A stretch of DNA of 64,000 bases, from the NCBI GenBank assembly GCA_023248545.1, contig JAHFEF010000002.1, forward strand, positions 14,908 to 78,907, in the 5' to 3' direction. Numbering within the stretch: the first letter of the stretch is position 1; each line of letters opens with the position of its first letter. This stretch comes from Myxococcales bacterium. GTDB lineage: Bacteria; Myxococcota; UBA727; JABDBI01. Of this stretch, positions 1 through 64,000 are shown piece after piece. A program made the position numbers and the translations under genes. A model generated the notes under the pieces. The model was given only the letters and a program-made list of their open reading frames with translations, was not told the origin of the DNA and did not search any database.

Positions 1-622
1 CAAAGCCTTCGGCATAGGCCTGCATGAGGCCATACTCGATGCCATTGTGGATCATTTTGACATAGTGCCCAGAACCCACTGGGCCACAGTGCAAGTATCC
101 CAGCTCGCTCGGTGTTTTTTCGCCCTTTCGGCCTTTCGTGCGCTCGATATTGCCAGCACCAGGCGCCAAGGTCTTAAAAATGGGTTCGCAAGTTTTGAAA
201 GATTCTGGCTCAGCGCCGATCATCAGGCAATAACCGCGTTCTTTGCCCCATACGCCGCCACTGGTACCGGCGTCAATAAAGTGAATATTTTTGGCTTTGA
301 GAAGCTCAGCATGTCTGAGATCGTCTTTATAATAAGAATTACCGCCGTCGATGATTATATCACCGGCTTTGAGTTCTTTGGATAGAGCTGAGATTGTGTC
401 ATCGGTGGGTTTGCCAGCGGGAACCATGATCCAAACAACTCGAGGAGCCGAAAGCTGGGAGGCGAGCTCAGCCAAACTATGAGCGCCTTTGGCTCCTAGA
501 GACTCCAGCTTTTTGACGTTGTCGGCGTTTAAATCATAAGCAACACAAGTATGTCCACCCGCCATGAGGCGCTCGGCCATATTGGCGCCCATTTTCCCCA
601 ACCCAATCATTCCAATTTGCAT
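1..622 (-). CDS. 6-phosphogluconate dehydrogenase (decarboxylating), NAD-binding short form, N-terminal part. The CDS continues beyond the window start.
   Basis: My reverse-complement translation from the ATG at 622 gives MQIGMIGLGKMGANMAERLMAGGHTCVAYDLN...GGNSYYKDD...IDAGTSGGVWG...HYVKMIHNGIEYGLMQAYAEGF. This is the typical 6PGDH/Gnd-like Rossmann N-terminus with the GxGxMG motif. It is not in the ORF track because it is truncated. Confidence 0.8.
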   Translation of the reverse strand, partial: MQIGMIGLGKMGANMAERLMAGGHTCVAYDLNADNVKKLESLGAKGAHSLAELASQLSAPRVVWIMVPAGKPTDDTISALSKELKAGDIIIDGGNSYYKDDLRHAELLKAKNIHFIDAGTSGGVWGKERGYCLMIGAEPESFKTCEPIFKTLAPGAGNIERTKGRKGEKTPSELGYLHCGPVGSGHYVKMIHNGIEYGLMQAYAEGF

Positions 623-3117
623 AGAGTCTCCCAGGATATCGAAAGTATGCGTCGGCCTCTTTGTGTTAACACATTCAGGTCACCCAATGCTTGCGCGCGC
701 TTAACCATATTGAAAGTATAGGTTTTGCCTGGGATTGGAAGGTCTTTTTGGGGTTCGCTCACCACTTGCAAAAATACACCCGTATTAGGACCACCTTTGT
801 GCAACTGGCCAGTCGAATGCAAAAATCGTGGTCCAAAGCCCAGTGTAGTCGCGACTTTTTTGGAATCTCGTATTTTTATGCGTAGTTTTTGCAAGATTTG
901 CTGGGTTTCTGCGTTCATGGGCACAAAGGCTTGAAGGGCAAAATAGTCGCCGGGTTTAATTTGGGCGAGCAGGCTTTCTAGTGTTGGGGACTTGCCTGCC
1001 GGAGCTTTGGCGTAGGCAGGATTTTCCATTAATCGCCGTGCTTCTACTTTAGCCGCTTCGACGTCAGGTTGATCAAACGCGTTAATACCCAATATTTTTC
1101 CAGCCAAAGCCGTCGCGATTTCCCAACGGTAAAACTCAGCGCCGATGTGAATCAAATCTGGCACTTCGATTCTAATTACGGGATGTCCCGCGCGTTCTAA
1201 TTTTTCAACCGCTGTTTCTAAAGAGCTATCACCGGCCAGGTGCATGTACACAAAAGCGCGATCGGAGCCATACACGCCAGGAGTGCCGACGGGCTCACCG
1301 ACGATTGGAATTAACCCTTTGTTTTGTTTTCCGGTAGACTCTGCGAGAAGCTGTTCGATCCAGTCTCCTAGGTGTGCGAGTTTTTCTGGGGCGATCAGTG
1401 TGACTTTGTCACGGCCTTTCAGGGCCAGTTGCCCTAAAGACAGCCCCAAACGTGCACCTGGGTTTTCTCGAGGTTTTAAGCTTTCACAGGCCTCGCGCAT
1501 GGCGCATGCATGTTGCAAAAGCGTCTGGGTATCCACGCCCATGAGCTGTGCTGGCACTAGACCAAAATTAGACAGCGCCGAGTAACGCCCACCGATAGAT
1601 TTTAGGCCGTAATAAATCGCCCCAAACCCGCGTTGTTTTGCAATTGCTTCAAGCTGCGATCCTGGATCTGTGATCGCGATAAAATTTTTAGGATTTTTAG
1701 ATTTCTCAAAAAAATAATCCATAAAAATATTGGGTTCAAGTGTGCTTCCCGACTTGCTCGACACGATAAATAGTGTGTTTTTGAAATCAAGTTGTTTCTC
1801 TGTTGCTGCGATTTGTTCAGGATCGGTAGAATCGACGACATAGAATTTCGAAGCGTCTTTGAAAGGCCCTAGGGTTCTATTTAAGACGTCTGGGGCCAAA
1901 CTGGATCCGCCCATTCCGAGCAGCACCACGGCGCTGGTCGACTTGTCCACCGAAGCCTTGGCGTAGGTGGAGGTCACCACATCCAACCACCCCAACCAGG
2001 CATTGGTTTTTTCTTCTTCCCAGAGGTTTTCGATTTCGGTGATTTTGGGTGGGTGCTTGGCTTCGATCGCTGCGAGCATTTTGTCGAAAGGCTCTGAAAA
2101 CAGCTTGATGCCGTCACTTAAGAGTGAGGCCGTGACTTGCTTGAAAGAAACTCCAGCCTGCTTGAGCTCATCCATGGCTTTTGTGGCTTCCGATAAATCA
2201 GCTTCGAGCGTATTTTTAACCTCGCCATGATCTAAAAATGCTTGATAGGTTGCTGGCGGAATCGTATTGACTGTATTGGGACCGATTAACTGCTCGACGT
2301 AGAGCACATCGCGATAGGCTGGATTTTTGGTGCTGGTGCTGGCCCAGAGGAGACGCTGGGTTTGTGCTCCAGCCTTGGCAAGCTTGGCCCAGCGGGGGCT
2401 CGCATAGAGCTCTTGATGATACTTGTAAGTCAGCTTGGCATTGGCGATGGCGATTTTGCCGGCTACTTGTGGGGCCATTTTATCAACCATCGAATCAATG
2501 CGGCTCACAAAAAAGCTGGCCACGCTGGCGATATGGGCAATCTCAAGACCTTGTTTGACTCGAGTTTCAAGACCCTTGATAAAAGCTTCGGCTGCTTGCG
2601 CATATAGTTCTTGGGCAAACAATAAAGTGACGTTGATATTGATGCCGTCAGCAATTAGCTGCTCAATGACAGGGATACATTCGGGGGTGCCTGGAACTTT
2701 AATCATAATATTAGCGCGATTGACGCGGGCCCAGAGGCGTCTGGCTTCCGCGAGTGTTCCTGCTGCATCCAGCGCCAAATGCGGCGAGACTTCCAAACTC
2801 ACGTAACCATCTAAGCGTTTTGTTTTTTGATAAGTTTCTGCAAAGATATCAGCTGCGTCTTGGACGTCTCTAATTGCCAGAGCTTCGTATAAATCAACCG
2901 GTCTTAAAACCTGCTCTTGGTTAAGCTTACCGAGAAAATCATCATATTCGTTACCAGATGTGACAGCTTTTTCGAAAATCGCAGGATTGGATGTAACCCC
3001 ACGTAGACCTTCTTCGTCGACCATGCGTTTAAGCTCGCCCGACGTGATGAGGCTACGTTGAATAAAATCAAGCCAGACCGATTGGCCGGCTGCTGCCAAT
3101 TTTTGAAGAGAGTTCAT
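607..3117 (-). CDS. Bifunctional transaldolase / glucose-6-phosphate isomerase
   Basis: 836 aa. The N-terminal ~350 aa is transaldolase-like (SVWLDFIQR, TSNPAIF, IKVPGT). The C-terminal half is PGI-like (sugar isomerase, SKSGSTLE, GGRYS). It overlaps the gnd start by 16 nt, so this looks like a pentose-phosphate operon. Confidence 0.85.
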   Translation of the reverse strand: MNSLQKLAAAGQSVWLDFIQRSLITSGELKRMVDEEGLRGVTSNPAIFEKAVTSGNEYDDFLGKLNQEQVLRPVDLYEALAIRDVQDAADIFAETYQKTKRLDGYVSLEVSPHLALDAAGTLAEARRLWARVNRANIMIKVPGTPECIPVIEQLIADGININVTLLFAQELYAQAAEAFIKGLETRVKQGLEIAHIASVASFFVSRIDSMVDKMAPQVAGKIAIANAKLTYKYHQELYASPRWAKLAKAGAQTQRLLWASTSTKNPAYRDVLYVEQLIGPNTVNTIPPATYQAFLDHGEVKNTLEADLSEATKAMDELKQAGVSFKQVTASLLSDGIKLFSEPFDKMLAAIEAKHPPKITEIENLWEEEKTNAWLGWLDVVTSTYAKASVDKSTSAVVLLGMGGSSLAPDVLNRTLGPFKDASKFYVVDSTDPEQIAATEKQLDFKNTLFIVSSKSGSTLEPNIFMDYFFEKSKNPKNFIAITDPGSQLEAIAKQRGFGAIYYGLKSIGGRYSALSNFGLVPAQLMGVDTQTLLQHACAMREACESLKPRENPGARLGLSLGQLALKGRDKVTLIAPEKLAHLGDWIEQLLAESTGKQNKGLIPIVGEPVGTPGVYGSDRAFVYMHLAGDSSLETAVEKLERAGHPVIRIEVPDLIHIGAEFYRWEIATALAGKILGINAFDQPDVEAAKVEARRLMENPAYAKAPAGKSPTLESLLAQIKPGDYFALQAFVPMNAETQQILQKLRIKIRDSKKVATTLGFGPRFLHSTGQLHKGGPNTGVFLQVVSEPQKDLPIPGKTYTFNMVKRAQALGDLNVLTQRGRRILSISWETLCKLE

Positions 3118-3179
3118 CTCCCCAATATAGCTCGAACAGTGTCCCGCGCCAATATCTAGCTGTGCTGATATTAAATATT

Positions 3180-4304
3180 ATGACAAACGCCTATATTGCC
3201 GCCACTGGAATTGCTGTTCCGCCTGCTGTTCCCACGGAAAGATTTTTAGAAATCGATCAAAAATACCGAGCCAGACATGGCCAGAGCCGTGAAGTGCGGG
3301 ACATGATCAGGCAATTTGTTGAAAATGCACAAATCAAACAGCGGCATAGTGTCTGTTCTGGTTGGTTCCTGCCAGGAACTAATTCAGAGGGCTATGAAGA
3401 CATATTTACAGAGTATGACTACGATCCACCAGCGTACTTAAGGGCACGATATTGGCATGAGCAAGCTCCTAAAATGGCGATTCAAGCGGCTCAAAATATG
3501 CTGGCTCATTGGTCTGGGAGTGTGGCTGATATTACACATGTTGTGACGACATCTACTTCAGGTTGGGCTGAGCCAGGGATTGCTGTTGAATTGATTGAAG
3601 CACTCGGTTTGTCAGAAGACACGCGTAAGATCGAAATTAATATCAATGGCTGTTTTTGTGGCGCGAGCTGTCTTAGAACTGCGCGCGATATTATTCGAGG
3701 AGGCGAAGCTAAAAATGTCTTAGTGGTTGCAACAGAGCTTGCTTCTATACAGTATAATATGCTCGAAACTGATGTCTCACAGTTGATATCGAGCTCTTTG
3801 TTTGCCGACGGTGCGGCAGCAGCAATCGTCTCGGCTGAAAATTCAAAGGGGGCGTGGGCTTTTGATAAAGCTGGCATGTCATTGGTGCCAGGCAGCAAGC
3901 ACATGCTCAAATTAAACCCGGATTTTGAAAAAGAAGCGACGGCTGTTAAGATGTTTCTACACCAGGGTGTTTCTAAAGCACTGGCTGGCTATTTTCAGTC
4001 AGGACGAGGTCGTGGCTTGTTGGATGATATTCTAAAAGACGCGCCCAGTTACCCAGCATTGGCAGTTCACCCCGGTGGGCCGAATATCTTAGACGGCATG
4101 AATGGTGTTTTGTTAGAACGCGGTTGGCCAAAAAATTGCTTAGACGCGTCGTATGCGACGCTGCATGAAACAGGTAATTTGGGCTCAGCAGCCGTATTAT
4201 TTGTTTTAGATCGCTTGATGCGCGAGACAGAAAATAGGAAAATGGCCTATTTTGCGTTTGGTCCCGGCGTCACAGTGGAGTGGGGAAGTTTGAGCAGCGT
4301 TTGA
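3180..4304 (+). CDS. Type III polyketide synthase (chalcone/stilbene synthase family)
   Basis: All three catalytic-triad contexts are present: Cys in NGCFCGASCLRTA, His in AVHPGGPNILDG, Asn in HETGNLGSAAVLFVLD. The ORF-track start at 3162 is a GTG; the first ATG is at 3180 (MTNAYIAATGIAVP). The gene is divergent from tal-pgi. Confidence 0.85.
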   Translation: MTNAYIAATGIAVPPAVPTERFLEIDQKYRARHGQSREVRDMIRQFVENAQIKQRHSVCSGWFLPGTNSEGYEDIFTEYDYDPPAYLRARYWHEQAPKMAIQAAQNMLAHWSGSVADITHVVTTSTSGWAEPGIAVELIEALGLSEDTRKIEININGCFCGASCLRTARDIIRGGEAKNVLVVATELASIQYNMLETDVSQLISSSLFADGAAAAIVSAENSKGAWAFDKAGMSLVPGSKHMLKLNPDFEKEATAVKMFLHQGVSKALAGYFQSGRGRGLLDDILKDAPSYPALAVHPGGPNILDGMNGVLLERGWPKNCLDASYATLHETGNLGSAAVLFVLDRLMRETENRKMAYFAFGPGVTVEWGSLSSV

Positions 4305-4320
4305 TGATTAAAGAGAGGAT

Positions 4321-7300
4321 ATGAAACTCTCTGCTGATCATATATTGGCCCCCCTGTTTGAACTGGCTCAATCTGACCCGAATCGGGTGGTTTTTACGTT
4401 TGTAGATGATCAGGGCCAAGATGTTGAAGTCAGAACAGCATCACAGATGGCTGACCGTGCTCAAAGTTTGGCATATTATTTGCTCGACGGTTGTGGGCTC
4501 AAGCCAGGCGATGCGGTGCTATTGGTGTATCCGCCTAGTCTTGAGTTCATCGACGCATTTGCGGCCTGTATGTTGGCAGGATTGGTGGCTGCCCCGGTCT
4601 ATCCCCCAAATTTGGCACGACCTGAAAGTGATCTTGCCAGACTGGAGTTGGTGGCCAAGGCTTCAAACGCCAAGGCTATGTTGACGAACCGAGCCTATCG
4701 CTGGGGCGTTCGGTTAAGCTTCAAAGGCCGATGGCCTTCTCTTCCTTGGATTGTCACCCACCTGCGCCAAGGTTTTGATGGGCAAGCGAAGGGGGAAATT
4801 GAAAATCCAATAGCGCTTCTCCAATTTACTTCAGGCTCGACGTCAACTCCAAAAGGCGTTCGCATCACACATGCCAATTTGAGGCACCAGCTTTCACTCT
4901 ATCGAGAACAAGTTTCTGTCGACGAAAGCATTCGTGGCGTCATGTGGGTGCCGCAGTACCATGATTTAGGTCTTATCTGTGGAATTACGGCGGGTTTACA
5001 TGCCCAAGGGTCCTACTGGATCCTCTCGCCGTTTTCTTTTTTAAAAAAGCCAGCCGTCTGGTTTGACGTAATTAATAGAGTTCGAGCCACACACACAGCG
5101 TCGCCCAATTTTGGTTTCGAGTTGGTCACGCGCAAGACAACGCTCAAACAACGAGCCTCGTGGGACTTAAGTTGTCTCAGGCTGATATTGAGTGCCGCCG
5201 AGCCAATTGTTCCCCGTACAATGGATGCTTTTTTTAAAGCCTTCGAAGTATCGAAATTATCTCCTCAAGCTTTTTATCCGGGTTATGGTTTGGCAGAGCA
5301 TGCTGTAGGTGTGACGTTTGGCGGGCAGCAGCGCTTTAAGTTGAATCGTCAAAAGATGTTAGAAAACCAACAGGTTGTTTTTGATGACAACGGTCTAGAA
5401 ATTACCGGTTGTGGTAAGCCTTATGGGGATATTAAAGTCCGCATTGTCTCATCCGAGGGCAAACAGGCATTGCCCGAGGATCAAATCGGCGAGATTTGGG
5501 TGCAGTCTGCCAGTGTCGCCGACGGTTACGAAGGCAATCCAGAAGCCACACAAGAAGTATTCAAAAACGTATTGAGCAACGAGCCCGGGTTTTGGCTGAA
5601 AACAGGCGATTTAGGTTTTCTGCACGGGGGCGAATTATTTATCACGGGTCGCCAGAAAGACCTGGTGATTATTCGAGGCCGCAATATTCACCCTGAAGAT
5701 ATTGAAGAATCTCTACGCTATGCACATCCAGCGATTCGACCCGGCGGCTTAGCGGCGTTTGCAGTGATGGGCGAAGCCACTGAAGAACTAGCAGTTTTAA
5801 TCGAAATCGACGACGCGAAGCACGATCAAGCACCTGAAGCACTTCAGGCAGCTAAACACAAATTAGGTGAAACTTGGGGCTTGCAGGCTCGACTGATTGC
5901 TGTGCCAACCAAGACCGTCAAAAAAACAACGAGTGGCAAAATCCAACGCTCGGCCAACCAAAAAGCGTTTTTAGCAAACCAGATCAAAGAACTCGGTATT
6001 TTAGAGCCACAGGAGCAGGCTAGGCCAATTAATTTCGACGAGCCCTTGTTTGAGCAAATATCAGAAATACCCGTCGAAGAACGTGTTGATTGGTTGATAG
6101 CCGGTATGCAAGCGATTGTTTTAGGCAAGCTATCGAATGAGGTGACACAGGTTGGCCCGGATGATTTTTTGCCGAACACAGGATTAGATTCTCTGGCCAG
6201 CGCCGAGTTATTACAGCTTTTAGAAGAAAAAACAGGCCAAACACTGCCCAGCACCTTGTTTATCGAATATCCCACATTGCGCAAAGCAGCGATGCGCGTG
6301 TTGAGCATTATCGGAGTCGAACACACTGGAGAATTGGCAGTTCCTGATCTTGAACAGCCATTGGTCTATCGACCACCGATTCGCTCCATGCTTCCTGGGA
6401 AAACGCGGATTGGGATCGTGGGTGGCGGCGTCGCTGGGTTGGTGTCTGCCTATGAATTGGCAAAGCTTGGCTACAAGCAAATCACGTTGTTCGAATCCGA
6501 AGCCAACTGTGGCGGCAAAGTTTTGACGGAATATCGTGATCAGGAAGCCATCGAGTTGGGGCAGAATTTTTTTGTGGACTCATTTTCGACGGTGATTGGC
6601 CTGGCCAATGAATTGGAATTGCCATTAAATCCTGCCGACAATACATTCCAACAGTGGACGCCGGATGTTGGTTACGAAGAGGGCCCCGCCCGAAAGCCGT
6701 CGCGCATTTGGATGCGTAACCTTGCCAAGGCTGGGCGTGTTGAATTAAATCCTCGATTGGGTTTGCCCGTGTTGCTGGAGGGTCGCGAAGAGCCATTTTC
6801 AAGTTTCATCAAGCGTCATCATTTAAGTGTCCACCCGATGTTCTATTTTGATTGGAATGCCATGGGGTATGGCTTTGATCTCGAAATGCCGGCTTGTTAT
6901 GTTCTCGCTTATCTTCAACACGTAGGAAGCAGCAGCAACGTTTGTTATTTGCCGAACGGAAATCAACAACTTTGGACAACATTGGCTGAGCGTTTGGAAA
7001 AAACTTGGGGTGTTCAAATTCGACGTGGCCACAAGGTGAGCAGCATTCATCCGACTGAAACGGGTGTTTTGATCGACCAGGAGCATTATGACGAGGTAAT
7101 TTCGGCGGTTCCGCCGGATTTATTGGCCTCATTGCTGCCCCAAGAAGATCCGCTGCAACCCCTATTGGAGCAGTTTGAATACATGGGTTATTCGATTCAT
7201 GCCATCAAAGCGAAGGGTTTATTTGAAAAGGGTGCTGTATTGTTTCCGGAATGGGCGAAGCAACAGGGACCACTGGTAACGATGCAAGCATGTGTTAAGC

Positions 7301-7626
7301 GGCAAGGTTGGTATCTCATGGGTCAATTCGCTTCGGGGCATTCCAAGCAGTTGGATAATATGCCGGAGTCTGATTTGCGTGGCGAGATACAGCATGGCAT
7401 AACGCTGATGGGCGGTCATATCACCGAATGGGGGCCTCATAGAACTTGGAAGTACTTCCCGCATGTTCGAAAAAATCCTGTGTCTGTTTTGCAACAAGCA
7501 GAGAGATTGCAGGGTTCAAGACACGTGTGGACGACGGGGTCTTGGATGGCGTTCGAGACAACCGAACACACAGCCAGACATGCAGGGCATTTGGTTCGAA
7601 CGTGTTTTGACCCGGCTGATTTTTAA
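4321..7626 (+). CDS. Tri-domain protein: fatty acyl-AMP ligase (FAAL), acyl carrier domain, and FAD-dependent amine-oxidase/desaturase-like oxidoreductase
   Basis: Residues ~1-560 carry adenylation motifs (QFTSGSTSTPKGVRITHANL, YGLAEH, GDLGF, GRQKDLVIIRGRN) and a FAAL-type insertion. The phosphopantetheine site GLDSLAS has its Ser codon at 6190-6192. The C-terminal ~400 aa starts with the Rossmann motif IGIVGGGVAGLVSAYELAKLG...ESEANCGGK, typical of the amine-oxidase / protoporphyrinogen-oxidase / CrtI superfamily. An SD (agagagga) lies 8 nt before the ATG, 16 nt after the PKS stop. Confidence 0.8.
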   Translation: MKLSADHILAPLFELAQSDPNRVVFTFVDDQGQDVEVRTASQMADRAQSLAYYLLDGCGLKPGDAVLLVYPPSLEFIDAFAACMLAGLVAAPVYPPNLARPESDLARLELVAKASNAKAMLTNRAYRWGVRLSFKGRWPSLPWIVTHLRQGFDGQAKGEIENPIALLQFTSGSTSTPKGVRITHANLRHQLSLYREQVSVDESIRGVMWVPQYHDLGLICGITAGLHAQGSYWILSPFSFLKKPAVWFDVINRVRATHTASPNFGFELVTRKTTLKQRASWDLSCLRLILSAAEPIVPRTMDAFFKAFEVSKLSPQAFYPGYGLAEHAVGVTFGGQQRFKLNRQKMLENQQVVFDDNGLEITGCGKPYGDIKVRIVSSEGKQALPEDQIGEIWVQSASVADGYEGNPEATQEVFKNVLSNEPGFWLKTGDLGFLHGGELFITGRQKDLVIIRGRNIHPEDIEESLRYAHPAIRPGGLAAFAVMGEATEELAVLIEIDDAKHDQAPEALQAAKHKLGETWGLQARLIAVPTKTVKKTTSGKIQRSANQKAFLANQIKELGILEPQEQARPINFDEPLFEQISEIPVEERVDWLIAGMQAIVLGKLSNEVTQVGPDDFLPNTGLDSLASAELLQLLEEKTGQTLPSTLFIEYPTLRKAAMRVLSIIGVEHTGELAVPDLEQPLVYRPPIRSMLPGKTRIGIVGGGVAGLVSAYELAKLGYKQITLFESEANCGGKVLTEYRDQEAIELGQNFFVDSFSTVIGLANELELPLNPADNTFQQWTPDVGYEEGPARKPSRIWMRNLAKAGRVELNPRLGLPVLLEGREEPFSSFIKRHHLSVHPMFYFDWNAMGYGFDLEMPACYVLAYLQHVGSSSNVCYLPNGNQQLWTTLAERLEKTWGVQIRRGHKVSSIHPTETGVLIDQEHYDEVISAVPPDLLASLLPQEDPLQPLLEQFEYMGYSIHAIKAKGLFEKGAVLFPEWAKQQGPLVTMQACVKRQGWYLMGQFASGHSKQLDNMPESDLRGEIQHGITLMGGHITEWGPHRTWKYFPHVRKNPVSVLQQAERLQGSRHVWTTGSWMAFETTEHTARHAGHLVRTCFDPADF

Positions 7627-8729
7627 ACGTTAAACTTAAAATGCATGACGTCACCATCACGGACGACGTAGTCTTTGCCTTCCAGTTTAATTGCGCCGGC
7701 TGACCGACAGCCGGATTCGCCTTGGTATTTGACGAAGTCTTCCCACCAAATCACATCGGCTTTGATAAAGCCTCGTTCAAAATCCGTGTGAATGACACCG
7801 GCTGCCTGCGGAGCTTTCATGCCGGCATGAATGGTCCAAGCGCGGACTTCTTTGACGCCTGCGGTCAAATAAGTCTGCAGCTTTAAGAGTTTAAAAGCGG
7901 CTTTAATAATCCGATCCAGGCCCGACACTTCGAGGCCGAGTTCTTTCAAGAAATCAGAGCGCTCTTCTGGTTTAAGATGCGAGAGTTCTTCTTCGATTTT
8001 GGCGCACACGACCACCACTTGGTCCTGTCTTTGAGTTGCGAGATCCAAAAGTGTTTTCAAATGCGCGTTTTTGTTAGGGTCAAATCCGTCTTCGTTCACA
8101 TTGGCCACAAACAGTGTCGGTTTTGCTGAGATCAAATGCATATCTCTGAACGTATTTCGGAGATCTTCGTCTTCTTGGTTGTAACTAAAACTTCGGGCGG
8201 GTTGGCCGTTGTTTAAGTGAGTTAACAAAGCGTCACAGAGTGTCTCGGCTTTCTTCGCGGCAGCATTTTGACCACGAGCAGCTTTACGGGCTCTGTCTAA
8301 AGCTTTAGTGCAAGAGTCTAGATCAGCCAGAATCAACTCGGTTTCGATGGTTTGAACATCTCGAACTGGGTCAATATGGTTGTCCACGTGGATAATATTT
8401 TCGTCTTCAAAGCATCTGACGACGTGACAAATAGCGTCTGTATCACGAATGTGGCTCAGAAACTTATTGCCAAGGCCCTCGCCTTGGCTGGCGCCTTTGA
8501 CCAGGCCTGCAATGTCGACGAAAGTCATAGAGGCGGGCAATATACGTTCTGGACGAACCACACTGGCCAGTGCCTGTAACCGATGGTCGGGTACATCTAC
8601 GACGCCGACATTGGGTTCAATCGTACAAAACGGATAATTGGCCGACTCAGCCTGGGCTGAGGTCAGACAGTTAAACAGGGTGCTTTTGCCCACATTGGGC
8701 AAGCCAACAATACCGCAAGAAAGTGCCAT
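7623..8729 (-). CDS. ychF: Ribosome-binding ATPase YchF (Obg-family GTPase)
   Basis: [21 protein letters not shown]-loop, TGS domain at the C-terminus, 368 aa. Confidence 0.9.
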
Positions 8730-8789
8730 ATGGGCCAGAAGGCTAGTACGGACGTTTCAAACTAGCAAGGATAGTGACAGCTGGCCTGA

Positions 8790-10850
8790 CTAAAATAGGG
8801 AAGAATTGGCCAGTTCTCTAGCCGGCTCAATCAAGTCAGCATGCTTAACCAAATCACAGTGATGAAAGATTGGCAGCCCCGATTGACGGGTGCCCAAGAA
8901 ATCACCCGGGCCTCGAATTTTCAAATCTTCAGCCGCAATTTCAAAACCATTTTGGCTCTTCTCCATAATACTCAAACGCCTGTAAGTTTCTTCGCTGGGG
9001 AAAAGCTGGTCGGTGAGTAAATAGCAAGCGCTTTTTTTGCTGCCTCGACCTACTCGGCCTCTGAGCTGGTGCAGCTGAGATAATCCAAAACGCTCTGGAT
9101 GGACAATAATCATGCAGGTTGCATTGGGTACGTCGACGCCGACTTCAATCACAGTCGTTGAAACCAATATTTGGGCTTGACCCGAAGAAAACCGCTGCAT
9201 GGTCGCGTCTTTTTCTGCCGCCGGCATGCGCCCATGAATCAGACCGACGGTCAAAGATCCAAAACGTGCTTCCAATTGGGCAAACGCCTGTTGGGCATCC
9301 AGCAAATCTATTTTTTCGGATTCTTCAACCAATGGGTAAATAATATAGGCCTGATCTTGGTTGCGCAGGCATTTTTCTGCCAACATCATGACGTTCAAGG
9401 TCGGGTCACCTTGCAAAATATGCGTTGAAATCGGGGTTCGGCCAGGAGGCAACTCGTCCAAGACAGAGAGCGCAAAATCACCATAGGCTGTCAGCGCTAA
9501 GCTTCTAGGAATCGGAGTCGCTGTCATGGCCAACACATGTGGCACTTCAAGGCCGCGTTTGCCCTTATTGCGCAGCTCTGTGCGCTGGTTTACGCCAAAA
9601 CGGTGTTGCTCATCGATAATACATAGGCCGAGTTTGTGAAATTCGACGTCGTCCGAGATCAACGCATGCGTGCCCAAAATTATTTTAATTTCGCCGGATT
9701 GTAGCCGTGCCAATACATCACGGCGTTCTTTGGTGCCTAAGCTGCCTTGGAGCCGGCCCACTAATTGGCTTCCAAATAATTTCACAAATAGTTGATAATG
9801 CTGCTCTGCTAAGATCTCCGTTGGGGCCATCAAAGCTGTTTGATAACCCGCTTCGCTCAGATGACAAGCAACCGAGGCAGCTACTGCAGTTTTACCCGCA
9901 CCGACGTCGCCTTGCAGGAGCCTTAGCATGGGGTAAGGCTTGTTTAAATCGCCAATAATTTCGTTGATGACTCGAACTTGTGCTTGTGTTGGCGTAAACG
10001 GCAGTATTTTTTTAAATAACGCATCCGCAGGTATTCTAGGGGCTACCGGAGCTTGGGATTGCTGTTGAGTCTTGCGGTGCTTCTGGAGACGCAATTGGAG
10101 CTGATAGAGTTCTTCGAAAGCCATGCGTCTAAATGCCGGGTGTTTGTCTAAGTCTGTGATGACGTCGTCAGGCCGATGAATCGCTTCGTAGCTCTCTAAT
10201 AAAGGCAGCAAATTAAGCTGCTGAAGTATCTCTGTTGGAAATGGCTCTTGGGGGGCGCTTTTATGAATATGGCTGAGCGCCGACTCGATGCCCTTGCTTA
10301 AGTCGGCCGGGCCTAAATTTTTAAGCTCGGTGTAAATCGGCCAAACGCCGTGAAAATCAGCAGATTTATCACCCAGAGCTACTTTGGGGTGCGCCATTTG
10401 CAACATGGCATTAAAGGACGTGACCAATCCCATCACCGTAATTTGTGTCTGAGGGGGTAGATTCATCAGATAGCTCACAGGCCTCAGCTGAAAAAATACG
10501 AGCTTCAAATAGCCAGAGCCATCTTTGAACATGATTTCAAGACGTTGGCTTTTAGGGGGCCCAACGGTTTGTAAACGCATGATCGTCCCAACGACCAAGC
10601 CGTTCATACCAGGCTTTAACTCTGAAATAGGACGCTTTTCTCGAAGTTGATACGCTCTGGGCAAAATCCCCAGCAGGTCTTTGATGGTGTGAACGCCTAA
10701 GCTTTTAAAAGCTTTTTCGCGCGCAGGTCCGATGCCTGTTAACTTGCCAATCGGGTCTTCATAGGGATTGCTCACGGGGCCAGCCAAAACCGAAATGCGA
10801 TGACCACCATGATGGCCAGTGTCACCAAGCCAACAGCCACGGGGATCCAA
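8790..10850 (-). CDS. recG: ATP-dependent DNA helicase RecG
   Basis: 686 aa. Wedge and helix-hairpin-helix N-terminus (LTGIGPAREKAFKSLG), Walker A GDVGAGKT, DEQH box, helicase motifs QLRGRVGRG. Confidence 0.9.
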   Translation of the reverse strand: MDPRGCWLGDTGHHGGHRISVLAGPVSNPYEDPIGKLTGIGPAREKAFKSLGVHTIKDLLGILPRAYQLREKRPISELKPGMNGLVVGTIMRLQTVGPPKSQRLEIMFKDGSGYLKLVFFQLRPVSYLMNLPPQTQITVMGLVTSFNAMLQMAHPKVALGDKSADFHGVWPIYTELKNLGPADLSKGIESALSHIHKSAPQEPFPTEILQQLNLLPLLESYEAIHRPDDVITDLDKHPAFRRMAFEELYQLQLRLQKHRKTQQQSQAPVAPRIPADALFKKILPFTPTQAQVRVINEIIGDLNKPYPMLRLLQGDVGAGKTAVAASVACHLSEAGYQTALMAPTEILAEQHYQLFVKLFGSQLVGRLQGSLGTKERRDVLARLQSGEIKIILGTHALISDDVEFHKLGLCIIDEQHRFGVNQRTELRNKGKRGLEVPHVLAMTATPIPRSLALTAYGDFALSVLDELPPGRTPISTHILQGDPTLNVMMLAEKCLRNQDQAYIIYPLVEESEKIDLLDAQQAFAQLEARFGSLTVGLIHGRMPAAEKDATMQRFSSGQAQILVSTTVIEVGVDVPNATCMIIVHPERFGLSQLHQLRGRVGRGSKKSACYLLTDQLFPSEETYRRLSIMEKSQNGFEIAAEDLKIRGPGDFLGTRQSGLPIFHHCDLVKHADLIEPARELANSSLF

Positions 10851-10960
10851 CTTTTGATATCATGTGTTTTAGCCACGTGCTCAGAAGTAGGCAAGACCTC
10901 GGCTTCTTTCTGGATGTCTTCCGTTTTAAATTCAGCCGTGACTTCTTCAGTTTGATCCAT
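10772..10960 (-). CDS. Hypothetical small membrane protein (62 aa, single TM helix); uncertain
   Basis: ORF-track ORF between greA and recG with a hydrophobic C-terminal helix (WIPVAVGLVTLAIMVVIAFRF). It overlaps the annotated recG start by 78 nt, so either it or the recG start is mis-called. Confidence 0.25.
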   Translation of the reverse strand: MDQTEEVTAEFKTEDIQKEAEVLPTSEHVAKTHDIKSWIPVAVGLVTLAIMVVIAFRFWLAP

Positions 10961-10968
10961 GAAACTAA

Positions 10969-11436
10969 CTATATCGAAATTTCAACGATTTCACACTCTT
11001 TGACACCTTTTGGAGTTCTGATTTCCAACTGGTCACCCACAGACTTGCCTACCAGTGCGCGTGCGAGAGGAGAGCTAATGCTGATTTTTGATTTTTTGAG
11101 ATCAGCTTCATCTTCGCCCACCAGTGTCCAAGTTTGTTTTTCACCCGAGTCAGCATCTAAGATGGTTACGGTCACCCCAAAGATAACTTTAGAACCATCA
11201 AATTGGCTTTGATCGATCACCTGTGCCCCAGCAATTTTGACTTCCAGTTCACGAATTCGGCCCTCAAGCATGGACTGTTTTTCACGCGCGGCGTCATATT
11301 CAGCATTTTCAGACAGATCACCATGGGCTCTGGCTTCGGCGATATCCTGAATCACTTTAGGGCGAACTTCGGCTTTTAAATAACGCAGTTCTTCTTGCAG
11401 GGCAGTGTAGCCATTTTGGGTCATTGGGTATTTCAT
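10969..11436 (-). CDS. greA: Transcription elongation factor GreA
   Basis: 155 aa. N-terminal coiled coil (GYTALQEELRYLK...AEARAHGDLSENAEYDAAREKQ) and FKBP-like C-terminal domain. Confidence 0.9.
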   Translation of the reverse strand: MKYPMTQNGYTALQEELRYLKAEVRPKVIQDIAEARAHGDLSENAEYDAAREKQSMLEGRIRELEVKIAGAQVIDQSQFDGSKVIFGVTVTILDADSGEKQTWTLVGEDEADLKKSKISISSPLARALVGKSVGDQLEIRTPKGVKECEIVEISI

Positions 11437-12449
11437 AGTTGTGCTCGAATAAAAGAACCTACTTCTTGGGTTGTTTTTTGTCCACCCAGATCAGGGGTGC
11501 AGATGTTGCGCTCGATGGCTTGTTTAACTGCCTCTCGGAGTTTTTTCGCGGGTTCAAAGAGCTTTAAGAAGTCGAGTAACATGGCAGCACTTAAAAACGC
11601 AGCCATTGGGTTCGCTTTATTTTGGCCGGCAATATCCGGCGCTGAGCCATGTACGGGCTCAAACAGGCCAATCCTGCCAGGGTGAATATTCGCACTGGCC
11701 GCAAGTCCTAAGCCGCCGGTGATTCCAGCCCCTAAGTCGGTCAAAATATCGCCAAATAAATTCGAAGTCACGACGATCTCAAATTGCTCTGGGGCCCTGA
11801 CAAACTCCATGGCCATGGTATCGATATAAAGCTGTTTGGCTTTGATTTTCGGATATTTTGGCGCGATCTCGTTGAAAACACGTTGCCAGAGGGCGCCACC
11901 AAATTTGATCGCATTGGATTTGTGGCCAAGCGTGACTGATTTTTGAGCACACTCAAATGCCTGTGTGATGATTCGGGCCACACCTGCATAAGTGTGCCGG
12001 CTCTCGTCAATCGTTGTTTCTTGGGGTGTGTTCTTGTTCGAAGCGCTGCCGTGACCCCCATAGATATCTTGCGTATTTTCTCGAAAAATGATGAAATTAA
12101 TATCGTCGCAGGTTTTATTTTTGAGGCAAGTTAATTTGTTGTTTAAGAGCTGAATCGGCCTCATATTGGCATACAAGTCAAGACCTGTTCGTAAACCAAG
12201 CAAGATCTCGCGGCCGTGGGCCATGTCGGGGATTCTCGGATCTCCCAAAGCTCCAAAATAGATCGCGTCAAAATCAGACAAATTTTTGAGCGCGTCTGGG
12301 GGCAATCCTATGCCTTCGGAAAGCCACTTGTTTGCACCCCAACCAAAGTGGGTGAGTTCGAAACCGAGTTGTTCCAATACAGGAGCCCCTTCGGCAATCA
12401 CTTCGGGCCCGATGCCATCTCCGGGAATAACCGCAATTTTTTTAGACAT
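11433..12449 (-). CDS. Isocitrate/isopropylmalate dehydrogenase-family enzyme (3-isopropylmalate or tartrate dehydrogenase-like)
   Basis: 338 aa: KIAVIPGDGIGPEV, NLFGDILTDLGAGITGGLG, typical ICDH/IPMDH fold signatures. Confidence 0.75.
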   Translation of the reverse strand: MSKKIAVIPGDGIGPEVIAEGAPVLEQLGFELTHFGWGANKWLSEGIGLPPDALKNLSDFDAIYFGALGDPRIPDMAHGREILLGLRTGLDLYANMRPIQLLNNKLTCLKNKTCDDINFIIFRENTQDIYGGHGSASNKNTPQETTIDESRHTYAGVARIITQAFECAQKSVTLGHKSNAIKFGGALWQRVFNEIAPKYPKIKAKQLYIDTMAMEFVRAPEQFEIVVTSNLFGDILTDLGAGITGGLGLAASANIHPGRIGLFEPVHGSAPDIAGQNKANPMAAFLSAAMLLDFLKLFEPAKKLREAVKQAIERNICTPDLGGQKTTQEVGSFIRAQL

Positions 12450-12690
12450 TTTGTCGCAGTCTCTGCATCATGGCTTCATGTTGGGCGTCTAATAGTTTGT
12501 CAACCCGGACTTCTTCATCTCCAGGGCGCTTTTTGACGCTGATTAAGTGTCCGTAGTAAGCCATACACTCTTCGAAGACATCTGGTGCCCCCAAGGGGGC
12601 CAAAATGGAGGTAATAATACTTGCCGGCGAAACAGGCTGAGCAGGGGGTGGTGCACCACGTATCATACCCGTACTTAGTCTTGGACCCAC
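12442..12690 (-). CDS. Hypothetical protein (82 aa)
   Basis: ORF only. It overlaps the dehydrogenase start by 8 nt. No recognisable motif. Confidence 0.3.
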   Translation of the reverse strand: MGPRLSTGMIRGAPPPAQPVSPASIITSILAPLGAPDVFEECMAYYGHLISVKKRPGDEEVRVDKLLDAQHEAMMQRLRQNV

Positions 12691-12761
12691 TTTTTTGGCT
12701 GATATTCGCGATGGGTGGCCACTATGAATAAACCCATTTTTAGACTATTTATCTCAGTCTC

Positions 12762-14450
12762 ATGGGCCTGATTCAAGTTTTAAATGAAATTACTGCCAAT
12801 CAAATTGCGGCTGGCGAAGTCGTTGAGCGTCCGGCTTCTGTGGTCAAAGAACTCATTGAAAATGCCCTCGACGCCGGTGCTATCCAAATCGATGTTCAAA
12901 TTGAGGAAGGCGGTATCCGTCGGTTGATTATCACGGATAACGGCGTGGGAATGGCTCCAGACGACGCCGTCTTGTGCTTTTCACGCTATGCCACCAGCAA
13001 GATTAAAAGTGTCAACGATCTGGGCTCTCTCATATCTTTTGGATTTCGGGGCGAAGCATTGGCGTCGATTGCATCGGTCAGCAAAGTTACACTCACCACC
13101 CGGCAGGCTTCTTCTCAATTAGCCACGCAGGTTGTCATACAGGGCGGAAAAATCTTAAATATTGGCGAATCGGGCGGCCCTGTTGGGACAAGAATCGAGA
13201 TCGAATCGCTGTTTTTTAACACCCCGGCCAGGCTCAAGTTCTTAAAAAGCACCCGATCTGAAAGTGCTGCGATCGAGAGCGTTGTTCGCGAAGCGGCGCT
13301 GTCTAAGCCAGAAACAGGTTTTCGATTTCAAACAGACGGCGTTTTAAAATTGGAAGCACGCCAGGCACTTTCGCAGGACCGACGCCTCGAAAGATCAATT
13401 AGTTGCTTGGGTGAAGACTGCCGAGACTATTTGTTCCCCGTTGAAACAAAAACAGATTTTTTGAAACTTTCTGGCTATATCGTCGCGCCGTTGGTGACGC
13501 GCAAGGACAGCCTGGGGATCTATCTCTATGTGAACAACCGATATGTGCGCGATAAACAGTTGGTGCAAGCCATTAAAGTCGCCTATCGAACACTCTTAGA
13601 AATCGGCAGGCATCCGGTTTGTGCGCTGAATCTTGAGTTAAACCCTGAAGAAGTCGATATCAACGTTCACCCCCAGAAGCTTGAAGTTCGTTTTTCAGAC
13701 CCATCGCGAGTTCAAAGCCATGTGATTAGATTGCTCAGTGATTTTTTGGCGACGACACCTTGGTTAAAACATGAAGCGCCAGAAAGAACTTATGTTTTAA
13801 GGGAACCTGTGGCGGCGTTTGAAATACCCTTGTCTGCGCCCCCAATTCACAACCTCGGCGGCGCCGAGCGTTATGTTGACCTGAGAATTATTGGACAAGT
13901 TGACAACACTTTTTTGCTGTTAGAAGGCCAGAAGTCTATGATCGTGTTGGACCAGCATGCAGCCCATGAGCGTGTTGTGTTTGAAAAAGTCCAAGCCCGA
14001 GTGAAAGAAAGCGCTGCTCCTTCTCAAAGTTTACTTTTTCCAGTGACGATCACGCTTTCCCCGACAGATATGAACACCCTGTCGGAGAAAAAAGATTTGT
14101 TTCTGCCATTTGGGTTCGAGATAGAGCCTTTTGGAGATAATCAGGCGATCGTCAAAGCCGCACCGCCCGGCCTTAAAACCGAGTTTGTTGCCCAAATCAT
14201 TAAAGACACACTGTCTGATCTGGGAAAAACAGACCGCCCCGATAGTTTAAACTCCTTCTCCGATCATATTTGTGCTCAAATCGCGTGCCATACTTCGGTC
14301 AGAGCGGGCCAAAAATTGGATCACAGCGAAATCAGAGCGCTGTTGGAGCAGCTGGATGTTATCGACTATGCCGCACACTGTCCGCATGGACGTCCTGTGG
14401 TTCGTTCGATTCCTTTTGGTGAGATGGGTCAATGGTTTCACAGAACATAG
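12762..14450 (+). CDS. mutL: DNA mismatch repair protein MutL
   Basis: 562 aa. GHKL ATPase N-terminus (IAAGEVVERPASVVKELIENALDAGA, DNGVGM, GFRGEAL). The mutL-miaA synteny is conserved. Confidence 0.9.
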   Translation: MGLIQVLNEITANQIAAGEVVERPASVVKELIENALDAGAIQIDVQIEEGGIRRLIITDNGVGMAPDDAVLCFSRYATSKIKSVNDLGSLISFGFRGEALASIASVSKVTLTTRQASSQLATQVVIQGGKILNIGESGGPVGTRIEIESLFFNTPARLKFLKSTRSESAAIESVVREAALSKPETGFRFQTDGVLKLEARQALSQDRRLERSISCLGEDCRDYLFPVETKTDFLKLSGYIVAPLVTRKDSLGIYLYVNNRYVRDKQLVQAIKVAYRTLLEIGRHPVCALNLELNPEEVDINVHPQKLEVRFSDPSRVQSHVIRLLSDFLATTPWLKHEAPERTYVLREPVAAFEIPLSAPPIHNLGGAERYVDLRIIGQVDNTFLLLEGQKSMIVLDQHAAHERVVFEKVQARVKESAAPSQSLLFPVTITLSPTDMNTLSEKKDLFLPFGFEIEPFGDNQAIVKAAPPGLKTEFVAQIIKDTLSDLGKTDRPDSLNSFSDHICAQIACHTSVRAGQKLDHSEIRALLEQLDVIDYAAHCPHGRPVVRSIPFGEMGQWFHRT

Positions 14451-15286
14451 TTGTTATTGCCGGTCCAACGGCGTCAGGTAAAAGCGCTCTGGCCATGCAG
14501 ATGGCGCAGGAGCTGGGCGGTGAGATTATTTGCGCCGACAGCCGGCAAATCTATCAACGCATGTCAATCGGTACGGCTTGTCCGAGCCCCGAAGAGTATG
14601 CATGTGTTCCCCATCATGGCTTCGAGCAATTAGACCCGCGCGAAAATTACAGTGCTGGACAATTTATCAAAGATGCCGATGCTTATGTGCAAGAAATCCA
14701 AGCGCGCAACAAAACGCCTATTTTAGTGGGTGGGACTGGCTTGTACTTGCGAGCCTGGCGCTTTGGGTTGGACGATGTGTTGCCCGCGGACCCTCAGATT
14801 CGTGAAAAACTCGAACAAGCATCGCTCGAAGAGCTTTATCAAAAACTGCAGGCGCTGGACCCGGTGAGTGCAGAATATATCAAACCTAACGATTCTGTGC
14901 GGATTAAACGTGCTTTGGAGATCTATGGAGTTACTGGCCAACCAGCCAGCAAGCTGCGTCAAACCAATTGGAATCAAGCTCCTCGGGTGCATGCACGCTG
15001 GATTTTGCTCTGCCGCGACAAAAAAGAGCTCGATTTGAGACTTCAAGCTCGGGTGGCAGAGATGTTCGATCGGGGCTTACTCGAAGAAGCACTTGCACTC
15101 CGAGAATATCTTGGCACAAATGACCCGTTTGAGCGCCTCAAGACGCCGGGTTATCTGGAAGCGTTGCAATTGGCTGATGGTTTGATCTCGAAAGAGCAGG
15201 CACTCGAACTTACTTTTAGGCGCCATCGACAGTATGCAAAGCGCCAAGTGACGTGGTTTCAGAAAGAATCCTGGTGGAACAGTTGA
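14432..15286 (+). CDS. miaA: tRNA dimethylallyltransferase MiaA
   Basis: 284 aa. P-loop IAGPTASGKSALA; DSRQIYQRMSIGTA. Overlaps the mutL stop. Confidence 0.9.
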   Translation: MVSQNIVVIAGPTASGKSALAMQMAQELGGEIICADSRQIYQRMSIGTACPSPEEYACVPHHGFEQLDPRENYSAGQFIKDADAYVQEIQARNKTPILVGGTGLYLRAWRFGLDDVLPADPQIREKLEQASLEELYQKLQALDPVSAEYIKPNDSVRIKRALEIYGVTGQPASKLRQTNWNQAPRVHARWILLCRDKKELDLRLQARVAEMFDRGLLEEALALREYLGTNDPFERLKTPGYLEALQLADGLISKEQALELTFRRHRQYAKRQVTWFQKESWWNS

Positions 15287-15318
15287 CAGGATTTGAGGTC
15301 TGAAGCGACAATGCGAAA

Positions 15319-15798
15319 ATGCTTCGACTCTTTATTTTAGCGGTTCTTTTTTGCAACCTTGGGCTTGCCTCCATAATCTGCGAAAATTGCACGAATACGT
15401 GCAATAACAGCAGTTTGCTCCCCGTAACGATCGCAGGCAACCCTAGAGAGACCTTTTGTCGTCAACACACGGGTTCCTGTCAGGCCTGTGTCGACAATAT
15501 GCAACTTCCAAAGACATCGAGTTGCCTCATGGAGGAGTCTCTCTGTCTCTATGTGGATTCACCCAGTGCTGTACCTGATTGTGCTCGCTGTGAAACCAAC
15601 TGCCTTATGGATTCACGAGTTCCGGACACCATCATTCCTCCATCTAATCCGACGCATGTCATCCCCAAGGCCAGTTATTGTCACTTGACTGCAAACCAAT
15701 GCCAGGACTGCACAACACTTCCTGCGGGTGACAAAGAACGATTTAATTGCAACCGAGTGATCGCCACCTGCTTGTATGTTGCCCACGGGCCCACTTGA
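15319..15798 (+). CDS. Secreted cysteine-rich hypothetical protein
   Basis: 159 aa. N-terminal signal peptide (MLRLFILAVLFCNLGLASI) and about 20 Cys in CxxC / CxxxC spacing. Confidence 0.5.
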   Translation: MLRLFILAVLFCNLGLASIICENCTNTCNNSSLLPVTIAGNPRETFCRQHTGSCQACVDNMQLPKTSSCLMEESLCLYVDSPSAVPDCARCETNCLMDSRVPDTIIPPSNPTHVIPKASYCHLTANQCQDCTTLPAGDKERFNCNRVIATCLYVAHGPT

Positions 15799-15838
15799 CA
15801 AAAACAGCCTAATCGATGATGGGAGGCTCACCGGTTTC

Positions 15839-15913
15839 TGGGGCGTAGACAAGCGGTAAGTCATTGGTTTTTGATACCAACATGCGAAGGTTCGAATCCT
15901 TCCGCCCCAACCA
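15839..15913 (+). tRNA. tRNA-Gln (anticodon UUG)
   Basis: Folded by hand. Acceptor stem TGGGGCG/CGCCCCA, D-stem GAC/GTC with loop AAGCGGTAAG, anticodon stem TTGGT/ACCAA with loop TTTTGAT (anticodon TTG), T-stem GAAGG/CCTTC with loop TTCGAAT, discriminator A, encoded CCA. It resembles E. coli tRNA-Gln, including the UGGGG 5' end. Confidence 0.85.
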
Positions 15914-16858
15914 ATGAAGGACCCCATCCGTATTTTTGCTGGCAGTTCGAATCCATTACTAGCGGAACGCATTGCCGCCTATCTGAAAACATCGTTGGGG
16001 GCTCGAAAGATTACCAACTTTTCGGATGGTGAAACTTTTGTCAACATCGAAGAGAGTGTGCGTGGGCACCACGTTTATATCCTGCAATCTGTATCCCCCC
16101 CGGTGAACGATAACCTGGTTGAAATGCTGATCATGATCGATGCATTGAAACGGGCATCAGCGTCAGAAATCACGGTTGTCGTTCCATACTATGGTTATGC
16201 GCGTCAAGATAGAAAAGCCGGTCCCAGGGAGCCCATCACGGCCAAGTTAATCGCTGATTTGTTGGAGGCTGCGGGAGCCACGCGTTTGATTTCGTTAGAT
16301 TTGCATGCCGCACAAATTCAAGGCTTCTTTGACGTCCCCGTCGATAATCTTTACGCCACGCCAATTTTTTTGGAAGACATTAAAACTAAGTTTAAATCAA
16401 AAGACATCGTGATAGTTTCTCCGGATGCAGGCGGTGTTGAGCGGGCACGGGCTTATGCCAAATGCTTGCACACAGGTTTGGCGATTATCGATAAACGGCG
16501 CCCGAAGCCCAATATCGCTGAGGTCATGAATATCATCGGAGATGTCTCTGGCAAAACAGCGATTATTATCGATGACATGATCGATACCGGTGGAACGCTG
16601 TGCAAAGCGGCTGAAGCGATTATGAAAGCCGGTGCAACAGGCGTCTGGGCCTATGCAACGCACGCTGTGTTTTCGGGCGAGGCTGTGAGCCGCATGGACG
16701 CTTCGGCCCTAAACGAAGTCGTTGTTACAGACAGTATTCCCCTGCGAGCAGGCTCAGAGAGTTCTTCTAAGATTCGTGTGCTTTCTTGCGCACCGTTGGT
16801 GGGGGAAGCCATGAGCCGAGTGTACACAGGAACGAGCGTATCAAGCTTGTTTTTGTAA
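15914..16858 (+). CDS. prs: Ribose-phosphate pyrophosphokinase (PRPP synthetase)
   Basis: 314 aa. MKDPIRIFAGSSNP, PYYGYARQDRK, DLHA, PRPP-binding loop IIDDMIDTGGT. The ATG starts 1 nt after the tRNA CCA end. Confidence 0.9.
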   Translation: MKDPIRIFAGSSNPLLAERIAAYLKTSLGARKITNFSDGETFVNIEESVRGHHVYILQSVSPPVNDNLVEMLIMIDALKRASASEITVVVPYYGYARQDRKAGPREPITAKLIADLLEAAGATRLISLDLHAAQIQGFFDVPVDNLYATPIFLEDIKTKFKSKDIVIVSPDAGGVERARAYAKCLHTGLAIIDKRRPKPNIAEVMNIIGDVSGKTAIIIDDMIDTGGTLCKAAEAIMKAGATGVWAYATHAVFSGEAVSRMDASALNEVVVTDSIPLRAGSESSSKIRVLSCAPLVGEAMSRVYTGTSVSSLFL

Positions 16859-16867
16859 GGCTGGAAC

Positions 16868-17281
16868 TTAGACCTGCTCGACCCCACAAGCCTTAGCGGC
16901 CTTCAAAAGCTTTTCATCTAATGTCGCTATAGGCGCTGACTCAGATAACGCCAAGTGTAGATACAGGGCATCGTAGCTGCTCAAATCAAACTGACGTCCC
17001 AGTGAAAATACAGAACCAAAGATTTGTTCGCGCTCTACTGAATACGTCTGAATTTGAAACTGCTTCAGAAAATTCAAAAACTCGATGGCTTCTGCAACGC
17101 TGATTCGCGACCGACGAATCTGCACCAACATCACATTTGCGATCTCGGTTTCCCAGATGGAGGGTACAATCGGCTGCCACTTCTCCATATCGTCCAACAG
17201 TCGCTTGGACTCTAAAGTAGCCTGCGCTGAAAGCAGCCAAGCGGCCGTCATGGAGCAATCTAAAACTAATTTTTGTCTCAT
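16868..17281 (-). CDS. PIN-domain ribonuclease toxin (VapC-like)
   Basis: 137 aa. Begins LVLDCSMTAAWLL (PIN Asp1) and has conserved acidic residues. Its start overlaps by 4 nt the stop of the upstream antitoxin ORF (17278..17535). Confidence 0.7.
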   Translation of the reverse strand: MRQKLVLDCSMTAAWLLSAQATLESKRLLDDMEKWQPIVPSIWETEIANVMLVQIRRSRISVAEAIEFLNFLKQFQIQTYSVEREQIFGSVFSLGRQFDLSSYDALYLHLALSESAPIATLDEKLLKAAKACGVEQV

Positions 17282-17535
17282 TCGCGACCCCAGTTAATCA
17301 TGTCCTTTACAGACATATCATCTGGTTTTTGGGCCCGAGCTGCGATGCGCTTTTGAAGGGCTTTAATACCCAAAATCGCGTCTTTGATGTTTGAACCTGG
17401 TTTCGACAGGTTAGGAGGTACCAAGCGCGCTACCTCTTGCCCATGGCGCGTAATGGCTATGGTCTCACCTAACAAGACCTGTTCAACCATTTGAGAAAAA
17501 TGGGTCTTTGCCTCAAAAACACCAGCATTTTTCAT
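17278..17535 (-). CDS. Phd/YefM-family antitoxin
   Basis: 85 aa. MKNAGVFEAKTHFSQMVEQVLLGETIAITRHGQEVARLVP is the typical Phd/YefM N-terminus. Translationally coupled to the PIN gene. Confidence 0.7.
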   Translation of the reverse strand: MKNAGVFEAKTHFSQMVEQVLLGETIAITRHGQEVARLVPPNLSKPGSNIKDAILGIKALQKRIAARAQKPDDMSVKDMINWGRE

Positions 17536-17646
17536 ATAGGCCTCCTTTTCTAACCTGATCTGGTTATAAGTCTAACCTGTTTTGACTAAATTAGCAAATT
17601 GGCTATTGCATAGATAGGTTGCTGATGAAACACTCCGACCCTAAGT

Positions 17647-19146
17647 ATGACTCCCCGCTCAGTAGCCATTATCGATTTCGGGTCGCAAACGACGCAGTTA
17701 ATCGCGAGGCGATGTCGAGAGCTTAAAGTATACTCGCAGATTTATCCGTGTCATATTTCTGCCAAATCCCTCGAAAATCACGCGGCGATTATTTTGTCTG
17801 GTGGACCCGCCAGCGTAAACAGCGATTTTTCGCCCAGCTTACCCGAAGGGCTCTTGGAACTAGGTAAGCCGATTTTAGGCATTTGTTATGGCCTGCAAGC
17901 CCTGAGCAAAGCTCTGGGCGGCCAGGTCAGTGCCTGCAGCCACCGGGAATTTGGCTCCGCTTCCATTCAACTCAACACAACTTCGAAGCTGTTTGACAGC
18001 CTGGATAGTCAACTGGAAGTTTGGATGAGCCATGGAGACCAAGTCACCCGGCTCCCCGAAGGTTTTACCTGCCTCGCCTCCACGCCTACCTGCCCCCATG
18101 CGGCAGTTGTCCACGAATCTAAGCTGATTTATGGCGTGCAATTTCACCCTGAAGTCACACACACAAAATTGGGCACCCAGATTATTTCGAATTTCTTATT
18201 CAAGATTGCTCAGCTAGAACCCAGCTATCAATTGGCTGATTTTCTTGAAACCGAGATCGCTCGAATCAAACAAGAAGTTGGCGATGCCCAAGTGATCATG
18301 GCACTCTCTGGTGGTGTGGACTCGTCTGTTACAGCCAAATTGATCCAAGACGCTATCGGAGAACAGCTGGTTTCTATCTATGTCAACCATGGCTTGCATA
18401 GACTCGGAGAAATCGAAGAAATCAGCAGCCTTAAGTTAAATATTGTCGACGCACAAAATCGCTTTTTTGAAAACCTAATCGGCGTCACAGATCCTGAACA
18501 AAAACGCAAAATTATCGGTCGGACTTTTATCGAAGTTTTCGAAGAAGAGGCTCAAAAATACCCCAATGCCAAATTTTTAGGCCAAGGAACTCTTTACCCC
18601 GATGTCATCGAGTCGCAGTCAGCTTTTGGGGGCCCGAGTGATATTATCAAAAGCCATCATAATGTCGGCGGCTTGCCAGAGCGCATGAACCTGAAGCTTT
18701 TAGAACCGCTGAGAACACTGTTCAAAGACGAAGTGCGTGAACTCGGCAAATTATTGGGACTTCCAGAAAAATGGGTCCAGCGTCAACCGTTTCCAGGGCC
18801 TGGCTTGGCAATTAGAATCCTAGGCGAAGTGAGACCTGAACGCTGCAAGCTATTGGCTCAGGCTGATTTAATCGTCCGCCAAGAGATTAGTGGCAACTAT
18901 TGGCAATATTTTGCCGTGTTATTGCCCGTCAAAAGCGTGGGCGTCATGGGCGACGCCAGAAGCTATGGCGAGACGATTTGTGTACGTTGCATTGAAAGCG
19001 AAGATGGGATGTCCGCAGATTGGGCCTACTTGCCCAGAGAAGTGCTGGCCAAAATTTCAAATCGGATCATGAATGAAGTTTCTGGCATTACCCGGGTAGT
19101 TTATGATATTAGCTCCAAACCGCCCTCAACGATAGAATGGGAATGA
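17647..19146 (+). CDS. guaA: GMP synthase (glutamine-hydrolysing)
   Basis: 499 aa. GATase1 domain (GICYGLQ), ATP pyrophosphatase SGGVDSSV, C-terminal dimerisation domain. Confidence 0.9.
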   Translation: MTPRSVAIIDFGSQTTQLIARRCRELKVYSQIYPCHISAKSLENHAAIILSGGPASVNSDFSPSLPEGLLELGKPILGICYGLQALSKALGGQVSACSHREFGSASIQLNTTSKLFDSLDSQLEVWMSHGDQVTRLPEGFTCLASTPTCPHAAVVHESKLIYGVQFHPEVTHTKLGTQIISNFLFKIAQLEPSYQLADFLETEIARIKQEVGDAQVIMALSGGVDSSVTAKLIQDAIGEQLVSIYVNHGLHRLGEIEEISSLKLNIVDAQNRFFENLIGVTDPEQKRKIIGRTFIEVFEEEAQKYPNAKFLGQGTLYPDVIESQSAFGGPSDIIKSHHNVGGLPERMNLKLLEPLRTLFKDEVRELGKLLGLPEKWVQRQPFPGPGLAIRILGEVRPERCKLLAQADLIVRQEISGNYWQYFAVLLPVKSVGVMGDARSYGETICVRCIESEDGMSADWAYLPREVLAKISNRIMNEVSGITRVVYDISSKPPSTIEWE

Positions 19147-19147
19147 C

Positions 19148-19702
19148 ATGAACGCCAGAAATAAATACACCCCGCCTGAACGCCTGGTCTGGATCGACCT
19201 CGAGATGACTGGGTTGGATGAAAAGACTTGTGTGATTTTGCAAGCCGCCATGATTATCACCGATGGTAACCTGAATGAGATCGCCAGCATCGATGCAACG
19301 GTATGGCAGCCCGAATCGGCTTTGCTCAATATGGTGCCCATTGTGAAAGACATGCACACCAAGAATGGCCTCTTGAAAAAAGTTCGCTCTTCCGAGTTGT
19401 CCTTGGATGAAGTGGAACAACAGTTCATGAAGATTTTAAGCGAGCACGTGACCTATCAAAAAGGCTACCTGGCCGGCAATTCGATCTACATGGATCGCCA
19501 GTTTTTGAGCGCCCATATGCCCAGCATTGATAGCTATTTAAACTATCGGCAGCTCGATGTTTCTTCGATTAAGATTCTGGCCCAAGAATGGTACAAGCTG
19601 AAAGCCCCCAAAAAGCCCAGCACGCACACTGCCCTGGAAGATATTAAGCAGAGCATCGAAGAACTTAAATTTTTTAGGGATCACTGTTTCAAACCTTTGT
19701 GA
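19148..19702 (+). CDS. orn: Oligoribonuclease
   Basis: 184 aa. DEDDh exonuclease motifs (LVWIDLEMTGLD, YLAGNSIYMDRQFL, HTALEDI). Confidence 0.85.
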   Translation: MNARNKYTPPERLVWIDLEMTGLDEKTCVILQAAMIITDGNLNEIASIDATVWQPESALLNMVPIVKDMHTKNGLLKKVRSSELSLDEVEQQFMKILSEHVTYQKGYLAGNSIYMDRQFLSAHMPSIDSYLNYRQLDVSSIKILAQEWYKLKAPKKPSTHTALEDIKQSIEELKFFRDHCFKPL

Positions 19703-20334
19703 ATGAGTTCGTATTAATCATACAAATCGCGCTAGTCGTTGGCACGTCGGTGCTTGCTGCGCGCGTGAGCAAAGAAGCGCTGTTTATTTTGATCAGCTTG
19801 CAGGCGGTTACGGCAAACTTGTTGGTGCTCAAGCAAGTCTATTTGTTTGGTCTTCACGTGACCTGCTCAGACGCCTTTGCGATTGGCAGTATTTTAAGCT
19901 TAAACTTGCTTCAGGAACGCTTTGGCCGAGAAGAATCTCAGCGTGCGACGTGGCTGTGTTTTGGGAGCATGCTGTTTTTTGCGCTCAGTACCCAGATACA
20001 CTTGCTGTATACTCCGAGCGCAGCTGACACCATGCATGGGCATTATGCAAAGTTACTCAGTCCAGCGCCCAGATTGTTTTTGGCTTCTATCGCGTCTTTT
20101 TTTCTCGTTCAGCAATTTGATGTCAGATTCTATGCTTTCTTAAAACGGCGATTATCCAGTTGGCGCTGGGGAACGCGCAGCACGATTTCGCTGCTGGCCT
20201 CGCAATTTTTGGATACGTTTTTATTCAGCACGCTGGGTCTTTGGGGCTTGGTGGACTCTCTTCCCCAGATATTTATATTTAGCTATGCTATGAAAATATT
20301 GATTATTTTTGTGATTTGGATTCTGGCTAGATGA
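19699..20334 (+). CDS. Queuosine-precursor transporter (YhhQ/QueT family, DUF165)
   Basis: 211 aa polytopic membrane protein. Family resemblance plus position immediately upstream of tgt, overlapping it by 4 nt. Confidence 0.7.
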   Translation: MNEFVLIIQIALVVGTSVLAARVSKEALFILISLQAVTANLLVLKQVYLFGLHVTCSDAFAIGSILSLNLLQERFGREESQRATWLCFGSMLFFALSTQIHLLYTPSAADTMHGHYAKLLSPAPRLFLASIASFFLVQQFDVRFYAFLKRRLSSWRWGTRSTISLLASQFLDTFLFSTLGLWGLVDSLPQIFIFSYAMKILIIFVIWILAR

Positions 20335-21455
20335 AGTTTGAAATTTTATATCAGTCTAAGAAGTCTCGCGCACGCGTGGGCCGCATTCATACGCCTCATG
20401 GTGTGATCGATACCCCTAATTTCGTCGCTGTTGGAACCAACGGTTCTATCAAGGGCTTAGACAGTCTGGTGGTAGAAAATTTGGGCATTCAGCTGATGTT
20501 TTGCAACACATATCACCTGTTGCTTCAACCAGGTTCGAAGCTCATACAACAAGCCGGTGGTCTGCACCGGTTTATGAACCGAACGGCACCCATTATTACA
20601 GACTCCGGTGGGTTTCAGGTGTTTAGTTTGGCTTACGGTGGCGTTGCCAGCGAACTTAAAAGCCAAGGTACTAAAAAAACAGACGCCAGTGTGGTCAAAA
20701 TCACCGAAGATGGCGTTTGGTTTAAGTCTTATAGAAATGGCGACAAGATTTTCTTAACGCCCGAAAGTTCGATTCAGGCTCAAAAAGAGCTGGGCGCGGA
20801 TATCATGATTAGCTTTGACGAGCTGCCGCCGTATCATACAGACCAGCAGTCGCTTGAAAAATCGCTCGAACGCACGCACCGATGGGAAAAGCGTTCTCTC
20901 GATGCCCATTTAGCAAATCCCAATCATCAAGCTTTATATGCCGTGATTCACGGCGGTGTAGATATTAACTTACGCAAAAAGAGCTGCGAATATTTGAGCA
21001 GCCTGCCTTTTGATGGTTTTGGAATCGGTGGCAGCTTGGGCAAAAATAAGCCCGAAATGATCAACATGCTGACGCAGGTCATGCCCTCTGTGCCCACAGA
21101 GCGCCCGAATCACTTGCTGGGAATTGGAGACCTGCCATCTATTGCTGAGTGTATTCCATTGGGGCTGGATACTTTTGATAGTTCATACCCAACCAAAGCG
21201 GCCCGGCACGGGACCATTTTAACGCCGGATAACCAGCACTATAACGTGACGCGAACGAGATTTGCACTGCATCAAAGACCCTTGGTGGATGACTGCACCT
21301 GCTATACCTGTCAAAACTACACGGCTTCTTATTTGCAGCATCTGTTTCGAGCCCACGAAACAACAGCCATGAACTTAGCAAGCATACACAACTTGCATGT
21401 CATGGTGACCGTCATGGCTGAGTATAGGCGCAAAATTGCAGATGGCGAGATTTAA
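20331..21455 (+). CDS. tgt: Queuine tRNA-ribosyltransferase
   Basis: 374 aa: TPNFVAVGTNGSIKG, DSGGFQV, Zn site CTCYTC...H. Confidence 0.9.
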   Translation: MKFEILYQSKKSRARVGRIHTPHGVIDTPNFVAVGTNGSIKGLDSLVVENLGIQLMFCNTYHLLLQPGSKLIQQAGGLHRFMNRTAPIITDSGGFQVFSLAYGGVASELKSQGTKKTDASVVKITEDGVWFKSYRNGDKIFLTPESSIQAQKELGADIMISFDELPPYHTDQQSLEKSLERTHRWEKRSLDAHLANPNHQALYAVIHGGVDINLRKKSCEYLSSLPFDGFGIGGSLGKNKPEMINMLTQVMPSVPTERPNHLLGIGDLPSIAECIPLGLDTFDSSYPTKAARHGTILTPDNQHYNVTRTRFALHQRPLVDDCTCYTCQNYTASYLQHLFRAHETTAMNLASIHNLHVMVTVMAEYRRKIADGEI

Positions 21456-21496
21456 AAGCTGTGCTAGCTTAGTCGCCTTAATAAGGAGATTTCCCG

Positions 21497-22096
21497 ATGT
21501 TCAGCTTGATTCAAAAACCAGCCCCAGATTTCTCGGCCGATACGGTCATGGCCAATGGTGAGTTTACCAAACTTAGTTTGTCTAGCTTCAAAGACAAAAA
21601 ATATGTCTGTTTGTTCTTCTATCCCCTTGATTTTACGTTTGTTTGTCCTTCTGAAATACTCTCTTTCTCACATAAAGCCAAAGAATTCGAAGACCGAAAT
21701 ACGCAGATTTTGGGCGTCTCTGTAGACTCGAAGTTTAGCCACTTTGCGTGGAGACAAACGGCGGTTGATCAAGGCGGTATTGGGGCCATTAATTTCCCAT
21801 TGGTTTCTGATCTGACAAAAGAAATTTCGCGTGACTATGGCGTATTGGTCGACGATGCTGTCGCTTTGCGTGGTACATTCTTGATTGATAAATCGGGTGT
21901 TGTCAGACATGCGACGCTCAACGATTTGCCGTTGGGCCGAAATGTCGATGAAACCCTCAGAATGATTGATGCCCTGCAGCACACCGAGCAATATGGCGAA
22001 GTTTGCCCAGCGGGTTGGAAAAAAGGTCAGACCGCCATGAAACCGACGGCTGCGGGCGTTGCGTCTTACCTGAAGGAAAACGCGGCACGGTTGTAG
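21497..22096 (+). CDS. 2-Cys peroxiredoxin (AhpC/Tsa family)
   Basis: 199 aa. FYPLDFTFVCPSEI peroxidatic Cys and resolving Cys in EVCPAGW. Strong SD (aaggag) upstream. Confidence 0.9.
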   Translation: MFSLIQKPAPDFSADTVMANGEFTKLSLSSFKDKKYVCLFFYPLDFTFVCPSEILSFSHKAKEFEDRNTQILGVSVDSKFSHFAWRQTAVDQGGIGAINFPLVSDLTKEISRDYGVLVDDAVALRGTFLIDKSGVVRHATLNDLPLGRNVDETLRMIDALQHTEQYGEVCPAGWKKGQTAMKPTAAGVASYLKENAARL

Positions 22097-22135
22097 GTAA
22101 CCCTGGATTGACATGTGGCAATAAAGCAATAAAAT

Positions 22136-23341
22136 ATGCGAACTTCTATGAGATTAGTAATTTGCATATTTTTTGCTCTCTTGATCGCTTGCGGGCCCCA
22201 ACCTAGCCGCGAGCCTCAAAAAATCAGCTACAAGATTACTCCTCAAAACAATAGTTTTTTGGTTGAGATGAGTCACGACGGTATGGGAACTATCACCCTC
22301 CCGCCAGACTCAAAAGCCTCCGTGAATTACCGGCTATTAACCGGAACCAAAGACTACCCGATTCGCTATGAAGTGACCCCAAAATCCCTAGAACCTAGAG
22401 CTCAAGATACGGTTCTCACAGAAGACTTCTTTCAGGTCGTCGGGCACGGTTTTTTGGCCTGTTTAGGCAATAATTTAAACGAAAAAAAATCCGTCCAAAT
22501 TATTTGGAATGCCCCTATGCGCTGGAAGTTTGCCAACTCTTTTCATGCCGATCAAACCGAACAGAATTTCGAAGCCAAATGTTCAGATTTGCGCAAAGCT
22601 CTGTATGTTGGGGGATATGATTTGCCGATTCGGAAAACTTGGTTTGGAGTGGCGTGGGTACTGAAAGGCAAGTTCGATAACCTAAGGCCCACCCAAATCG
22701 AAGCTGCCCTGACCCATAACCTGCTCCGCGTGCGTAAGTTTTGGAATGCCCAACCAATCCCGGAGTACTATTTTGTCTCTATCCGTGTCATCAACAGCGA
22801 GTCACTCGGCGGCACAGCTCACTTTCAGTCTTTTCAGCTCAATCTGCCATCCAAACAAGAAAGTGATTTGAGACTCGACTATTTGATCACCCATGAGTAC
22901 TTTCATCATTGGAACGGGCTCAAAATAAATCTGGTGCCCTCTTCGGATACGGTCGATCTCGATGTCTGGTGGTTTGTAGAAGGCTTCACGGATTATTATG
23001 CCTATAAACTCAGTGAGCTGGAGCCTGTTGAAAATAAAGATTTTAAAAATGTCAAGTTAGAAGAGCTCAAACGAAACTATCGTCACAACCACACCTACCC
23101 TGGTATTCCCTATGTTCAGGGTCGACACATCGCCAATAAGTTCGAAGATCAGATTAGTCGCTACTCATCAGGCAAAGAGCTCAAACATGTCATGCACGAG
23201 ATTATTCAGCGTTCTCAAGACCCAAATTTCTATCTGACACGTGAAAATATTTTGAAAGTTCTGTGCGAAGGCCAATACATGTCTTGTGCCGGAGCGCATG
23301 CCATTCTCAAAGACTACGTTGAGCAGGGCATCTCACTCTAG
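22136..23341 (+). CDS. Zinc metallopeptidase lipoprotein (HExxH; M61/M1-like)
   Basis: 401 aa. Lipoprotein signal with lipobox LLIAC. The motif THEYFHHWNG resembles the M61 glycyl aminopeptidase HEFFHxWN motif. Confidence 0.55.
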   Translation: MRTSMRLVICIFFALLIACGPQPSREPQKISYKITPQNNSFLVEMSHDGMGTITLPPDSKASVNYRLLTGTKDYPIRYEVTPKSLEPRAQDTVLTEDFFQVVGHGFLACLGNNLNEKKSVQIIWNAPMRWKFANSFHADQTEQNFEAKCSDLRKALYVGGYDLPIRKTWFGVAWVLKGKFDNLRPTQIEAALTHNLLRVRKFWNAQPIPEYYFVSIRVINSESLGGTAHFQSFQLNLPSKQESDLRLDYLITHEYFHHWNGLKINLVPSSDTVDLDVWWFVEGFTDYYAYKLSELEPVENKDFKNVKLEELKRNYRHNHTYPGIPYVQGRHIANKFEDQISRYSSGKELKHVMHEIIQRSQDPNFYLTRENILKVLCEGQYMSCAGAHAILKDYVEQGISL

Positions 23342-24865
23342 TTTCATGGTGAGCTCTTCGGATTCTTTCTCAGTTAACAAACTGGACTCCAACGAATCTC
23401 GATAAGAGACACGAGCAATTTGTTTGAGCTGTCTTTGAATCGCTGCCAGTCTCAAAGCGGCGGCCTGTTGAAAATCTGGATCTTCTTGTCTTTCTTCCAA
23501 GCGTTTTAAGATTTCAACACGTTCGGCTTGTAAACTGGCAATCAAAGCTTTGGCTGCTGGTAAATCTTGTGAAGACAGTTTCGAAACGGCCTCGAGTTGG
23601 GCTTTGATGGCTTTGAGCCTGGCCAGGCTCTTATTCAAAAAAGACACGGCTTCGGTTCGAACAGGCACCAAGTTAAGCCAACGCAATAAAATCCCAATGG
23701 TCGAACCCTGAAATACGACAGACAGCACCACCACCCCAAAAGTCATGGCAATCAAAGTGTCTTTGAACGCAATCGAATCTGGCAAAGAGAGCACCAGCAC
23801 CATGGAGAGTGCACCCCGTAAACCTGCCCACCACACCATCGTCGCATTTTTGGCTCCCAGGGGCTGGCCCATGCGACGTAAAATAGGCAACGAGCCATAC
23901 ACGGACACCGCACGCGAGGCCTGTACGGCGATATAAGCGATCGCAATGACAGATGCATTATTTAATAAGAGGGGCACGGAGACTTCCAAGCCCATCATTA
24001 AAAACACAATGCTGCTGATAAAAAACGACACATACTCCCAAAAGCTGGTCACAGCGATTCGAGTATTCGGGTTAAAGCCTCTCTTGGATCCAAAATTACC
24101 CACAAATAAACCGGCCATCACCGTCGCTAGGACACCTGACATATGAATTCTTTCGGCAATCAAATAAGACCCATAGGCCGTCACCGTCGTGATCGCGATG
24201 GCAATTAAATGATCTTCTGCCAGAGAAATCACAAATCCAGCAAATAGTCCTAAAATCGACCCAATTAATAACCCACCCATCGAGTAGCTGATTAATTGCA
24301 CCAAGCTGTCCGACCAATCAAAGTGCCCAACACTCAAAGCCACCAAAACGGCATGATAAAAAACGATGGCTGTCCCATCGTTGAATAGGCTCTCGCCTTC
24401 AATCAAGAGGGACAGCCGCCGCTCGACACCCAATTGTCTCAATAAGCTAATAACAGAGACCGGATCGGTCGCAGCAATGATCGTTCCAAATAGCAAAAAA
24501 TGCAAAAAGCCAACATGCTGGGATAAACCCAATGTTTTAAAACTGACTTGCAGAACCAGAGCTGTAATCACGGCGGCAATTAACACACCCGGCAAAGCCA
24601 AAGTTGCGATCGTGGGTGAATACTGCCGGAGTTCATGCGCGGGGAAGTGAATCGCCGCTTCAAAGAGCAAAGCGGGCAAAAAAATTGTTAACAATAAGCC
24701 TGGCGTTAGTTTCAAATTGGGCACCACATGCAAAGCATTAATGCCAATACCCACCAACACGAGCGATACTGTGTAAGGCACTTTAATGCGTGCGGCGACA
24801 ATGCCCACAATCGTCGCGACGATCATGAGCGAAACAAGGGCCTGGATGGTTTCTAATTCAGTCAT
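23333..24865 (-). CDS. Na+(K+)/H+ antiporter, CPA1 family (NhaP-type), with C-terminal cytoplasmic domain
   Basis: 510 aa; about 11 TM helices followed by a coiled-coil tail. Confidence 0.8.
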   Translation of the reverse strand: MTELETIQALVSLMIVATIVGIVAARIKVPYTVSLVLVGIGINALHVVPNLKLTPGLLLTIFLPALLFEAAIHFPAHELRQYSPTIATLALPGVLIAAVITALVLQVSFKTLGLSQHVGFLHFLLFGTIIAATDPVSVISLLRQLGVERRLSLLIEGESLFNDGTAIVFYHAVLVALSVGHFDWSDSLVQLISYSMGGLLIGSILGLFAGFVISLAEDHLIAIAITTVTAYGSYLIAERIHMSGVLATVMAGLFVGNFGSKRGFNPNTRIAVTSFWEYVSFFISSIVFLMMGLEVSVPLLLNNASVIAIAYIAVQASRAVSVYGSLPILRRMGQPLGAKNATMVWWAGLRGALSMVLVLSLPDSIAFKDTLIAMTFGVVVLSVVFQGSTIGILLRWLNLVPVRTEAVSFLNKSLARLKAIKAQLEAVSKLSSQDLPAAKALIASLQAERVEILKRLEERQEDPDFQQAAALRLAAIQRQLKQIARVSYRDSLESSLLTEKESEELTMKLE

Positions 24866-26463
24866 AATAACACCGGGAAACTTTTTTCATAATATTTCAA
24901 AAATGCTTTTTCTGAGTCCGTTAACTGCTTCTCGTCAATGAGTCGAGCATCTAAAGGACAAAATGATAGTGGGACGATTTTGAGATAGCCAGGGTAATCC
25001 GGGTCAGCCACAGCTGTGACCAAATTTTCGATCCGGACGCCCCCAAAACCTTCGATATAGATCCCTGGCTCGATGGAGAATATTTGCGATTCTTCAATCG
25101 GGGCAGTTCCAGCGGTCGAAATACGTGGCGGATCTTCGTGGACATTGACACCCACCCCATGACCAGTTCCATGGTTATAGTTGTAGCCCAAACGCCAAAT
25201 GGGATCTCGGACAATCGCATCGAGCTGAACCCCTGTGGTTCCTTTTGGAAATCGGGCGCTCATCCCTGCAATGGAGCCTTTTAAGACGGCCGTAAAGATT
25301 TTTTTCTGGAAATCACTGGCTTTTTGGGTAGGGCCACCGAGCAAAAACGTCCGTGTTAAGTCCGTGGCATAGCCGCCTTCATAATAGGCTCCTGAGTCGA
25401 GTAAAAACAGATCGCCGGCTTTAAGGGGTTCTTTGGTTTCGGGAGTTCCATGGTGAATCTGCGCGCCATTTTTGCCGCCACCACAAATGGGCTTAAACGA
25501 CAAACCGGTTACACCCGATTTTTTGTATTCTTCCCGGACTTTCTCATCGACCGAGCTTTCGGTAATGGGGGTTTTTTGGTTGATTTGATCACACACCCAG
25601 GCTTGTACGGTTGCAACCACTCGGTCAGCCCGTGCAATTGCGCTGCGCATATGATTCAGCTCGGACGGGTTCTTGATCGATTTCATGTGCTGAAACGGAC
25701 TTTTCACGAATATAATTTCAGCACCAGCATGTTCTAATTCTCGTCGAACGGCTTCGGGCGTGAGCATGGGGTCTAACCCCACTCGGGAGGCTTTTTTAAT
25801 AAACATCGGGCCGCTCAGCAGCTCCAAGCGATCCGGATAAGCCAAGGCACGGGCCGAAAAAACAGCCTGATAGGGGAATTCACTGCTGCGTTGATTGGTT
25901 AACCAAGCGATCTCGTCTAACGGCACAACCAAAAACGCATCTAGCTTGTTGTCTTCGAAAAATTGGGCGGCTCGCTTGAGGCGTCCGACCGTGCTATCCC
26001 CCGTGATGCTCTCGGAAACTTCCCAGGTTTTTGGCTTGCCCACCGTAGCCTTGGCGTAGGCGGGCCCGAACACTGGCAATTCACCCAAATCAAATTTTTT
26101 GAGCTTTTCGAACAAGTTAACCGAGATGCGATCGCTTTCAACGCCGATTTTCAGTTTGCCCCAGGTTTCCAGCTCGGCCATCCAACCGCTTTCAATCGAT
26201 TGCCCAAGCGGCAACACGCGGACTTCAAAATCCGGCGCCTCGGCTTTGGCCTGGATGGCATATCGGCCATCGACAAACAAAATCGCTTTATCTTGGGTGA
26301 CAAGCACATCGCCTACAGAACCTGTAAAACCGGTCAAATAGGCGCGGCGGCTTTGTTCAGTGGGCACATATTCGTTTAAAAAACAGTCTGTTGAGCGTAC
26401 CAACGCGCCCTGCAGCTGATTATCCCGAAGCAATTTGCGAAAGTCAGTAAGGCGCTGGTTCAT
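24862..26463 (-). CDS. Xaa-Pro aminopeptidase (M24B) with N-terminal creatinase-like domain
   Basis: 533 aa. Metal ligands D...D...HGTGHGVG...E...E in the pita-bread fold. Confidence 0.85.
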   Translation of the reverse strand: MNQRLTDFRKLLRDNQLQGALVRSTDCFLNEYVPTEQSRRAYLTGFTGSVGDVLVTQDKAILFVDGRYAIQAKAEAPDFEVRVLPLGQSIESGWMAELETWGKLKIGVESDRISVNLFEKLKKFDLGELPVFGPAYAKATVGKPKTWEVSESITGDSTVGRLKRAAQFFEDNKLDAFLVVPLDEIAWLTNQRSSEFPYQAVFSARALAYPDRLELLSGPMFIKKASRVGLDPMLTPEAVRRELEHAGAEIIFVKSPFQHMKSIKNPSELNHMRSAIARADRVVATVQAWVCDQINQKTPITESSVDEKVREEYKKSGVTGLSFKPICGGGKNGAQIHHGTPETKEPLKAGDLFLLDSGAYYEGGYATDLTRTFLLGGPTQKASDFQKKIFTAVLKGSIAGMSARFPKGTTGVQLDAIVRDPIWRLGYNYNHGTGHGVGVNVHEDPPRISTAGTAPIEESQIFSIEPGIYIEGFGGVRIENLVTAVADPDYPGYLKIVPLSFCPLDARLIDEKQLTDSEKAFLKYYEKSFPVLL

Positions 26464-26515
26464 AGGAGGGGTTTATAACCCACTTTGCACCCTCAAGCAA
26501 TTTCTGTAAGTTTGA

Positions 26516-26782
26516 TTGTCTATGAGATTGATTTGGATAATTTTGATCCTGAGCCTGACAGCTTGCAGTCCGTGCAAAAAACTGGCTGAAAAAATTTGTG
26601 ACTGTGAAAAAAGCCAGTCTGCCAGAAATGCCTGCAAGAAGGGCCTTGATCTACGGGGTCAGCATAAAGCATTCTCAAAAGCCGAGGACAATGCACGGTG
26701 CCAAGCGGTTTTGGATAGTTCTGATTGCACGTGCGATGCGCTGGCTGCCAATCAATATGAAAAATGTGGGTTTACCCGATAA
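26516..26782 (+). CDS. Small Cys-rich lipoprotein
   Basis: 88 aa. Lipobox LTAC, 10 Cys. Confidence 0.45.
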   Translation: MSMRLIWIILILSLTACSPCKKLAEKICDCEKSQSARNACKKGLDLRGQHKAFSKAEDNARCQAVLDSSDCTCDALAANQYEKCGFTR

Positions 26783-27534
26783 TGGCACGATTTAAATTAA
26801 GAAACGCTTTGTTTATTTTACCGAATGCTTTTACAGTCTCGTCGATTTTTTGTGGCATGTATGCGATCTTGCACGGTCTAACAGGCAATACGCCCGAAAG
26901 CTTGTATGAATCTGCGATTGCTGTATTTTTCGCTGGATTTTTTGATACGTTTGATGGCCGTGTTGCCCGAATCACCAGGACGCAAAGTGAATTCGGTGTC
27001 CAGCTAGATTCACTCGCCGATGTGATCAGTTTTGGAGCAGCTCCAGCATTATTGGTCTACAAATGGGCTTTGCTGCCGCTGGGGCCTATTGGATTTCTAG
27101 GCGCTTTTTTCTACGCAGCCTGCGGGGCGATTCGGTTAGCACGATTTAATGTCTTGGCGGCCAGAGACAAAGGCACTGGAGAATATTTTACTGGGCTTCC
27201 AATTCCGCTGGCAGCGTCTGTGTTGATTGCCTCGTTGGTTGCGCACTTGAAACTATTTGATGGCCTGGCCGTCAAGCATCCGACGTGGATTTTAACACTC
27301 ATGATCATCATGGGATTGCTGATGGTCAGTACGATTCCCTATTGGACGTTTAAGAATTCAAAACCCAATCGCCAGACAGCCATTTTGGCATTTGCTCTGA
27401 TCTTGGGAGCTTGGTGGTTTAGGTTGCATTACCCAATCAGCTTAGGGTTGGTTTGTCTCTTAGGAATTTATATTCTCGCGGGGCTGGCAAGATTCCTGGC
27501 AATTCGATTATACTGGCGACCTAAGGAGCGTTAA
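26764..27534 (+). CDS. pssA: CDP-diacylglycerol--serine O-phosphatidyltransferase (CDP-alcohol phosphatidyltransferase family)
   Basis: 256 aa. DGRVARITRTQSEFGVQLDSLADVISFGAAPA matches the D-G-x2-A-R...G...D-x3-D signature. Polytopic. Confidence 0.8.
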   Translation: MWVYPIMARFKLRNALFILPNAFTVSSIFCGMYAILHGLTGNTPESLYESAIAVFFAGFFDTFDGRVARITRTQSEFGVQLDSLADVISFGAAPALLVYKWALLPLGPIGFLGAFFYAACGAIRLARFNVLAARDKGTGEYFTGLPIPLAASVLIASLVAHLKLFDGLAVKHPTWILTLMIIMGLLMVSTIPYWTFKNSKPNRQTAILAFALILGAWWFRLHYPISLGLVCLLGIYILAGLARFLAIRLYWRPKER

Positions 27535-27537
27535 CCG

Positions 27538-27792
27538 ATGCAAAATATGAAATCCTGTCGCTGTCCACATCACTCAATGACCGCAATTTTTCTGGTTCTT
27601 CTGGCCCTTACGATCTTTCTAGGTAATGCCGGGGTGATCGCTGAACATACAGCCAGTATGATCTGGCCTGTATTCTTGGGGCTGATTGGTCTTCAAAAAG
27701 TCTTTGGGCGCCGTTGCAAGTGCTGCGCGGGTGAAGGCTGCCAATGTGGTTGCTGTACAGGCAGTGAATCTCAGTCTGGCAAATGCTGCTGA
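27538..27792 (+). CDS. Small membrane protein with Cys-rich C-terminus (possible metal-binding)
   Basis: 84 aa, two TM helices, then RRCKCCAGEGCQCGCCTGSESQSGKCC. Lies 4 nt after pssA. Confidence 0.45.
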   Translation: MQNMKSCRCPHHSMTAIFLVLLALTIFLGNAGVIAEHTASMIWPVFLGLIGLQKVFGRRCKCCAGEGCQCGCCTGSESQSGKCC

Positions 27793-28628
27793 TGTCTCAG
27801 TTTATTGCGTTTGAACGCAATAAATGGTCTCAGTGCATAGTACAGAAAAAATAAGCCATCTGGCAAAGCCAAAGCCTGAAAGTCTTGAAGTCTTGGGACA
27901 AAGAGGCTGAACAGGACTTTGGCTTTGTTTTTAAATTTTTTGCGCAGAGCTAATTTGTGCCACCAATCCGACCATCGCCAAACGTAGGAACCCGTACGAC
28001 CCGTCTTTATTTGTAGCCCTTCTCTTAATGTCCCAGCTAAATCCCACTGATCAGCTTCTTTCCTAATCAAATTCCAATCAAGCTCATATTTTGCTAATAA
28101 TTTTTGAATATCGAGTGCCCATTGGGGTCTCGACCAACCCGACTCACAGCCATGCGTGCATAAATAAAGCAAATTATATTCTGGGCTCAGATGTTTAATC
28201 TGAACACCTAAAAGCTCAGTGGTCTGCAAACTAATATCAAACACAGAAAAGCACTCCCAGTCTTGAAACAGGCGCCAGTGCAGCTCTAAACAAATTTGTT
28301 TTTTGGGGTGCCAATAAACAAAATCTTTGCTCCAGTGAATATGTGCTTGAAGTTGCCGAGGTGTTAAGAACGACCGTTGATAGCCTTGTTGTTGCAGAAT
28401 ATGATCGGCCTCGAAAATATTTTTAGGCTTTATGACCAGGTCAATATCTTTTGATTTCCGAGCACCCAAATCGCCATAGAGCTCGAGTGCTAACAGAGGA
28501 CCCTTAATAGCAACAGACTCTATTTTTGCGTGCGCCAACAGTGAAACTATAGAAACCAGTTCAGCGCATTGGCCTAGTGCCTGCTTAGGATTGAAGTAAC
28601 CCAATATCGCCGCCGCTGCTAATAGCAT
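27771..28628 (-). CDS. Pol-beta-superfamily nucleotidyltransferase of the 'uncharacterised nucleotidyltransferase' type that accompanies PqqD-family proteins
   Basis: 285 aa. IKGPLLALELYGDLGARKSKDIDLVIKPKN matches the hG[GS]...DhD NTase motif. The true start is uncertain: the annotated ATG lies 76 nt inside the upstream small ORF. Confidence 0.7.
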   Translation of the reverse strand: MLLAAAAILGYFNPKQALGQCAELVSIVSLLAHAKIESVAIKGPLLALELYGDLGARKSKDIDLVIKPKNIFEADHILQQQGYQRSFLTPRQLQAHIHWSKDFVYWHPKKQICLELHWRLFQDWECFSVFDISLQTTELLGVQIKHLSPEYNLLYLCTHGCESGWSRPQWALDIQKLLAKYELDWNLIRKEADQWDLAGTLREGLQIKTGRTGSYVWRWSDWWHKLALRKKFKNKAKVLFSLFVPRLQDFQALALPDGLFFLYYALRPFIAFKRNKLRHQQHLPD

Positions 28629-28704
28629 TTTCGGTGTCTAAATTGACATCGGCAATCTGAGTGATCTCAGGTTTTGTCCAGATCTTTTTCGCTTCCTCAG
28701 CCAT
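28585..28704 (-). CDS. Candidate RiPP-like precursor peptide, 39 aa, with a PqqA-like leader. It is not in the ORF track.
   Basis: Hand translation of the minus strand gives ATG(28704-28702) MAEEAKKIWTKPEITQIADVNLDTENAISSGGDIGLLQS then TAA(28587-28585). The ATG is 10 nt after the stop of the PqqD-family gene. Confidence 0.4.
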   Translation of the reverse strand: MAEEAKKIWTKPEITQIADVNLDTENAISSGGDIGLLQS

Positions 28705-28714
28705 GTCTGGCAGT

Positions 28715-29005
28715 CTAGCTCAGAGGCTGGACAACTTGCAACAAATTCTGAGTCAATAACTGATTCAGAAATTCTAAAACTTCCTGCTCACACTGTTTTT
28801 TCGAGACTTCGAACTCTCGTCCGAGCTTGTCGCATAGCTGAGTGATCTCTGTGGGTTGCTCCAGGAGCTCCCAAATTCTTCGACCAACCGAGTTGACACC
28901 GTAATACTTGCCAGTTTGTATGCTGAGCATGACCAAGTCTTCGTCTAAGCAGCTGCTGATCAGATTTTTATTTCTCGCCACGGTGTCATTGAGTTGAAGC
29001 TTCAT
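28715..29005 (-). CDS. PqqD-family protein (RiPP recognition element / peptide chaperone)
   Basis: 96 aa. LVMLSIQTGKYYGVNSVGRRIWELLEQPTEITQLCDKL...EVLEFLNQLLTQNLL matches the PqqD winged-helix consensus (yy.LN..g..IW.ll.g..t..ei...l). Confidence 0.8.
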   Translation of the reverse strand: MKLQLNDTVARNKNLISSCLDEDLVMLSIQTGKYYGVNSVGRRIWELLEQPTEITQLCDKLGREFEVSKKQCEQEVLEFLNQLLTQNLLQVVQPLS

Positions 29006-29012
29006 GGTTTAT

Positions 29013-30827
29013 TTATAGGCGGCAAACCCGTTTTAAGCGACAGTCTGAACAAGAAGTTTGAATATCGGCCGGTACATGGCCCTGTAACACCGGTTCTAAC
29101 AAAGCTTGCAACGCTTGATCTAACTCGGGCAAGCGATCGGTCATGTCGATCAAGGGTCCTGGGGCGCCGTCTCGAATAGATATGGGGTAGCCAAGAAGTT
29201 GTTTGTGTGACCCTAACGCTCTCAAATAAATAGGTATCTGAAAATGCGTTTTCAAGATTTCTTTCGAAGCAAAGCGCATTCGAAGAGCACTCAAGGCGGA
29301 TAATTTATAATCAACGACGATTTGAGCCTCTGGGTTTGTATCAACTCGATCGATCACGCCGCCAATGTGAATTTTGTCCGTGCCGACCAAAAGCTCAAAC
29401 GACTCTGGTCGGTGTTCAAAAAATACGGGCTTAGCGTTCGCAATGGGCGGATTTTTTTCCAAATTAGATACCAGTCGCCGAAGCGCTTCACGAAGCCAAA
29501 GCAGATTGGCTCGCCATACACCTGGATGCGTGTCTTTGGGATCTGCCTGTGCAAGCGTGAGCTGAATCTCTTGGCCATCACGATAATATTTTTCGAGTGC
29601 CTCGTGTGCCACCTGACCCAGGACACGCATATCGATGTCGTGTCTTGCCGGGGGACTCAGATCGATTTTCAACAGCTTTTCAACAAATGCCCGAAAGCGA
29701 CACTGCGCAAAAGCTTCTATTCGGGTGGCGCTCAGTGGCTTTTCCGGATTTAAACCCAATAGATCGCCAAATTGTTTTCGAAAACGAATGGGATCCAACC
29801 TCACCCCTAACCCCTCTCCACCCAGTGGAGAGGGGAATTTTTGGGAACGTTTAGCAGCCTGAAAAACTTGCTCCAGCTTATTAAGCGGTCTGTTTAACTG
29901 AGTAATTCCCTCGTTTTCGCTGAGCCAATCAAGTTTCGCTAATTCGCTCATGGTCTGCGCCTGACCACTTTGATCCAACGCCGAGCTGGTCAAAACTAAA
30001 AACTTGGCCGCGCTACAAGCCCCCAAAAACCACATGGGCTCAAGTGCTTGCTTGGCTGGGAACAAACTGGGTTCTAGCAGGTCTTCTTCGAAGCGCCGTA
30101 AAACTTGATGACCCATGAGACAATTAATCTCAAAGCAGTCAGAATCTCGCAGTGGCCAATCTGGTTCGCGTGAAAGTGTCAGACGCCCATGTGCACAGTC
30201 GGCAATCACCACCCCATCCAATTGCTTGCCCAGCAAATCGGGTAGCGCCAAAACTGGCGTGTCCAACTCATGTGCACGCAGGGCATCTCGAAATATCAAT
30301 GCTCTTTTATCCAGCACACGCATTGCGACGGCAATATTTTTATCCCGACCGTAGCCAGCCACAACTTGGGCCACAAAACGTGCTTCTTGCACCAAGTCCG
30401 GCGCTTCATAACGCACCAGGCGCTCTGGTTTTACGAACGGCTTAAAGATAATTTCCAAGTTTTTTAAGTCATGATGCTGTTCGATTCGATGGGCCAAATA
30501 GGTAATGGGCAAACTCAATCCGTGGCCTGATGAATCTACTGGAAACTCAAAACGAATTTTGACACCCAACTCCGCCAGTCTAAACAAATAGGCCAGTTCG
30601 AGTTCGCTCAAATCTACCCGATTTGAAATCACCAGGTGATCAAAGTCAGGCTTTTGGGTGAGTGCCTGATAGGATCGTAAAAAATCTAAACTTTGATCCG
30701 GCTGGTGCTCAAGCGCTTGGAGCGGGGTTAGAATTTCACGCAAACGGGGCGAAAGCCCCGGCTTGGCCAATATTTCGCTCGGAGAACTTAAGCCATGAAT
30801 CAGCGCCCGAAAGAGTTTTAGCGTCAC
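29013..30827 (-). CDS. PD-(D/E)XK nuclease-family protein with an AddB/Cas4-type iron-sulfur nuclease domain and no helicase motifs
   Basis: 604 aa. The C-terminal ~230 aa carry SATRIEAFAQCRFRAFVEKLL (compare SxSxLExxxxCPxxyF), GGVIDRVD, IVVDYKLS (E/DxK) and a terminal CSDCRLKRVC (C-x2-C-x5-C). This is the 4-Cys 'iron staple' of AddB-type nucleases. The stop is 7 nt before the pqqD-like ATG. Confidence 0.65.
   Translation of the reverse strand: MTLKLFRALIHGLSSPSEILAKPGLSPRLREILTPLQALEHQPDQSLDFLRSYQALTQKPDFDHLVISNRVDLSELELAYLFRLAELGVKIRFEFPVDSSGHGLSLPITYLAHRIEQHHDLKNLEIIFKPFVKPERLVRYEAPDLVQEARFVAQVVAGYGRDKNIAVAMRVLDKRALIFRDALRAHELDTPVLALPDLLGKQLDGVVIADCAHGRLTLSREPDWPLRDSDCFEINCLMGHQVLRRFEEDLLEPSLFPAKQALEPMWFLGACSAAKFLVLTSSALDQSGQAQTMSELAKLDWLSENEGITQLNRPLNKLEQVFQAAKRSQKFPSPLGGEGLGVRLDPIRFRKQFGDLLGLNPEKPLSATRIEAFAQCRFRAFVEKLLKIDLSPPARHDIDMRVLGQVAHEALEKYYRDGQEIQLTLAQADPKDTHPGVWRANLLWLREALRRLVSNLEKNPPIANAKPVFFEHRPESFELLVGTDKIHIGGVIDRVDTNPEAQIVVDYKLSALSALRMRFASKEILKTHFQIPIYLRALGSHKQLLGYPISIRDGAPGPLIDMTDRLPELDQALQALLEPVLQGHVPADIQTSCSDCRLKRVCRL
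29797..29836 (-). repeat. Palindromic element, copy A (about 40 bp; 10-11 bp stem CCCCTCTCCAC/GTGGAGAGGGG), inserted in-frame in the nuclease-like CDS
   Basis: Plus strand: aacctcacccctaacccctctccacccagtggagagggga. Its reverse complement is ~85-90% identical to copy B at 51482-51520. In the nuclease-like protein it encodes FPSPLGGEGLGVRLD. Confidence 0.6.
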
Positions 30828-31558
30828 TTCTTCTTTTTCTTAAGCTGTTCTCTGGCCTTGAGAGCAAAAGAACTCTTGGGATGCTTTTTGATAACTTCTT
30901 CGTAAAAAACCGAAGCATCTTTTGGAAATTTAAGTGCTTCTAAAGATACGCCGACTTTATAGAGTGCCTCTGGGACCTTACTGAAACCCTGAAAACGTGT
31001 CAGCAAGTCTTGGTAGGATAGGACGGCTTTTTTATACTCGCCGAGCTCATAATAAGAATCCCCACGCCAAAATAATATTTGAGCCGTGAATTGCTTGTCA
31101 TCTGCAAACTTGCTTAAAAACGTTTCGCTGCCAGCAATTGCGCGCTCATATTGCTTGTCTTCATAGGCTGTCTTGATCGCAGCAACTTGATCCGTCTTGT
31201 TGAGATTTTTGGGCGCCGCAGCAGGTTCTTCGGTAGCGGGCGCTGGGACAGGTTCTACAGGCTTCGCGGTTTGAATTTCTTGGAGCTGGGTTTTGAGCTG
31301 CTCGACTTCGGTGAGAAGCTTCTCTTTTTCGAGGTTCGTATCAGCACTCTGTTTAAATACAGCGCCTTCTAGTTTTTGGAGGCGGTTCTCGGACAACAAT
31401 TGCCGATCACCCACGTCGCGTTGGGTATCAGCAAGCTGTGATCTGAGCTTGCTGATATCCATTTGCATTTGATCGCCCTCGGCGCGGGGCACAAAGCAGG
31501 CAGTGAGGCTACTCGATAGTAATATCAGTACGCCTGTTTTTAGCCCAAGCTTGTTCAT
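30824..31558 (-). CDS. ybgF: Tol-Pal system protein YbgF/CpoB (coiled coil + TPR lipoprotein)
   Basis: Start placed at MNKLGLKTGVLILLSSSLTAC (lipobox). The ORF-track start at 31669 would overlap pal by 160 nt. Long coiled coil followed by TPR-like C-terminus (YYELGEYKKAVLSYQDLL). Its stop overlaps the start of the nuclease-like gene (ATGA). Confidence 0.65.
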   Translation of the reverse strand: MNKLGLKTGVLILLSSSLTACFVPRAEGDQMQMDISKLRSQLADTQRDVGDRQLLSENRLQKLEGAVFKQSADTNLEKEKLLTEVEQLKTQLQEIQTAKPVEPVPAPATEEPAAAPKNLNKTDQVAAIKTAYEDKQYERAIAGSETFLSKFADDKQFTAQILFWRGDSYYELGEYKKAVLSYQDLLTRFQGFSKVPEALYKVGVSLEALKFPKDASVFYEEVIKKHPKSSFALKAREQLKKKKK

Positions 31559-32084
31559 TGTGTTCAGGGTCAACGGGTTTTTCTTTTCCATAAGAGACAA
31601 CATGCATCCTAGAATCACTAATTCCAGAGTTTTGCAAGTATTGTGACACAGCCTTGGCTCGTTTTTCACCTAAAGCCAGATTATATTCTACCGTTCCGCG
31701 TTCATCCGTGTTGCCGGCAACCATAATTTGGGTGTTCGCATTGGTACGCAAGCAGGCAGCCATATCCGTCAGCAAGTCTCGATCGCCCGCTTTGATATCA
31801 TACATATTGAAATCAAAATGGACAGTTCCAGTTTGGCTACAGGCTGAACCAGCTTGAACTGGTGTTGACTTCTCTGTTTGCGAAGCCTGAGAGCTTTCAG
31901 CACAACGATTATCTGTGCAGATTTTGCCCTCCTTACAGTCTTTGTTGGTGCCGCACTCCTGGCACTTGCCAAATACGCAAACAGCGTCTTCGCAATCACC
32001 ATCTTTTTTGCATGTCACGTCTTTTGAAGAGTGACACGCAGTTAATAACATGAGGGTTACCACCCCAATTGATCCGATTTTCAT
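31509..32084 (-). CDS. pal: Peptidoglycan-associated lipoprotein Pal (OmpA-like) with a Cys-rich N-terminal module
   Basis: 191 aa. Lipobox LLTAC; OmpA-like C-domain (VHFDFNMYDI...IMVAGNTDERGT.EYNLALGEKRAKAV...NRR). Eleven Cys sit between the lipobox and the OmpA domain. Confidence 0.8.
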   Translation of the reverse strand: MKIGSIGVVTLMLLTACHSSKDVTCKKDGDCEDAVCVFGKCQECGTNKDCKEGKICTDNRCAESSQASQTEKSTPVQAGSACSQTGTVHFDFNMYDIKAGDRDLLTDMAACLRTNANTQIMVAGNTDERGTVEYNLALGEKRAKAVSQYLQNSGISDSRMHVVSYGKEKPVDPEHNEQAWAKNRRTDITIE

Positions 32085-32096
32085 TTTTTTCTCCTT

Positions 32097-33011
32097 CTAA
32101 ATTAGAACCGGCAAACACCGACTCAAGATTTCAAATTTCGCTGGCAACTCCCCTGCGTCTTCACCATCCGCTTCAATATAAACAGGTTCTTTTGACAAAG
32201 ATTCCACCAAAGCCACACGACCTCGCATTTTATAAACCTGCGGCAAATCCAAATGCTTTCCACGATAAACGCTCATGCCGTGCCTCAAAAAAAAGCCCAG
32301 GCCCATTTTCGAAACAGCGATCTTATCAAAACGACCGTCGTCGAACCTCGCTCCAGGAGCGATCTGCATGCCCCCACCAAAATACTGTCCATTGGCGAAA
32401 GCCAACAGCGAACAATCTGGGTGTAATATATTCTTGCCATCTAAATTAGCGCGAATTTGTGTGGGCTTGTAAGACCAAATGGCTTTGACGGTTTGTAAAT
32501 AATACGACCAGGAGGCTCGCGTGCGCCTTTCTTGCTCACGCATGTTCTTGGCGATCACCGCAGAGATGCCACAGCTCGCGACGTTTAAAAAATAGCGTTT
32601 TTGTGTTTTAGAAACCACCAGTCCCAAATCTATGTGTTTGACCTGAGAATTCAGCAATCTGCGCACTTGGCCTTTGTTGTCTTCGGGCCAACCAAAGCTC
32701 TTGGCTGTGTCATTGCCAGAGCCACTGGGCAGAATCCCCAGAGGCGTTTTCGAGTTTTCCCCCAACGCATTCACGACTTCGTTGAGTGTGCCATCGCCAC
32801 CCATCACCAATATAACAGATGCACCCTGGGATACTTGGTCTCGGGTAATTTGAGTGGCATGGCCAATATGCTCGGTCTTTAAAACCCGTAGGTTTGGCCA
32901 ATTCGCTTCTAATTCAGGCAAAATTGCATTAAGACTAGCCATAGCCTTGCCCTGATTGGAGTGCGGATTGACAATCAAGCTGGCGTTTTTGAAAAGATTA
33001 TTGACAGACAC
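32097..33011 (-). CDS. Diacylglycerol-kinase-family lipid kinase (YegS/DagK catalytic domain)
   Basis: 304 aa: VILVMGGDGTLNEVVNAL, GILPSGSGND. Confidence 0.8.
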   Translation of the reverse strand: MSVNNLFKNASLIVNPHSNQGKAMASLNAILPELEANWPNLRVLKTEHIGHATQITRDQVSQGASVILVMGGDGTLNEVVNALGENSKTPLGILPSGSGNDTAKSFGWPEDNKGQVRRLLNSQVKHIDLGLVVSKTQKRYFLNVASCGISAVIAKNMREQERRTRASWSYYLQTVKAIWSYKPTQIRANLDGKNILHPDCSLLAFANGQYFGGGMQIAPGARFDDGRFDKIAVSKMGLGFFLRHGMSVYRGKHLDLPQVYKMRGRVALVESLSKEPVYIEADGEDAGELPAKFEILSRCLPVLI

Positions 33012-33013
33012 AC

Positions 33014-33697
33014 ATGAGCCTTACCCCAATTTCAATCTTAGACCAAGGCAAACATCACCTGGTGGTCTACAAACCGAGTAACATGGTTGTCGTGGCAGGT
33101 CGAGGTGCTCCGAGACCCACCCTGTTAGATGTTCTACAGGAACGTTTTGGCAAAAATATTAAACCAGTTCATAGGCTCGATCGCGTCACAACCGGTTGCT
33201 GCATTTTGGCGACGAGCACCTATGGCCAGCAGGCACTCAGCGATGCTTTTAGAAAGCACTTGGTTGATAAGCGTTATTGGGCCGTGATCGAAGGCGTTCC
33301 GAATTGGAAGCAAATTAACATCGACGCCAGGCTCAAAAGAATTGACACGCCCAACAACAAAAAAAGCTTGGCACACCAAATTATCGCTGATGAAGGACAA
33401 AGGGCCTTGACACGTGTACGTGTGCTGGCGTCGCAGAATAATCTAACACTGGTTGAAGCAAACCCAGAGACGGGTCGAATGCACCAAATCAGAGCTCATT
33501 TAAGCCATCTAGGGTTTCCGATTGTGGGGGATGCGCAATATGGTGCCAAGACAGCTTATTATCCCTACGCGATCGCTCTGCACGCTTATAAAATCACGTT
33601 TCCAGCCCCTGAAGGTGGCCGACGGACGGTTACAGCGGAGCCTGAACCGCGCTTTGCTGCCCTTGTCAAACATGATTTCTTCAGGCAACTCTCCTAG
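33014..33697 (+). CDS. RluA-family pseudouridine synthase
   Basis: 227 aa: HRLDRVTTGCCILATS catalytic Asp motif, HQIRAHL. Confidence 0.85.
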   Translation: MSLTPISILDQGKHHLVVYKPSNMVVVAGRGAPRPTLLDVLQERFGKNIKPVHRLDRVTTGCCILATSTYGQQALSDAFRKHLVDKRYWAVIEGVPNWKQINIDARLKRIDTPNNKKSLAHQIIADEGQRALTRVRVLASQNNLTLVEANPETGRMHQIRAHLSHLGFPIVGDAQYGAKTAYYPYAIALHAYKITFPAPEGGRRTVTAEPEPRFAALVKHDFFRQLS

Positions 33698-33702
33698 CGC
33701 AT

Positions 33703-35280
33703 ATGAATCCAGAATCACCTGATTTGAAACGCCTATTTTTGGCGGTCTTCCTGATGACAGCCTTATTGATGGCCTATAATGCTTTTTTCGGGCCAAAACC
33801 CGGCGCAAAAGTTGTCCCAAAGCCCGAGGCTGTCCCGGCAGTACCTGTAGCCCCAAAACCAATTACGGCCCCAAAAATCGAAGTAGCCAATACGCCGTTG
33901 ATAACACGCGAGTTAGCCAAGACTGTTTCAGAATCTGTCGCTGTTCGAGGCGGCTACAAAGCCTTATTCAGCAACGAAGGGGCTCGGCTTCAGGACTGGG
34001 ATCTTCAAGGATATCAAGAAAGCCTAGATCTGACCCCAGAGTTTATTGCCCAGTCTCGAGACGGAAACTTAACTTTGTCTGACAAGACACGCTATGAGCT
34101 TGTCAGCGCAGACTTGAACTCGATCGTGTTTCAGAAAATTACGCCTGAAAATATCCGAGTGACGCGCCGATACAGCTTGACCGACAAACCGTTTGTGGTT
34201 CGGCATGAAGTTGAGTTCACGAATCAAGGCACCCGCCCACAAGTGCTTTCTATCGATATGGTCATGCGAACGCTTGAATCGCACAAACACAACGAAGACC
34301 AATTGGCAGCCGCCTGGCACGTGAATGACAAACACAAGCGTTTTGCCCTCAAAGACTTGGAAGAAAAGCCTGAAACGGCACCGAACGGACCCAAATACGT
34401 CAGTTTTGATCGCCGCTATTTTCTCATGACTTTGGCTCCGGAAAATAATTCTCAGATAGAGAGTGCCAAAGCAGAATTTTTTAAGGCCAATCAACAAAAA
34501 GGTCTGACGCTCAAACTACAAGCAAAAACGATGCAATTAGAGCCAGGTGCTTCGCAAACACTGGGTTTTTCGTCATATTTAGGACCCAAGCAGCTCGAGC
34601 TGTTACAAACTGCTGGCCATGGCATCGAAGAGAATATTGACTATGGCTGGTTCGGGGTTTTAAGCAGGCCGTTGTTGTGGCTCTTGGTTTATATTTACAA
34701 CTGGGTCCATAATTTCGGGATTGCGATTATTTTGCTGACCGTCTTGATTAAGCTTCTGACTTTTCCGTTGACTCAAAAATCTTTTGCTTCGCAGCAGGAG
34801 ATGAAAAAAATACAGCCTGAACTTAAAGAACTTCAGAAAAAATATAGCCACGACAAGGCTGCACTCGGTCAAAAGCAAATGGAGTTTTACAAAGAAAAAG
34901 GCATTAACCCCATGGCTGGGTGCTTGCCCATGCTCATTCAAATGCCCGTTTGGTTCGCCTTGTATCAAATGCTCGGCAACTCGGTTGAGCTTTATGAACA
35001 GCCTTTTTATGGGTGGATCACTGATCTCACACGTCCTGACCCGTATTATGTATTCCCCGTCGTGATGGGGCTAAGTATGTTGGTGAGTCAATGGGTGATT
35101 CCGCCAGCCATTGATGATTCTCAGCCACAGATGAAATACGTTTTGTGGTTCATGCCCTTGTTCTTGACGTTTATTATGCTAAACTTGCCTGCGGGCCTGT
35201 CTCTCTATATGTTGGTGAATAATCTGCTGACCATTGCACAGCAGGTATACGTGAGACAGCTGTCGGAGTCCAAAGCATGA
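33703..35280 (+). CDS. yidC: Membrane protein insertase YidC
   Basis: 525 aa. Large periplasmic P1 domain, then 5 TM helices (GIAIILLTVLIKLLTFPL, NPMAGCLPMLIQMPVWFALY). Confidence 0.9.
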   Translation: MNPESPDLKRLFLAVFLMTALLMAYNAFFGPKPGAKVVPKPEAVPAVPVAPKPITAPKIEVANTPLITRELAKTVSESVAVRGGYKALFSNEGARLQDWDLQGYQESLDLTPEFIAQSRDGNLTLSDKTRYELVSADLNSIVFQKITPENIRVTRRYSLTDKPFVVRHEVEFTNQGTRPQVLSIDMVMRTLESHKHNEDQLAAAWHVNDKHKRFALKDLEEKPETAPNGPKYVSFDRRYFLMTLAPENNSQIESAKAEFFKANQQKGLTLKLQAKTMQLEPGASQTLGFSSYLGPKQLELLQTAGHGIEENIDYGWFGVLSRPLLWLLVYIYNWVHNFGIAIILLTVLIKLLTFPLTQKSFASQQEMKKIQPELKELQKKYSHDKAALGQKQMEFYKEKGINPMAGCLPMLIQMPVWFALYQMLGNSVELYEQPFYGWITDLTRPDPYYVFPVVMGLSMLVSQWVIPPAIDDSQPQMKYVLWFMPLFLTFIMLNLPAGLSLYMLVNNLLTIAQQVYVRQLSESKA

Positions 35281-35939
35281 GAGAATTTCAGGGTATTAAT
35301 CCAGGTGATTCGATCGGTAATCGCCGTTCGAACAGAGAAGTAAGAATCCCCAGCGATGATGTTGGGAATCATCTGGAAGTTTTTCGAACCAACGAAAATA
35401 CGCCTGATAATCTGGGCAATTCGATCGACATTGCCCCGACACACCAGTTAAGTGGCATTACGCATCGCAAAAAAAGCGACGCAGCGCCGCTGGTCCGCAT
35501 GGGACGGTATTTGGTCGGGGGTGTGAACCCGGCTGTTGCAGGTCTTGCTCACTTGATTCCGGAACCTCCTGCACCCGAAAATCCGGCTTCGCAGTCGGCT
35601 CAGCCGGGTAACCCTGGGAGCGGTGCCGATAAGCGCCTGCGCCGGTTATTCGAATTCGATGACGATGATCGGATAGAATATGTTTTAGCTAGCACGCCTG
35701 AAGAAAAACGCGCTCAGGCCGAGCTGGCTGTGAAAACTATTTTTGAGGCTGGTGAGCTTCCCCTTGAGATCACGGCGACTTTAGGACCATCAGAGACCAG
35801 GCCCAGCGTGTCTGTCTTGGTCAATCACCCGGTTTTCAAAACAGGCGAGCTGCCCCTGGCGGCGTTGAATTTTTTGGTAAACAAGATTGTCAATCGCCTG
35901 CCAAGCGATCGAATTCGGCTGGCTGTGCGTGGAGTCTAG
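35277..35939 (+). CDS. Jag/KhpB-like RNA-binding protein (KH-like segment; R3H region apparently missing); uncertain
   Basis: ATGA overlap with the yidC stop, the canonical yidC-jag synteny. The C-terminal FKTGELPLAALNFLVNKIV resembles the KhpB KH-domain core (IGRRGETLDALQYLVN). The ORF ends before an R3H domain. Confidence 0.35.
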   Translation: MREFQGINPGDSIGNRRSNREVRIPSDDVGNHLEVFRTNENTPDNLGNSIDIAPTHQLSGITHRKKSDAAPLVRMGRYLVGGVNPAVAGLAHLIPEPPAPENPASQSAQPGNPGSGADKRLRRLFEFDDDDRIEYVLASTPEEKRAQAELAVKTIFEAGELPLEITATLGPSETRPSVSVLVNHPVFKTGELPLAALNFLVNKIVNRLPSDRIRLAVRGV

Positions 35940-35945
35940 ATTATT

Positions 35946-36794
35946 TTAGGGAGCAGATTTCTTGTTTTGGGATATTTCTCTGAAAATTTCCTCTTTCAAC
36001 GCTAACTTTTTTCGAGCCTCGTATTCTTCACGCTGAATTGCTTTTCTGCTAGCCGCTTCTTCAGATTTCTGAATTTCCTGAAACTCCGATCCCTCTGTCG
36101 TTTCGACTTCCTTTCGTAGACCCGGTTCCTCACGCGAAAGAGCTTCAACCTGTTTGTTTAACAGCAGAATAAGAGCCTCTCTATGACTTACACCACCATC
36201 GAGACGGAAGAGCGTTCGAAGTGTATTTTGCGCTTGGACCACTTTGCCCTCACCGATGAGTCCACCCTTGTCAAGCATTTCAGCAAGCTGGGTGATGGGT
36301 GCCACAAAGTCCCTCGAAGCATGTTCCGTCTTTGAATCTGTAAAGTATTGAGTCAGCTCTTGTAAGTAATTTTTGGCTGTGCTGGGACCACGAAACCATC
36401 TATGATTCTGGGTTGGCATGGGAATGTTAGACTCAACTGCCTCTCCAATCAACTTTTGCCTCTCTGCAATTGCTTTAAAATCACCACGCCCATCTCTGAT
36501 GCCCTGTGCTGCGCCGCGTAAAAATCCAGCGATCTCAGGAGCAACGGTAACAGTAGCTACCGCCGGGTGCATTGTCATCAAGGCCACAGCGCTTCCTCCA
36601 ACAGTGGTTGCTGCCTGAAGCAGGCGCCCCGTCCTACTGCCTTTGACGTACTTATCCCTTTCCGTGTCAGCTCGCTTGGGGCCCTCTACAACGGCTTTAG
36701 CCACATTCTGAGCGCCAACCAAGGCATCCGGAGTTCCTTTCATATAGGGTAGTATATCACTGGCCTGCCTAAAACTGCAATTCGCACTTTCCAT
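35946..36794 (-). CDS. Hypothetical protein (282 aa)
   Basis: Long ORF with coding-like composition and no recognised motif. Confidence 0.4.
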   Translation of the reverse strand: MESANCSFRQASDILPYMKGTPDALVGAQNVAKAVVEGPKRADTERDKYVKGSRTGRLLQAATTVGGSAVALMTMHPAVATVTVAPEIAGFLRGAAQGIRDGRGDFKAIAERQKLIGEAVESNIPMPTQNHRWFRGPSTAKNYLQELTQYFTDSKTEHASRDFVAPITQLAEMLDKGGLIGEGKVVQAQNTLRTLFRLDGGVSHREALILLLNKQVEALSREEPGLRKEVETTEGSEFQEIQKSEEAASRKAIQREEYEARKKLALKEEIFREISQNKKSAP

Positions 36795-37029
36795 GCCTGC
36801 AAACCGCCTTCTTGGCCTGACAGCTTTTGTCTTTGCTTAGAACTTGCGGGCACATACGATCCCTGCAATTTGGCTCGGGCGTATTTTTCGGCACGGCTTT
36901 GAGCTTGCCGCCTTGCGTGCATTTGCAGCAATTAACGGGCCTTAAGATGCACTCGGTGTCTTTTAAACACTCGGGCTGAGCTGCTAGACTGAGTTGGGCA
37001 TAAAAAAAGAGCCATGCGATTTTAAACAT
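36769..37029 (-). CDS. Secreted Cys-rich hypothetical protein; start uncertain
   Basis: MFKIAWLFFYAQLSLAAQPE is signal-peptide-like, followed by 12 Cys. The ATG (37029-37027) lies inside the 5' arm of a terminator-like hairpin. The alternative GTG start at 37101 overlaps the upstream gene. Confidence 0.35.
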   Translation of the reverse strand: MFKIAWLFFYAQLSLAAQPECLKDTECILRPVNCCKCTQGGKLKAVPKNTPEPNCRDRMCPQVLSKDKSCQAKKAVCRHGKCELQF

Positions 37030-37035
37030 GGCTCT
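37002..37035 (-). terminator. Intrinsic terminator-like hairpin downstream of the 37067..37738 gene
   Basis: Minus strand: AGAGCCATG(37035-37027), loop tttaaaatcg, CATGGCTCT(37016-37008), then a U-run (37007-37002, A-run on plus). Perfect 9 bp stem. Lies 31 nt after the stop at 37067. Confidence 0.5.
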
Positions 37036-37066
37036 AGATCTAATCTTAATGGCTACTGCGATGCAA

Positions 37067-37738
37067 TCAGAAAGAACCAGGTGAAGTGGGGAGATTAGCA
37101 CGTGGCAATTGGAGATCCTGTGCAGCTCGGTTCCACCTTCGGATAGTTGCTAGGTTTTCCTGAAGCAGGCGAGGTAACTCTCTAAGGAGAACTGTCAAAT
37201 CCAGTCGGCGAAAGTCGTGTGCGAACAGAGTGCGCAGAGCCAAAACTTCTTCAGCGCTGATTACATTCCTATTTTCGCGCATATTTTGAACTCCTTCCAG
37301 AAACCGGGCGACTAAGGCGTTAGCGGCTCGTTCTGCGAAGACGGCCGGGTCTTCAACTTCCACGGTCGCATTTTCGGTGCCTGTTGAGGTTTGGCTAGAC
37401 GCCGGTGTCGGACGCGGTGTGCTGGGACCACTTTCGTTTGGAACTGGGCTCAGATTTGGCGACTGATCTATCGGCAATCGTGCTATCTCTGCTTGGAGCC
37501 GCGCCAATTCTGCGACTGGCACACCCTCATTTCGCGCAAAGTGCTGCCGTTCCAACTGGCGAGTTTGGTCGCTCACACCGCTTGTGTCGGCCGATGCAAG
37601 GAGCATGGCTTCGTCGGCAGGGGCAGCTACTGTAGGGACATCGCTCACAGCGGCGGATGTATTGGTGCTTGGTTCGTCATCCTCAGCAGAAATAGATTGA
37701 AAACTTACCAGCAAAGCAATTAAAATTAATTTTCTCAT
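37067..37738 (-). CDS. Secreted hypothetical protein (223 aa, low-complexity Pro/Ser/Thr-rich middle)
   Basis: Signal peptide MRKLILIALLVSFQSISA, followed by a terminator hairpin. Confidence 0.5.
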   Translation of the reverse strand: MRKLILIALLVSFQSISAEDDEPSTNTSAAVSDVPTVAAPADEAMLLASADTSGVSDQTRQLERQHFARNEGVPVAELARLQAEIARLPIDQSPNLSPVPNESGPSTPRPTPASSQTSTGTENATVEVEDPAVFAERAANALVARFLEGVQNMRENRNVISAEEVLALRTLFAHDFRRLDLTVLLRELPRLLQENLATIRRWNRAAQDLQLPRANLPTSPGSF

Positions 37739-37856
37739 AATATTTTTTAAGACTGTTAAATTTGCATCCTAAAATTAATTTCAAAAACAATCAAATTAAT
37801 TGTTTTTATTGGATTAACTGGTTGATTTTTGAAGCAAAACCCCTTAGAGCGCCCCT

Positions 37857-39260
37857 ATGGAAATCAGAGTTCGTATTGGTCCATCTCCTACGGGTGACCC
37901 ACATGTGGGCACCGGTTATGTGTCATTGTTTAACTACGCTTTCGCCAAACAACAGGGCGGCAAGTTTATTTTACGCATCGAAGACACCGACCAAAAGCGT
38001 TCTAGCCTTGAAAGCGAACAGGCTATTTTAAACTCGCTCAAATGGCTCGGGATCAACTGGGATGAAGGGCCAGATATCGGCGGCCCCTGTGGGCCCTACA
38101 GGCAGAGCGAACGCCTGGATATTTACAAGAAGCACATAGACATGCTGTTGGCCAGCGGCCATGCCTACTGGTGTACTTGTACAGCCGAACGCCTGGCTGA
38201 AGTGAGAAAGCGCCAACTGGCCCTCAAACAACCCACGGGCTACGATGGCCACTGTCGGGAGCTCAATCATACTTCAGGGGTTATACGGCTCAAAACACCC
38301 AGAGAAGGCCAGACGGTGTTTCACGATGCCCTGCGCGGTGAAATCAAGATCGAAAACTCTGAAGTAGATGACCAAGTTTTATTCAAAAGCGATGGCTTTC
38401 CAACGTATCATCTAGCCAATGTCGTCGATGACCACCTGATGCGCATCACACATGTAATTCGCGGCGAAGAGTGGATTAGCTCAACGCCTAAGCATGTGCT
38501 TTTATATCGCTTTTTTGGCTGGAAGCCCCCTGAGTTTGCGCATTTGCCTCTGCTTCGAAACGCCGATAAAAGCAAGGTCTCAAAGCGTAAGAACCCGGTT
38601 TCATTGGATTATTTTCGAGAAGCCGGCTATTTGCCCGATGCACTCTTGAACTTTCTAGGCCTCATGGCATTTTCTTTTGAAGATGGCACCGAAGTTTTTT
38701 CGCTTCAAGATTTTGTGAAAAATTTCAAGTTGGAGCGCGTGTCTTTGGGCGGCCCAGTATTTGACTTGAAAAAGCTACTGTGGCTGAACGGGCGTTATTT
38801 GCGTGAAAAACGCACCGATTCCCAAGTGGTCAGTTATTTACAAGACCAGCTCTTTTCGACCGAATACATGAGCCGAATTATTCCCCTGGTCAAAGAACGC
38901 GTTGAAAAGTCTGAAGACTTTATCGAATATGCAGATTTCTTTTTCAAAGGCAGCGTCCTGGTTGACCCAGAAAACTATTTGATTAAAGGCATCGACGATA
39001 AGAAAAAGCTTATAGAACTTTATGAGCTTTTGATCGAAAGACTCGAAAATCTAAGGCCTTTTGATGTTCCAAATCTAGAAACTGCTTTAAGAACTTTTTG
39101 CGAAGAACAGCAAATCAAGAGCAAAGACCTGTTTATGCCCGTACGCATGATGGCTACCGGTAAAAAAGCCACACCGCCCTTGTTTGATACCCTGGCTGTG
39201 CTAGGACGTGAACGCTGCAGAACCCGATTTAGAGCTGCTTTAGGAGAACTCAAAAAATGA
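37857..39260 (+). CDS. gltX: Glutamyl-tRNA synthetase
   Basis: 467 aa. HIGH region ([11 protein letters not shown]), KMSKS (KVSKRK), anticodon-binding C-terminal domain. Confidence 0.9.
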
Positions 39261-39673
39261 TACAAAGAACCTTTTCGATAATTAAACCCGACGGTGTTAA
39301 GCGTAACTTGATTGGCAAAATTATTGCGCGATTTGAACAAGAAGGCCTTCGGGTGGTCGCCGCCCAAATGAAGCGCTTGAGCCTTCATGAAGCTCAGGGC
39401 TTTTATGCCGTTCATAAAGACAGGCCGTTTTTTGGCGAATTGGTCGAGTCCATGACCTCAGGGCCTGTTCTATTAATGGTTTTGGAAGGCGAAAATGCGA
39501 TTTTAAAAAACCGTGAGATCATGGGAGCCACTAACCCAGCGCAGGCAGCTGAAAATACGATTAGAAAGCTCTATGCCCTGTCGATTGGCGAAAATACAGT
39601 TCATGGCTCGGATGCCCCTGAAACAGCGGCCTTTGAAATCGCCTGGTTTTTTGCTCAGAGTCAGGTTAAATGA
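39257..39673 (+). CDS. ndk: Nucleoside diphosphate kinase
   Basis: 138 aa. [17 protein letters not shown] with the active-site His. Confidence 0.9.
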
Positions 39674-39686
39674 TATAATATGGTAA

Positions 39687-40178
39687 ATGAGTCGGAAGCT
39701 TGTATTATTATCTTTTCTTGTTTCATTGATCGCGTTAGCGATGGCTGATGTGTTGCCACAAGGGTCTCAAACGGAGGCCCAGTTTCTGCAACATGGTCAG
39801 AAATTGACCCAGCAATATGACTATGCAGCTGCTTTGAAAATTTTGAATTTAGGCTTGACGCAGTACCCTAAGAGTGCAGTTTTGATTGCTGAGTTTAAGA
39901 AAGATTCGGAACTCTATATTCTTCACGAGATTTCCCAGGGTTATCAGAGTATTGACAAAAACATACATGATGTAAGTGCCTATATTCGGGTTTCGAACGC
40001 TTGGTTTTTGGCCAACGAAACGTTCAAGGCGTTTGAAGTATTGCTGGATGGTACTGCTGAGAATCAGACGTCAGCATCCCTGTGGGTGGCAATCGGGAAC
40101 TTAGAAGAGCTTTCGGGCAGGCCTGCTGAGGCCCATGCGGCCTTTGAAGAAGCTAAACGGTATGAATCTGTTAACTGA
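39687..40178 (+). CDS. Secreted TPR-like hypothetical protein
   Basis: 163 aa. Signal peptide, then helical repeats. Confidence 0.4.
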   Translation: MSRKLVLLSFLVSLIALAMADVLPQGSQTEAQFLQHGQKLTQQYDYAAALKILNLGLTQYPKSAVLIAEFKKDSELYILHEISQGYQSIDKNIHDVSAYIRVSNAWFLANETFKAFEVLLDGTAENQTSASLWVAIGNLEELSGRPAEAHAAFEEAKRYESVN

Positions 40179-40683
40179 CCCTTGGCTGCACCTGGTCTTA
40201 GACCGCCCCCGAATTATCGCCAATATTGCTTCTATTGTTCGACTCTGTGCCGGTACAGAAGTTACGTTGCATATTTGTGGGCCCTTGGTGTTTGAACAAA
40301 ACGACAAAACCAAATGGCGTGCCGGATTAGATTATTTTGAAGGCGCCCGTGTACACTTTCACCAAAGCCTAGAACGTTGTTTGAAGCTGCTCAGCAAAGA
40401 GCCGTGGCTGATTGAAGTCGGCGGTTCTAAAACGCCTTGGGAGGCCCGTATTCAGCTGGGGAACGTATTGATCTTAGGCCCCGAGACAGCCAGCATCGAA
40501 GAGTCCGTGCGCAAGCAATACCCAGAACGCATTTTAACTTTGCCTCAACCGGGTCCCGTTAGGTCTTTGAATCTGGCTCAGTGTGCGGCGGTGAGTGTTT
40601 TTGAAGCGATGCGTCAAACTGCTTGGCCAGCGAGCAAAAGATTTCAGGTTGCACCAGGCCCCACTCGTGATAGCCGCCACTAA
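40162..40683 (+). CDS. trmL: tRNA (cytidine/uridine-2'-O)-methyltransferase TrmL (SpoU family)
   Basis: LHLVLDRPRIIANIASIVRLCAGTEVTLHICGPLVFE and LILGPETASI match the TrmL consensus. Start moved from the ORF-track 40135 to MNLLTD at 40162. Confidence 0.75.
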   Translation: MNLLTDPWLHLVLDRPRIIANIASIVRLCAGTEVTLHICGPLVFEQNDKTKWRAGLDYFEGARVHFHQSLERCLKLLSKEPWLIEVGGSKTPWEARIQLGNVLILGPETASIEESVRKQYPERILTLPQPGPVRSLNLAQCAAVSVFEAMRQTAWPASKRFQVAPGPTRDSRH

Positions 40684-41341
40684 TGGTCGCTACTTTGGCT
40701 TTGGGTATGAGAGCCGCCATTTCATAGGCAAATTGAATCGGTAGCATTTTGTCGCAATCGCCCCAAGCCAACAAAACCGGTGCCCGGATTTTGGGCAATA
40801 ACGGTCTAATATCATGTTTAACAGGTACAGAAACAGACCGTGTGAGGCTTTTGAAATGCTTTGCGCCATTCACGACAAACGCTTGCCAAATATGCCTGTC
40901 AAATCCCTGCGCCCAAAGTTCTTGCAGTCGGTTGATCGCTGAAGGCTGGCCATCCCGCATGGGGATGCCCGCGCTGTTCATGAGCGCCACACTGCTGACT
41001 TTGTCTGGAAATAAAGCGGCTGTTGCCAGCGCAATGCCCCCACCCATAGATTGGCCCACCAAGTGAACTTTAGGGAGTTTGAGCGCTTCCAAAAAATCGC
41101 TCACAAATTGAGCATAGGCTTCGTAGCCCCAGAAATAGGGTTCGCTCGATTGGCCAAACCCAGGTAGGTCGATGGCTATCACTGGATAATCTGCTGAGAG
41201 CGCTACTAAAAGTTTTTCGAAGGCTTCGATCCGAAGGCCCCAGCCGTGTAAAAAAAGACGTGTTTGTGAGGGATCCTTATCTTGCCTTAAGTAGACATAA
41301 GCAATTTCAAGGTTTCTAATCTTCAGCTGACTTTTCAACAA
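40559..41341 (-). CDS. Alpha/beta-fold hydrolase
   Basis: 260 aa. Nucleophile elbow GQSMGGG, HGWG oxyanion-hole region, C-terminal His in GGYHEWG. Confidence 0.75.
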   Translation of the reverse strand: MLKSQLKIRNLEIAYVYLRQDKDPSQTRLFLHGWGLRIEAFEKLLVALSADYPVIAIDLPGFGQSSEPYFWGYEAYAQFVSDFLEALKLPKVHLVGQSMGGGIALATAALFPDKVSSVALMNSAGIPMRDGQPSAINRLQELWAQGFDRHIWQAFVVNGAKHFKSLTRSVSVPVKHDIRPLLPKIRAPVLLAWGDCDKMLPIQFAYEMAALIPKAKVATISGGYHEWGLVQPEIFCSLAKQFDASLQKHSPPHTEPDSKT

Positions 41342-42122
41342 AAATGGCTCCGTCTTCTAAACGATAAGCGCTTAAGGCTTCCCCCCACACACAACCTGAA
41401 TCAAGAGCGATGCAGTTTGCAAAAGCTCTTAAACCCAACGCAGACCAATGTCCAAACAAAATCGTGTGGCTCAAAGACCGCCGGTCTTTGATCGAATACC
41501 AGGGTTTGAAACCTTTTGGCGCATTTTCTGGCTTGCCCGTATAACCATAGCGCAATTGGTTTGCGCTCACGCACATTCGCATGTGCACAAACGCGTGCAA
41601 CGCGAGGGCATTTCGCTCGAAGCTTCTGAGCTGATCACTCCATCGATCTTCTTGGTGTGCGTAGGTGTAGGCTAAGAAATCTGTGATCTCATGGCTTCGT
41701 AAGATTTTCTGGATCGCCCGAGCTTCTTTTTGGGCTTTTGGAACTGTCCAACTTGGAACGAGGCCAGCATGAACAAGAACGTGTTTTTTTTCGACATGCA
41801 TGAGTGGCCAATGTCGGATCCAATGAACCAAATCTTGTCGGTCTTTGGCTTTTAAAATGGGATCCAGGTACCGAGTATCTTCACGGTGTAAAACACCCAG
41901 GTCTAGGGCGAGCAGAAAAATTTCGTGGTTGCCTAGAACGCAAATTGCCCGATCGCCTAGGCCTCGTACATAACGCAAAACTTCGAGTGATTTTGGGCCC
42001 CGGTTAATCAAATCGCCGGCGATCCACAGACGGTCCTTGCTGGGATCGAACTCACACCGTGTAAGGAGGCGCCTGAAAGTTTTATAGCAGCCTTGGATAT
42101 CGCCAATGGCGTAAGTGGACAT
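41316..42122 (-). CDS. apaH: Bis(5'-nucleosyl)-tetraphosphatase, symmetrical (ApaH)
   Basis: 268 aa. MSTYAIGDIQGCY...GDLINRGP...GNHE metallophosphatase motifs. Confidence 0.85.
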   Translation of the reverse strand: MSTYAIGDIQGCYKTFRRLLTRCEFDPSKDRLWIAGDLINRGPKSLEVLRYVRGLGDRAICVLGNHEIFLLALDLGVLHREDTRYLDPILKAKDRQDLVHWIRHWPLMHVEKKHVLVHAGLVPSWTVPKAQKEARAIQKILRSHEITDFLAYTYAHQEDRWSDQLRSFERNALALHAFVHMRMCVSANQLRYGYTGKPENAPKGFKPWYSIKDRRSLSHTILFGHWSALGLRAFANCIALDSGCVWGEALSAYRLEDGAIFVEKSAED

Positions 42123-42161
42123 GAATAACCTCCTGGCACATTAGCCAAAAATACCTGAAAG

Positions 42162-43574
42162 ATGCTACCACAAGACAGCATGAAATTCTCGTCGTCATCT
42201 AAAAATCCTGAAGCTGAAAAACTGGATCTCGTGATTTATGGAGTCTTTGACAGCGACCAGATAGATAAAAAAGCCGCCTCAGAAGGCTTCAAAGCCAAAG
42301 CTGGGCAGATTTATTACGACCATTCAAAAGCCCTGCTTGGCCTCGGTGAGAAAGCCAAAGCCACGCCAGATATTTATCGCAAAGCGGGCGCTTTAGCCTA
42401 TAAGCTTGCCCAAGACAAACAGGCGGCCAAAGTGGGTCTAGAGCTACCCGCCAACGCTTCTATGAAAGCTGCTTGCGAAGGCGCAGCCATCGCGCCGTAC
42501 AAGTTTGACAAATATGTGACGGAGAAAACAGAGCTTTACGTCAAAGAGTTTGTGCTGTTTACTCAGGATAAAAGTGCCTCCAAAGACATCGCTGAGGCTC
42601 AAATCATTGCGAAGGCCGTGAAGCTTGCTCGGGACTTGATTAACGAAGGTCCCACGGTCATGAACCCCGAAGAGATGGCCAACGTTGCCCAAAGGCAGGC
42701 CAAAGCAACCCGTCTTGAAGTGAAAGTTCTCGATGAGAAAGCATTGACTCAAGAAAAATTTGGCTTGTTGCTGGCTGTGGGACGGGGCTCGGCAGACTAT
42801 GCGCCACCACGTGTGATTAAGCTCACTTATAGGCCAGCCAAAAAAGCCAAGAAGCACATCGCTCTCGTGGGTAAAGGCGTGACTTTTGACTCGGGAGGCC
42901 TCGATATTAAACCATCAGACGGCATGCTGCACATGAAGACCGATATGTCCGGTGCCGCCGCAGTCATGGGCGTGATGCAAGCGATTGCGCAATTAAAGCC
43001 AGATATTGCTGTGACTGGTTATATGGCTTGTGTCGAAAATGGCGTTGACTCTAAGTCCTATCACCCCGGGGATATTTTGATTTCCCGGAAAGGCTTGAGC
43101 GTCGAGATCAACAACACCGACGCTGAAGGTCGCTTGGTTTTAGCAGACACGCTGAATTATGCCCAAGAAAAAGACAAGCCAGATATTATCATAGACATCG
43201 CAACGTTGACAGGCGCCTGTGCAATTGCACTGGGACCCAACATGGCTGCTGTGTTTTCTAACGAAGACGGCTTGAGTGACAAGATTCTCGGGGCATCTCG
43301 ATATACAGGCGAGCAATTTTGGAGAATGCCACTCTCTGACGATCTGTTTGACCAACTCAAGACACCGATTGCAGATATGAAAAACACGGGTGAACGCTAT
43401 GGAGGGTCTATAACGGCCGCTTTGTTCTTGCAAAAATTTATTGAGCCAAAGACTGCTTGGGCGCATTTGGACATAGCCGGGCCCGCTAGAAACGACAAAG
43501 AGCAGGCTTATGTCAGTGCCGGAGGCACTGGTTTTGCAGTCCGGACGCTGATTGAACTGCTCATGGGCTATTGA
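42162..43574 (+). CDS. pepA: Leucyl aminopeptidase (M17)
   Basis: 470 aa: VGKGVTFDSGG, NTDAEGRL, MKTDMSGAAAV. Confidence 0.85.
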   Translation: MLPQDSMKFSSSSKNPEAEKLDLVIYGVFDSDQIDKKAASEGFKAKAGQIYYDHSKALLGLGEKAKATPDIYRKAGALAYKLAQDKQAAKVGLELPANASMKAACEGAAIAPYKFDKYVTEKTELYVKEFVLFTQDKSASKDIAEAQIIAKAVKLARDLINEGPTVMNPEEMANVAQRQAKATRLEVKVLDEKALTQEKFGLLLAVGRGSADYAPPRVIKLTYRPAKKAKKHIALVGKGVTFDSGGLDIKPSDGMLHMKTDMSGAAAVMGVMQAIAQLKPDIAVTGYMACVENGVDSKSYHPGDILISRKGLSVEINNTDAEGRLVLADTLNYAQEKDKPDIIIDIATLTGACAIALGPNMAAVFSNEDGLSDKILGASRYTGEQFWRMPLSDDLFDQLKTPIADMKNTGERYGGSITAALFLQKFIEPKTAWAHLDIAGPARNDKEQAYVSAGGTGFAVRTLIELLMGY

Positions 43575-43608
43575 CGCATGCGTCTAAAATGGCCATACAG
43601 ACGCATCC
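43573..43608 (+). promoter_or_regulatory. Rho leader with overlapping palindromes (possible regulatory structure)
   Basis: Perfect 12 bp palindrome GACGCATGCGTC (43573-43584). Alternative 8 bp inverted repeat ATGCGTCT(43578-85)/AGACGCAT(43599-606) ending 3 nt before the rho ATG. Confidence 0.3.
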
Positions 43609-44973
43609 ATGAGCGAAATCAAACGTAAGTCTCGCCCCCATCATAACAATAATAACAGACCCGAAAGACAGCAAGAGCGCTCGGTTCCTGTTGTGCTGCC
43701 TGATATTAACCCCGATGTGGAGCCTATGAATCTTTCCGAACTAAAACATGCCAAAATCGAAGACCTGCAAGCCAGGGCGACTCAAATCGGCGTTGATTTT
43801 GATGCTTTGTTGCGAAAACAAGACATGGTGTTTGCGCTGCTCAAGTGGCAGGCCAGTAACAATGGCGCTATTTTCGGTGAGGGAACGCTTGAGACTTTTC
43901 CGGAAGGCTATGGGTTTTTGCGTGAGCCGGTTTACAACTATGAGCCGTCTGCCGATGATATTTATGTCGCGCCGTCGCAGATTCGGGCTTATGGGTTGAG
44001 GACCGGTGATACTGTGCGAGGCCAAATTAGGCCGCCCACAGAGAAAGAACGTTATTATTCGCTGCTAAAATTAGATACAATTAATGGCATCACCCATTCC
44101 GAACATCGCAACAAAATTTCTTTTGATAATTTGACGCCGCTGTACCCCAATCAGCGATTTAAGCTTGAAAGCCTGCCGACCAATTATTCGACTCGAATTA
44201 TTGATCTATTTTGCCCCATCGGTAAGGGCCAGCGAGCATTGATTGTCTCGCCCCCAAGAGCCGGCAAGACTGTTTTAATGCAAGATATTGCCAATGCGAT
44301 TACGGCCAATCACCCAGAAGTGACTTTGTTGGTTTTGTTAATCGACGAGCGCCCCGAAGAAGTGACCGATATGCGTCGGCACATTAAAGGTGAAGTGATC
44401 GCGTCGACATTTGATGAGCCACCTCAGCGACACGTGCAAGTGGCAGAGATGACCATCGAAAAAGCCAAGCGTCTGGTGGAGATGAAAAAAGACGTGGTGA
44501 TTTTGCTCGATAATATTACGCGTTTGGGTCGGGCGTATAACACGCTGGTACCGCCCAGCGGCAAGATTTTATCGGGTGGCGTGGACTCGAACGCACTGCA
44601 TAAACCCAAGCGTTTCTTTGGGGCTGCCCGTAACATCGAAGAAGGCGGTTCTCTGACAATTATCAGTACGGCACTGATAGACACAGGCAGCCGTATGGAC
44701 GAAGTGATTTTCGAAGAATTTAAAGGCACCGGTAACTCGGAAATTGTCTTGGATCGAAAGCTCATGGAAAAGCGTATCTTCCCCTGTATGGACATCAACA
44801 AGTCTGGAACTCGAAAAGAAGAGCATTTGCTGGACAAAGACGTCTTGAATCGTGTCTGGGTGCTCCGCCAGTTATTACACCCCCTCAATGTAATTGACTC
44901 CATGGAGTTTCTGTTAAGCCGCATGAAAGGCTCTAAGACCAACGCCGAGTTTATTGCGTCGATGAGTAACTGA
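43609..44973 (+). CDS. rho: Transcription termination factor Rho
   Basis: 454 aa. N-terminal extension rich in N/R, OB-fold RNA-binding domain, Walker [19 protein letters not shown]- and R-loops. Confidence 0.9.
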
Positions 44974-45737
44974 TGCTGCGCTTGCCACCTGCCAAGATCG
45001 CTGTTGTTCTAGGTTCCGGGTTGGGCAATTTTGCCGACGCTTTGAGCCACACACAAGTTTTGCCCTATTCGAAGATCTCTGACTTTCCTGTGTCGACCGT
45101 CGAAGGACATACGGGACAGTTTGTGCATGGATTTGTTGGCAAGACGCCTGTTTTGCTCATGCAAGGACGTGTGCACCGCTATGAGGGCTACACGGCGCAG
45201 CAAGTAATTTCTCCTATTAGAATGCTTAAGACTTGGGGGATTGAAAAGCTGATTCTCACCAATGCAGCCGGCGGAATTAATCACCAGTTTGAAGTAGGCG
45301 ATTTGATGTTGATCACAGATCACTTGAATTTGACCGGCGATAATCCGTTGGTGGGGCCAAATGATCCTAGATTGGGGACACGTTTTCCGGATATGTCAGA
45401 TGCCTATTCTAGAAGATTGCGCGATTTAGCCAAGTCGATGCAGCCTGATTTACGAGAAGGCGTTTATGCGGGGATGTTAGGGCCATGTTATGAAACCCCA
45501 GCCGAGATTCGCATGCTTCAAATTCTAGGTGCTGATGCTGTGGGCATGAGTACGGTTTTTGAGACCATTGCTGCGACGCATTTGAGCATAGAAACCATGG
45601 GCATCTCTTGTATTTGCAATAAAGCTGCAGGATTTTCTGGGGTGAAGTTGACGCACGAAGAAGTGACGGCTGCGGGCAAAGCGGCTTCGAAAAAGTTTAC
45701 GGATCTATTGATTCGCTTGATTCCAGAATTGCTTTAG
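44973..45737 (+). CDS. Purine nucleoside phosphorylase (PNP/MTAP family I)
   Basis: 254 aa: VVLGSGLG, EGHTGQFVHG, NAAGG, MSTVFE. Confidence 0.8.
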   Translation: MLRLPPAKIAVVLGSGLGNFADALSHTQVLPYSKISDFPVSTVEGHTGQFVHGFVGKTPVLLMQGRVHRYEGYTAQQVISPIRMLKTWGIEKLILTNAAGGINHQFEVGDLMLITDHLNLTGDNPLVGPNDPRLGTRFPDMSDAYSRRLRDLAKSMQPDLREGVYAGMLGPCYETPAEIRMLQILGADAVGMSTVFETIAATHLSIETMGISCICNKAAGFSGVKLTHEEVTAAGKAASKKFTDLLIRLIPELL

Positions 45738-45754
45738 ACGTAAGCTGGCCAGCG

Positions 45755-46504
45755 ATGGCCCACTGGAAAAAAAGACTGTACGAAATCGTATTTGAGTCCG
45801 ATACGCCCGCAGGTAGAGCATTTGATATTATCTTGCTTTGGGCTGTTATTATCAGCGTGACGGCGGTGTGCTTAGAAAGCGTTTCTGGAATTAAAGAGCA
45901 ATATGGTACTGTATTGCGAGGCCTGGAATGGTTGTTCACGCTGGCATTTACGCTGGAATATTGCGTTCGGTTGGTCAGCGCAAAAAATCGGCTCAGTTAT
46001 GCATTCAGTTTCTATGGATTGGTTGACTTGATTGCGACATTGCCGACGTATTTCAGCATTCTGTTTCCGGGAGCTCAATCTTTCTTGGTTATTCGAGTTT
46101 TGAGGCTGCTTCGAGTATTTAGAATCTTAAAGCTCGGCAATTATATGGTCGAAGCGAATTATCTGGGTATGGCTCTTGTTGCGAGCAAGCGTAAGATTGG
46201 CGTATTTTTGCTCAGTGTCATGACGATTATATTGGTGGCCGGGACGCTCATGTATTTAATCGAAGGACCTGAAAACGGTTTTACCAGTATCCCTCGTGGA
46301 ATTTATTGGGCCATCGTGACCATTACGACAGTGGGTTATGGGGATATTTCGCCCCATACGGTATTTGGACAAATTCTGGCGTCCTGCTTGATGTTGGTGG
46401 GTTACACGATCATTGCTGTACCGACGGGGATTGTCTCAGCTGAAATGATGAACAATGGCAATCATGATACGCGGTTTTGTAAAAATTGTGGGTCAAGAGT
46501 TTGA
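45755..46504 (+). CDS. Voltage-gated potassium channel (6TM, KvAP-like)
   Basis: 249 aa. S4 helix with Arg every third residue (RVLRLLRVFRILKLG). Selectivity filter TTVGYGD. Confidence 0.8.
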   Translation: MAHWKKRLYEIVFESDTPAGRAFDIILLWAVIISVTAVCLESVSGIKEQYGTVLRGLEWLFTLAFTLEYCVRLVSAKNRLSYAFSFYGLVDLIATLPTYFSILFPGAQSFLVIRVLRLLRVFRILKLGNYMVEANYLGMALVASKRKIGVFLLSVMTIILVAGTLMYLIEGPENGFTSIPRGIYWAIVTITTVGYGDISPHTVFGQILASCLMLVGYTIIAVPTGIVSAEMMNNGNHDTRFCKNCGSRV

Positions 46505-46559
46505 GCTGAGTAGGCCCCTTGCAACCTGAAAATAATTATTCTATCTGGAGGGAACGCTT

Positions 46560-47654
46560 ATGAGATGTATAAATCTGTTTTCTATTTTAGCTTGTATGAT
46601 TGGTTTCGCCACATTTTCAACGGGAGCATCAGCTACGGTTGAGGTGGAAGGTTTTATCGAAGGTACATTGGTAAAGACACCAGAGGGCTATTCAAAGATT
46701 GAGACCCTGTTAGTTGGTGATCTTGTTATGAGTTGTGATTTTGAAGGAAGTTGTGTAGAGCGTCAGGTTCTTAAGACCTCTAAGAAAGAAGCATCTAGGT
46801 ATCTCGAAATTGAAGTAGATGGCCAAAAAATTGGTGTTGGCTATAGCCACAAGCTTTTTTCCTGTGATACTGATTTCTGGACAAATGCCACAAACATCAA
46901 GAATTCGTCGTCCCTAATGAATGCTCTACACAGGAATGTTTCTGTAAGTAACGTCGGTGTGATTCGTGAAACAGTGACTCTTTATAATCTTTCTATTGAG
47001 CAGTTCCAAAACTATTTTGTCAGCATGGCTGATGTATTGGTTCATAACTATGCTGCTCAAGAGCTTGATGCGATGTTGGATGCAATGTCTCCTAGAGATA
47101 GGGCGCAGATTCTTATCATGGAATCCGCGAAAAGATATGGTCTCCACAGCCCCCCACAGCTTTCCTATATCTTGGCGACAGCAGAACATGAAACCATGAA
47201 CTTCAAAACCATGAAGGAAATAGGTGGTTCGAAGATGCCATATGCCCCATATTATGGGCGAGGTTATGTGCAGCTCACTCATAAATTCAATTATGAAAAA
47301 TTCTCAAAGCTATTCGGAGAGGATATTGTAAGCAATCCAGACCGTGCGATGGACCCGAGATATGCGTCTGATGTCATTGTTTTTGGAATGATGATGGGGG
47401 TTTTTACCGGAGAATTAAAAAAGGATGGTAAAAACTGGAGTGGGAAAAAGCTTATCGATTATATCGTTGGAAATGGTGATGGAACAGGCAAGGCTGATTT
47501 TGTTAATGCACGCAGGATTATTAACAGTCTAGACAGGGCTGAGCATATTGCCGGGCTTGCCAAGAAATGGCTGCAATATTTCAAGAATACGAGAGGCACT
47601 CCAAATGGGGACATCAAATTTTTGCAATGGATGCCTTGGCATAACGAGTTGTAG
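46560..47654 (+). CDS. Secreted Hint-domain protein fused to a glycoside-hydrolase-family-19 (lysozyme/chitinase-like) domain; candidate polymorphic-toxin-type peptidoglycan hydrolase
   Basis: Signal peptide MRCINLFSILACMIGFATFSTGASA. The Hint N-block GFIEGTLVKTPEGYSKIETLLVGDLV resembles the intein A block but lacks Cys1. The C-block ends LVHN-Y. The C-terminal domain has GH19 signatures: ATAEHET and YYGRGYVQLTHKFNY (compare YYGRGPIQLSWNYNY). SD ggaggg. Confidence 0.6.
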   Translation: MRCINLFSILACMIGFATFSTGASATVEVEGFIEGTLVKTPEGYSKIETLLVGDLVMSCDFEGSCVERQVLKTSKKEASRYLEIEVDGQKIGVGYSHKLFSCDTDFWTNATNIKNSSSLMNALHRNVSVSNVGVIRETVTLYNLSIEQFQNYFVSMADVLVHNYAAQELDAMLDAMSPRDRAQILIMESAKRYGLHSPPQLSYILATAEHETMNFKTMKEIGGSKMPYAPYYGRGYVQLTHKFNYEKFSKLFGEDIVSNPDRAMDPRYASDVIVFGMMMGVFTGELKKDGKNWSGKKLIDYIVGNGDGTGKADFVNARRIINSLDRAEHIAGLAKKWLQYFKNTRGTPNGDIKFLQWMPWHNEL

Positions 47655-47655
47655 T

Positions 47656-48318
47656 ATGTTTCAAATAAGGTTACTGAGGGGTATAGGTTTCGTGGCCTTA
47701 CTATCGGGGCAACTTTTGGCTGGAAAGATTGAAAATAATATTGGCCGTGATTTCCGCGGATTTTCCGTTTTTGAAAAGGTAGCTGGGGATTTGAATGGTG
47801 ATGGGGTTGTTGATTACGTTGCAACTCTTTGGAAGAACCATCTTCGCACGGCTCCTGTGGTTGTCTACTTTGGAAATGGAAAAGGGGATTTTATTCTTCA
47901 GACAAAGGCCCCTGTCGCTAATTGTTTTTGGTGTGGCGGGATGAAAGGTACTCCTAATGAGCCAATAGGCAGGTTGAGTATCAATAATAAGGGCATTTTA
48001 GTAATGACGTTTAAGGGTGGCTCAAGAGAAGTCTGGACAGATGTGCTCAAATGGCGGTTTGATAAAAAACAAAAAGAGTTTTTCCTCATAGGAGAGACCT
48101 ATACGAGCGTCGATAATTTTGGGGAAGAACCAACGGAGCGGACTGATATCAACTATTCAACTGGAAAAATGGAAAAAAATATTGGTAAAAAAGGAAAGAT
48201 TTGTCAATTTTCATTACCTCTAAAAATGATATTGAGAACATTTGACTTTGAAAACCAGCATGTGGGTGATCTGTTTTTACTCACAAAAAAATGCCTGGTT
48301 GATATTCCTACACGTTAA
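47656..48318 (+). CDS. Secreted hypothetical protein; candidate immunity partner
   Basis: Start re-placed at MFQIRLLRGIGFVALLSGQLLAG (signal peptide), 2 nt after the upstream stop. The ORF-track start at 47548 would overlap the upstream gene by 107 nt. Contains a DLNGDGVVDY FG-GAP-like motif. Same AT-rich composition as the upstream gene. Confidence 0.45.
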   Translation: MFQIRLLRGIGFVALLSGQLLAGKIENNIGRDFRGFSVFEKVAGDLNGDGVVDYVATLWKNHLRTAPVVVYFGNGKGDFILQTKAPVANCFWCGGMKGTPNEPIGRLSINNKGILVMTFKGGSREVWTDVLKWRFDKKQKEFFLIGETYTSVDNFGEEPTERTDINYSTGKMEKNIGKKGKICQFSLPLKMILRTFDFENQHVGDLFLLTKKCLVDIPTR

Positions 48319-48405
48319 CCAAATTCCGTCGATTCTCTTTTCGTAATGTGCTAGCTTGCGCGTCATGATTATTCATGCGAGGCGTATTTACTCGGGAGCC
48401 GGTTC

Positions 48406-51102
48406 ATGAAAAAGACGCTTTTTCTTATTCTTTTAACACTAGGTGGTTTCAGCATGGCACAGACCCTTAAGCCGATTCGGCAAACCGAAGGCATCAGCGA
48501 ATATCAAGAGCCCAACGGCTTGTCGGTTTTGCTGTTCCCAGACCCTTCGCAATCAACGGTGACGGTGAATATTACTTATAAAGTGGGGTCCAGACACGAG
48601 GGCCGAGGTGAAACTGGGATGGCGCACCTGCTCGAGCACATGTTGTTTAAAGGCACTCCCAAGTTCCCCGATGCCAAAGGTATTCTGCAAGACAAGGGCG
48701 CATTTTTTAATGCAACCACGTGGTTTGACCGGACTAATTATTTTGAAACCATGCCGGCCAGCGATGAGAACCTCAAATTTGGCCTGCAATTTGAAGCGGA
48801 TCGCATGATCAACGCCTGGGTGCGCAAACAAGATCTAGATTCTGAAATGACGGTCGTACGAAACGAGTTTGAGATTGGCGAAAACGACCCGATCAATGTT
48901 TTGCATGATCAAATGCTTTCAGCGTCTTTTAGGTGGCATAATTATGGCAAGAGTACGATAGGCAATCGCAGTGACATCGAGCGCGTGCCGGTTGAAAACT
49001 TAAAAACTTTCTATCAAAAATATTATCAGCCAGACAATGCTGTTTTGATTATTGCTGGCAAATTTGACAGCACCAAAGCGTTGACATGGGTGAACGAGTA
49101 TTTTGGAAAAATTCCGAAGCCAACACGCGTTTTAGATAAAACTTACACGGAAGAACCAGCACAAGATGGCTCGCGTTTGGTGAAGCTCATGCGCACCGGT
49201 GAGGTGGCGGCTGCGGGCGTCTCTTATCATGTTCCAGCGGGTTCAAATTCAGACTTTGCAGCGATTAGAGTTTTAACTGAAGTGTTAGCGCAAGAACCCG
49301 GTGGTTACTTGTATGACCAACTGGTCAAGACCGGCAAAGCCTCAGAGATGTTTGGCATGGTGTACCAACTGGCTGAACCAGGGGCTTTGATGGTTTTTGC
49401 CAAGCCGGTGAAGCAAGACCAAGTCTATGTTCTGAAAGATGAGTTGATTGGCGATGTCGAAAATAAACAATCCGAAGCAATTAACCAAGAGGCGTTTGAC
49501 CGAGCAAAAGTCAGGTTGCTGAAGAATTATAAACTCGCAGCGGCTGACAGTAAAAAACTGGCTCTGGGTTTGAGTGAGTCTATCGCCCAGGGTGATTACA
49601 GACTTTATTTCTGGGGTCGTGACCAAGTTAAAAAAGTAACTCTGGACGATGTCAAACGTGTTGCAAAGAAATATTTGATCGAAAGCAATCGAACGGCTGG
49701 CGTGTTCGTGCCAACAGAAAAGCCAGTTCGGGCTGAGATCCCCAAGACACCCAATGTAGAAGCGATGCTCGAAAAGTACGTTGGAACTGAAGATTTGGCT
49801 CAAGGGGATAGCTTTGAAGCGACGCCAGAAAATATTGATAAGAGCACACAGCGTTTGACGCTCGACAATAACGTCAAAGCTGCTTTGCTGCCTAAGAAAA
49901 CCCGTGGCGATGTGGTGAAAGCGAGTTTTATCTTGCGCTACGGGACCGAACAGGCACTGACTGGCCACTTAGAAGCCTTGGCGCTTTTGCCGCAGTTGAT
50001 GATGCGTGGAACAGAGAAGAAAAATTTCCAGCAGATACAGGACCAATTGGATGCGCTCCAGTCAACTCTTAGAATGGGCGGTGCACCTGGTAAAACAGTG
50101 ATCGACGTGACCAGCGACAAAGATAATATTGTCAGAGTGATTGCACTGTTGGGCGAGATTCTCAAAACGCCTGCTTTGAGCGAAGCAGAGTTTGAGATCG
50201 TTCGCAAAAAAGAATTGGCCGAATTGGAAGAGTCGCTCTTAGATCCTAAGACGCTAGGCTTTAACGAGCTCGAGCGTCTCCAGAATCCTTGGCCTAAGAC
50301 GAGCATTCACTATGTGCCGACGATCGAAGAACGCATTGAGCATATCAAAGCGCTCAAACTGGCTGATATCAAAAAGCTATACCAAGAGTTCTATGGTGCC
50401 AATCACCTAGAGCTCGCTGTCGTGGGTTCTTTTGATGTCGAAGCTGTTAAAGCTGAGCTGAACAAGCATTTTGGTGCCTGGAAATCCGGCCAGCCATTTG
50501 CTCGAGTGACGAAGCCTTACAAGCCAGTGACGGCGGAAATGAAAGTACTTAAAACACCCGACAAGCAAATGGCGTTGTTGGCTTTGGGGACCAACCTGCC
50601 TGTTCAGGATACGACGGAAGATTATCCGGCTATGCGCATCGGAGCTTATGTGTTGGGTGAAGGTATGAAGTCTCGTATTTGGCATCGACTGCGGGAACAC
50701 GGTGGTCTTTCGTATGGGGCGGGTTCTTGGTTGGAGGCGAGCAAGCATGAACCCAATGCGACGCTTGGTATGTATGCGATGGCTGCTTCGGACAACGCCG
50801 ATAAAGCCTTAAAAGCGTTGCAGGAAGAATATAAAAAGTGGGCCCAGAAGGGAATTACAGATGACGAACTCAAAGAAAGTAAAATGAGTTTTAAGTCGAC
50901 GCTGGATAACTTGTTAGCAAATGACTCGTATGTTGTTTCGACGCTGAGTTCAAATCTTGAATTGGACCGAACGTTTGATTTTCAAGCCAAGCTACTCAAA
51001 AATATTGAGAAGCTGTCGGTTCAAGATGTTCAAGCGGCATTGAATCAGTATGTTGCTCCGGCGCAGTTGGCGGAAGTGAAAGCGGGAGATTTCAAAAACT
51101 GA
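48406..51102 (+). CDS. M16-family zinc peptidase (pitrilysin/insulinase-like; two M16 halves fused)
   Basis: 898 aa. Signal peptide; inverted zinc motif HLLEHMLFKGT (HxxEH). Confidence 0.85.
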   Translation: MKKTLFLILLTLGGFSMAQTLKPIRQTEGISEYQEPNGLSVLLFPDPSQSTVTVNITYKVGSRHEGRGETGMAHLLEHMLFKGTPKFPDAKGILQDKGAFFNATTWFDRTNYFETMPASDENLKFGLQFEADRMINAWVRKQDLDSEMTVVRNEFEIGENDPINVLHDQMLSASFRWHNYGKSTIGNRSDIERVPVENLKTFYQKYYQPDNAVLIIAGKFDSTKALTWVNEYFGKIPKPTRVLDKTYTEEPAQDGSRLVKLMRTGEVAAAGVSYHVPAGSNSDFAAIRVLTEVLAQEPGGYLYDQLVKTGKASEMFGMVYQLAEPGALMVFAKPVKQDQVYVLKDELIGDVENKQSEAINQEAFDRAKVRLLKNYKLAAADSKKLALGLSESIAQGDYRLYFWGRDQVKKVTLDDVKRVAKKYLIESNRTAGVFVPTEKPVRAEIPKTPNVEAMLEKYVGTEDLAQGDSFEATPENIDKSTQRLTLDNNVKAALLPKKTRGDVVKASFILRYGTEQALTGHLEALALLPQLMMRGTEKKNFQQIQDQLDALQSTLRMGGAPGKTVIDVTSDKDNIVRVIALLGEILKTPALSEAEFEIVRKKELAELEESLLDPKTLGFNELERLQNPWPKTSIHYVPTIEERIEHIKALKLADIKKLYQEFYGANHLELAVVGSFDVEAVKAELNKHFGAWKSGQPFARVTKPYKPVTAEMKVLKTPDKQMALLALGTNLPVQDTTEDYPAMRIGAYVLGEGMKSRIWHRLREHGGLSYGAGSWLEASKHEPNATLGMYAMAASDNADKALKALQEEYKKWAQKGITDDELKESKMSFKSTLDNLLANDSYVVSTLSSNLELDRTFDFQAKLLKNIEKLSVQDVQAALNQYVAPAQLAEVKAGDFKN

Positions 51103-51128
51103 AGACCTCGCTTAAGGCAGCGTTTGGA

Positions 51129-51725
51129 TTGATTCTCATCCTGGCGTTATTAAAACCGCTGGGTCATGATATCGCTTTTATCGTGGCTTTTGTGTATCAG
51201 CTGTATGTTCCATTATGGCTAGGCTACACAGTTCGATTACAACCGGATGCTTTGAAAGCGGATTTAATTCGAGTCGCCTGGATTTCTGTCGTGACGTTCT
51301 CTGGCTACGCTTTTGCTTATTATTGGTTTCAGCATTTTTGGGCGGCGCATCAGGGCTATCAAGTTTACTTTCATCCGGTGTTTTCTTGGAGTTTGCTTTG
51401 GGGCTTTGTGGTCAATCTGGCTATTATCGCCTTTCCTGAAGAAGTATTTTATCGAGGCTATCTCCAGAGCCGCCTTTTAAGTCCCTCTCCACAGGGTGGA
51501 GAGGGATTTAGGGTGAGGTTTGTGATTCTGTTTGTTAGCTTTCTCTTTGCCCTGGGCCACTTTGTGGGCGAGTACGACCCAGTTCGCCTGCTCCCCTTCT
51601 TTCCTGGTTTAGTTTTCTCGTGGCTTGTTTATCGCTCGGGCTCTATCGCAGGCGCGACACTTTATCATGCCCTTTGCAATAGTTTCTCGGAGTGGTTAGC
51701 GTCCAGTTATCACTGGAGCCACTGA
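51129..51725 (+). CDS. CPBP-family intramembrane metalloprotease (CAAX protease/Abi)
   Basis: 198 aa. EEVFYRGYL (motif 1), FALGH (motif 2), HALCN (motif 3). TTG start as called in the track. Contains the in-frame palindromic element (SPSPQGGEGFRVR). Confidence 0.7.
   Translation: MILILALLKPLGHDIAFIVAFVYQLYVPLWLGYTVRLQPDALKADLIRVAWISVVTFSGYAFAYYWFQHFWAAHQGYQVYFHPVFSWSLLWGFVVNLAIIAFPEEVFYRGYLQSRLLSPSPQGGEGFRVRFVILFVSFLFALGHFVGEYDPVRLLPFFPGLVFSWLVYRSGSIAGATLYHALCNSFSEWLASSYHWSH
51482..51520 (+). repeat. Palindromic element, copy B, inserted in-frame in the CPBP protease CDS
   Basis: tccctctccacagggtggagagggatttagggtgaggtt: stem CCCTCTCCAC/GTGGAGAGGG, 3 nt loop, then tail TTTAGGGTGAGGTT. Encodes SPSPQGGEGFRVR between CPBP motifs 1 and 2. 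Confidence 0.6.
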
Positions 51726-52510
51726 TGAAAAGTATTCGTATTCGAGATCTACAAGAAAAAAAAGCCAAGTCTGAGCCAATTACGATGCTGACTTGTTACG
51801 ACGCGATGTTCGCCAAAATATTAGATAGCTCGGGCGTCGATATTTTGTTGATTGGCGATACGCTGGGCATGGTGGTTCAAGGCCAAGAAACAACGTTGGG
51901 AGTCACACTCGAGGACATCGCGTATCATACGCGCATGGTGGCTCGGGGTGCCCAAAGAGCTCATATTGTCGCCGACATGCCGTTTATGACTTATCAGCAC
52001 GATATCAAAGAGGCGATGCAAAATGCTGCAAAGTTATTGGTGGCCGGTGCTCATTCGGTCAAACTCGAAGGGGGTACCCCTATGGCTTCGACGGTGAAAG
52101 CACTGACAGAAGTAGGTGTTCCCGTCATGGGTCATGTGGGTTTGACGCCGCAGAGTGTACATGCTTTGTCGGGTTATCGCACGCAGGGTAAAACCGACGA
52201 ATCGAGAAAGCGCATTCTTGAAGATGCGATGGCTCTCGAGGCTGCTGGTGCTTACGCAGTGGTTCTTGAGTGTGTTCCGGAGTCGCTCGCTCAGGAAATC
52301 ACACGAATGCTTCAGATACCGACAATTGGAATCGGCGCCGGGCCTGCGTGCGATGGCCAGGTTTTGGTAATTTATGATTTGCTGGGCTTTAATCCTGAAT
52401 TTAAACCAAAATATTTGAAGACCTATTTGAACGGCGCTGCGCTTATACAGCAAGCTTGTGAAAAATATGTGACAGAAGTGAGACAAAGGGTGTTTCCGCC
52501 CATGGAATAA
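51725..52510 (+). CDS. panB: 3-methyl-2-oxobutanoate hydroxymethyltransferase
   Basis: PITMLTCYDAMFA, DILLIGDTLGMV, HVGLTPQ. ATG at 51725 overlaps the upstream TGA by 1 nt. The ORF-track start at 51692 is an upstream alternative. Confidence 0.9.
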   Translation: MKSIRIRDLQEKKAKSEPITMLTCYDAMFAKILDSSGVDILLIGDTLGMVVQGQETTLGVTLEDIAYHTRMVARGAQRAHIVADMPFMTYQHDIKEAMQNAAKLLVAGAHSVKLEGGTPMASTVKALTEVGVPVMGHVGLTPQSVHALSGYRTQGKTDESRKRILEDAMALEAAGAYAVVLECVPESLAQEITRMLQIPTIGIGAGPACDGQVLVIYDLLGFNPEFKPKYLKTYLNGAALIQQACEKYVTEVRQRVFPPME

Positions 52511-52579
52511 TCTGGCATAATCTGAGCTCTTTGCGCGCCCATCATCCTGTTGTTATATACCGCGGACGGTGGCGGAAAC

Positions 52580-53872
52580 ATGAAAGCACTCTTCTTTCTT
52601 TTGGGCTTAGCTCTTATGCCCTCTTGCAGGTCAGAATCTGTGGCTTCTACAGCCCAGAACGGCAATTTAACGATTCTTGACAGCAATCATCGTTCGATGA
52701 AAACGCTTAAAATCCCTTCTAGGCTGATTCAGGTTGGGGTAAGCCTGAGCTCAGAAATTCCATATGTCTCCATAGAATCTGGGCCATCAGCTACTGCACT
52801 GACGCTGTATTGGCAAAACCCGCTCAAAAATCAGCCAGGATTTCTTGTTCGATTTTGCGCGGATCCCCAAAATTGCTCTACTGATTACCAATTGATTGAT
52901 TCAGCTGCATTGGATGCAATGACCGGAACTCTGGAGCTGAACATCCAATTTTCAACCGAGGTGGTTGATTCCACGGGCGTATTACAAGTGATACCCATCT
53001 ATCTATATAGTTCAGAAGCCGAATTCATCCTGGTTGGGAATCTGGCTGAAATCGTATTACACTCCTCAGCAACTGGAGTTAAGGTGAGCTCAGGTGAAGC
53101 GAGCTACGCTGCATCTTTTTTTGAGACAGCTCACACCATAGAAACTTCAACCCTCTTTGCTAAAGCGGCCAATGTGGACTCTGGGATGGCGTTTCTTACA
53201 GGTGTCAACACTGTTACCACTTCTCCCAACGGAGCTTTAACAGCGGCCATTACCACTCCTGATATCTGGTATAAAGACTCCGATGGGGATGGTTATACAA
53301 CGCAAGATATCATTATATCTACTCTCCAGCCAAACGGGTATGTCATTACAAAAAATTTGGCAGATTGTCGTGATGATGATGCCAGTATTTATCCTGGGAA
53401 TGGCTGCGGGAATGGAACCTTTCAGACAAAAATAGATTCTACGCCTGAATACGCAATCACGCTAACTTCAAAATCTATTTTCGTAGGAGATTTCAATAAC
53501 GATGGGAAGCTCGATTTTGCAGCCACCAATTACGATGCCAATACAATGTCTATATGGCTAGGAAATGGCGATGGAACTTTTGGTATAAAAACTGACTACA
53601 ATACGGGCGCAGGTCCATGGGACATTATCGGTTCGGACTTTAATAGCGATGGCAAGCAGGATCTAGCAGTCACGAACTATCATGCGAATACAGTGTCTGT
53701 ATGGCTAGGAAACGGTGATGGAACTTTTGGAACAAGAACCGACTACGATACTGGCGTTGGGCCCTATTCGCTGCTTGTGCGTGATTTCAATAAGGATTCC
53801 AAATATGACCTAGGCATCGTTAATTCAAACAATGACACTGGTGCCACCGTTTCTATGTTGCTAGGAAATTAA
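52580..53872 (+). CDS. Secreted protein (possible lipoprotein) with three tandem FG-GAP/VCBS-type repeats
   Basis: MKALFFLLGLALMPSC signal. C-terminal repeats FVGDFNNDGKLDFAAT...WLGNGDGTFG, repeated three times. Confidence 0.6.
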   Translation: MKALFFLLGLALMPSCRSESVASTAQNGNLTILDSNHRSMKTLKIPSRLIQVGVSLSSEIPYVSIESGPSATALTLYWQNPLKNQPGFLVRFCADPQNCSTDYQLIDSAALDAMTGTLELNIQFSTEVVDSTGVLQVIPIYLYSSEAEFILVGNLAEIVLHSSATGVKVSSGEASYAASFFETAHTIETSTLFAKAANVDSGMAFLTGVNTVTTSPNGALTAAITTPDIWYKDSDGDGYTTQDIIISTLQPNGYVITKNLADCRDDDASIYPGNGCGNGTFQTKIDSTPEYAITLTSKSIFVGDFNNDGKLDFAATNYDANTMSIWLGNGDGTFGIKTDYNTGAGPWDIIGSDFNSDGKQDLAVTNYHANTVSVWLGNGDGTFGTRTDYDTGVGPYSLLVRDFNKDSKYDLGIVNSNNDTGATVSMLLGN

Positions 53873-53892
53873 GGCCCGCCTGGCTGTTTAGA

Positions 53893-55128
53893 TTATCGAA
53901 TATAGTTCACCGCTGCGCTGCTAAATCCAGAGACCAAGCTACAGGCTTTTCCGGCGACTGCCTCGGCCTTAATTTTTCGAGTATCTGTCATTTGAACCAA
54001 CATGCAGCCCTGAATTGTGGACTCTTTTTGTAAAGAAATAGGTGTTGAAAAAGTCATATTATCCCAAGTTGAGCCATCTGCTTTTGCACCGTGAAACTTA
54101 ACCAAATCATATTTCACCAAACCCGTATCGACGGTCACTGTAGCAGGGTCGGGAGTACTGTTTTGGCTTGTAAACTGCGAAGCACCACCGGACCAATTTC
54201 CAATCGAAAGCACAAACCCTGTCGGATCCAAAAAATATGGTGCAAAAACCAAATGTGTCGTCCAATAGTCTGATTTTCCAGTGCCACTATAACCTGTCGT
54301 AGATCCATCTGCATTGGCCATAAACCAGGTTCCAATTAATTTACCATCGACGTCATAATCGATCTTGCCACTGCGTGGATCGGCCACACGAATATACTTG
54401 GCCAGAGCCTGTGCTTTGATGTCGTCACTGTAATAGTTGAGCGGATCAGCTGTATAGATTTTCCAACCTTCGCTGCTATAGTGTTCGGGAACAATAAACC
54501 CAGAGAGCACATTATCTGTGTCCCAAACAGCAAAATCAAGTGTCTGTCCGCCGATATAACCAATCACCTGACCGGCTTTCACCGCAAAGTTGTGATTGCT
54601 GGCATCATACCCAGCCTGTACATCTGGTGCCATGCTGGTTATCAAATCATAATAATAAAATAGTCGGCAACTGCTACTGAATATCAGTCGATGATCTGTA
54701 ATGGTCACAGCTTGATTGGGGCCTTGTCCCAGGTGTGTTCGCGTTTGAATATCCACCAACTGACCATCAGCCATCGCATAGACTGGATACGTGTCTGGCT
54801 TAGAATTAAAAACCATCGGCGAGAAATACTGATGATCCACCGGCGTCACGTGCCCATCCACCATTAATCCATACGGCAAAATAAACGCAAAATCCTGGGG
54901 ATTCATGGGCAAATGTGTAAATTTCGGCTTAGCAGTCCCTGTGCAAGCTCTATGGCTCAGTGTTTGGCCTGCTTGGTCTGCAACTTCAGGAGATTGTGTA
55001 CCAGAAGAAATTGTACCTGAAGATACTGCAACAGAAGATTGTGGACCATAGCTTTGGTTTCCACCCGATGTGCTACAGGCGGTCACGAACAGCCATAATA
55101 TTGAAAACCAGCTGAGTTGTTTATACAT
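53893..55128 (-). CDS. Hypothetical lipoprotein (411 aa)
   Basis: Signal plus lipobox VTAC, Ser/Gly-rich linker, no recognised catalytic motif. Confidence 0.45.
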   Translation of the reverse strand: MYKQLSWFSILWLFVTACSTSGGNQSYGPQSSVAVSSGTISSGTQSPEVADQAGQTLSHRACTGTAKPKFTHLPMNPQDFAFILPYGLMVDGHVTPVDHQYFSPMVFNSKPDTYPVYAMADGQLVDIQTRTHLGQGPNQAVTITDHRLIFSSSCRLFYYYDLITSMAPDVQAGYDASNHNFAVKAGQVIGYIGGQTLDFAVWDTDNVLSGFIVPEHYSSEGWKIYTADPLNYYSDDIKAQALAKYIRVADPRSGKIDYDVDGKLIGTWFMANADGSTTGYSGTGKSDYWTTHLVFAPYFLDPTGFVLSIGNWSGGASQFTSQNSTPDPATVTVDTGLVKYDLVKFHGAKADGSTWDNMTFSTPISLQKESTIQGCMLVQMTDTRKIKAEAVAGKACSLVSGFSSAAVNYIR

Positions 55129-55169
55129 GCACTGATTCTACATACGTTCTAAAGCGAATGCACGTTCGT

Positions 55170-55811
55170 TTAAGAAAACGATGCTTCTGTCTTTGCCTTC
55201 ACGTCATCCAAACTGACTCCTGGCATGAGTTCAAGCAATTTGAGCCCTTTGCCACGCTGAACTTCAAACACGCAAAGCTCTGTGACAATCAAATCGATGC
55301 AGGCCTTGCCTGTCAGAGGCAGCGTGCACTCACGCAAGATTTTAGGCTCGCCATTTTTACTCGTATGCTCCATGGCGACGATAATTCGAGGTGTACCCGC
55401 CACAAGATCCATGGCCCCACCCATGCCTTTGACTAATTTGCCCGGAATCATCCAGTTCGCAATATCGCCCTTTTCAGACACCTGCATGGCACCCAAAACC
55501 GTCAGGTCAATATGTCCGCCGCGAATCATCGCAAAAGAATCTGCCGACGAAAAATAAGAAGCGCCCGGGACTTCTGTCACCGTCTGTTTTCCAGCGTTGA
55601 CCAAATCAGGATCCACTTGGTCTTCATAGGGGAATGGACCCATGCCTAATAAACCGTTTTCACTTTGAAAAATAACTTCGATGCCCTCGGGGACATAATT
55701 GGCTACGAGTGTCGGCATGCCAATGCCCAAATTCACCACGTAGCCGTCTTTCAGTTCACGGGCAATGCGTTTAGCGATTTCGTACCGTGCGTTGTTCGAT
55801 CCATTTGTCAT
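55170..55811 (-). CDS. 3-oxoacid CoA-transferase subunit B
   Basis: 213 aa: [27 protein letters not shown] catalytic Glu region. Confidence 0.85.
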
Positions 55812-56466
55812 AATGCTGGCCTTTGATAATGCGTTGGATATAAACGCCCGGAATGTGAATTTGATCCGGTTCTAATTCGCCGAGGTTCACTAATTCTTCG
55901 ACTTCAACAATCGTGATTTTGGCCGCGGCGCACATGACAGAGTTAAAATTTTGGGCCGTTTTTCGAAAAATCAAATTGCCAAACGGATCAGCCTTGTAAG
56001 CTTTAACAATCGCAACATCGGCTTTAAGCGCTTGTTCAAGCACATACTCTCGGCCATCAAACACACGAATCTCTTTGCCCCGAGCGACTTCAGTGCCAAC
56101 CCCAGTAGGGGTGTAAAATGCGGGGATGCCCGCGCCACCAGCCCGAATACGTTCAGCTAAGGTTCCCTGAGGCACCAGCTCGACGTCGAGTTCGTGATTT
56201 AAGAGCTGACGCTCGAACTCAGCGTTTTCGCCGACGTAGCTGGCTGTGATTTTCCGAATTTGTTTATTCTTCAGCAGGATGCCTAAACCTAAATCTGTGG
56301 TGCCGCAATTATTGCTAATCAAGCTTATTTCACGAGTGCCCTTCGCAGCCACGGCCTTGATTAAATTTTCTGGGTTGCCACACAGACCAAATCCGCCGGC
56401 CATTAGAACACAGCCGTCCTTTAAGTCAAAAATAGCTTCTTCGGCCGATTTAAAAACCTTGTTCAC
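55771..56466 (-). CDS. 3-oxoacid CoA-transferase subunit A
   Basis: 231 aa: [20 protein letters not shown]. Confidence 0.85.
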
Positions 56467-57602
56467 CCGAACAACTCACGCGTAATAATCACTCGCTGAA
56501 TCTGGCTTGTGCCCTCGTAAATCTGCAAGATTTTGGCATCTCGCATCAGTTTTTCAACGGGATACTCTTTGTTAAAGCCATTGCCACCAAATACCTGTAC
56601 AGCGTCTGTTGCCACACGCATGGCCATATCGGCACAAAAGCGCTTCGCGTGCGCAGCTTGCAGCGTATTGCTTTGGCCTTTGTCGAGTCGGCTGGCGGCG
56701 TTCCAAGCTAAAAACCGGCCTGCTTCGATGTCCGTCGCCATGTCAGCGATCATAAACCCTATGCCTTGATGGTGCCACAAAGGCTTCCCAAAGCTTTTAC
56801 GTTCTCGGGCATATCTGATTGCGTGTTCCATGGCGGCGCGTGCCAAACCAACACCCGCAGCGCCCACCAAAGGCCGAGTATGATCAAAGGCTTTCATGGC
56901 AATCACAAAGCCGTCGCCTTCACGACCCAGCAAATTCTCAGCAGGCACTTCGACTTCTTCAAAAGTAACCGACCGGGTATCAGAAGCACATTGACCCATA
57001 TTGTGCTCTTTTTTACCCACACTCACACCGGGCAAATCTCTGGGTACTACAAACGCACTCATGCCTTTGTGGGCAGCGTTTTTGTCGGTTTTGGCCAAAA
57101 CAAAATACCAACGCGCATGGCCCGCGCCAGTGATCCACATTTTTTGACCGTTCAAAACATATTTGTCGCCTTTTTTGACGGCTGTCGCTTGGATCGCTGC
57201 GACGTCAGAGCCGGCATTGGCTTCTGTGACGGCATACGCACAAATATGATGCTCTTTGGAAAATGGGGAAAGCCACTTTTTCTTTTGGGCGTCGCTCCCG
57301 GCAATAATCACGGGCATTTGGCCCAGCGAGTTGGCTGTGATGGCTGTGGTAATGCCCATGCAGCCCCAGCTGAGTTCCTCTTCGATCAAACAACCATCGA
57401 GAGCACCCAGCCCGAGGCCACCGCAATCCGGCGGGATATGCACACTCAGCAGGCCCAGATCGAAAGCTTTTTTTAAGATATCCAAAGGCCATTCGCCAGT
57501 TTCGTCATAATGGCTGGCTTTGGGCCTGATTTCTTTTTCGGCAAAATCATGTGCCAGAGATTTTAGCTGTTTCTGCTCGTCACTCAGATCGAAGTTAATC
57601 AT
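56463..57602 (-). CDS. Acyl-CoA dehydrogenase
   Basis: Start placed at MINFDLSDEQKQL. Typical ACAD three-domain layout, catalytic Glu in YEGTSQIQ. Confidence 0.85.
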   Translation of the reverse strand: MINFDLSDEQKQLKSLAHDFAEKEIRPKASHYDETGEWPLDILKKAFDLGLLSVHIPPDCGGLGLGALDGCLIEEELSWGCMGITTAITANSLGQMPVIIAGSDAQKKKWLSPFSKEHHICAYAVTEANAGSDVAAIQATAVKKGDKYVLNGQKMWITGAGHARWYFVLAKTDKNAAHKGMSAFVVPRDLPGVSVGKKEHNMGQCASDTRSVTFEEVEVPAENLLGREGDGFVIAMKAFDHTRPLVGAAGVGLARAAMEHAIRYARERKSFGKPLWHHQGIGFMIADMATDIEAGRFLAWNAASRLDKGQSNTLQAAHAKRFCADMAMRVATDAVQVFGGNGFNKEYPVEKLMRDAKILQIYEGTSQIQRVIITRELFG

Positions 57603-57609
57603 GAGCCCT

Positions 57610-57972
57610 TTAATAACTCTTCTTCGGCACCAATACAACACCTGACTCAAAACCCGCTAAAATTGGGCGTAGAGTGGCACCCACAGTTGCCAGTGGAACA
57701 ACCAATTGTCTTTTCATGGGGGTTTGACACCGATCTTCCACGCCTGTGATATCGACCACATTGGCATCACAAATATTCACAAGCCCATTATTTTCGGTTC
57801 GTGCAAGAGCGCAATTAACTAAATGTAATTCAAAACGGTGTTCGAAACAGCCGCCTTGATATTGAATCTGGATCTCGAGCTGGTCTGCAGGTTGATTATA
57901 AGCAGCGTGCGTCACTTGTAACGCAAAAGCAAAACTACTTGTCAGCAATAAAAACATCACAAGCGCTTTCAT
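57610..57972 (-). CDS. Secreted hypothetical protein (120 aa)
   Basis: Signal peptide MKALVMFLLLTSSFAFA; 4 Cys. Confidence 0.4.
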   Translation of the reverse strand: MKALVMFLLLTSSFAFALQVTHAAYNQPADQLEIQIQYQGGCFEHRFELHLVNCALARTENNGLVNICDANVVDITGVEDRCQTPMKRQLVVPLATVGATLRPILAGFESGVVLVPKKSY

Positions 57973-58061
57973 GATTGACCTCTCTAGAGGTATTTCGGCA
58001 TCTCCTTGCCAAAAGTTGCGGGATGTGTTGTTTATTTCGCGACAAGACAGGAACCAGGTTC

Positions 58062-59549
58062 ATGACTGACTTTTCACACGACGTAATTATCATCGGCGGC
58101 GGTATCAATGGCGTTGGCATCGCCCGAGACTGCGCCCTGCGCGGCATCAAGACACTGTTAATTGAAAAGCATGATTTTGCCAAGGGAGCCTCTGGCAATA
58201 ACACGGGCATGATCCATGGAGGGATTCGATACCTGCGCTACGACGTTGGAACGACGAAATCTAGTTGCACAGACTCGGGTTATATTCAAAAAATTGCCGG
58301 GCATTTATTGCACCGAGTCCCCTTTTTGTTTCCGGTCATGAAAAGTGATTTTGGCGGACAATTTTTGCTGGAAGGCGCCGAGATTTTTTTCGAAGCCTAT
58401 GATCGATTTCAACCGCTCAAAAACGGAAAATCACATACACGGCTCACGCGTGAAGAGGCACTCGCACTGGAGCCAGGTTTATCACCGCATATTATTGGCG
58501 CTGTCACCCTCGATGAGTGGGCGATAGACTCCTATCGACTCACGGTCGAAAATGCCGTCGATGCGAAATTGGCTGGCGCAAAAGTGCGCAATTACTGTGA
58601 ATTCACGCGCTTTATTCAAGATTCCAAGCAACGCATCCGAGAAATTGAGTTTTATGATCACATTCACAAACGCCACGAACAACACGAAGCCAAGTGGATT
58701 ATTAATGCGACAGGTGCCTGGGGAGCGTCGATTTCAACCCAGACTCAAACACCCTACAAACTCAGGCCGGGCAAAGGCGTTCACGTGGTCTACCCACACA
58801 GAATTTCTAACTACGGCCTAATTATGAAAGCAATAGATGGCCGCCAGATGTTCTTCTTGCCTCACGGCCACACGACCTGGATAGGAACTACCGACGATGA
58901 CTATTACGGCGACTTGGATTCGCCACCAATTTTAGAGGATGAAATCGCTTATATTATTGAATCTGCTCGTTCAGTTTTTCCGTCGATCGACCCATATACA
59001 CCCGATCACAGCTACGTCGGCATTAGGCCCACACTCTACGAGTGGGGCAAAAATGAAGACGCCCTCACCCGAGAACACCTGATTGTTGATCACGACAACG
59101 GCCTATTCTCCGTGACCGGAGGCAAATTAGCTTCGTATCGAGAACTTTCTGAAGAAGTCACTGATCTGCTGGCTGAAAAACTAGGTATTCGAGCCCCGTG
59201 TGAAACCCATTCCCGATTATTGCCCGGATTTCACCCCGATCCTGCCACCGAAGAAGTCTGCTTGTGTGAGCATATCAGCAAAGAACAACTCACTTACAGC
59301 ATTCAGCACGAGATCGTCAGCCGGTTGAGTGACCTCCGGGGCCGATGCCACTTGGCCAAGGGCGCCTGTGGGGGCGCTCACTGTCTTTGGCGAGCCTCGC
59401 AGATCTTCGCTGAAGAAAAAAATTTGGATCCCAAGCAACAACTTGAAGAACTCAAGCATCTGCAAGATACTTGCACAAAAGAACGCGAGCCCGTCTTGAC
59501 CGGAGCCAATTTGGCACGTGAAGAATTGAGGCGGTTTTTAGGTCTCTGA
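58062..59549 (+). CDS. FAD-dependent glycerol-3-phosphate dehydrogenase (GlpA/GlpD family) with C-terminal BFD-like Cys cluster
   Basis: [17 protein letters not shown] dinucleotide fold. C-terminal [11 protein letters not shown]...[13 protein letters not shown]. Start moved to MTDFSHD. Confidence 0.8.
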
Positions 59550-62099
59550 GGACCCCGTCTCTTCTCCACCTTCTTCACTCTCGGCAATGCGAGTCACAGC
59601 AATCACACGCTCCGAACTGTTTCGATCCACAGAAATTAATCGGACACCTTTGGTATTGCGACCAATCTCCGAAACATCCGAGGCTTTCATACGAATCAGC
59701 GTGCCTGCATCCGTGATAATCATCATGTTATCTTGCTCGCTGACTTGAATCGCTCCGCAAACGCGGCCATTGCGCTCATCGCACTTGATCGTAATCAGCC
59801 CAATGCCACCGCGGGTTTGCTTGCGATATTCAGCAATATCTGTACGCTTGCCATAGCCAAACTCCGTCACCGTGAGAATACTGGCCTTGTCGCCCAAGAC
59901 CTCCATGCTGACCACTTCGTCGCCAGCTCGAAGCGAAATTCCACGAACACCCGTTGCTTGACGTCCCATCGGCCGAACATCGGATTCCTCGAACCGAATG
60001 GCCATACCATCTTTGGTCGATAGGATTAGATCATGTTCGCCTTCAGTGATCTTGACGCTCACCAACTCGTCATCGTCTTCGATACCGCAGGCAATGAGGC
60101 CGGTGGAGCGGGGACTTGAGTAGGCAACTAAATCTGTCTTCTTGATTTTTCCCCGTTTTGTGGCCGTCACCACAAAGCATTTTTCTTCTTCGGTAGGGAA
60201 GTTTCGAACGGGCAAAATCGCCCGGACTTTTTCGTTTTCGGCCAGTTGGATCAGATTCACAATCGGGCGTCCCTTCGATTGCGGCCCGGCCATGGGAAGC
60301 TCATGCACTTTGACCCAAAATACGCGACCTAGGTTTGTAAACGCAAGCAAGTAAGCATGCGTGGACGCTGCAAACGCGTCTTCAATAAAATCTTCTTCCT
60401 TGGCTGCAACGGCCTGTTTGCCTTTGCCTCCACGTCTTTGAGAACGATAGTTTGAAAGCGGCGCCCGTTTGATATACCCATGGTGCGAAATGGTCACCAG
60501 CATGTCTTCTTCGGGAATCAAATCTTCGTCGGTCATCTCACCAACCCCCGCGATAATTACACTCCTTCGGGGATTCGAAAACTGCGTTCGGACTTCGATC
60601 AACTCGTTTTTGATAACCTGCATCAGGACTTTCAAATCGGCCAAAATTTCTTGCAGCCGAACAATCGTGTTAAGCAGTTCTTGACCTTCGATGAGCAATT
60701 TTTCGCGTTCGAGGCCCACCAACCGAGATAAACGCATTTCCAAAATGGCCGCAGCCTGCGTGTCATCCAATTGCGCAAAACCCTGCTTGAGCCAAATACC
60801 AATTTGTTCGGTGGGGGACGAGGCAAACAGAGCAATTTGATGGGCACTGCCAAATTTTTCTTGGCACAGCCGTGCTTTGGCTTCTTCTGTGTTGCTCGAG
60901 CTTCGAATGATCTCAATCACTCGATCGATGGCATCCAATGCCACCAAAAGAGAGGCTACGATGTGGAAACGCTTTTGGGCTTCGACTAACTCAAAACGGC
61001 TTCTGCGTGTGACGACTTCCCGTCTAAACGCGATGAACTCTTCCAACACTTCGCGTAGGCCCATCGTTTTGGGCTGGCCATGGACAATTGCCAGCATGTT
61101 GACGGGGTACGAGCTCTGGAGCGGCGTCAGTGTATAAAGCTGATTTAATATCACTTCGCCCATGGCATCGCGGCGTAGATCAATCGCAATGCGCATACCA
61201 TCTCGGTCGGACTCATCTCGAATGTCTGTAATGCCATCGATGCGCTTTTCGCGAACCAACTCAGCCACCCGTTCAAGCAGTCTGGCTTTGTTCACTTGGA
61301 AGGGAATCTCATCGATAATAATCTGCTGGCGCTTGGCTTTCTCGTTGAACTCGACAACGGCTTTGCCGCGCATAATAATCGATCCGCGGCCCGTTTCGAT
61401 CGCTGACCTAGAACCCGCCGTGCCACAAATAAAGCCACCCGTTGGAAAATCGGGGCCTGGCACCATATGAAACAATGCGGCCTTATCGACCACGGGACCA
61501 TTTTCATATTTTTCGGCAATAATCGCCAAACAGGCCGTGACAATTTCACTCAGATTATGCGGTGGGCATCGGGTTGCCATGGCAACGGCAATCCCCTCAG
61601 ACCCGTTGACCAACAAATTAGGAATCCGAGAAGGCAGGACCAGGGGCTCTTCAACCGTGCCGTCGAAATTCGGAATAAAATCGACCGTATTCTTTTCAAT
61701 ATCACGCAAGAGCTCTTCGGCAATCTTCGCCAAACGCGCTTCTGTATAACGATACGCAGCGGCCGGGTCTCCGTCGACGCTGCCAAAATTACCCTGACCA
61801 TCGATTAACAACTCGCGCATGTTCCAGGGCTGGGCCATACGAACCAATGCTTCATAGACGGGCATATCGCCGTGGGGATGATATTTCTTAAGAACTTCCC
61901 CCACCACACCGGCGCACTTGCTGAATTTTCTAGAAGAAAGCAGGCCTTCAGAAAACATCGCGTACAAAATTCGGCGGTGAACTGGCTTCAAACCGTCTCG
62001 TACATCAGGCAGCGCGCGCCCGATAATCACACTCATCGAATAATCACGGAAAGACGTACGCAGTTCTTCTGCAATACTGACGGAAACGATATCTGACAT
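59538..62099 (-). CDS. gyrA: DNA gyrase subunit A
   Basis: 853 aa. Active-site Tyr region, GyrA box QRRGGKG, beta-pinwheel C-terminal repeats. Confidence 0.9.
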
Positions 62100-62116
62100 A
62101 GGCGATTAAGCTACCA

Positions 62117-62536
62117 TCAAATCCCGCTGACCACCAGCCTATAACTTCCAGAAATTGGCTTCGCCTGTGGGTGCCAAAATACCCAGATTGTGACGTCCTG
62201 GGTGTCATTGAGGCCAGACGTACCCACCAGCTCATAATAGGTTTTGTCGCAGTTGCGCTCGCTTTGGAAAGGCCGCATGAGCACACACAACTGCAAACCT
62301 GGCGGAGCGGACTCCAAACGGATCCTGGCATGAAACGAATCTTCCCAGACAATATCGTGAGCACAAGACTTATCTTCGATTCGAATTTGATACGTGTGAA
62401 TCGTATCTAAATTTTGTGGCAACAACGCCGCGTGTTCCAGTGAGTTGGGATAGCTTGAGCACTTGTCCCCAATTATGCCCAAGTTGGTAGGCAACGCACT
62501 CATCGCCGCCCCGGCAATCATCAGAAGAAGATCCAT
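62117..62536 (-). CDS. Secreted hypothetical protein (139 aa)
   Basis: N-terminal signal-like segment MDLLLMIAGAAMSALPTNLG; 6 Cys. Confidence 0.35.
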   Translation of the reverse strand: MDLLLMIAGAAMSALPTNLGIIGDKCSSYPNSLEHAALLPQNLDTIHTYQIRIEDKSCAHDIVWEDSFHARIRLESAPPGLQLCVLMRPFQSERNCDKTYYELVGTSGLNDTQDVTIWVFWHPQAKPISGSYRLVVSGI

Positions 62537-62574
62537 CAGCCTATATAGTCACAGCTCACCCGTTTTGTTCGATT

Positions 62575-63717
62575 CTACACAGACATCATGATCACAGTGA
62601 CCAACAACGTCGCGAACACGGGCGTCTTAACAAACCGAAAGCCAAAAAGCTTATGAGCAATATTGACGATGGAGAGCACAATCAGCGCAGGGTAACAGGC
62701 AACAATCACTGGTACGATGAGACTCATCAACGTCGAAAACCCAAGATTGGCCATGGCCCCACTGGCAATCGTCGTCATGATTAAACAAGACAAGTAGCTC
62801 ATCTGGCCTCTAAAAATGCTTTTTTGCAAATACTCGGCGAACACGGTGGTCAGCGCCAGCGCTGTCACCAAGCAAGAAACTGCCACGGTCGCATTGGTCA
62901 GCATGCCACCATGAGGGCCTAAAATATAAGGCGCCAAAGCATTGAGCAATTCATAGCGATTGATATCCGCGACGCTCGGACCATGAAACGCAGCGACCAA
63001 ACAAAAGCCTGCATAAACAATGCCTAACAAAACAGCACCCACGCAACCTGCTTTCAAACCTTCGATCGCAAGCTGTTGATAGGTCGCATGTTCGCCAAGA
63101 CCCTTCTTGAGGCTGCTCAAGATCAAGCCAGCAAAAAAGATCGTTGCCAGCAGATCCATGGTCCCATAGCCTTCAACGACGCCTTTCAACAAAGCATCGC
63201 TCGGAGTCATGTCTATGTACGCTGGGGTACCGTGAACCCAAAAGATACCCACGATAATAATGCTCAGCAAAAGCGTGAGCTTCAGCGGCCCTAAGAATTT
63301 GCCAATCAAGTCCACCACCGAATTTTTTCGCAGGGCAAACAAAAACACAATCATAGCAGCCATGATACTGAAATAAAACAGTGAGAAATCGGGGAAATAC
63401 CATTTGGTGGCTGCATAGGCCGTATTCATGCATCGAGGAATCGCTCCGAAGGGCCCAATCAAAATCATGCAAACGGCCGCCACGATTGCCCCGGGAACGG
63501 CTCCGACACGACCCAAAAACTTTCGATAATCCCCATCATAAAGAACGGTAGAGACGAGACCCAAAAGGGGCACTAAAACAGCGGTTAAACAAAAGCCTGT
63601 CACAGCCCAACCCACCGTACTGCCAGCTTCTCTGCCCAAGGCCAAAGGAAACACCACGTTGCCTGCTCCAAACAACATGGCAAACATCGCGATACCGGCT
63701 GATATTGTTCTAGACAT
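62575..63717 (-). CDS. brnQ: Branched-chain amino acid transport system II carrier (LIVCS/BrnQ)
   Basis: 380 aa, 12 TM. N-terminus MSRTISAGIAMFAMLFGAGNVVFP is the typical BrnQ start. Confidence 0.85.
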   Translation of the reverse strand: MSRTISAGIAMFAMLFGAGNVVFPLALGREAGSTVGWAVTGFCLTAVLVPLLGLVSTVLYDGDYRKFLGRVGAVPGAIVAAVCMILIGPFGAIPRCMNTAYAATKWYFPDFSLFYFSIMAAMIVFLFALRKNSVVDLIGKFLGPLKLTLLLSIIIVGIFWVHGTPAYIDMTPSDALLKGVVEGYGTMDLLATIFFAGLILSSLKKGLGEHATYQQLAIEGLKAGCVGAVLLGIVYAGFCLVAAFHGPSVADINRYELLNALAPYILGPHGGMLTNATVAVSCLVTALALTTVFAEYLQKSIFRGQMSYLSCLIMTTIASGAMANLGFSTLMSLIVPVIVACYPALIVLSIVNIAHKLFGFRFVKTPVFATLLVTVIMMSV

Positions 63718-63741
63718 AGACCGTGTTGCGTAGCACGTAGA

Positions 63742-64000
63742 TCAACTCAACGCAACCAGCCCCGGTAATTCTAATCCCTGAATATATTCCAGACTGGCCC
63801 CACCTCCGGTAGAAATATGCGAAATTTTGTCGGCCACGCCTGCTTTGTGCAAAGCCGCAATCGAATCTCCGCCTCCGACCACACTGAAAGCCTCACTCTC
63901 AGCAATAGCCTTAGCAATCCCAAAAGTCCCTTTGAAACCCGCCTCCCATTCGAACAGGCCCAGCGGTCCATTCCAAAAGACAGTTTTGGCAAAATGAATC
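63742..64000 (-). CDS. pgk: Phosphoglycerate kinase, C-terminal fragment (gene continues beyond window end)
   Basis: My minus-strand translation gives ...[83 protein letters not shown], the Pgk C-terminal consensus. Confidence 0.75.

Follow-up and report, generated by a model that had tools for sequence, protein, structure and literature searches.

The question raised by this locus is whether the closely packed minus-strand ORFs that follow pal and ybgF in the analysed DNA (64,000 nucleotides, hereafter the window) constitute a previously undescribed system for peptide modification, as proposed in the first-pass annotation, or the remnant of a known one. Our analysis favors the latter. With a probability of about 80%, positions 27771-29005 represent a reduced lasso peptide cassette, which has kept the chaperone gene B1, the precursor gene A and a PsmN/BsfN-type nucleotidyltransferase (NTase) gene N, and has lost the B2 and C genes by an internal deletion. 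The features considered are as follows:

29013-30827, minus strand: nuclease ORF, 604 aa, GTG start
28715-29005, minus strand: B1, PqqD-like ORF, 96 aa, complete PqqD domain
28705-28741, minus strand: putative deletion junction, made up of the 3' end of B1 (about 8 divergent codons plus the stop codon) and the 10-nt spacer that precedes A
28585-28704, minus strand: A, small ORF encoding a probable lasso precursor peptide, 39 aa, MAEEAKKIWTKPEITQIADVNLDTENAISSGGDIGLLQS
28630-28704, minus strand: predicted leader of A (codons 1-25), with W9-x-x-P12-x-I14 at -17 to -12 and T24 at -2
28588-28629, minus strand: predicted core of A, NAISSGGDIGLLQS, 14 aa; residue 8 of the core is Asp and the last residue is Ser
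27771-28628, minus strand: N, NTase ORF, 285 aa, PF14907
27538-27792, plus strand: Cys-rich membrane protein, 84 aa, in the flank outside the cassette

All four minus-strand ORFs described earlier were found, with the reported gaps of 7 nt between the nuclease stop and the B1 start (ATG) and 10 nt between the B1 stop and the A start (ATG), and with the overlap of A and N, which amounts to 44 nt. The position of the unit straight after pal and ybgF, which adjoin the nuclease gene upstream, was also correctly recognized. However, the tight packing is not specific to the four genes, because the nuclease start in turn overlaps the ybgF stop by 4 nt. The direct B1-A-N junction is real and does not result from mis-assembly, since it is present in independent assemblies obtained from different samples (L001, L002, L003 and L004).

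Profile searches confirmed the earlier family calls for the three larger proteins: PDDEXK_1 for the nuclease (E=2.6e-26, residues 365-603, i.e. the C-terminal domain only), PqqD for B1 (E=3.6e-20, profile positions 2-67 of 67) and NTP_transf_5 (PF14907) for N (E=5.9e-41, profile positions 51-242 of 249). The 96-aa protein, correctly recognized before as a RiPP recognition element (RRE), can be assigned from its sequence matches as a lasso peptide B1 chaperone, the discrete PqqD-family RRE of split-B lasso clusters. It passes the NCBIfam model NF033536 (lasso_PqqD_Bac) with 92.6 bits at a cutoff of 80, the nearest proteins of solved structure are lasso B1 chaperones (9x90_B, E=1.7e-17; TbiB1, 5v1u, E=3e-13), and it shares 64-67% identity with B1 from the intact clusters L019 and L009.

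The 39-aa ORF is a genuine precursor gene under purifying selection, as had been suspected, because it has an orthologue set of ten and a pN/pS of 0.30 in the stretch free of gene overlap (nine orthologues with DNA). Eight other loci carry A directly upstream of and overlapping an NTase gene, and the tenth orthologue was detected by a profile search; each lies straight upstream of an NTase gene wherever that DNA exists. Twelve positions are invariant and all are kept in the window (among them W9, P12, E13, Q16, T24, E25, A27, G31, D33 and L37), and the C-terminal residue is S or T in every orthologue (Ser in the window).

The leader register of A is based on the YxxPxL motif rule for positions -17 to -12 (PMC10368454). 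The features of lasso precursors, i.e. the leader motif, Thr at -2 and Asp/Glu at core positions 7-9, coincide in one register, which gives the predicted cleavage site, and W9xxP12xI14, T24 and D33 are invariant across nine aligned orthologues. This site remains uncertain, because the predicted core begins with Asn (His in one orthologue) and not with Gly, Ala, Ser or Cys, the usual first residues of lasso cores.

N combines a PF14907 domain with the G...DxD metal site of the Pol-beta fold (G52-D-x7-D61-I-D63), of which the clade as a whole retains G52, D61 and D63. It is a short form devoid of the first ~50 profile positions, as are its nine homologues of 50-71% identity (285-326 aa), whereas the more distant PF14907 homologues found have ~390-445 aa. 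The AF2 model (pLDDT 86.5) matches the folds of LnuA, MenT1, ANT(2'')-Ia and FKRP. The first-pass annotation associated the NTase with the PqqD-like protein and the peptide, and this association holds. It also stated, correctly, that in lasso peptides a kinase and an NTase may tailor a C-terminal Ser (PMC6993621, PMC8498205, PMC10368454). By analogy, N presumably tailors the C-terminal Ser/Thr of the peptide. In the window contig, no gene for the HPr-type kinase that partners PsmN/BsfN-type tailoring was found in the 10 kb to each side, which agrees with the earlier observation, nor was one found in the cassettes of L007, L009 and L019. The cassette of L009 has a TIGR04372 glycosyltransferase (GT) instead.

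The reduced state of the cassette becomes apparent from comparison with its relatives, MAGs labelled Myxococcota, Myxococcaceae or Deltaproteobacteria. The three with enough upstream sequence possess the full B1-B2-C-A-N set at the same chromosomal site: L019 and L007 share the order pal-ybgF-nuclease-B1-B2-C-A-N, and L009 contains B1-B2-GT-247aa-C-A-N-Cys-rich-pssA. In L010, L012, L014, L015 and L016 the 3' end of C runs into A, and C is directly upstream of A in all 7 relatives with DNA upstream of A. As B1 is joined straight to A only in the window (among the loci compared), B2 and C have probably been deleted from it. The window state seems to be derived, because the nearest relatives of N (P0002/L014, 71%; P0003/L009, 69%) come from loci that keep C.

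The alignment of B1 with its relatives loses homology past '...QNLL'; likewise, the blastn match to L019 breaks off inside B1 and is picked up again at A (28689-28624 = L019 14103-14168). At this site L019 and L009 harbor B2-C stretches of about 2 kb and about 3.9 kb, respectively. B2 is a transglutaminase-like Cys protease and C an asparagine-synthetase-like protein. In tblastn searches of the whole 64 kb, three B2 orthologues (L009, L007, L005) gave nothing and two C orthologues (L009, L007) gave nothing beyond a best E of 0.14, in accordance with the previous remark that the locus lacks a lasso protease and cyclase; the leader peptidase and the cyclase of split-B lasso clusters are thus both missing from the window. 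Where present, B2 passes NF033537 (L005, L007, L009), and C has NF033535 as its best NCBIfam match (L019, L009, L007), with 218-333 bits, below the model cutoff of 525. L005, with B1-B2-N and neither C nor A, represents an independent reduction. As B1, A and N are lasso components and relatives carry B1-B2-C-A-N at the same site, we rejected the proposal of an undescribed peptide-modification system; what had been described as such is, in all probability, a lasso cluster minus B2 and C.

According to established lasso biochemistry, in the intact relatives B1 would bind the W-x-x-P-x-[IV] leader motif, B2 would cleave after Thr(-2)-Glu(-1), and C would link the new N-terminus to Asp8. We infer that N may transfer a nucleotidyl or nucleotide-activated group to the conserved C-terminal Ser/Thr hydroxyl. 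In the window, leader binding by B1 and tailoring by N would still be possible, while cleavage and ring formation would not, unless B2 and C were provided from elsewhere; our searches covered 64 kb, and a second cluster supplying both might exist in the rest of the genome. Most likely, the locus represents a stage of evolution that lies between an intact cassette (L019, L009, L007) and its complete loss (L017).

The nuclease does not belong to the cassette. As for its description as an AddB-like Fe-S nuclease, the PDDEXK_1 domain is there, as is a C-terminal four-Cys pattern (C...CxxCx5C), but a full-length AddB with an AddA partner was rejected, since only this domain matches, the score against the AddB model TIGR02786 is 15.8 bits (cutoff 486.5), and there is no helicase gene among the adjacent genes of the window contig. 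The nuclease gene directly follows ybgF in L001, L005, L007, L017, L019 and L020. It occurs without B1, A and N both in the closest relative (L017/L018, 79% identity) and in the more distant L020/L021, which indicates a core-genome housekeeping gene that ends the pal-ybgF operon. Its tight spacing to B1 would follow from the accessory cassette being located immediately downstream. The other edge of this variable site is marked by the Cys-rich gene, which is convergent with N and overlaps its 3' end by 22 nt; its orthologues adjoin pssA both where the cassette is present (L009, L012) and where it is missing (L017/L018), and the homology of the window to L017 resumes at 27716. A four-gene, translationally coupled nucleotidylation system that includes the nuclease, possibly with a role in defence or in the envelope, is consequently hard to credit, even though only 7 nt separate the nuclease gene from B1 in the window and the two are direct neighbours in L007, L009 and L019 as well. 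The unit is not conserved as such in relatives: apart from the cassette-free loci, three unrelated genes separate the nuclease from B1 in L005. Moreover, its overlap with ybgF makes the nuclease equally 'coupled' to the Tol-Pal genes, and B1, A and N are fully explained as lasso components. The defence role found no backing in PADLOC, which gave weak Cas4-like matches to the nuclease domain and no defence-system match for B1, A or N.

Two further readings concern the retained genes themselves. Neither B1 nor N shows accelerated evolution, to judge from their lineage-specific substitutions (2 private changes in B1 versus 3-5 on sister lineages, and 8 in N versus 11), all family-invariant residues are kept in both, and A keeps all 12 of its invariant positions. 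This pattern would agree with a recent deletion as well as with continued function. In the latter case B1-A-N might be a working minimal RiPP module, in which B1 hands an uncleaved linear peptide to N for modification of its C-terminal Ser; the product would serve unaltered or be completed by B2 and C from another part of the genome. We regard this as unlikely, although three intact ORFs and a clean deletion, which left the B1 stop and the A start only 10 nt apart, are in its favor, as are the presence of N in the window as well as in L005, two loci reduced independently, and the documented ability of BsfB1 to help a kinase as well as a peptidase on a linear precursor (PMC10368454). On the other hand, B1-A-N is found in no other locus, and C precedes A in all relatives with the relevant DNA. 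The cassette also seems dispensable, because close relatives have lost all of it, and as L005 keeps N without any peptide gene, a substrate peptide cannot be deduced from the mere presence of N. Finally, the Shine-Dalgarno-like purine run upstream of A in L009 and L019 (GGATGGA / GGATGGAG) is absent from the window. Still less likely is the stronger claim that selection has maintained B1-A-N since B2 and C were lost, as a minimal RiPP pathway sufficient in itself, in which the RRE directs the Pol-beta-fold transferase to a linear peptide with its leader still attached, so that the C-terminal Ser receives a nucleotidyl or nucleotide-activated group. If true, it would mean that a lasso ancestor gave rise to a RiPP class whose products are linear and not lassos, and PF14907, an uncharacterised family, would receive its first direct substrate assignment that does not depend on a kinase.

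It is also improbable that N acts independently of the peptide, as a small-molecule or antibiotic O-nucleotidyltransferase or a MenT-like toxin merely linked to lasso genes. The persistence of N in L005 without C and A and its top fold matches (LnuA, ANT(2'')-Ia and MenT1) could be read in this way. However, at every locus with upstream DNA except L005 the start codon of N is embedded in the last part of the precursor gene, N is missing wherever the cassette is missing (L017/L018, L020/L021), published genetics tie the homologous PsmN to the modification of the lasso C-terminal phospho-Ser, and no antitoxin-like partner is encoded at the locus. We thus return to the reduced lasso cassette, and compare it with described systems below.

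The PQQ (PqqA/PqqD) and HPr-rel-A PqqD systems share with B1 of the window the leader-binding PqqD/RRE fold. PQQ is made from a Glu/Tyr pair of PqqA. The 39-aa peptide was initially described as PqqA-leader-like, but it has no Tyr and hence no such pair, B1 scores 24.5 bits against the PqqD equivalog TIGR03859 (cutoff 46), and there are no pqqB, pqqC or pqqE genes at the window locus. The suggested link to HPr-rel-A did not hold either, as none of the four proteins matched an NCBIfam HPr-rel-A model (TIGR04352-04355) at E<=0.01 and an HPr-kinase-like gene is lacking.

A closer counterpart is the psm (pseudomycoidin) cluster of Bacillus pseudomycoides with PsmN, together with the related paeninodin pade cluster (PMC6993621, PMC8498205, PMC9266682). 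The psm precursor ends in Ser, and B1 of the window belongs to the 'Bacillus-type' lasso PqqD family (NF033536). The nearest structures to PsmN, described as an 'uncharacterised nucleotidyltransferase', are ANT(2'')-Ia (5cfs, 4xje), the same matches as for N, and its DxD metal site, equivalent to D61/D63 of N, is required. PsmN itself is probably a PF14907 protein, to judge from this published family description. In contrast to the window and the cassettes of its relatives, which have no kinase, PsmN acts on a Ser pre-phosphorylated by the HPr-type kinase PsmK. The window also differs in the short form of N (285-326 aa in the clade), a much shorter core (14 aa) and the absence of a cyclase.

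The bsf cluster of Bradymonas sediminis FA350 comprises bsfA, B1, B2, C, D, K and N, and its B1 has been demonstrated to help not only the peptidase but also a tailoring enzyme, the kinase (PMC10368454). The window lacks B2, C, D and K, of which K and D are also absent from its intact relatives. The leader residue at -2 is Thr in the window and Ile in bsf, and the modified hydroxyl residue of bsf is Ser3, whereas the conserved one in the window family is C-terminal. Nevertheless, both share the split B1/B2 architecture, a leader motif of the YxxPxL type (-17 to -12) and a predicted NTase within the cluster, N being likened to BsfN by description. Like the MAG relatives of the window, the bsf host belongs to a 'deltaproteobacterial', Myxococcota-type lineage.

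Four ORFs on the minus strand make up the locus, with B1 denoting the PqqD-family chaperone, A the precursor peptide and N the nucleotidyltransferase (NTase):

29013-30827, minus strand: nuclease, 604 aa; ORF with a PDDEXK_1 match (Pfam, E=2.6e-26) over residues 365-603
28715-29005, minus strand: B1, 96 aa; ORF with a PqqD match (Pfam, E=3.6e-20)
28585-28704, minus strand: A, 39 aa, MAEEAKKIWTKPEITQIADVNLDTENAISSGGDIGLLQS; ORF
27771-28628, minus strand: N, 285 aa; ORF with an NTP_transf_5/PF14907 match (Pfam, E=5.9e-41)

The order, strand and spacing of these ORFs (gaps of 7 nt and 10 nt, then a 44-nt overlap) agree with the first-pass annotation, and its three family calls (PDDEXK_1, PqqD and PF14907) were all matched by Pfam. 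The tight packing it had described is not, however, peculiar to the four genes. Upstream of the nuclease gene, pal and ybgF directly adjoin it, and the ybgF stop and the nuclease start overlap by 4 nt, so that close spacing is a trait of the whole string from pal-ybgF to the NTase gene. The B1-A-N junction was also found in loci L001-L004, contigs assembled independently from other samples, which rules out an assembly artefact.

A consensus scan for promoters and terminators detected none inside the cassette that was convincing, and an Rfam scan of 26-33 kb gave no match within it. The sole match was a sub-threshold CpoB/ybgF ICR thermometer (RF02782) at 31490-31611 on the minus strand (26.5 bits against a gathering threshold of 51, E=0.074), located at the pal-ybgF junction, the described position of this element. 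The mechanical ybgF ORF (30824-31669, minus strand) encodes 281 aa from a GTG start and the gene callers on identical contigs give 214 aa; translation probably starts after the N-terminal ~67 codons. The consensus scan flagged as terminator-like an inverted repeat of 11 bp, G+C-rich and followed by T-rich sequence (CCCCTCTCCAC-CCA-GTGGAGAGGGG, 29811-29835, plus strand); it is situated within the coding region of the nuclease, antisense to it. Elsewhere in the window, the interval 46001-52000 may be a compositionally distinct segment, since its G+C content is lowered (0.424 at 46-48 kb, ~0.48 in other parts) and its GC skew is strongly positive (0.10-0.20).

The first-pass annotation had counted the nuclease among the four genes of a proposed new pathway. 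Homologues of this protein (n=16 at E<=1e-10) come after pal-ybgF in all the contexts that were inspected. In the closest relative (L017/L018), the nuclease is 79% identical and is followed directly by a Cys-rich gene and pssA, without B1, A or N; DNA homology between L017 and the window is confined to 31000-29020 and 27716-27404. Unrelated Lcl_C genes come after the nuclease gene in L020/L021, and in L005 three unrelated genes, one of them encoding an Lcl_C-domain protein, intervene between it and B1. As the nuclease gene keeps its place with or without the cassette, gene order identifies it as core genome and the lasso cassette as an accessory insert directly behind it. The proposed four-gene pathway is thus not supported. 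The defence role that had been considered possible is rejected, since PADLOC found no more than weak Cas4-domain similarity in the nuclease and had no match for B1, A and N.

On the other side of the cassette, the gene at 27538-27792 on the plus strand encodes a membrane protein of 84 aa whose tail is Cys-rich (…CKCCAGEGCQCGCCTGSESQSGKCC); it is convergent with the NTase gene and shares 22 nt with the 3' end of the latter. Pfam gives weak LiaF-TM-like matches to the protein, and its orthologues of 79-87 aa adjoin pssA with or without the lasso cassette (L009, L012, L017). Relatives (L017, 14201-15433; L020, 5778-21466) have genes near the locus for a TLC-family ATP/ADP translocase and for numerous Lcl_C-domain proteins; both protein types are often tied to host- or prey-dependent lifestyles.

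B1 passes the NCBIfam model of lasso-peptide B1 chaperones (NF033536; 92.6 bits, cutoff 80) and does not reach the cutoff of the PQQ PqqD equivalog (24.5 bits versus 46), so membership in a PQQ system was rejected. The HPr-rel-A link named in the first-pass annotation was not borne out by NCBIfam either. The solved structures closest to B1 by sequence are lasso B1 proteins, namely 9x90_B (E=1.7e-17), then TbiB1 and TfuB1.

The 39-aa ORF has an orthologue in eight loci (L007, L009, L010, L012, L014, L015, L016 and L019), each time directly 5' of the NTase gene and overlapping it, and P0062 is the tenth member of the family. Their alignment contains 12 invariant positions (M1, K6, W9, P12, E13, Q16, T24, E25, A27, G31, D33 and L37), and every orthologue ends in Ser or Thr. 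In codons free of overlap with other genes pN/pS is 0.30, and synonymous sites approach saturation (pS 0.75-0.85). Judged by its conservation, the ORF is a genuine coding sequence under purifying selection. A profile search with the alignment retrieved four called peptides only, none of them carrying a source annotation. The lasso leader motif YxxPxL occupies positions -17 to -12 (PMC10368454). Applied to W9-x-x-P12-x-I14, this rule puts T24 at the canonical -2 and predicts the core NAISSGGDIGLLQS, in which Asp at position 8 would give a ring of legal size. The inferred leader/core register is self-consistent, and the predicted core begins with Asn (His in L015), which is unusual for core residue 1.

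N is a short-form PF14907 enzyme. Its nine homologues (50-71% identity, 285-326 aa) share its start point, so the absence of the first ~50 profile positions is a feature of the clade, and truncation by decay is ruled out. When the NTase profile was searched against PDB sequences, nothing matched. A confident AlphaFold model built on the homologue alignment (pLDDT 86.5) had as nearest folds LnuA and ANT(2'')-Ia, which are small-molecule O-nucleotidylyltransferases, the MenT1 toxin and the CDP-ribitol transferase FKRP. The motif G52-D...D61-I-D63 is conserved in the clade. The clade is rare in the scanned genome and metagenome contig collections, where the NTase profile found two informative loci (one duplicating L007) and one weak match.

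Comparison with relatives indicates what the window has lost. In L019, whose nuclease is 75% identical to that of the window, and in L007 the order is pal-ybgF-nuclease-B1-B2-C-A-N, where B2 is the leader peptidase and C the lasso cyclase. Five short contigs (L010, L012, L014, L015 and L016) each run from the cyclase 3' end through A into N. B2 of the relatives passes NF033537 (NCBIfam), and the best NCBIfam model for their C is the lasso cyclase NF033535, at 218-333 bits, above the asparagine-synthetase scores and under the strict cutoff of 525. In L009 the order is B1-B2-glycosyltransferase-247aa-C-A-N, followed, as in the window, by the Cys-rich gene and pssA; the B2-C interval (739-2752) holds a TIGR04372-family glycosyltransferase (225 bits) and a 247-aa protein that matches nothing in Pfam or NCBIfam, which hints at the same lasso peptide in a glycosylated form. 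Among the loci compared, only in the window does A directly follow the B1 stop, and tblastn searches of the 64 kb with the C, B2, glycosyltransferase and 247-aa queries found nothing. As the nearest relatives by N identity (L014, 71%; L009, 69%) both retain C, loss of B2-C by deletion in the lineage of the window is the parsimonious reading of these sequences, with a breakpoint between about codon 89 of B1 and the A start codon. L005 (GCA_040384225.1, 9358-10981) retains B1-B2-NTase, lacks both the cyclase and a precursor ORF, and is a second, independent reduction of the same cassette.

In lasso biosynthesis, B1 binds the leader, B2 removes it and C closes the isopeptide ring; BsfB1 of the Bradymonas sediminis cluster also speeds up tailoring of the linear precursor (PMC10368454). 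In pseudomycoidin, the phosphorylated C-terminal Ser receives a hexose only if PsmN, an 'uncharacterised nucleotidyltransferase', is there, and mutation of the DxD motif inactivates PsmN. The first-pass annotation was right about lasso tailoring at a C-terminal Ser. In this clade, N would modify the conserved C-terminal Ser/Thr hydroxyl of A. No kinase gene is present in the cassettes examined (window, L007, L009 and L019), so N may act directly or by a chemistry unlike that of PsmN. In the window, leader binding would still be possible, and perhaps N-dependent modification too; cleavage and cyclisation would be impossible unless B2 and C come in trans.

Whether the remnant still works can be approached from two sides. 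All invariant residues are kept in its B1, A and N. Relative-rate counts gave 8 private changes in conserved columns of N versus 6 private and 5 shared per sister lineage, and 2 private changes in B1 versus 3-5 in the sisters; the window lineage thus shows no acceleration that would point to relaxed selection, although this is a weak test, the deletion being undated. Rates and residues are compatible with recent deletion and with retained function alike. The cassette seems dispensable because L017/L018 lost all of it, because L005 retains N without any peptide gene, and because the Shine-Dalgarno-like purine run that precedes A in L009 and L019 is missing from the window.

The main value of the analysis is a correction: an accessory lasso cassette behind a core nuclease, partly deleted, looked like a new 'PqqD + NTase + nuclease + peptide' system, and such remnants can easily be mistaken for new RiPP classes by genome-mining pipelines and manual readers. 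At one chromosomal site, the full cassette, B1-A-N or B1-B2-N remnants and the empty site form a natural record of RiPP cluster decay. The clade, a small one of Myxococcota-type MAGs, has a lasso cluster that is compact and kinase-less; its A gene overlaps the genes for the cyclase and a short-form PF14907 transferase, and the precursor always ends in Ser or Thr. It offers a clean system for learning what PsmN-type enzymes do, their chemistry not being settled in the literature.

The described systems closest to the window cassette are the B. sediminis bsf cluster (A, B1, B2, C, D, K, N; PMC10368454) and the Bacillus pseudomycoides psm cluster (PMC6993621, PMC8498205, PMC9266682). As two defining features of a functional lasso cluster are missing, the window locus is a degenerate member of this known kind and not a new system. 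In contrast to bsf and psm, its clade carries no kinase or transporter gene in the cassette, has a short-form N and a very short core of 14 aa, and its A overlaps C as well as N; from the window, B2 and C are missing in addition.

Follow-up and report, generated by a model that had tools for sequence, protein, structure and literature searches.

A PqqD-fold protein and an NTase are encoded side by side on the minus strand of the window, i.e. the whole 64-kb stretch of DNA analysed, and a frame of 39 codons lies at their junction. The question raised by this locus is whether the frame is a gene and, if so, what kind of peptide it encodes and which enzymes act on it. A preliminary description had taken it for a RiPP precursor gene with a PqqA-like leader.

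The precursor gene and its surroundings

The genes concerned and the spacer between two of them are as follows.

28715..29005, minus strand: B1, a lasso-type PqqD-fold leader-binding chaperone (RRE) of 96 aa, assigned from PF05402, NF033536 and PDB relatives
28705..28714, minus strand: 10-nt spacer from the B1 stop to the A start, recognised by comparison with the gene order of locus L002
28585..28704, minus strand: lasso-peptide precursor gene A, 39 codons and TAA, assigned from its translation, homologues beside lasso cyclases, a profile search and a codon-position test
27771..28628, minus strand: PF14907 (NTP_transf_5) NTase of 285 aa (ATG 28628) or 277 aa (TTG 28604), assigned from PF14907 (5.9e-41) and an orthologue alignment

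Re-translation of the minus strand from 28585 to 28704 gave MAEEAKKIWTKPEITQIADVNLDTENAISSGGDIGLLQS followed by a stop codon, with ATG at 28704-28702 and TAA at 28587-28585, and confirmed the coordinates and sequence of the 39-aa ORF as first described. The ORF had been called unannotated, and most public records indeed lack a call for gene A: neither the NCBI nor the ENA record of the contig lists it, and the exact peptide is recorded only from a Logan assembly, whereas both neighbours are recorded from NCBI, ENA and Logan. The sequence preceding the start, …GAGCTAGACTGCCAGAC-ATG, bears out the earlier remark that there is no Shine-Dalgarno sequence, and the B1 stop codon lies 10 nt upstream. 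Promoter, terminator and Rfam scans revealed nothing above chance. As 191 ORFs of at least 30 aa are found in 18 kb, a length of 39 codons is not significant by itself; the A ORF is significant because it is conserved, as judged by homologues, synteny and codon-position bias.

Conservation of the reading frame

The homologue search proposed in the preliminary description recovered a conserved family, found in syntenic position in the related loci L002 and L003. The A family comprises seven members, six found by a search of 1.84 billion proteins, in which the profile matched homologues at E = 1e-22 to 1e-5, and one (L011) by a six-frame search. Homologues of A lie directly beside lasso cyclase genes, before or after them, in L002, L003, L057, L059, L060/61 and L011. 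Neither Pfam nor NCBIfam recognised any of the seven members, the window's own peptide matching no family there at E<=1. A word-indexed protein search with the A peptide alone and with a three-sequence profile gave no members beyond those known, and a metagenome scan with the A peptide alignment gave 123 pattern matches, none of them confirmable by tblastn.

Comparison of orthologous loci, likewise proposed earlier, revealed a coding signature. Leader differences at codon positions 1/2/3 number 1/5/13 and 2/3/12, and the bias towards the third position is seen in the A frame only. On the window's own branch 11 synonymous and 9 non-synonymous changes were counted, 8 and 3 of them, respectively, in the leader; tested against a neutral expectation of 1:3, these counts have a binomial P of 0.004 for the whole of A and 0.001 for the leader, these signals being sums over the whole branch in which the periods before and after loss of B2 and the cyclase are not separable. 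No population signal could be drawn from further assemblies of the strain, which show at least 99.97% identity. In leave-one-out scoring no other member comes as close to the family consensus as the window's A (78.9 bits), and A, B1 and the NTase contain no frameshift and no stop and have lost no invariant residue.

A chance ORF, or a stretch that merely forms the N-terminal part or the leader of the NTase transcript and yields no peptide product, might be suspected from the abundance of short ORFs, the lack of a Shine-Dalgarno sequence and the overlap with the NTase start. The profile matches and the codon-position bias speak against this reading, as does conservation of the frame at different genomic locations, even where no NTase is adjacent (L057, L060/61), and it is very improbable. 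We conclude with high confidence that the 39-codon frame is a real, conserved and unannotated lasso-peptide precursor gene, a confidence summed over three readings of the locus: a split cluster, a stranded relic and a three-gene module.

B1 and the question of PqqA

The B1 protein matches PF05402 at 3.6e-20 and scores 92.6 bits with NF033536 (lasso_PqqD_Bac, cutoff 80), as opposed to 24.5 bits, under the cutoff of 46, with TIGR03859 for PqqD of PQQ synthesis. Thus, the neighbour, previously called PqqD-like, is a lasso B1 chaperone. Its best PDB relatives are TbiB1 (5v1u/5v1v) and 9x90_B, a 'lasso peptide biosynthesis PqqD family chaperone', to which it is homologous over nearly its full length (E = 3e-13 and 2e-17, respectively). 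The same wHTH RRE fold is expected to bind the leader motif of A, although, unlike in the TbiB1-leader complex, the first motif position is occupied by Trp rather than Tyr. A scan of genome contigs with the B1 alignment, in a collection that does not include the source species, found three distant loci only.

These scores also bear on the proposal that A is a PqqA-like peptide, bound by a PqqD and processed in a PQQ-type pathway. It was based on a WTKP identity with Pseudomonas PqqA and on the PqqD-fold neighbour, and the two systems do have in common a small peptide with an N-terminal W-x-x-P beside a PqqD-fold protein and the logic of RRE-leader recognition. However, comparison with the Pfam and NCBIfam models, including PqqA, which had been named beforehand as a refuting test of the resemblance, gave no match at E<=1. 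Of the WTKP segment the family conserves W and P but not TK, the variants being WTKP, WMTP, WIKP, WVKP, WVAP, WTTP and WEEP. The core had been said to lack the Glu-x3-Tyr pair of PqqA, and the peptide in fact contains no Tyr, hence no Glu/Tyr crosslink pair. No PqqB, PqqC or PqqE was seen among the ORFs of the window, and no PqqA chain is present among PDB sequences. Membership of the PQQ pathway is thus exceedingly improbable. The earlier recognition of a genuine small RiPP precursor stands while the kinship with PqqA does not; the W..P segment is still expected to mediate docking to the PqqD-fold protein encoded next to it, as had been suggested.

Features of the peptide

Three features of A were located in the alignment of six family members (A5), to which L011 was added separately.

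28663..28680, minus strand: leader motif W-T-K-P-E-I, codons 9-14, the presumed B1 docking site, from A5
28606..28608, minus strand: invariant Asp, codon 33, the predicted macrolactam acceptor, from A5, L011 and L012
28588..28590, minus strand: C-terminal Ser, codon 39, the predicted tailoring site, Ser being the last residue in seven of seven members

Residues W9, P12, T24, E25, D33 and S39 are invariant in A5. The pattern W-x-x-P-x-[I/L], with W9 and P12 invariant and I or L at position 14, holds for the six aligned members and for L011. It is the counterpart of the lasso YxxPxL motif, whose role in the leader is described in PMC10368454, with Trp replacing Tyr, and presumably the docking site of B1.

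The leader comprises codons 1-25 or 1-26, and the core is accordingly NAISSGGDIGLLQS or AISSGGDIGLLQS. The boundary is ambiguous. When the core starts with Asn26, the invariant Thr24 is at -2 and the Trp at -17, but Asn1 is unusual; a start at Ala27 places Thr at -3, and exceptions to Thr(-2) are documented in lasso precursors (PMC10368454). Position 26 is Phe in one homologue (P0014), and position 27 is A/A/A/S/G/N across the members. Asp33 is core position 7 in the Ala1 register and 8 in the Asn1 register, and is predicted to close a ring of seven or eight residues.

In paeninodin and pseudomycoidin it is a C-terminal Ser that carries the modification (PMC6993621, PMC9266682). The suggestion that the neighbouring NTase probably acts on Ser39, in the manner of some lasso clusters, gains from the invariance of this residue across the family.

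The NTase

The overlap of 44 nt between the peptide ORF and the NTase in a different frame, noted earlier, was confirmed for a start at ATG 28628. It is 20 nt for TTG 28604, the sole other in-frame start upstream of conserved sequence. An identical 44-nt overlap is present in L002 and L059. The catalytic residues G43, D61-x-D63 and E115 are intact in the window's NTase and invariant across eight lasso-linked NTases; PF14907 homologues occur in 12 of the lasso loci examined. About 50 N-terminal positions of the Pfam model are missing. N-terminal truncation by decay was considered as the cause and rejected, since every orthologue likewise begins near Pfam position 51. A search of PDB sequences revealed no relative of the NTase, and its single-sequence structure model (mean pLDDT 37) was unusable.

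By analogy with pseudomycoidin-type clusters, the NTase probably tailors Ser39. The sole documented effect of PsmN is the addition of a hexose to a phosphate, and PsmN needs that phosphate beforehand (PMC6993621).

Absence of B2, cyclase and kinase genes from the window

The preliminary description saw the parallel with lasso clusters but overlooked that the cyclase and the B2 protease, by which a lasso cluster is defined, are absent from the locus, as is a kinase. Six-frame HMM and tblastn searches of the 64-kb window found no homologue of B2 or of the lasso cyclase, intact or fragmentary, nor was one found in the few kb beyond its ends, where all genes seen were housekeeping or flagellar. 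An HMM for the HprK-like kinase, derived from L011, L012 and L030, matches about 25 distant loci and none in the window, L001-L007 or L057-L061. An assembly artefact as the reason for the missing B2 and cyclase was rejected, the B1-A-NTase arrangement being the same in three independent assemblies.

The closest relative, L002, has the order B1-B2-cyclase-A-NTase and holds about 2 kb with B2 and the cyclase where the window has the 10-nt spacer between B1 and A. The spacer at 28705..28714 is the junction of a loss or relocation of these two genes; the DNA of the window and L002 is too divergent to place deletion breakpoints in an alignment. B2 is present in the orthologous loci L002, L007 and L001/L058 and passes NF033537, and the cyclases of the relatives match NF033535 best, with 249-435 bits, under its cutoff of 525. 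Other arrangements occur as well. In GCA_040384225.1 a single contig carries B1-B2-NTase near 600 kb and cyclase-A near 784 kb, a distance of 184 kb, and the cyclase of this split cluster looks orthologous; L059 has cyclase-A-NTase with no adjacent B1 or B2. It was also observed that B1, A and the NTase came through the loss of about 2 kb intact, as would be expected of a retained function.

Proposed biosynthesis and alternatives

From these data a route can be proposed. Translation of gene A, which has no Shine-Dalgarno sequence of its own, would be coupled to that of B1, the stop of which lies 10 nt before the A start. B1 would bind the leader through W9, P12 and I14, and the PF14907 NTase, coupled to A by the overlap, would modify the Ser39 hydroxyl while the linear precursor is bound through its leader; B1-assisted tailoring of a linear precursor has precedent (PMC10368454, PMC9266682). 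The B2 protease would then cut off the leader after Thr24-Glu25(-Asn26), and the Asn-synthetase-like cyclase would link the freed N-terminus with Asp33 in a ring of 7 or 8 members, leaving a 6-residue tail in which a bulky adduct on Ser39 may serve as a plug. The B2 and cyclase genes would have left the locus and be encoded elsewhere, as a split cluster. Several observations run against the route: no B2 or cyclase homologue was found in the 64 kb or the few kb beyond, the leader-core boundary is ambiguous, no promoter or terminator signal exceeds chance, and the clade's loci contain no HprK-like kinase, while PsmN, from the only characterised homologous setting, depends on prior phosphorylation.

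Two alternatives accept A as a lasso precursor by descent. One is that B2 and the cyclase were deleted outright and no lasso peptide is made, so that A, B1 and the NTase would still be present only because little time has passed since the deletion. Such a stranded relic would account for the absence of both genes from the locus and the 64 kb, for the loss of the native upstream region of A including its GGAG, and for the finding that related lineages differ at this chromosomal slot, with four distinct sets of genes in a pattern resembling erosion; incomplete lasso clusters are, moreover, common in genome mining (PMC7533575). It sits poorly with the undamaged state of the three genes and with the consensus-like A, which shows a bias towards synonymous changes on its long branch. 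Also, the flanking ORFs were spared at both deletion end-points, and the one related genome that could be inspected retains all five genes, only dispersed. Encoding of B2 and the cyclase in trans elsewhere in the genome is favoured over the relic, which we regard as a tentative reading only, because A is free of decay and the cluster of a sister genome is split.

The other alternative is that B1, A and the NTase form a complete minimal RiPP system with neither cyclase nor kinase, in which B1 presents the linear peptide and an RRE-guided PF14907 NTase nucleotidylylates or otherwise decorates Ser39, placing a nucleotidyl group or a phospho-sugar on it; the product would be a linear, C-terminally modified peptide derived from a lasso pathway. 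Consistent with this, B1 and the NTase are the pair retained throughout the syntenic slots compared (window, L001/L058 and L003, the contig of L002 ending 132 nt into the ORF that follows A), and A and the NTase are adjacent in L003 and adjacent with the conserved overlap in the window, L002 and L059. The lack of a kinase in the clade's loci also fits, and B1 proteins can assist tailoring enzymes (PMC10368454). However, invariant Asp33 and Thr24 are expected only if cyclase and protease still act, a cyclase lies beside A in sister lineages, no precedent for such a module is known, and the one effect documented for PsmN is a hexose placed on a phosphate. The self-sufficient module is therefore improbable. 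In a weaker version, the lasso peptides of the clade may be locked in the threaded state by a kinase-independent NTase adduct on the 6-residue tail.

The best explanation remains that A is the functional precursor of a small, so far unmodelled lasso subfamily with a C-terminal Ser and tailoring of the kinase/NTase type, with B2 and the cyclase acting in trans. Functional A gene, tailoring proposal and trans-encoded enzymes taken jointly, we give this about an even chance.

Comparison with known lasso systems

The nearest parallels are paeninodin from Paenibacillus dendritiformis (pade) and pseudomycoidin from Bacillus pseudomycoides (psm). Like A, their precursors are short and have an aromatic-x-x-P-x-L/I leader (PMC6993621, PMC9266682) and a conserved C-terminal Ser, and B1 and B2 are split. 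As is predicted for A, they have a small N-terminal core residue and a ring closed on Asp, the Ser is the tailoring site, and tailoring takes place on the linear precursor. PsmN of the psm cluster is an 'uncharacterised NTP transferase', to which the window's PF14907 protein is likened by description. In contrast to these systems, the clade's loci have no HprK-like kinase and no ABC exporter, A matches no curated NCBIfam or Pfam precursor model, its core of 13-14 aa with a 6-residue tail is very short, the NTase orthologues all begin some 50 Pfam positions late, and the cluster is dispersed, with neither cyclase nor B2 in the window.

The bsf cluster (A, B1, B2, C, D, K, N) of Bradymonas sediminis, a prey-dependent Bradymonadales bacterium placed in the class Deltaproteobacteria in PMC10368454, likewise has split B1/B2 and a predicted nucleotidyltransferase N, again likened by description, together with a YxxPxL-type leader and a non-canonical leader-core junction, the last a trait that A may share. 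In bsf, B1 has been shown to assist a tailoring enzyme in addition to B2 (PMC10368454). Peculiar to bsf are a kinase phosphorylating Ser3, Ile(-2), a Gly1-Asp8 ring and a transporter (PMC10368454), whereas in the window the C-terminal Ser is the presumed target, Thr occupies -2 or -3, and neither kinase nor transporter is present.

Significance

Were the locus only a relic, its interest would be limited to annotation and to the dynamics of BGC erosion. A small, previously unmodelled precursor subfamily is added to the lasso peptides. Lasso genes are dispersed in this uncultured lineage, one case with a distance of 184 kb being proven, and cluster-based miners such as antiSMASH and RODEO would miss dispersed genes of this kind or call the clusters incomplete. 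The combination of an invariant C-terminal Ser with a PF14907 NTase and no kinase offers a clean system in which to probe a widespread, biochemically uncharacterised NTase family.

Identification of the small gene and its neighbours

The genes concerned are as follows.
28715–29005, minus strand: B1, PqqD-fold chaperone of 96 aa, predicted to bind the leader (PF05402, 3.6e-20)
28585–28704, minus strand: A, peptide gene with ATG at 28704–28702 and TAA at 28587–28585, translating to MAEEAKKIWTKPEITQIADVNLDTENAISSGGDIGLLQS*
27771–28628, minus strand: N, nucleotidyltransferase (NTase) of 285 aa downstream of A (PF14907 NTP_transf_5, 5.9e-41)

Minus-strand translation of 28585–28704 confirmed the position and product of the ORF given in the preliminary description. 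The B1 stop codon lies 10 nt ahead of the ATG of A, and no Shine-Dalgarno sequence was found upstream of that ATG, as had been noted. The ORF is effectively unannotated, as also described, since the exact peptide is on record from one Logan assembly only, whereas both neighbours are in NCBI, ENA and Logan.

The longest NTase ORF begins at an ATG within A, and the reported 44-nt overlap in a different frame is correct; a TTG at 28604, the only other in-frame start upstream of conserved NTase sequence, leaves a 20-nt overlap. The 44-nt overlap of the 3' end of A with the first NTase ATG occurs in three lineages (window 28585–28628; related loci L002, 12336–12379, and L059, 2948–2991), and it is the AAT GCx of the peptide's conserved Asn-Ala pair that creates this ATG. 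In locus L003 the overlap is absent, and the NTase uses a TTG at the peptide stop codon. The NTase retains G43, D61-x-D63 and E115, none of which varies among eight lasso-linked homologues.

Convergent with the NTase gene, overlapping its 3' end by 22 nt, is a gene (27538–27792, plus strand) whose 84-aa product is a LiaF-TM-like membrane protein, very rich in Cys at its C-terminus (…CKCCAGEGCQCGCCTGSESQSGKCC); the gene is kept at the same position in L001 and L003. Elsewhere on the plus strand, a type III polyketide synthase gene (Chal_sti_synt, 3162–4304) lies beside a gene (4321–7626) for a 1101-aa fusion of AMP-binding domain, carrier protein and flavin amine oxidase; the pair looks to be a small biosynthetic locus in its own right. 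The 364-aa product of the gene at 46560–47654 is secreted; it contains a pretoxin HINT domain as well as a segment weakly resembling class I chitinases.

Conservation of the peptide

ORFs of such length are frequent, 191 of them reaching 30 aa or more within 18 kb, hence the case for A rests on conservation. Relatives of B1 (62–74% identity) occupy the same slot, OmpA-CpoB-nuclease … LiaF-TM-PssA-M24-Na/H exchanger, including:
L002: B1-B2 (leader protease)-cyclase-39-aa ORF (MEEEVKKIWMTPEITQIVDVNLETENAFASGIDLAMLAS), then another ORF that shows the 44-nt overlap again and is truncated where the contig ends
L003, 4495–7369: B1-cyclase-43-aa ORF (MEEEQKKAWVKPKILEIIDVISETENSMQPAGGDIALLEAATS)-NTase

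Searched exhaustively with a profile, 1.84 billion proteins yielded six family members in all (E = 1e-22 to 1e-5); one further match was a repeat-protein false positive. Six-frame HMM searches of the fetched loci added L011 (…ETENAVSAGGDIGLLAS) and found more distant leaders in L012, L030, L008 and L027. M1, K6, K7, W9, P12, I17, D19, V20, T24, E25, D33 and L37 are invariant, and Ser is the last residue of every member. At codon positions 1/2/3, leader differences between the window, L002 and L059 number 1/5/13, 2/3/12 and 3/2/8; read in either of the other frames, nearly all of the changes would be non-synonymous. Judged by this pattern, the small frame is protein-coding and under constraint, and a chance ORF is very improbable.

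Assignment as a lasso-peptide precursor

Asn-synthetase-like cyclases lie right beside the peptide gene in relatives; their best NCBIfam match is the lasso cyclase model NF033535, and the B2 proteins of these relatives pass NF033537. The peptide has W-x-x-P-x-I, corresponding to YxxPxL of lasso leaders; a Thr close to the leader-core junction and an Asp 7–8 residues into the core are both invariant. On these sequence features, together with the flanking cyclases, it is a lasso-peptide precursor. B1 passes the curated lasso chaperone model NF033536 (92.6 bits, cutoff 80) and falls below the cutoff of the PQQ PqqD model (24.5 bits, cutoff 46); its nearest solved relatives are the lasso RREs 9x90_B and TbiB1 (5v1u/5v1v).

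A PqqA-like leader with a WTKP motif had been proposed. The peptide matches no PqqA model and has no Tyr, and the middle two residues of WTKP vary freely across the family, so that this reading is next to impossible. Taken as a whole, the earlier interpretation is partly supported: the gene does encode a RiPP precursor, with a leader expected to bind the RRE and a C-terminal Ser that the NTase probably targets, but one of lasso type.

Two registers of the core were considered.
Register A: core A27–S39, ring Ala1–Asp7, Thr at -3
Register B: core N26–S39, ring Asn1–Asp8, Thr at -2

With register B, the motif residues fall at -17 (W), -14 (P) and -12 (I), which is the canonical spacing according to PMC10368454, but the first core residue would be Asn (Phe in member P0014). 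Register A makes the first core residue a canonical one across members (A, A, A, S, G; N in P0014), and the cores of paeninodin and pseudomycoidin likewise begin with Ala (PMC6993621), but it moves Thr off the canonical -2. Spacing cannot choose between them, since the W-to-T distance is one residue shorter in member P0015. Non-canonical first core residues occur in relatives, with Ile after MTQ in L044 and, in the tandem precursors of the kinase and NTase lasso cluster L030 (5223–5366 and 5486–5632), a likely example in the Trp after the conserved D-T-S junction of both. Three paralogous putative precursors in an actinobacterial MAG (L010; 3517–3660, 5148–5264 and 5848–5997) have a WTRP/WSSP leader and an R-T-L-[T/S]-G junction, with the same -2/-3 Thr ambiguity.

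In either register the tail after the predicted ring is six residues (IGLLQS) with no bulky plug. PMC6993621 suggests that a bulky group added to the C-terminal Ser may lock the thread, and we infer that such a tail would fit this.

Comparison with known lasso systems

The wider B1 clade (L008–L045) is a kinase-associated group, mostly with C-terminal Ser, having HprK-like kinases in ~25 loci and PF14907 NTases in several; it matches paeninodin, pseudomycoidin and Bsf of the literature (PMC6993621, PMC9266682, PMC10368454). Pseudomycoidin carries its phosphate on the C-terminal Ser, placed there by a kinase while the precursor is still linear; PsmN ('uncharacterised NTP transferase') is required for the hexose on that phosphate (PMC6993621, PMC9266682). 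No B2 protease was detectable in the 14.8-kb L003 locus, recalling pseudomycoidin, which can be made in E. coli without B proteins (PMC6993621). The elaborate lasso cluster of L012 (998–10803) combines an HprK-like kinase, a GT8 glycosyltransferase and four genes with sulfotransferase domains, of which one is a fusion with radical SAM/SPASM; its precursor ends …GADLGVYS.

Status of the locus

Flank-gene identity gives the tree ((window, L002), L003), L001/L058; together with the gene order K-B1-B2-C-A-D (K, kinase; C, cyclase) of outgroup L011, it shows that the ancestral slot held B1-B2-C-A-N. The B1-A-N arrangement of the window is thus derived, by loss or relocation of ~2 kb, and is real, as it recurs in three independent assemblies. 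No homologue of a lasso cyclase, B2 protease or HprK-like kinase, fragments included, was found in the 64-kb window, nor anything relevant in the few kb past its ends; the gene next upstream of B1 encodes an AddB-like PD-(D/E)XK nuclease and no cyclase.

Dispersed but complete gene sets exist in the lineage. Contig JAWVHC010000006.1 (GCA_040384225.1) carries a complete lasso set in two loci ~184 kb apart:
L058, 10001–11624 (~600 kb of the contig): B1-B2-NTase, in the slot
L057, 8278–10120 (~784 kb): orthologous cyclase and family peptide P0014

L059 has cyclase-A-NTase at another location with no adjacent B1 or B2. After the L057 pair come a pilin-like (N_methyl) gene and two genes without Pfam match.

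A stranded relic, left by loss of the ~2 kb, is possible but the less favoured explanation. The window peptide is the most consensus-like member (78.9 bits, leave-one-out scoring), and changes on its branch are 11 synonymous to 9 non-synonymous (P = 0.004), or 8 to 3 in the leader (P = 0.001), against a neutral ratio of ~1:3. These values, the intact B1 and NTase and the dispersed sets of relatives argue against simple decay. A module of B1 and NTase acting independently of a cyclase is unlikely. About an even chance is given to the favoured reading, in which A encodes a working precursor and the lasso cluster is split. The interest of the locus lies in its unmodelled precursor subfamily, its NTase without a kinase and the dispersed organisation of the genes.

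Follow-up and report, generated by a model that had tools for sequence, protein, structure and literature searches.

A strongly reduced AddB orthologue behind pal-cpoB and its candidate nuclease-less AddA partner

The 604-aa protein described here, encoded within a window of 64,000 nucleotides (the whole stretch of DNA that was analysed), is an orthologue of AddB, the AddAB subunit that is not the motor, in strongly reduced form. In its lineage the gene has left the addB-addA operon and now follows pal-cpoB. Five related genomes that encode the short AddB also encode, at a separate locus, an AddA that has no nuclease domain, and this co-occurrence suggests a minimal one-motor, one-nuclease machine for the resection of DNA ends.

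Nuclease, scaffold and relation to full-length AddB

The features of the gene and its product, in window coordinates, are as follows.

29013..30827, minus strand: open reading frame of the short AddB ("mini-AddB"), 604 aa; the GTG start overlaps the cpoB stop (GTGA)
29019..29735, minus strand: C-terminal RecB-family PD-(D/E)XK nuclease domain, aa 365-603
29700..29702, minus strand: Cys376, the first putative iron-staple cysteine (FAQC), invariant in 15 homologues; codon checked
29304..29351, minus strand: catalytic motifs from D493 (GGVIDRVD) to D506-Y507-K508, invariant columns; codons checked
29022..29051, minus strand: C593-x2-C596-x5-C602, the C-terminal putative iron-staple cysteines; codons checked
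29793..30827, minus strand: first ~345 aa, an AddB-type scaffold that resembles an SF1 helicase, reduced in size and dead as an ATPase (Foldseek, colinearity, PF13361 in a relative)
29797..29835, no strand assigned: ~40-nt palindromic repeat, in frame within a linker of low conservation; its translation is FPSPLGGEGLGVR, and homologues lack it

A protein identical over its whole length (100%) is present in public collections (P0001). The first-pass annotation of this DNA had placed the start at an ATG overlapping the ybgF stop as ATGA; the actual start is GTG with a GTGA overlap, and the homologues share the same start site. The reading frame itself and the motifs quoted for it are real: SATRIEAFAQC occupies aa 366-376, IGGVIDRVD aa 488-496 and DYK aa 506-508, and the C-x2-C-x5-C is located as well. 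The call of an AddB/Cas4-type Fe-S PD-(D/E)XK nuclease also holds, as a Pfam scan places PF12705 (PDDEXK_1) on aa 365-603 with E=2.6e-26 and 93.5 bits (cutoff 22), far beyond chance. Among 15 homologues D493, D506, Y507, K508, Q530 and Y534 are all invariant, C593 and C602 likewise, and C596 is kept in at least 90%; the nuclease reading withstands this check on the four cysteines and the catalytic residues. The protein therefore has the AddB features of a RecB-family PD-(D/E)XK nuclease with D...D-x-K and QxxxY, and AddB's cysteine pattern, one upstream and CxxCx5C downstream, which predicts an Fe-S site. Judged by these residues, the nuclease should be a catalytically intact member of the RecB family, clamped by a four-cysteine iron staple. 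No match to the Walker A pattern ([AG]x4GK[ST]) occurs along the entire 604-aa protein, which bears out the earlier remark that Walker motifs were missing.

The N-terminal ~345 aa are not an unrelated extension of the nuclease domain, as the first reading would have had it; Foldseek and colinearity identify them as a reduced AddB-type helicase-like scaffold. Foldseek matches the 604-aa protein to AdnA (2.3e-12), AddB chain B (5.9e-12) and PcrA/UvrD (5e-4), and the alignments to the first two, its top matches, span 845-1048 columns. In a relative of intermediate length (P0015, 923 aa), PF13361 (UvrD_C) falls on the segment equivalent to the scaffold. Four blocks of the scaffold are conserved (LVISNRVDLSELELAYLF, EAPDLVQEARFVAQ, VVIADCAHGRL and QALEPMWFLGA), and the short forms are on average 68-73% identical to one another in the scaffold vs 59% in the nuclease; measured on these alignments, the scaffold is under constraint and is more conserved than the nuclease. 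Because sequence searches of the PDB, with the single protein and with the family profile, returned chance matches only (Ktr, HopAB; E>0.2), the tie to solved AddB structures rests on the fold comparison. Alignment of the short-AddB family with three AddAs by hhalign paired the nuclease domains alone, at 43% probability, and leaves the scaffold uninformed. The palindromic repeat in the linker has a second copy in the window, at about 51466-51510, within another open reading frame, and the homologues P0010 and P0011 also carry in-frame repeat insertions.

How much of AddB is left? The short-AddB profile (positions 2-604) aligns end to end with proteins of 950-1080 aa, from their residue ~75-100 to the C-terminus. 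Compared with these relatives, the short form has lost ~74 N-terminal residues, including an already degenerate P-loop position, together with an internal stretch of ~200 residues and several shorter ones of ~20; Walker A is also missing from the long relatives themselves. The 604-aa protein falls short of the full AddB domain set (1A, 1B, 2A, 2B) and of the ~950-1170 aa length. The long AddB-like genes lie directly upstream of genes for 1040-1170-aa UvrD+PDDEXK AddA proteins at four loci (L004, L011, L012, L014), and by this placement the long relatives are true AddB. At two further loci (L027, L028) a full-length AddA is preceded by a gene cut by the contig end, and in L028 that gene has PF12705. 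With the AddB models of NCBIfam the scores stay far short of the cutoffs (TIGR02786, addB_alphas, 15.8 bits vs 486.5), since the short-AddB subfamily is too divergent for them; no AddB, Cas4 or UvrD-type model of NCBIfam reaches cutoff for the short AddB or for the ~735-aa helicase described below. The short form is found in two 50%-identity clusters only, among 1.84 billion representatives, and its reading frame is intact across 13 clusters at 51-79% identity. The literature that was searched describes no nuclease-less AddA and no AddB of ~600 aa, which is not proof of novelty.

A candidate AddA partner and a proposed mechanism

The first-pass annotation saw no addA- or recB-like partner gene nearby, and within the 64-kb window this is confirmed: Pfam scans of the large open reading frames and tblastn with full-length AddA find no UvrD/AddA/RecB-like gene, tblastn with two short AddA-like helicases gives no match, and RecG (8790-10850) is the sole helicase among the frames scanned. 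Likewise, no helicase is found within 10 kb of any short-form locus, and addB-addA adjacency is seen at none of them over that distance. The stand-alone nuclease of the annotation is nevertheless probably not partnerless, as a helicase derived from AddA is encoded elsewhere in related genomes. An AddA profile search finds helicases of ~735 aa with E-values from 1e-152 to 1e-124, ranked above many full AddAs. They are colinear with AddA, retain AGAGTGKT, DEYQDTSPIQE, VGDPKQSIYGFRGAD and LLYVALTRAK, have every helicase motif and end where the AddA nuclease domain would begin. The reciprocal search from a ~735-aa helicase returns 11 short forms first, then mainly AddAs of 1040-1275 aa, most of them with PF12705, along with a few entries of 536-940 aa that have no PF12705 match; no protein annotated UvrD, PcrA or Rep is among them. 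AddA-like proteins of 850-900 aa also occur. None of the UvrD/PcrA/Rep equivalog cutoffs is reached by the ~735-aa helicases, and PADLOC reports for them a generic similarity to GajB/DRT, much weaker than that to AddA.

The short AddB and the ~735-aa AddA co-occur, at separate loci, in five related assemblies (GCA_040384225.1, GCA_016000045.1, GCA_015999675.1, GCA_016764955.1 and the MAG ELA443, JBAXMC, in which the two are linked by nearby protein accession numbers only). In GCA_040384225.1 both genes lie on one contig of 929,517 bp, not linked but separated by about 290 kb. The short AddB is coupled in translation to cpoB upstream of it, and the helicase to a DMT_YdcZ gene; neither upstream gene is related to the one it precedes. 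When four genomes are compared in pairs, the two proteins show closely matching identities (52/51, 62/63, 61/60, 55/54, 51/52 and 59/61 %).

AddAB moves 3'->5' by a single motor, that of AddA, and has a separate nuclease for each of the two strands; its cleavage of the 3' strand is attenuated by Chi, its binding to DNA ends requires the Fe-S cluster, and in B. subtilis Chi contacts mainly AddB domain 1A and the AddA nuclease interface (PMC3064778, PMC4614115). As the best reading of the data we infer, with a probability of roughly 0.6, an unlinked reduced AddAB that would unwind DNA ends and cut the 5' strand only, free of Chi control. The short AddB and the nuclease-less AddA would still heterodimerise, and the Fe-S nuclease domain of the former may help to hold the broken duplex end. 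The AddA motor would move 3'->5' on the 3'-ended strand and unwind the duplex, while the short AddB nuclease, by extrapolation from B. subtilis AddAB, would digest the 5'-ended strand; by the same analogy Chi control would have been lost. Since no nuclease would remain for the 3' strand, a 3' tail for RecA would be made from the start. Chi recognition would then be dispensable, and this would explain the joint loss of part of AddB and of the AddA nuclease.

Gene neighbourhood and alternative readings

The genes around the short AddB in the window are as follows.

32097..33011, minus strand: lipid kinase gene of the DAGK/YegS type; precedes pal and shares its conserved block
31509..32084, minus strand: pal (peptidoglycan-associated lipoprotein), extended at its N-terminus by a Cys-rich segment; TIGR02802 134.9 bits, above cutoff; conserved synteny
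30824..31669, minus strand: cpoB/ybgF-like TPR lipoprotein gene, directly upstream; longest open reading frame, gene caller start 31468 (214 aa); conserved synteny
28715..29005, minus strand: lasso-type PqqD (B1) gene, 7 nt downstream; NF033536 92.6 bits vs cutoff 80
27771..28628, minus strand: NTP_transf_5 nucleotidyltransferase, a lasso-cluster remnant

The cpoB/ybgF-like protein scores 77.5 bits with TIGR02795, under the cutoff of 90.1. The stop codon of the short AddB lies 7 nt before the PqqD ATG (29005), as the annotation had it, and a scan for promoters and terminators inside the operon gave nothing informative. In the lineage of uncultured MAGs labelled Myxococcota the short addB always follows pal-cpoB and has PqqD/lasso neighbours sometimes. 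The PqqD/lasso cluster is downstream in the window, in L007/L010, in L009 and, distantly, in L001, and is absent from L002/L003, L006 and L008. The annotation had set the protein in an envelope and peptide-chaperone context; the adjacency of PqqD and the nucleotidyltransferase is lineage synteny that relatives often lack. PqqD (B1), adjacent in some relatives and not in all, is probably unrelated in function to the short AddB, and the same probably applies to the NTP_transf_5 gene.

Does the fixed position behind pal-cpoB mean that the nuclease works by itself? It could be an autonomous Fe-S nuclease, like Cas4, Exo5 or the Dna2 nuclease, independent of AddA and recruited to the Pal-CpoB operon for a role in envelope constriction or division, for example on septal DNA. 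The DAGK-pal-cpoB-addB synteny with its stop/start overlap is strict at every short-form locus, it recurs in a 796-aa intermediate (P0014) of 43% identity, and the 10-kb surroundings of all these loci are free of helicases. However, the homology to operon-encoded AddB covers the whole protein, beyond the nuclease, and a helicase-like scaffold would be useless to a nuclease acting alone, although no part of the protein is better conserved. A derivative of AddA is found alongside it and has diverged at an equal rate. In addition, the short AddB has neither signal peptide nor membrane segment, whereas Pal and CpoB are periplasmic, which points to shared transcription and not to shared function. 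In other bacteria the genes that follow tol-pal operons are commonly unrelated housekeeping genes, which also speaks against recruitment. The analysis gave no support for a stand-alone role, and we consider an autonomous one unlikely. Very unlikely, in our view, is that the pal-cpoB-addB coupling is functional in itself, such that a minimal nuclease for DNA ends, alone or together with the nuclease-less AddA, would be co-expressed with the constriction machinery and process DNA in step with division, AddB being repurposed and not merely relocated.

That the gene is a functionless, decaying AddB remnant heading for loss is highly improbable. Large deletions relative to full-length AddB, the lost operon linkage and the in-frame repeat insertions of the window copy and of P0010/P0011 are what decay might leave behind, but the frame is intact in 13 clusters, the catalytic and cysteine residues are invariant, the scaffold keeps its 68-73% identity among short forms and the insertions are confined to poorly conserved loops. 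A pseudogene is rejected because of this conservation of nuclease residues and scaffold.

We give hardly any credence to an accessory or immunity role of the nuclease in the neighbouring PqqD/lasso-peptide/nucleotidyltransferase cluster: in the window, L007/L010 and L009, PqqD begins 2-20 nt downstream of the nuclease, and L007 has the full B1-B2-cyclase-NTase set, but the cluster is missing downstream in L002/L003, L008 (a 78% identical protein) and L006, three genes intervene in L001, and the window cluster is itself decayed, having neither B2 protease nor cyclase. The lasso B1/B2/C genes do not co-occur consistently with the short AddB across the loci compared, we know of no role of a RecB-type nuclease in RiPP pathways, and the reading is rejected because the adjacency is inconsistent.

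The annotation had also raised a defence system, and an anti-phage component built on a helicase-less Cas4/RecB-type nuclease is just as hard to credit: the Cas4 models match the nuclease domain weakly (PADLOC E=5e-5; NCBIfam cas4 19.5 bits), but these matches are domain-level only and far under the 65-bit cutoff, the neighbourhood has no defence, cas or mobile-element genes, GC content equals that of the surroundings, and the locus is fixed in a core-genome block of relatives at 43-79% protein identity, unlike defence islands. PADLOC yields nothing for the nuclease beyond weak Cas4 domain matches (E>=5e-5) and nothing for its neighbours; the defence option is thus unsupported, and we reject it.

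Significance and comparison with known systems

If the short AddB and the nuclease-less AddA are indeed paired, they would constitute a natural minimal AddAB of one motor and one nuclease, from which most of the Chi-scanning part of AddB and the Chi-regulated nuclease are gone. Such a pair would be a natural experiment on the irreducible core of bacterial end-resection enzymes and on whether Chi control is expendable, and a bacterial counterpart of the helicase-plus-5'-nuclease resection carried out by Sgs1/BLM with Dna2. With 604 aa of AddB and 735 aa of AddA it would also offer a compact structural target. If the pairing is false, it would have to be explained why a nuclease that has no partner and a fixed place behind pal-cpoB keeps so strongly conserved a helicase-like scaffold. 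The two kinds of protein, so far labelled only "UvrD-helicase domain-containing protein" and "PD-(D/E)XK nuclease family protein", can now be linked.

AddB combines a C-terminal RecB-family nuclease and its iron staple with a motor-less N-terminal SF1-helicase-like fold (PMC2887965, PMC4614115). The references for it were B. subtilis AddB (PDB 3U4Q/4CEH chain B) and B. fragilis AddB (~957 aa); the AddAB of B. fragilis has been used in complementation of the UV sensitivity of E. coli delta-recBCD. The short AddB shares the VDYK nuclease, the C...CxxCx5C staple and the motor-less SF1-helicase-like N-terminus, and is homologous over its whole length to the AddB-like proteins encoded upstream of addA; it differs in its length, 604 aa vs ~950-1170, and in following pal-cpoB instead of lying beside addA. 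Likewise, the ~735-aa helicases keep all motifs of the AddA/RecB type and match the helicase part of AddA colinearly, whereas they have no C-terminal nuclease domain and their genes lie downstream of a DMT_YdcZ gene, a long way from addB. AdnA, from the mycobacterial two-motor, two-nuclease AdnAB, is the best structural match and joins a helicase-like N-terminus to an Fe-S RecB nuclease; unlike the short AddB it has SF1 motor motifs and measures ~1045 aa. In RecBCD, RecC is a dead helicase scaffold, as is the N-terminus of the short AddB, but has no active nuclease. A one-motor, one-nuclease form is known for neither AdnAB nor RecBCD. Eukaryotic Dna2, which acts with Sgs1/BLM, has an SF1B helicase of its own, requires RPA and is not orthologous to the short AddB. 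The short AddB does not belong to Cas4, as TIGR00372 gives 19.5 bits vs a cutoff of 65 and no cas genes are among its neighbours. Cas4, Exo5 and ACE1 have the same nuclease fold and four-cysteine arrangement; they are, however, single-domain proteins of ~200-280 aa, whereas the short AddB adds to this fold a conserved helicase-like scaffold of 345 aa.

The short AddB gene and its neighbours

Pfam places a PD-(D/E)XK nuclease domain (PF12705, E=2.6e-26) on residues 365-603 of the 604-aa protein, here called short AddB, in agreement with the first-pass annotation, which had read its C-terminus as an AddB/Cas4-type nuclease; the motifs quoted there are all found in the translated ORF.

Features of short AddB and its surroundings
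29013-30827, minus strand: short AddB ORF, 604 aa
aa 366-376: SATRIEAFAQC motif
aa 488-496: IGGVIDRVD motif
aa 506-508: DYK motif
C593-x2-C596-x5-C602: C-terminal cysteines
Upstream: pal and the gene of a CpoB/YbgF-like TPR lipoprotein
Downstream: genes of a lasso-type PqqD and an NTP_transf_5 nucleotidyltransferase

The cysteine pattern is the one published for the AddB Fe-S cluster in B. subtilis and B. fragilis, with one cysteine upstream and CxxCx5C downstream, around VDYK (PMC2887965). A word-based search for relatives found only 16, every one of them in a MAG labelled Myxococcota or Deltaproteobacteria, and in the family alignment built on them C376, C593 and C602 are invariant, as are D493, D506, Y507, K508, H408, E383, Q530 and Y534, while C596 is kept in at least 90%. 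Given that cysteines and catalytic residues are conserved among homologues, the objection foreseen in the annotation, a lack of such conservation, does not arise. Judged by its sequence, the nuclease domain is intact and conserved. Cas4 identity was ruled out (19.5 bits versus 65), and membership in a known defence system was rejected after a defence-model search.

A block of lipid kinase, pal, cpoB and short AddB, with stop and start codons that overlap or abut, is present in all short-form loci and at that of a 796-aa intermediate. In the window, the start does overlap the cpoB/ybgF-like stop, at GTGA with a GTG start and not at ATGA as annotated, the stop indeed lies 7 nt ahead of the PqqD gene, and the GC content of the gene is that of the flanking DNA. 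In Pal itself (31509-32084, minus) a Cys-rich stretch (CKKDGDCEDAVCVFGKCQECGTNKDCKEGKICTDNRC) extends the N-terminal part between lipobox and OmpA-like domain; it is seen also at L006 (L-numbers are loci of relatives) and, as a faint Dickkopf_N match, at L001. At L002 (1-21824, GCA_016000045.1) seven called genes around short AddB encode Lcl_C-domain proteins, one with a faint PARP match.

PqqD comes after the nuclease at four separate loci, namely the window, L007/L010, L009 and L001 (2.4 kb off). The lasso set is complete in L007 (11722-14934; B1, B2, Asn-synthase-like cyclase, NTase), whose PqqD ORF was overlooked by the gene caller, and lacks the cyclase in L001 (14139-15762, B1-B2-NTase); downstream of short AddB no lasso cluster is present in L002/L003, L008 (78% identical protein) or L006. 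The adjacency of PqqD and NTase is therefore variable lineage synteny. The window cluster (27771-29005, minus), with a lasso-type PqqD (NF033536, above cutoff) and NTP_transf_5, no B2 protease and no cyclase, is a decayed remnant; it holds a 39-aa ORF (28585-28704, MAEEAKKIWTKPEITQIADVNLDTENAISSGGDIGLLQS) with a leader-like KxWxKPE motif. Elsewhere in the window, 27538-27792 (plus) encodes an 84-aa protein, predicted to be a membrane protein, that matches LiaF-TM weakly and ends in a very Cys-rich tail, CKCCAGEGCQCGCCTGSESQSGKCC; at 3162-7626 (plus), a type III polyketide synthase gene and, after it, that of a 1101-aa protein (AMP-binding, PP-binding, amine oxidase) may form a small biosynthetic pair.

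A reduced AddB scaffold

The N-terminal 345 residues are an AddB scaffold of reduced size. The AlphaFold model computed from the family alignment (mean pLDDT 77.6; nuclease domain mostly 84-94) has AdnA as its best Foldseek match (7sjr_A, 2.3e-12), with AddB chain B (4ceh_B, 3u4q_B) at about 1e-11, in alignments covering 845-1048 columns; PcrA and UvrD are likewise matched. In a HMMER run of the family profile across 1.84 billion cluster representatives, which gave 108 matches below 1e-30, profile positions 2-4 to 603-604 align with 950-1080-aa proteins from their residue ~75-100, and only two clusters show the short architecture at full length, P0008 (631 aa) and P0017 (609 aa).

Segments missing from short AddB relative to the long forms
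N-terminus: about 74 residues
After aa 132: 21 residues
After aa 189: about 200 residues
After aa 308: about 20 residues
After aa 432: about 21 residues

Intermediates are P0014 (796 aa) and P0015 (923 aa); in the latter, Pfam UvrD_C matches the segment equivalent to short AddB aa ~140-190. These fold matches and the end-to-end alignment with long AddB-like proteins speak against the N-terminus being an unrelated domain. A motif search found no Walker A in the 604-aa protein, as annotated, and the long relatives have none either, with GRDRAHVR at the B. subtilis AddB P-loop position. Mean pairwise identity among 12 short forms is 68-73% in the scaffold (aa 61-300), above the nuclease (59%) and linker (38%); the scaffold is thus under strong constraint.

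A ~40-nt palindromic repeat (CCTCACCC.TAA..CCCTCTCCACCC.GTGGAGAGGG) lies in frame in two window ORFs, encoding FPSPLGGEGLGVR in the short AddB linker (29797-29835) and SPSPQGGEGFRVR in a membrane-protein ORF (51129-51725; repeat at about 51466-51510), and resembles Rickettsia palindromic elements, which insert in coding sequence. Another repeat-encoded peptide, AKAGIQ..PDS.D.SLRW.D, occurs in two or three in-frame copies in the short forms P0010 and P0011 (L009 10001-12055), near aa 57, in the linker and within the nuclease domain; these copies account for the lengths of 650-692 aa and mark insertion-tolerant loops.

Nuclease-less AddA homologues in related genomes

The whole 64-kb window contains no UvrD/AddA/RecB-like gene, which upholds the annotated lack of a nearby partner, and no helicase gene lies within 10 kb at any short-form locus or at that of the 796-aa intermediate. 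Full-length distant relatives (27-34% identity) stand directly upstream of genes for 1040-1170-aa UvrD+PDDEXK AddAs at L004, L011, L012 and L014, the classical addB-addA operon; at L027 and L028 a full-length AddA is preceded by a gene that the contig end truncates, with PF12705 on the truncated gene in L028. The AddB of L004 (8879-12004) consists of 365-aa and 667-aa ORFs with 24 nt between them, through a frameshift or assembly error or as a genuinely split gene.

By sequence comparison, a candidate partner helicase does exist elsewhere in related genomes. Profile A2, made from three operon-encoded AddAs, retrieves true AddAs and then helicases of ~691-740 aa (P0225-P0232, E 1e-152 to 1e-124), which outrank many full-length AddAs. 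These short AddAs are colinear with AddA, with Walker A (AGAGTGKT), DEYQDTSPIQE, the RecB/AddA-type motif VGDPKQSIYGFRGAD and LLYVALTRAK, and stop exactly at the start of the AddA nuclease domain; their 130-200 bits do not reach the UvrD, PcrA and Rep equivalog cutoffs (>900). The reciprocal search with P0227 yields 11 short forms, then mainly 1040-1275-aa AddAs, most with PF12705, and a few entries of 536-940 aa that PF12705 does not match; none of its best 120 is annotated UvrD, PcrA or Rep. Short AddB and short AddA occur together in five assemblies.

Co-occurrence of short AddA and short AddB
P0227 and P0007: one 929,517-bp contig, about 290 kb apart
P0228: in both assemblies carrying P0009
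P0230 and P0002: one MAG, tied only by close protein accession numbers
P0284: in the assembly carrying P0011

Pairwise identities of short AddB/short AddA across four genomes almost coincide, at 52/51, 62/63, 61/60, 55/54, 51/52 and 59/61%. A 147-aa DMT_YdcZ gene precedes short AddA with a 4-nt overlap in each of five different genomic contexts analysed (among them L021 7561-10214, L023 and L025, and L029 3561-6286), the second case here of a repair gene in fixed coupling with an envelope (membrane-protein) gene.

A putative one-motor, one-nuclease enzyme

Nuclease, iron-staple cysteines and scaffold homology, in sequence and fold, mark short AddB as of AddB ancestry; it falls short of a canonical AddB in domain completeness, operon linkage and curated model cutoffs. 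In the literature searched, neither an AddB of ~600 aa nor an AddA lacking its nuclease is described, and the short AddB variant is so far confined to a small uncultured lineage.

The AddB nuclease reportedly acts on the 5' strand (Yeeles and Dillingham, 2007). The lineage would have shed the AddA nuclease and, from AddB, the N-terminal portion of the helicase-like region and one internal domain, and one motor and one 5'-strand nuclease would remain. We infer that short AddB and short AddA form a heterodimer, that its cutting is strand-specific and that Chi no longer controls it: such an enzyme would make a 3' tail directly and would have no need to scan for Chi. In the AddAB heterodimer, AddA supplies the only motor, which runs 3'->5', and each strand has its own nuclease; DNA-end binding requires the AddB Fe-S cluster, and past Chi the 3' strand is cut less while the 5' strand continues to be degraded (PMC3064778). 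AddB domain 1A does most of the reading of Chi, assisted by 2A and by the nuclease of AddA, and Chi is handed on to the site of that nuclease (PMC4614115). The proposed short AddAB would resemble AddAB after Chi, or the mutant enzymes with a nuclease-dead AddA that have been used in vitro.

Follow-up and report, generated by a model that had tools for sequence, protein, structure and literature searches.

Two in-frame palindromic repeats in unrelated genes of a Myxococcales contig as probable solo members of the BoxC / PIT / TM_ECO family

Two unrelated protein-coding genes in a 64-kb stretch of Myxococcales DNA (the whole stretch is hereafter the window) carry near-identical palindromic segments within their reading frames, which raises the question of what this element is and how it came to lie in both genes. 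A preliminary description, made from the letters alone, likened it to the Rickettsia palindromic elements (RPEs), small selfish palindromes that colonise coding sequence. We propose instead that the segments are BoxC-type solo repeats, that selection filters which intragenic copies persist, and that a DUF559 endonuclease is a candidate agent of their spread. We assign this combined explanation a probability of roughly 0.7.

The features of both loci are collected in Table 1. In gene orientation, the core of copy A reads TTCCCCTCTCCAC-TGG-GTGGAGAGGGG-TTA-GGGGTGAGGTT and that of copy B reads AGTCCCTCTCCAC-AGG-GTGGAGAGGGA-TTT-AGGGTGAGGTT, with 34 of 38 core bases identical (89%), which bears out the report of two near-identical copies of about 40 bp at these places. 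In each, a GC-rich hairpin of 11 bp is followed, after a spacer of 3 nt, by a G-rich block in mirror image of the second arm. The element is consequently more than the simple palindrome first described: a conserved third G-rich block lies 3' of the hairpin. Copy B displays a T / A / A triple where copy A has C / G / G. The pattern CCCTCTCCAC-N3-GTGGAGAGGG had exactly two matches in the window (29812-29834 and 51483-51505) and none in 100 dinucleotide-preserving shuffles. Of the loop lengths of 3-4 nt suggested initially, that of 3 nt was found in both copies, and the 4-nt version of the pattern (N4) had no match in the window. Relaxed and fuzzy searches of the 64 kb detected no third or decayed copy.

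Table 1. Positions of the two repeat copies, their blocks and their host genes in the window
Feature	Position	Strand	Details
Host gene A, PD-(D/E)XK nuclease family protein, 604 aa	29013..30827	-	PDDEXK_1 domain, residues 365-603
Copy A, whole unit, ~42 nt	29797..29838	-	within host gene A; in gene orientation ATT-CCCCTCTCC-AC-TGG-GT-GGAGAGGGG-TTA-GGGGTGAGG-TT
Copy A block 1, C-rich arm CCCCTCTCC	29827..29835	-	hairpin predicted
Copy A stem extension AC/GT	29820-29826		lengthens the stem around the TGG loop
Copy A block 2, G-rich arm GGAGAGGGG	29811..29819	-	pairs with block 1
Copy A spacer TTA	29808-29810	-	between blocks 2 and 3; same spacer in E. coli type A
Copy A block 3 GGGGTGAGG	29799..29807	-	mirror image of block 2
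Copy A peptide (F)PSPLGGEGLGVR(L)			residues ~331-344 of the nuclease host
Host gene B, CPBP / Rce1-like intramembrane protease, 198 aa	51129..51725	+	
Copy B, whole unit, 42 nt	51479..51520	+	within host gene B; AAGT-CCCTCTCC-AC-AGG-GT-GGAGAGGG-ATTT-AGGGTGAGG-TT
Copy B block 1 TCCCTCTCC	51482..51490	+	
Copy B block 2 GGAGAGGGA	51498..51506	+	
Copy B block 3 AGGGTGAGG	51510..51518	+	after TTT spacer
Copy B peptide (L)SPSPQGGEGFRVR(F)			residues ~117-131 of the CPBP host

Translation of the open reading frames yielded the in-frame peptides FPSPLGGEGLGVRL and SPSPQGGEGFRVRF, which confirms that the two hosts read the element in the same orientation and frame as PSP(L/Q)GGEG(L/F)(G/R)VR. The significance once attached to this agreement did not hold, as four of the six frames of copy A are stop-free and related intragenic copies make use of all four. 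Apart from the in-frame reading, nothing speaks for the shared peptide being an ancestral protein motif or an assembly artefact, and the chance of either is negligible. The peptide is missing from homologues of both proteins, and the similarity lies at the DNA level (89%), where a perfect palindrome is common to both of these unrelated genes. An artefact is ruled out by identical copies in independent assemblies from other samples: copy A recurs in L169 (ENA ERZ27276474) and copy B in L001 (ENA ERZ27280021).

On the mRNA strand, the predicted RNA hairpins are stable, as had been anticipated, with folding energies of -28.8 and -31.4 kcal/mol and z-scores of -2.0 and -4.8. At gathering thresholds, Rfam identified only a tRNA in the window and no family for the element, and a permissive scan of the element returned chance-level matches (Pab91, U4, and microRNAs), far below threshold. 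A literature search on GEGLGVR-like peptides retrieved nothing relevant; searches with the DNA strings led to papers on BoxC and on triplex DNA.

The BoxC / PIT repeats of E. coli were reportedly described by Bergler in 1992 and by Bachellier in the 1990s. To our knowledge, BoxC is a classic E. coli repeat family for which no function, origin, or mobilising enzyme is known. The window copies resemble it closely. The sequence CCCCTCTCCC-TTGA-GGGAGAGGG-TTA-GGGGTGAGGG occurs in intergenic spacers of E. coli, and from block 2 to block 3 it has 20 of 21 bases in common with copy A. When copy A was compared with E. coli genomes by blastn, matches of 85-89% identity over 37-41 nt were obtained at intergenic BoxC sites, including mrcB-hrpB and yraQ-dolP, with E-values that are weak (0.09-0.3) because the query is short. 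The same motif has been studied under the name TM_ECO, with earlier work by Hoyne/Maher 2000 and Holder et al. 2015 as cited in PMC4666352. In E. coli K-12, TM_ECO is reported to be invariably intergenic, and no mobilising enzyme is known for it (PMC4666352).

The published pattern, CCCTCNCCC-N3-6-GGGNGAGGG-N3-GGGNGAGGG with one mismatched triad allowed, matched, as a regular expression, the E. coli loci L053 and L277 and neither window copy. The pattern that fits the window copies lies one register over, [CT]CCCTCNCC-N7-GGNGAGGG[GA]-N3-[GA]GGGNGAGG. Both copies display the architecture of three 9-nt blocks, with nine purine-motif triads of the C.G*G, T.A*A or T.A*T type. On these sequence grounds, we assign the window copies to BoxC / PIT / TM_ECO as solo, register-shifted members, and not to a new repeat.

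This assignment conflicts with the initial comparison to RPEs, of which only the behaviour is shared, namely a small hairpin-capable repeat residing in frame within unrelated genes. The unit spans 39-42 nt, about three times shorter than RPEs, which Ogata et al. in 2000 reportedly gave as ~100-150 bp. Moreover, the sequence matches E. coli BoxC / TM_ECO instead, the third block is conserved outside any palindrome, and the hosts are free-living or environmental lineages of many phyla. Membership among the RPEs is therefore extremely unlikely.

The family is widespread. The three-block pattern was found at 50 IMG/VR loci, among which the upper stem co-varies, and a strict variant at no fewer than 107 GTDB loci from eight groups. 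The sub-variant with C4-TCT-C2 and the upper stem AC/GT recurs nearly unchanged in MAGs labelled Myxococcota, Chloroflexota, Bacteroidota, Elusimicrobia, Spirochaetota, Acidobacteriota (Thermoanaerobaculia), Planctomycetota, and Zixibacteria. Of the nearest two named relatives, one contains the exact variant at least 14 times and the other at least 15 times, and the expectation of a multi-copy family was thus correct. One relative also contains a multi-copy family of HTH_36 ORFs that carries the repeat, and which was weighed as a candidate for its mobilisation.

As for placement, the family members are mostly intergenic. Among the matches listed in the two relatives, 3 of 14 and 4 of 15 lie deep inside ORFs (7 of 29 in total, about a quarter), which indicates depletion from coding DNA. 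Coding DNA is thus a tolerated location and not a preferred one. Residence in frame within real genes was nevertheless confirmed beyond the window, with Pfam-supported hosts that include LeuRS, TruB, CoaBC, an M19 dipeptidase, and CcsA-like proteins.

We postulate that the repeat is a selfish, non-autonomous element that may land anywhere. The copies that survive in genes would be those that keep the frame, offer a stop-free frame, and are located in a loop or linker able to accommodate them. Their translation would yield a Pro/Gly-rich peptide (here PSPxGGEGxxVR) that itself serves no function. Taken together, the family identity and such a selection filter on intragenic copies are highly probable.

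The CPBP site is consistent with such a history. In a protein alignment, the segment is missing from all 18 full-length homologues, which are up to 76% identical, and present in the 19th sequence, P0001, which represents the same protein (99% identical). At the DNA level, the site comprises 16 codons in the window and 2 in the orthologues, and deletion of exactly the 42 nt of copy B restores the orthologue length. The comparison shows a lineage-specific gain of 42 nt. Both junctions display TT, and no target-site duplication was evident at the loci examined. Copy B lies in the loop joining the EExxxR helix and the FxxxH helix. In an AlphaFold2 model, the insert occupies the loop 117-124 and the start of the next helix, with pLDDT values of 65-72, whereas those of the core exceed 90.

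Meanwhile, copy A lies in a variable inter-domain linker just before the PDDEXK_1 domain. The orthologous linker is hypervariable, unrelated in sequence, and of about the same length, and for this reason no clean insertion boundary can be drawn. Here, the alignments suggest that the repeat replaced the hypervariable linker and was not a net insertion. Lineage-specific insertion, as first claimed for both genes, is thus retained for the CPBP copy and dropped for the nuclease copy, which brought no net gain in length. The two host genes probably remain functional, the 14-residue insert being tolerated in each. In a relative, L164, the M16-CPBP spacer contains a repeat copy that is absent from the window, and copies have been gained and lost at different sites among relatives. 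The relatives' repeat loci provided no further empty site when compared with the window, as no useful syntenic site was found.

The conservation of one in-frame copy calls for explanation. Among five Chitinophagaceae species, this copy is 92.6% identical, as opposed to 76-77% in the coding flanks, and its stems and third block are 100% conserved. This is unlike pure junk, and needs either concerted evolution or function. The repeat could accordingly be kept for a role in cis, with intragenic copies being selected, either as a DNA triplex, cruciform or G-quadruplex affecting replication, recombination or supercoiling, or as an mRNA hairpin that slows ribosomes, for which the stability of the predicted hairpins would be suitable. 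The three blocks also change together: the flanking triple positions are (C,G,G) 249 times and (T,A,A) 31 times, with mixed triples being rare, such that 280 of 300 family members co-vary. This fits base triads, but could reflect merely two inherited subfamilies. TM_ECO oligonucleotides form an intrastrand triplex in vitro, and TM_ECO loci are more rearranged among strains (PMC4666352).

Nevertheless, the genes in or near which copies occur are unrelated and have no functional theme in common, the copies take both orientations and four frames (for E. coli, PMC4666352), and close relatives that lack the CPBP copy appear to function. Earlier tests by Maher and colleagues, as cited in PMC4666352, revealed no in vivo activity as a promoter, as a terminator or as a block to polymerase. 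The canonical G-quadruplex (bioRxiv 10.1101/032615) is not conserved and was rejected for the window copies, in which direct reading reveals no more than three G runs of that length (three or longer) instead of four G3 runs. We regard selection for a function in cis as quite unlikely, and return to the explanation by a selfish element under a selection filter.

Such an element would require an agent for its copying and upkeep. We suggest that this may be a DUF559 (Vsr-like PD-(D/E)XK) endonuclease. Its gene would lie in another part of the genome and would typically be bracketed by two inverted repeats, as REP sequences bracket the RAYT gene. Paired repeats would be cassettes minus the gene, and solo repeats, like those of the window, would be further derivatives. 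The nuclease would homogenise the repeats and copy them to new sites, ORFs included, across many phyla.

The evidence for this association comes from gene neighbourhoods. Among 80 metagenome DUF559 loci, which are the closest relatives of repeat-flanked DUF559 queries and may represent one subfamily only, 45 have the element within 200 nt in inverted orientation. The elements near these genes have a density of 3.76 per kb at 0-100 nt, which drops to about 0.05 per kb at distances above 400 nt. Cassettes in which inverted repeats enclose the gene were observed at L272, at L235, and at 18 metagenome loci; at L235, the whole cassette, both repeats included, sits as a unit in a LeuRS gene. In E. 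coli, the stop codon of ycjD lies in a degenerate copy, with a canonical BoxC after it. The paired type A and type B copies of E. coli have the layout of the cassette L303 minus its gene (together with PMC4666352); when this cassette was compared with E. coli genomes, only the repeat ends matched and the gene was absent. E. coli phylogroups that carry ycjD have 19-30 TM_ECO copies and B2 strains without it have 1-2, although O157 strains without ycjD still have 11, and the correlation amounts to a single phylogenetic event.

The association could also be read in the opposite direction, with DUF559 genes being parasites or passengers that home into repeat pairs, similarly to some insertion sequences that target REP sequences, while the repeats spread by an unknown transposase, hairpin template switching or gene conversion. 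The cassette layout indeed corresponds to a repeat pair of E. coli whose spacer contains a gene, and it occurs in two opposite forms, with the third blocks facing inward or outward. Furthermore, only 2 of ~270 repeat-selected loci have a DUF559 gene, and the DUF559 loci of viral contigs (n=12) had no element at any. There is no DUF559 gene in the window, where the copies are solo, nor within ~4 kb of the 29 listed copies in the two relatives. On the other hand, no other candidate enzyme adjoining the repeats was found here or by the authors of PMC4666352, the counts in E. coli track the presence of ycjD, and the cassette of L235 with both its repeats sits in its site as one unit. We consider a passenger role for DUF559 less likely than not. 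That a DUF559 endonuclease mobilises the repeats is itself a tentative proposal drawn from genomic context. It is conceivable, at somewhat below even odds, that BoxC repeats are the non-autonomous partners of a selfish DUF559 cassette, with YcjD as its E. coli representative. Our literature search retrieved no paper linking DUF559 or YcjD to repeats.

These findings have implications beyond the window, for which the practical consequence is modest. They widen the range of a motif that is near-identical in no fewer than eight groups that bear the labels of separate phyla or classes, and place it in frame in housekeeping genes (LeuRS, TruB, and CoaBC), not in spacers alone, which makes the repeat a recurrent source of short Pro/Gly-rich protein inserts. 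Many spurious small ORFs in annotations probably derive from it. The clustering around DUF559 genes names a concrete candidate enzyme, and ycjD of E. coli K-12 makes it testable.

With regard to known systems, the window copies share with BoxC / TM_ECO a C-rich block with a TCT core, a loop, GGAGAGGG, a 3-nt spacer, and GGGTGAGG. As in BoxC, the third block mirrors the second, the TTA spacer of copy A is that of type A, and copies are multiple and dispersed in either orientation, sometimes as inverted pairs. They differ in register (C4-TCT-C2 against C3-TCN-C3), in a stem that continues with AC/GT, in the lack of the fourth G3 run of the proposed G-quadruplex, and in lying in frame within ORFs, whereas the E. 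coli copies are reported as intergenic. Like RPEs, these small repeats colonise genes while leaving the frame intact, and the short peptide that they add falls in regions that tolerate it; they are set apart by their other taxa, their extra non-palindromic block and their mostly intergenic copies. Bacterial MITEs are likewise short, non-autonomous, hairpin-forming, dispersed, and occasionally in frame within genes (PMC10969869), but are typically much longer, and the present element has no separate TIRs, no observed target-site duplication and no parent insertion sequence. In REP sequences, the palindrome ends on one side in the tetranucleotide GTAG or CGTC (PMC3733652), which is absent from either end of either window copy. 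The REP/RAYT system (REPtron) relies on an IS200/IS605-type Y1 transposase, whereas the candidate here is a Vsr-like PD-(D/E)XK nuclease (DUF559). If the DUF559 link holds, the two systems would nevertheless be alike in having a gene of one or few copies bracketed by inverted hairpin repeats, with many solo and paired copies scattered through the genome.

The sequence CCCTCTCCAC-N3-GTGGAGAGGG occurs in the window only at 29812-29834 and 51483-51505, and was found 0 times in 100 dinucleotide-preserving shuffles of the window. A preliminary description had placed two near-identical palindromes in the same orientation and frame inside two genes, and this observation was confirmed: the two copies (A and B) share 34 of 38 core bases and contribute the peptides FPSPLGGEGLGVRL and SPSPQGGEGFRVRF, in a common orientation and frame. 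An assembly artefact, which the same description had considered, is excluded because identical copies are present in independent assemblies from other samples (copy B in L001, copy A in L169). Relaxed searches detected no additional or decayed copies in the 64 kb window.

Repeat copies, their host genes and other located features (L-numbers are loci fetched from other assemblies or genomes)
Feature	Location	Strand	Description
Copy A	window 29797-29838	-	gene orientation: TTCCCCTCTCCAC-TGG-GTGGAGAGGGG-TTA-GGGGTGAGGTT
Copy B	window 51479-51520	+	gene orientation: AGTCCCTCTCCAC-AGG-GTGGAGAGGGA-TTT-AGGGTGAGGTT
Host of copy A	window ORF 29013-30827	-	604 aa; PDDEXK_1 domain, residues 365-603
Host of copy B	window ORF 51129-51725	+	198 aa, Rce1-like CPBP
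tRNA gene	window 15839-15910	+	sole Rfam match of the window at gathering threshold
In-frame host	L261		LeuRS editing domain (Pfam)
In-frame host	L177		TruB (Pfam)
In-frame host	L233		CoaBC (Pfam)
In-frame host	L263		cytochrome c assembly protein (Pfam)
In-frame host	L172, L216, L239, L254, L262		M19 dipeptidase (Pfam); five Chitinophagaceae species (Bacteroidota MAGs)
Tandem repeats	L223 3955-4068		Chitinophaga MAG, contig end; three repeats at exactly 39-nt spacing, within long ORF
TLC-type ATP/ADP translocase and ankyrin-repeat protein	L167 14201-15433, L165 4503-6017		MAG ELA443
LeuRS ORF	L235 (JANMBO010000011.1) 1162-4584	-	Chitinophagaceae MAG; 1141 aa, with in-frame DUF559 domain
ycjD-fabI spacer	L277 5205-5475	-	partial duplicate of ycjD 3' end and degenerate hairpin ~60 nt downstream, then canonical BoxC

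The architecture of the element goes beyond a palindrome and has four parts, namely a hairpin, a 3-nt spacer, a 9-nt G-rich block and a trailing TT. The hairpin joins a C-rich arm (block 1) to a pairing G-rich arm (block 2) in a stem of 11 bp (15 bp in copy B with AAGT/ATTT counted) with a 3-nt loop, and the 9-nt block (block 3) mirrors the second arm (GGAGAGGGG / GGGGTGAGG in copy A, GGAGAGGGA / AGGGTGAGG in copy B). The bases before block 1, after block 2 and before block 3 change jointly between the copies, being C/G/G in A and T/A/A in B. Of 300 distinct family members, 249 had the C,G,G triple and 31 had T,A,A, mixed triples being rare, and blocks 2 and 3 were associated (Fisher p ~1e-42). 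Descent from two subfamilies, instead of recurrent compensation, may account for this co-variation. The sense strands of the two copies are predicted to fold as RNA with -28.8 kcal/mol (z -2.0) and -31.4 kcal/mol (z -4.8), and DNA folding prediction gave a hairpin in both strands.

The proposal that both copies are lineage-specific insertions held for the CPBP gene. Among 19 aligned homologues, the segment was present in P0001, which is the same protein (99% identical, N-terminally shorter), and absent from the other 18 (37% up to 76% identical), which read QSRL[SS]ILV where the window reads QSRL[LSPSPQGGEGFRVRFV]ILF. At the DNA level, the site has 16 codons in the window versus 2 in L164 and L165, and excising exactly the 42 nt of copy B yields a CPBP gene of orthologous length. 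In an AlphaFold2 model, the insert falls in loop 117-124 and at the beginning of helix 125-148; pLDDT there is 65-72 versus >90 in the core. For the nuclease gene, a net gain was not borne out: copy A lies in a hypervariable linker directly before the nuclease domain, which in a 79%-identical orthologue comprises 15 residues of unrelated sequence versus 16 in the window. Copy A thus either replaced the linker or was inserted with a later deletion, a net insertion not being demonstrable. Other repeat-type peptides (IPAKAGIQ...LRWHD and CPGLDPGAGMT) were seen in frame in the nuclease orthologue P0062, at the linker corresponding to window residues ~325-345, and in the CPBP homologue P0009, at the N-terminus; this suggests that the same permissive sites of these genes are colonised by a second small repeat family as well. 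In L164, from a relative, the M16-CPBP spacer contains a double-armed copy that is missing from the window, so there is turnover, with copies gained and lost within the clade.

A scan of GTDB species genomes with the pattern CCCTCTCCAC-N3-GTGGAGAGGG-N-TT-N3-GGTGAGG returned at least 107 loci. The multi-copy family anticipated in the preliminary description is apparent in the MAGs of two relatives, with at least 14 copies in ELA443 (GCA_037134495.1), the closest named relative (host proteins 72-79% identical), and at least 15 in a second MAG of the same NCBI label. Also among the matches listed were Polyangium, Chloroflexota (one MAG with >30 copies), Anaerolineae, Dehalococcoidia, many Chitinophagaceae, Elusimicrobia, Spirochaetota, Thermoanaerobaculia, Zixibacteria, and Planctomycetota. 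The ELA443 loci have ~44% G+C, which, like the translocase and ankyrin protein encoded there, is odd for a Myxococcaceae label and hints at a host-associated lifestyle.

Copies in the two relatives were located from the ORF spanning each; among the matches listed, 3/14 and 4/15 lay deep in long ORFs, the remainder being intergenic or at gene ends. Bacterial genomes are usually mostly coding, and if this is assumed of the two relatives, these fractions indicate depletion from coding DNA, not preference for it. The claim of in-frame residence in genes was upheld in other taxa by hosts confirmed with Pfam. All four stop-free frames are in use (PSPLGGEGLGVR, PLSTGWRGVRGEV, NLTPNPSPPSGEG, and TSPLTPLHxVERG), so the common frame of the two window copies is unremarkable. 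Between species, the element in the M19 dipeptidase is 92.6% identical versus 76-77% for its coding flanks; stems and third block are invariant, whereas one species has the 3-nt loop inverted (GGA vs TCC), as though the hairpin had flipped. Some factor maintains the uniformity of the element in this gene.

Larger arrangements were also observed. At many loci of the Chloroflexota MAG Centralia_MAG_208 (e.g. L180, L199, L217, L253, L274), conserved sequence extends beyond the repeat on both sides (..accggtccagactc-[repeat]-taaactac..), and therefore the repeat there is a piece of a larger composite repeat. Multi-copy ORFs of ~200-230 aa with a HTH_36 / MarR-like helix-turn-helix were found in MAG CAZWPE (L170, L243, L249, L271), all four with an in-frame repeat at one shared internal position (..CKTYALQA-PSPLGGEGLGVRF..), and in ELA443 (L222), where the repeat peptide forms the C-terminal end. 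Some copies contain two or three repeats, and this ORF family may be mobile or plasmid-type.

Repeats were also associated with DUF559, a Vsr-like PD-(D/E)XK nuclease family. The LeuRS of L235 contains an insert of ~165 residues composed of a repeat, a DUF559 nuclease domain and an inverted repeat, with the ORF open throughout; it resembles an endonuclease gene in frame within an essential gene, without an intein. In L272 (Dehalococcoidia), a stand-alone DUF559 gene lies between two inverted repeats, the right-hand one differing from copy A solely in the 3-nt loop. Among 80 metagenome loci, selected solely by DUF559 similarity and biased to relatives of repeat-flanked queries, 45 had a three-block repeat no more than 200 nt from the DUF559 domain. 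The commonest cassette consisted of an upstream repeat and an inverted downstream repeat, third blocks toward the gene. Repeat density at the metagenome loci was 3.76 per kb in the first 0-100 nt and dropped to ~0.05 per kb past 400 nt, and flanking pairs at DUF559 loci had a likeness of 0.86 versus 0.75 between loci. DUF559 is a candidate agent of repeat spread, and the layout would fit equally well if DUF559 genes home into repeat pairs. No movement event or target duplication was observed, neither the window nor the surroundings of the 29 listed copies of the two relatives contained a DUF559 gene, and repeats were found at 0/12 DUF559 loci on viral contigs.

Collectively, we consider the repeat most likely to be a selfish, non-autonomous element whose intragenic copies are survivors of selection; copies within genes would persist if in frame, stop-free and at a tolerant site. 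Neither the intragenic habit across phyla nor the DUF559 association was found in the literature searched, and the worth of the finding lies in these two.

The end of ycjD, the DUF559 gene of E. coli K-12, lies within a degenerate copy, and the duplicated ycjD 3' end in the ycjD-fabI spacer resembles what is left of a second cassette. BoxC was originally described beside envM, another name for fabI. The ycjD gene is present in 3377/5426 complete E. coli genomes. It occurs in phylogroups A, B1, and C, with eefRABCD in its place in B2 and others (PMC12817139), and strains of A, B1, and C have 19-30 copies of the repeat, named TM_ECO, against 6-15 in listed D, E, and F strains and 1-2 in B2 strains (supplementary tables, PMC4666352). 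This correlation is confounded by phylogeny.

TM_ECO is the name given by Holder et al. 2015 to the family formerly called BoxC and PIT, with the pattern CCCTCNCCC-N3-6-GGGNGAGGG-N3-GGGNGAGGG and a second loop that is TTA in type A and CCG in type B (PMC4666352). It has 23 copies in E. coli MG1655, each of them intergenic, and 3610 copies across 262 proteobacterial genomes; the motif formed a triplex in vitro, G/C-rich triplex motifs abound in some cyanobacteria, and neither a function nor a neighbouring mobility gene was reported for TM_ECO (PMC4666352). A literature search for the DNA string of the element also led to a preprint that deals with E. coli G-quadruplex motifs (10.1101/032615). 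Read directly, the E. coli mrcB-hrpB spacer contains CCCCTCTCCC-TTGA-GGGAGAGGG-TTA-GGGGTGAGGG and, 18 nt on, an inverted type B copy, and the yraQ-dolP spacer a single copy. Cassette L303, with type A upstream and type B downstream, is identical in composition to the five E. coli repeat pairs (PMC4666352), which resemble a gene-less cassette. A loose three-block pattern matched 50 IMG/VR loci in GC-rich as well as AT-rich DNA, with upper stems co-varying as CCC/GGG, CAC/GTG, and CTT/AAG.

No Rfam family was found for the element by scans of the window and of the element itself. Its likening to Rickettsia palindromic elements stands for behaviour, a repeat family residing in frame in genes; the label is rejected in favour of BoxC / PIT / TM_ECO. 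Like E. coli BoxC, copy A has a TTA spacer, with 20/21 bases shared from block 2 to block 3. Unlike published TM_ECO, the window copies have C runs of 4+2 rather than 3+3 and a stem extended by AC/GT, and because of this the strict pattern matches neither copy. The window elements therefore belong to the known BoxC / PIT / TM_ECO family, as a variant with a shifted register.
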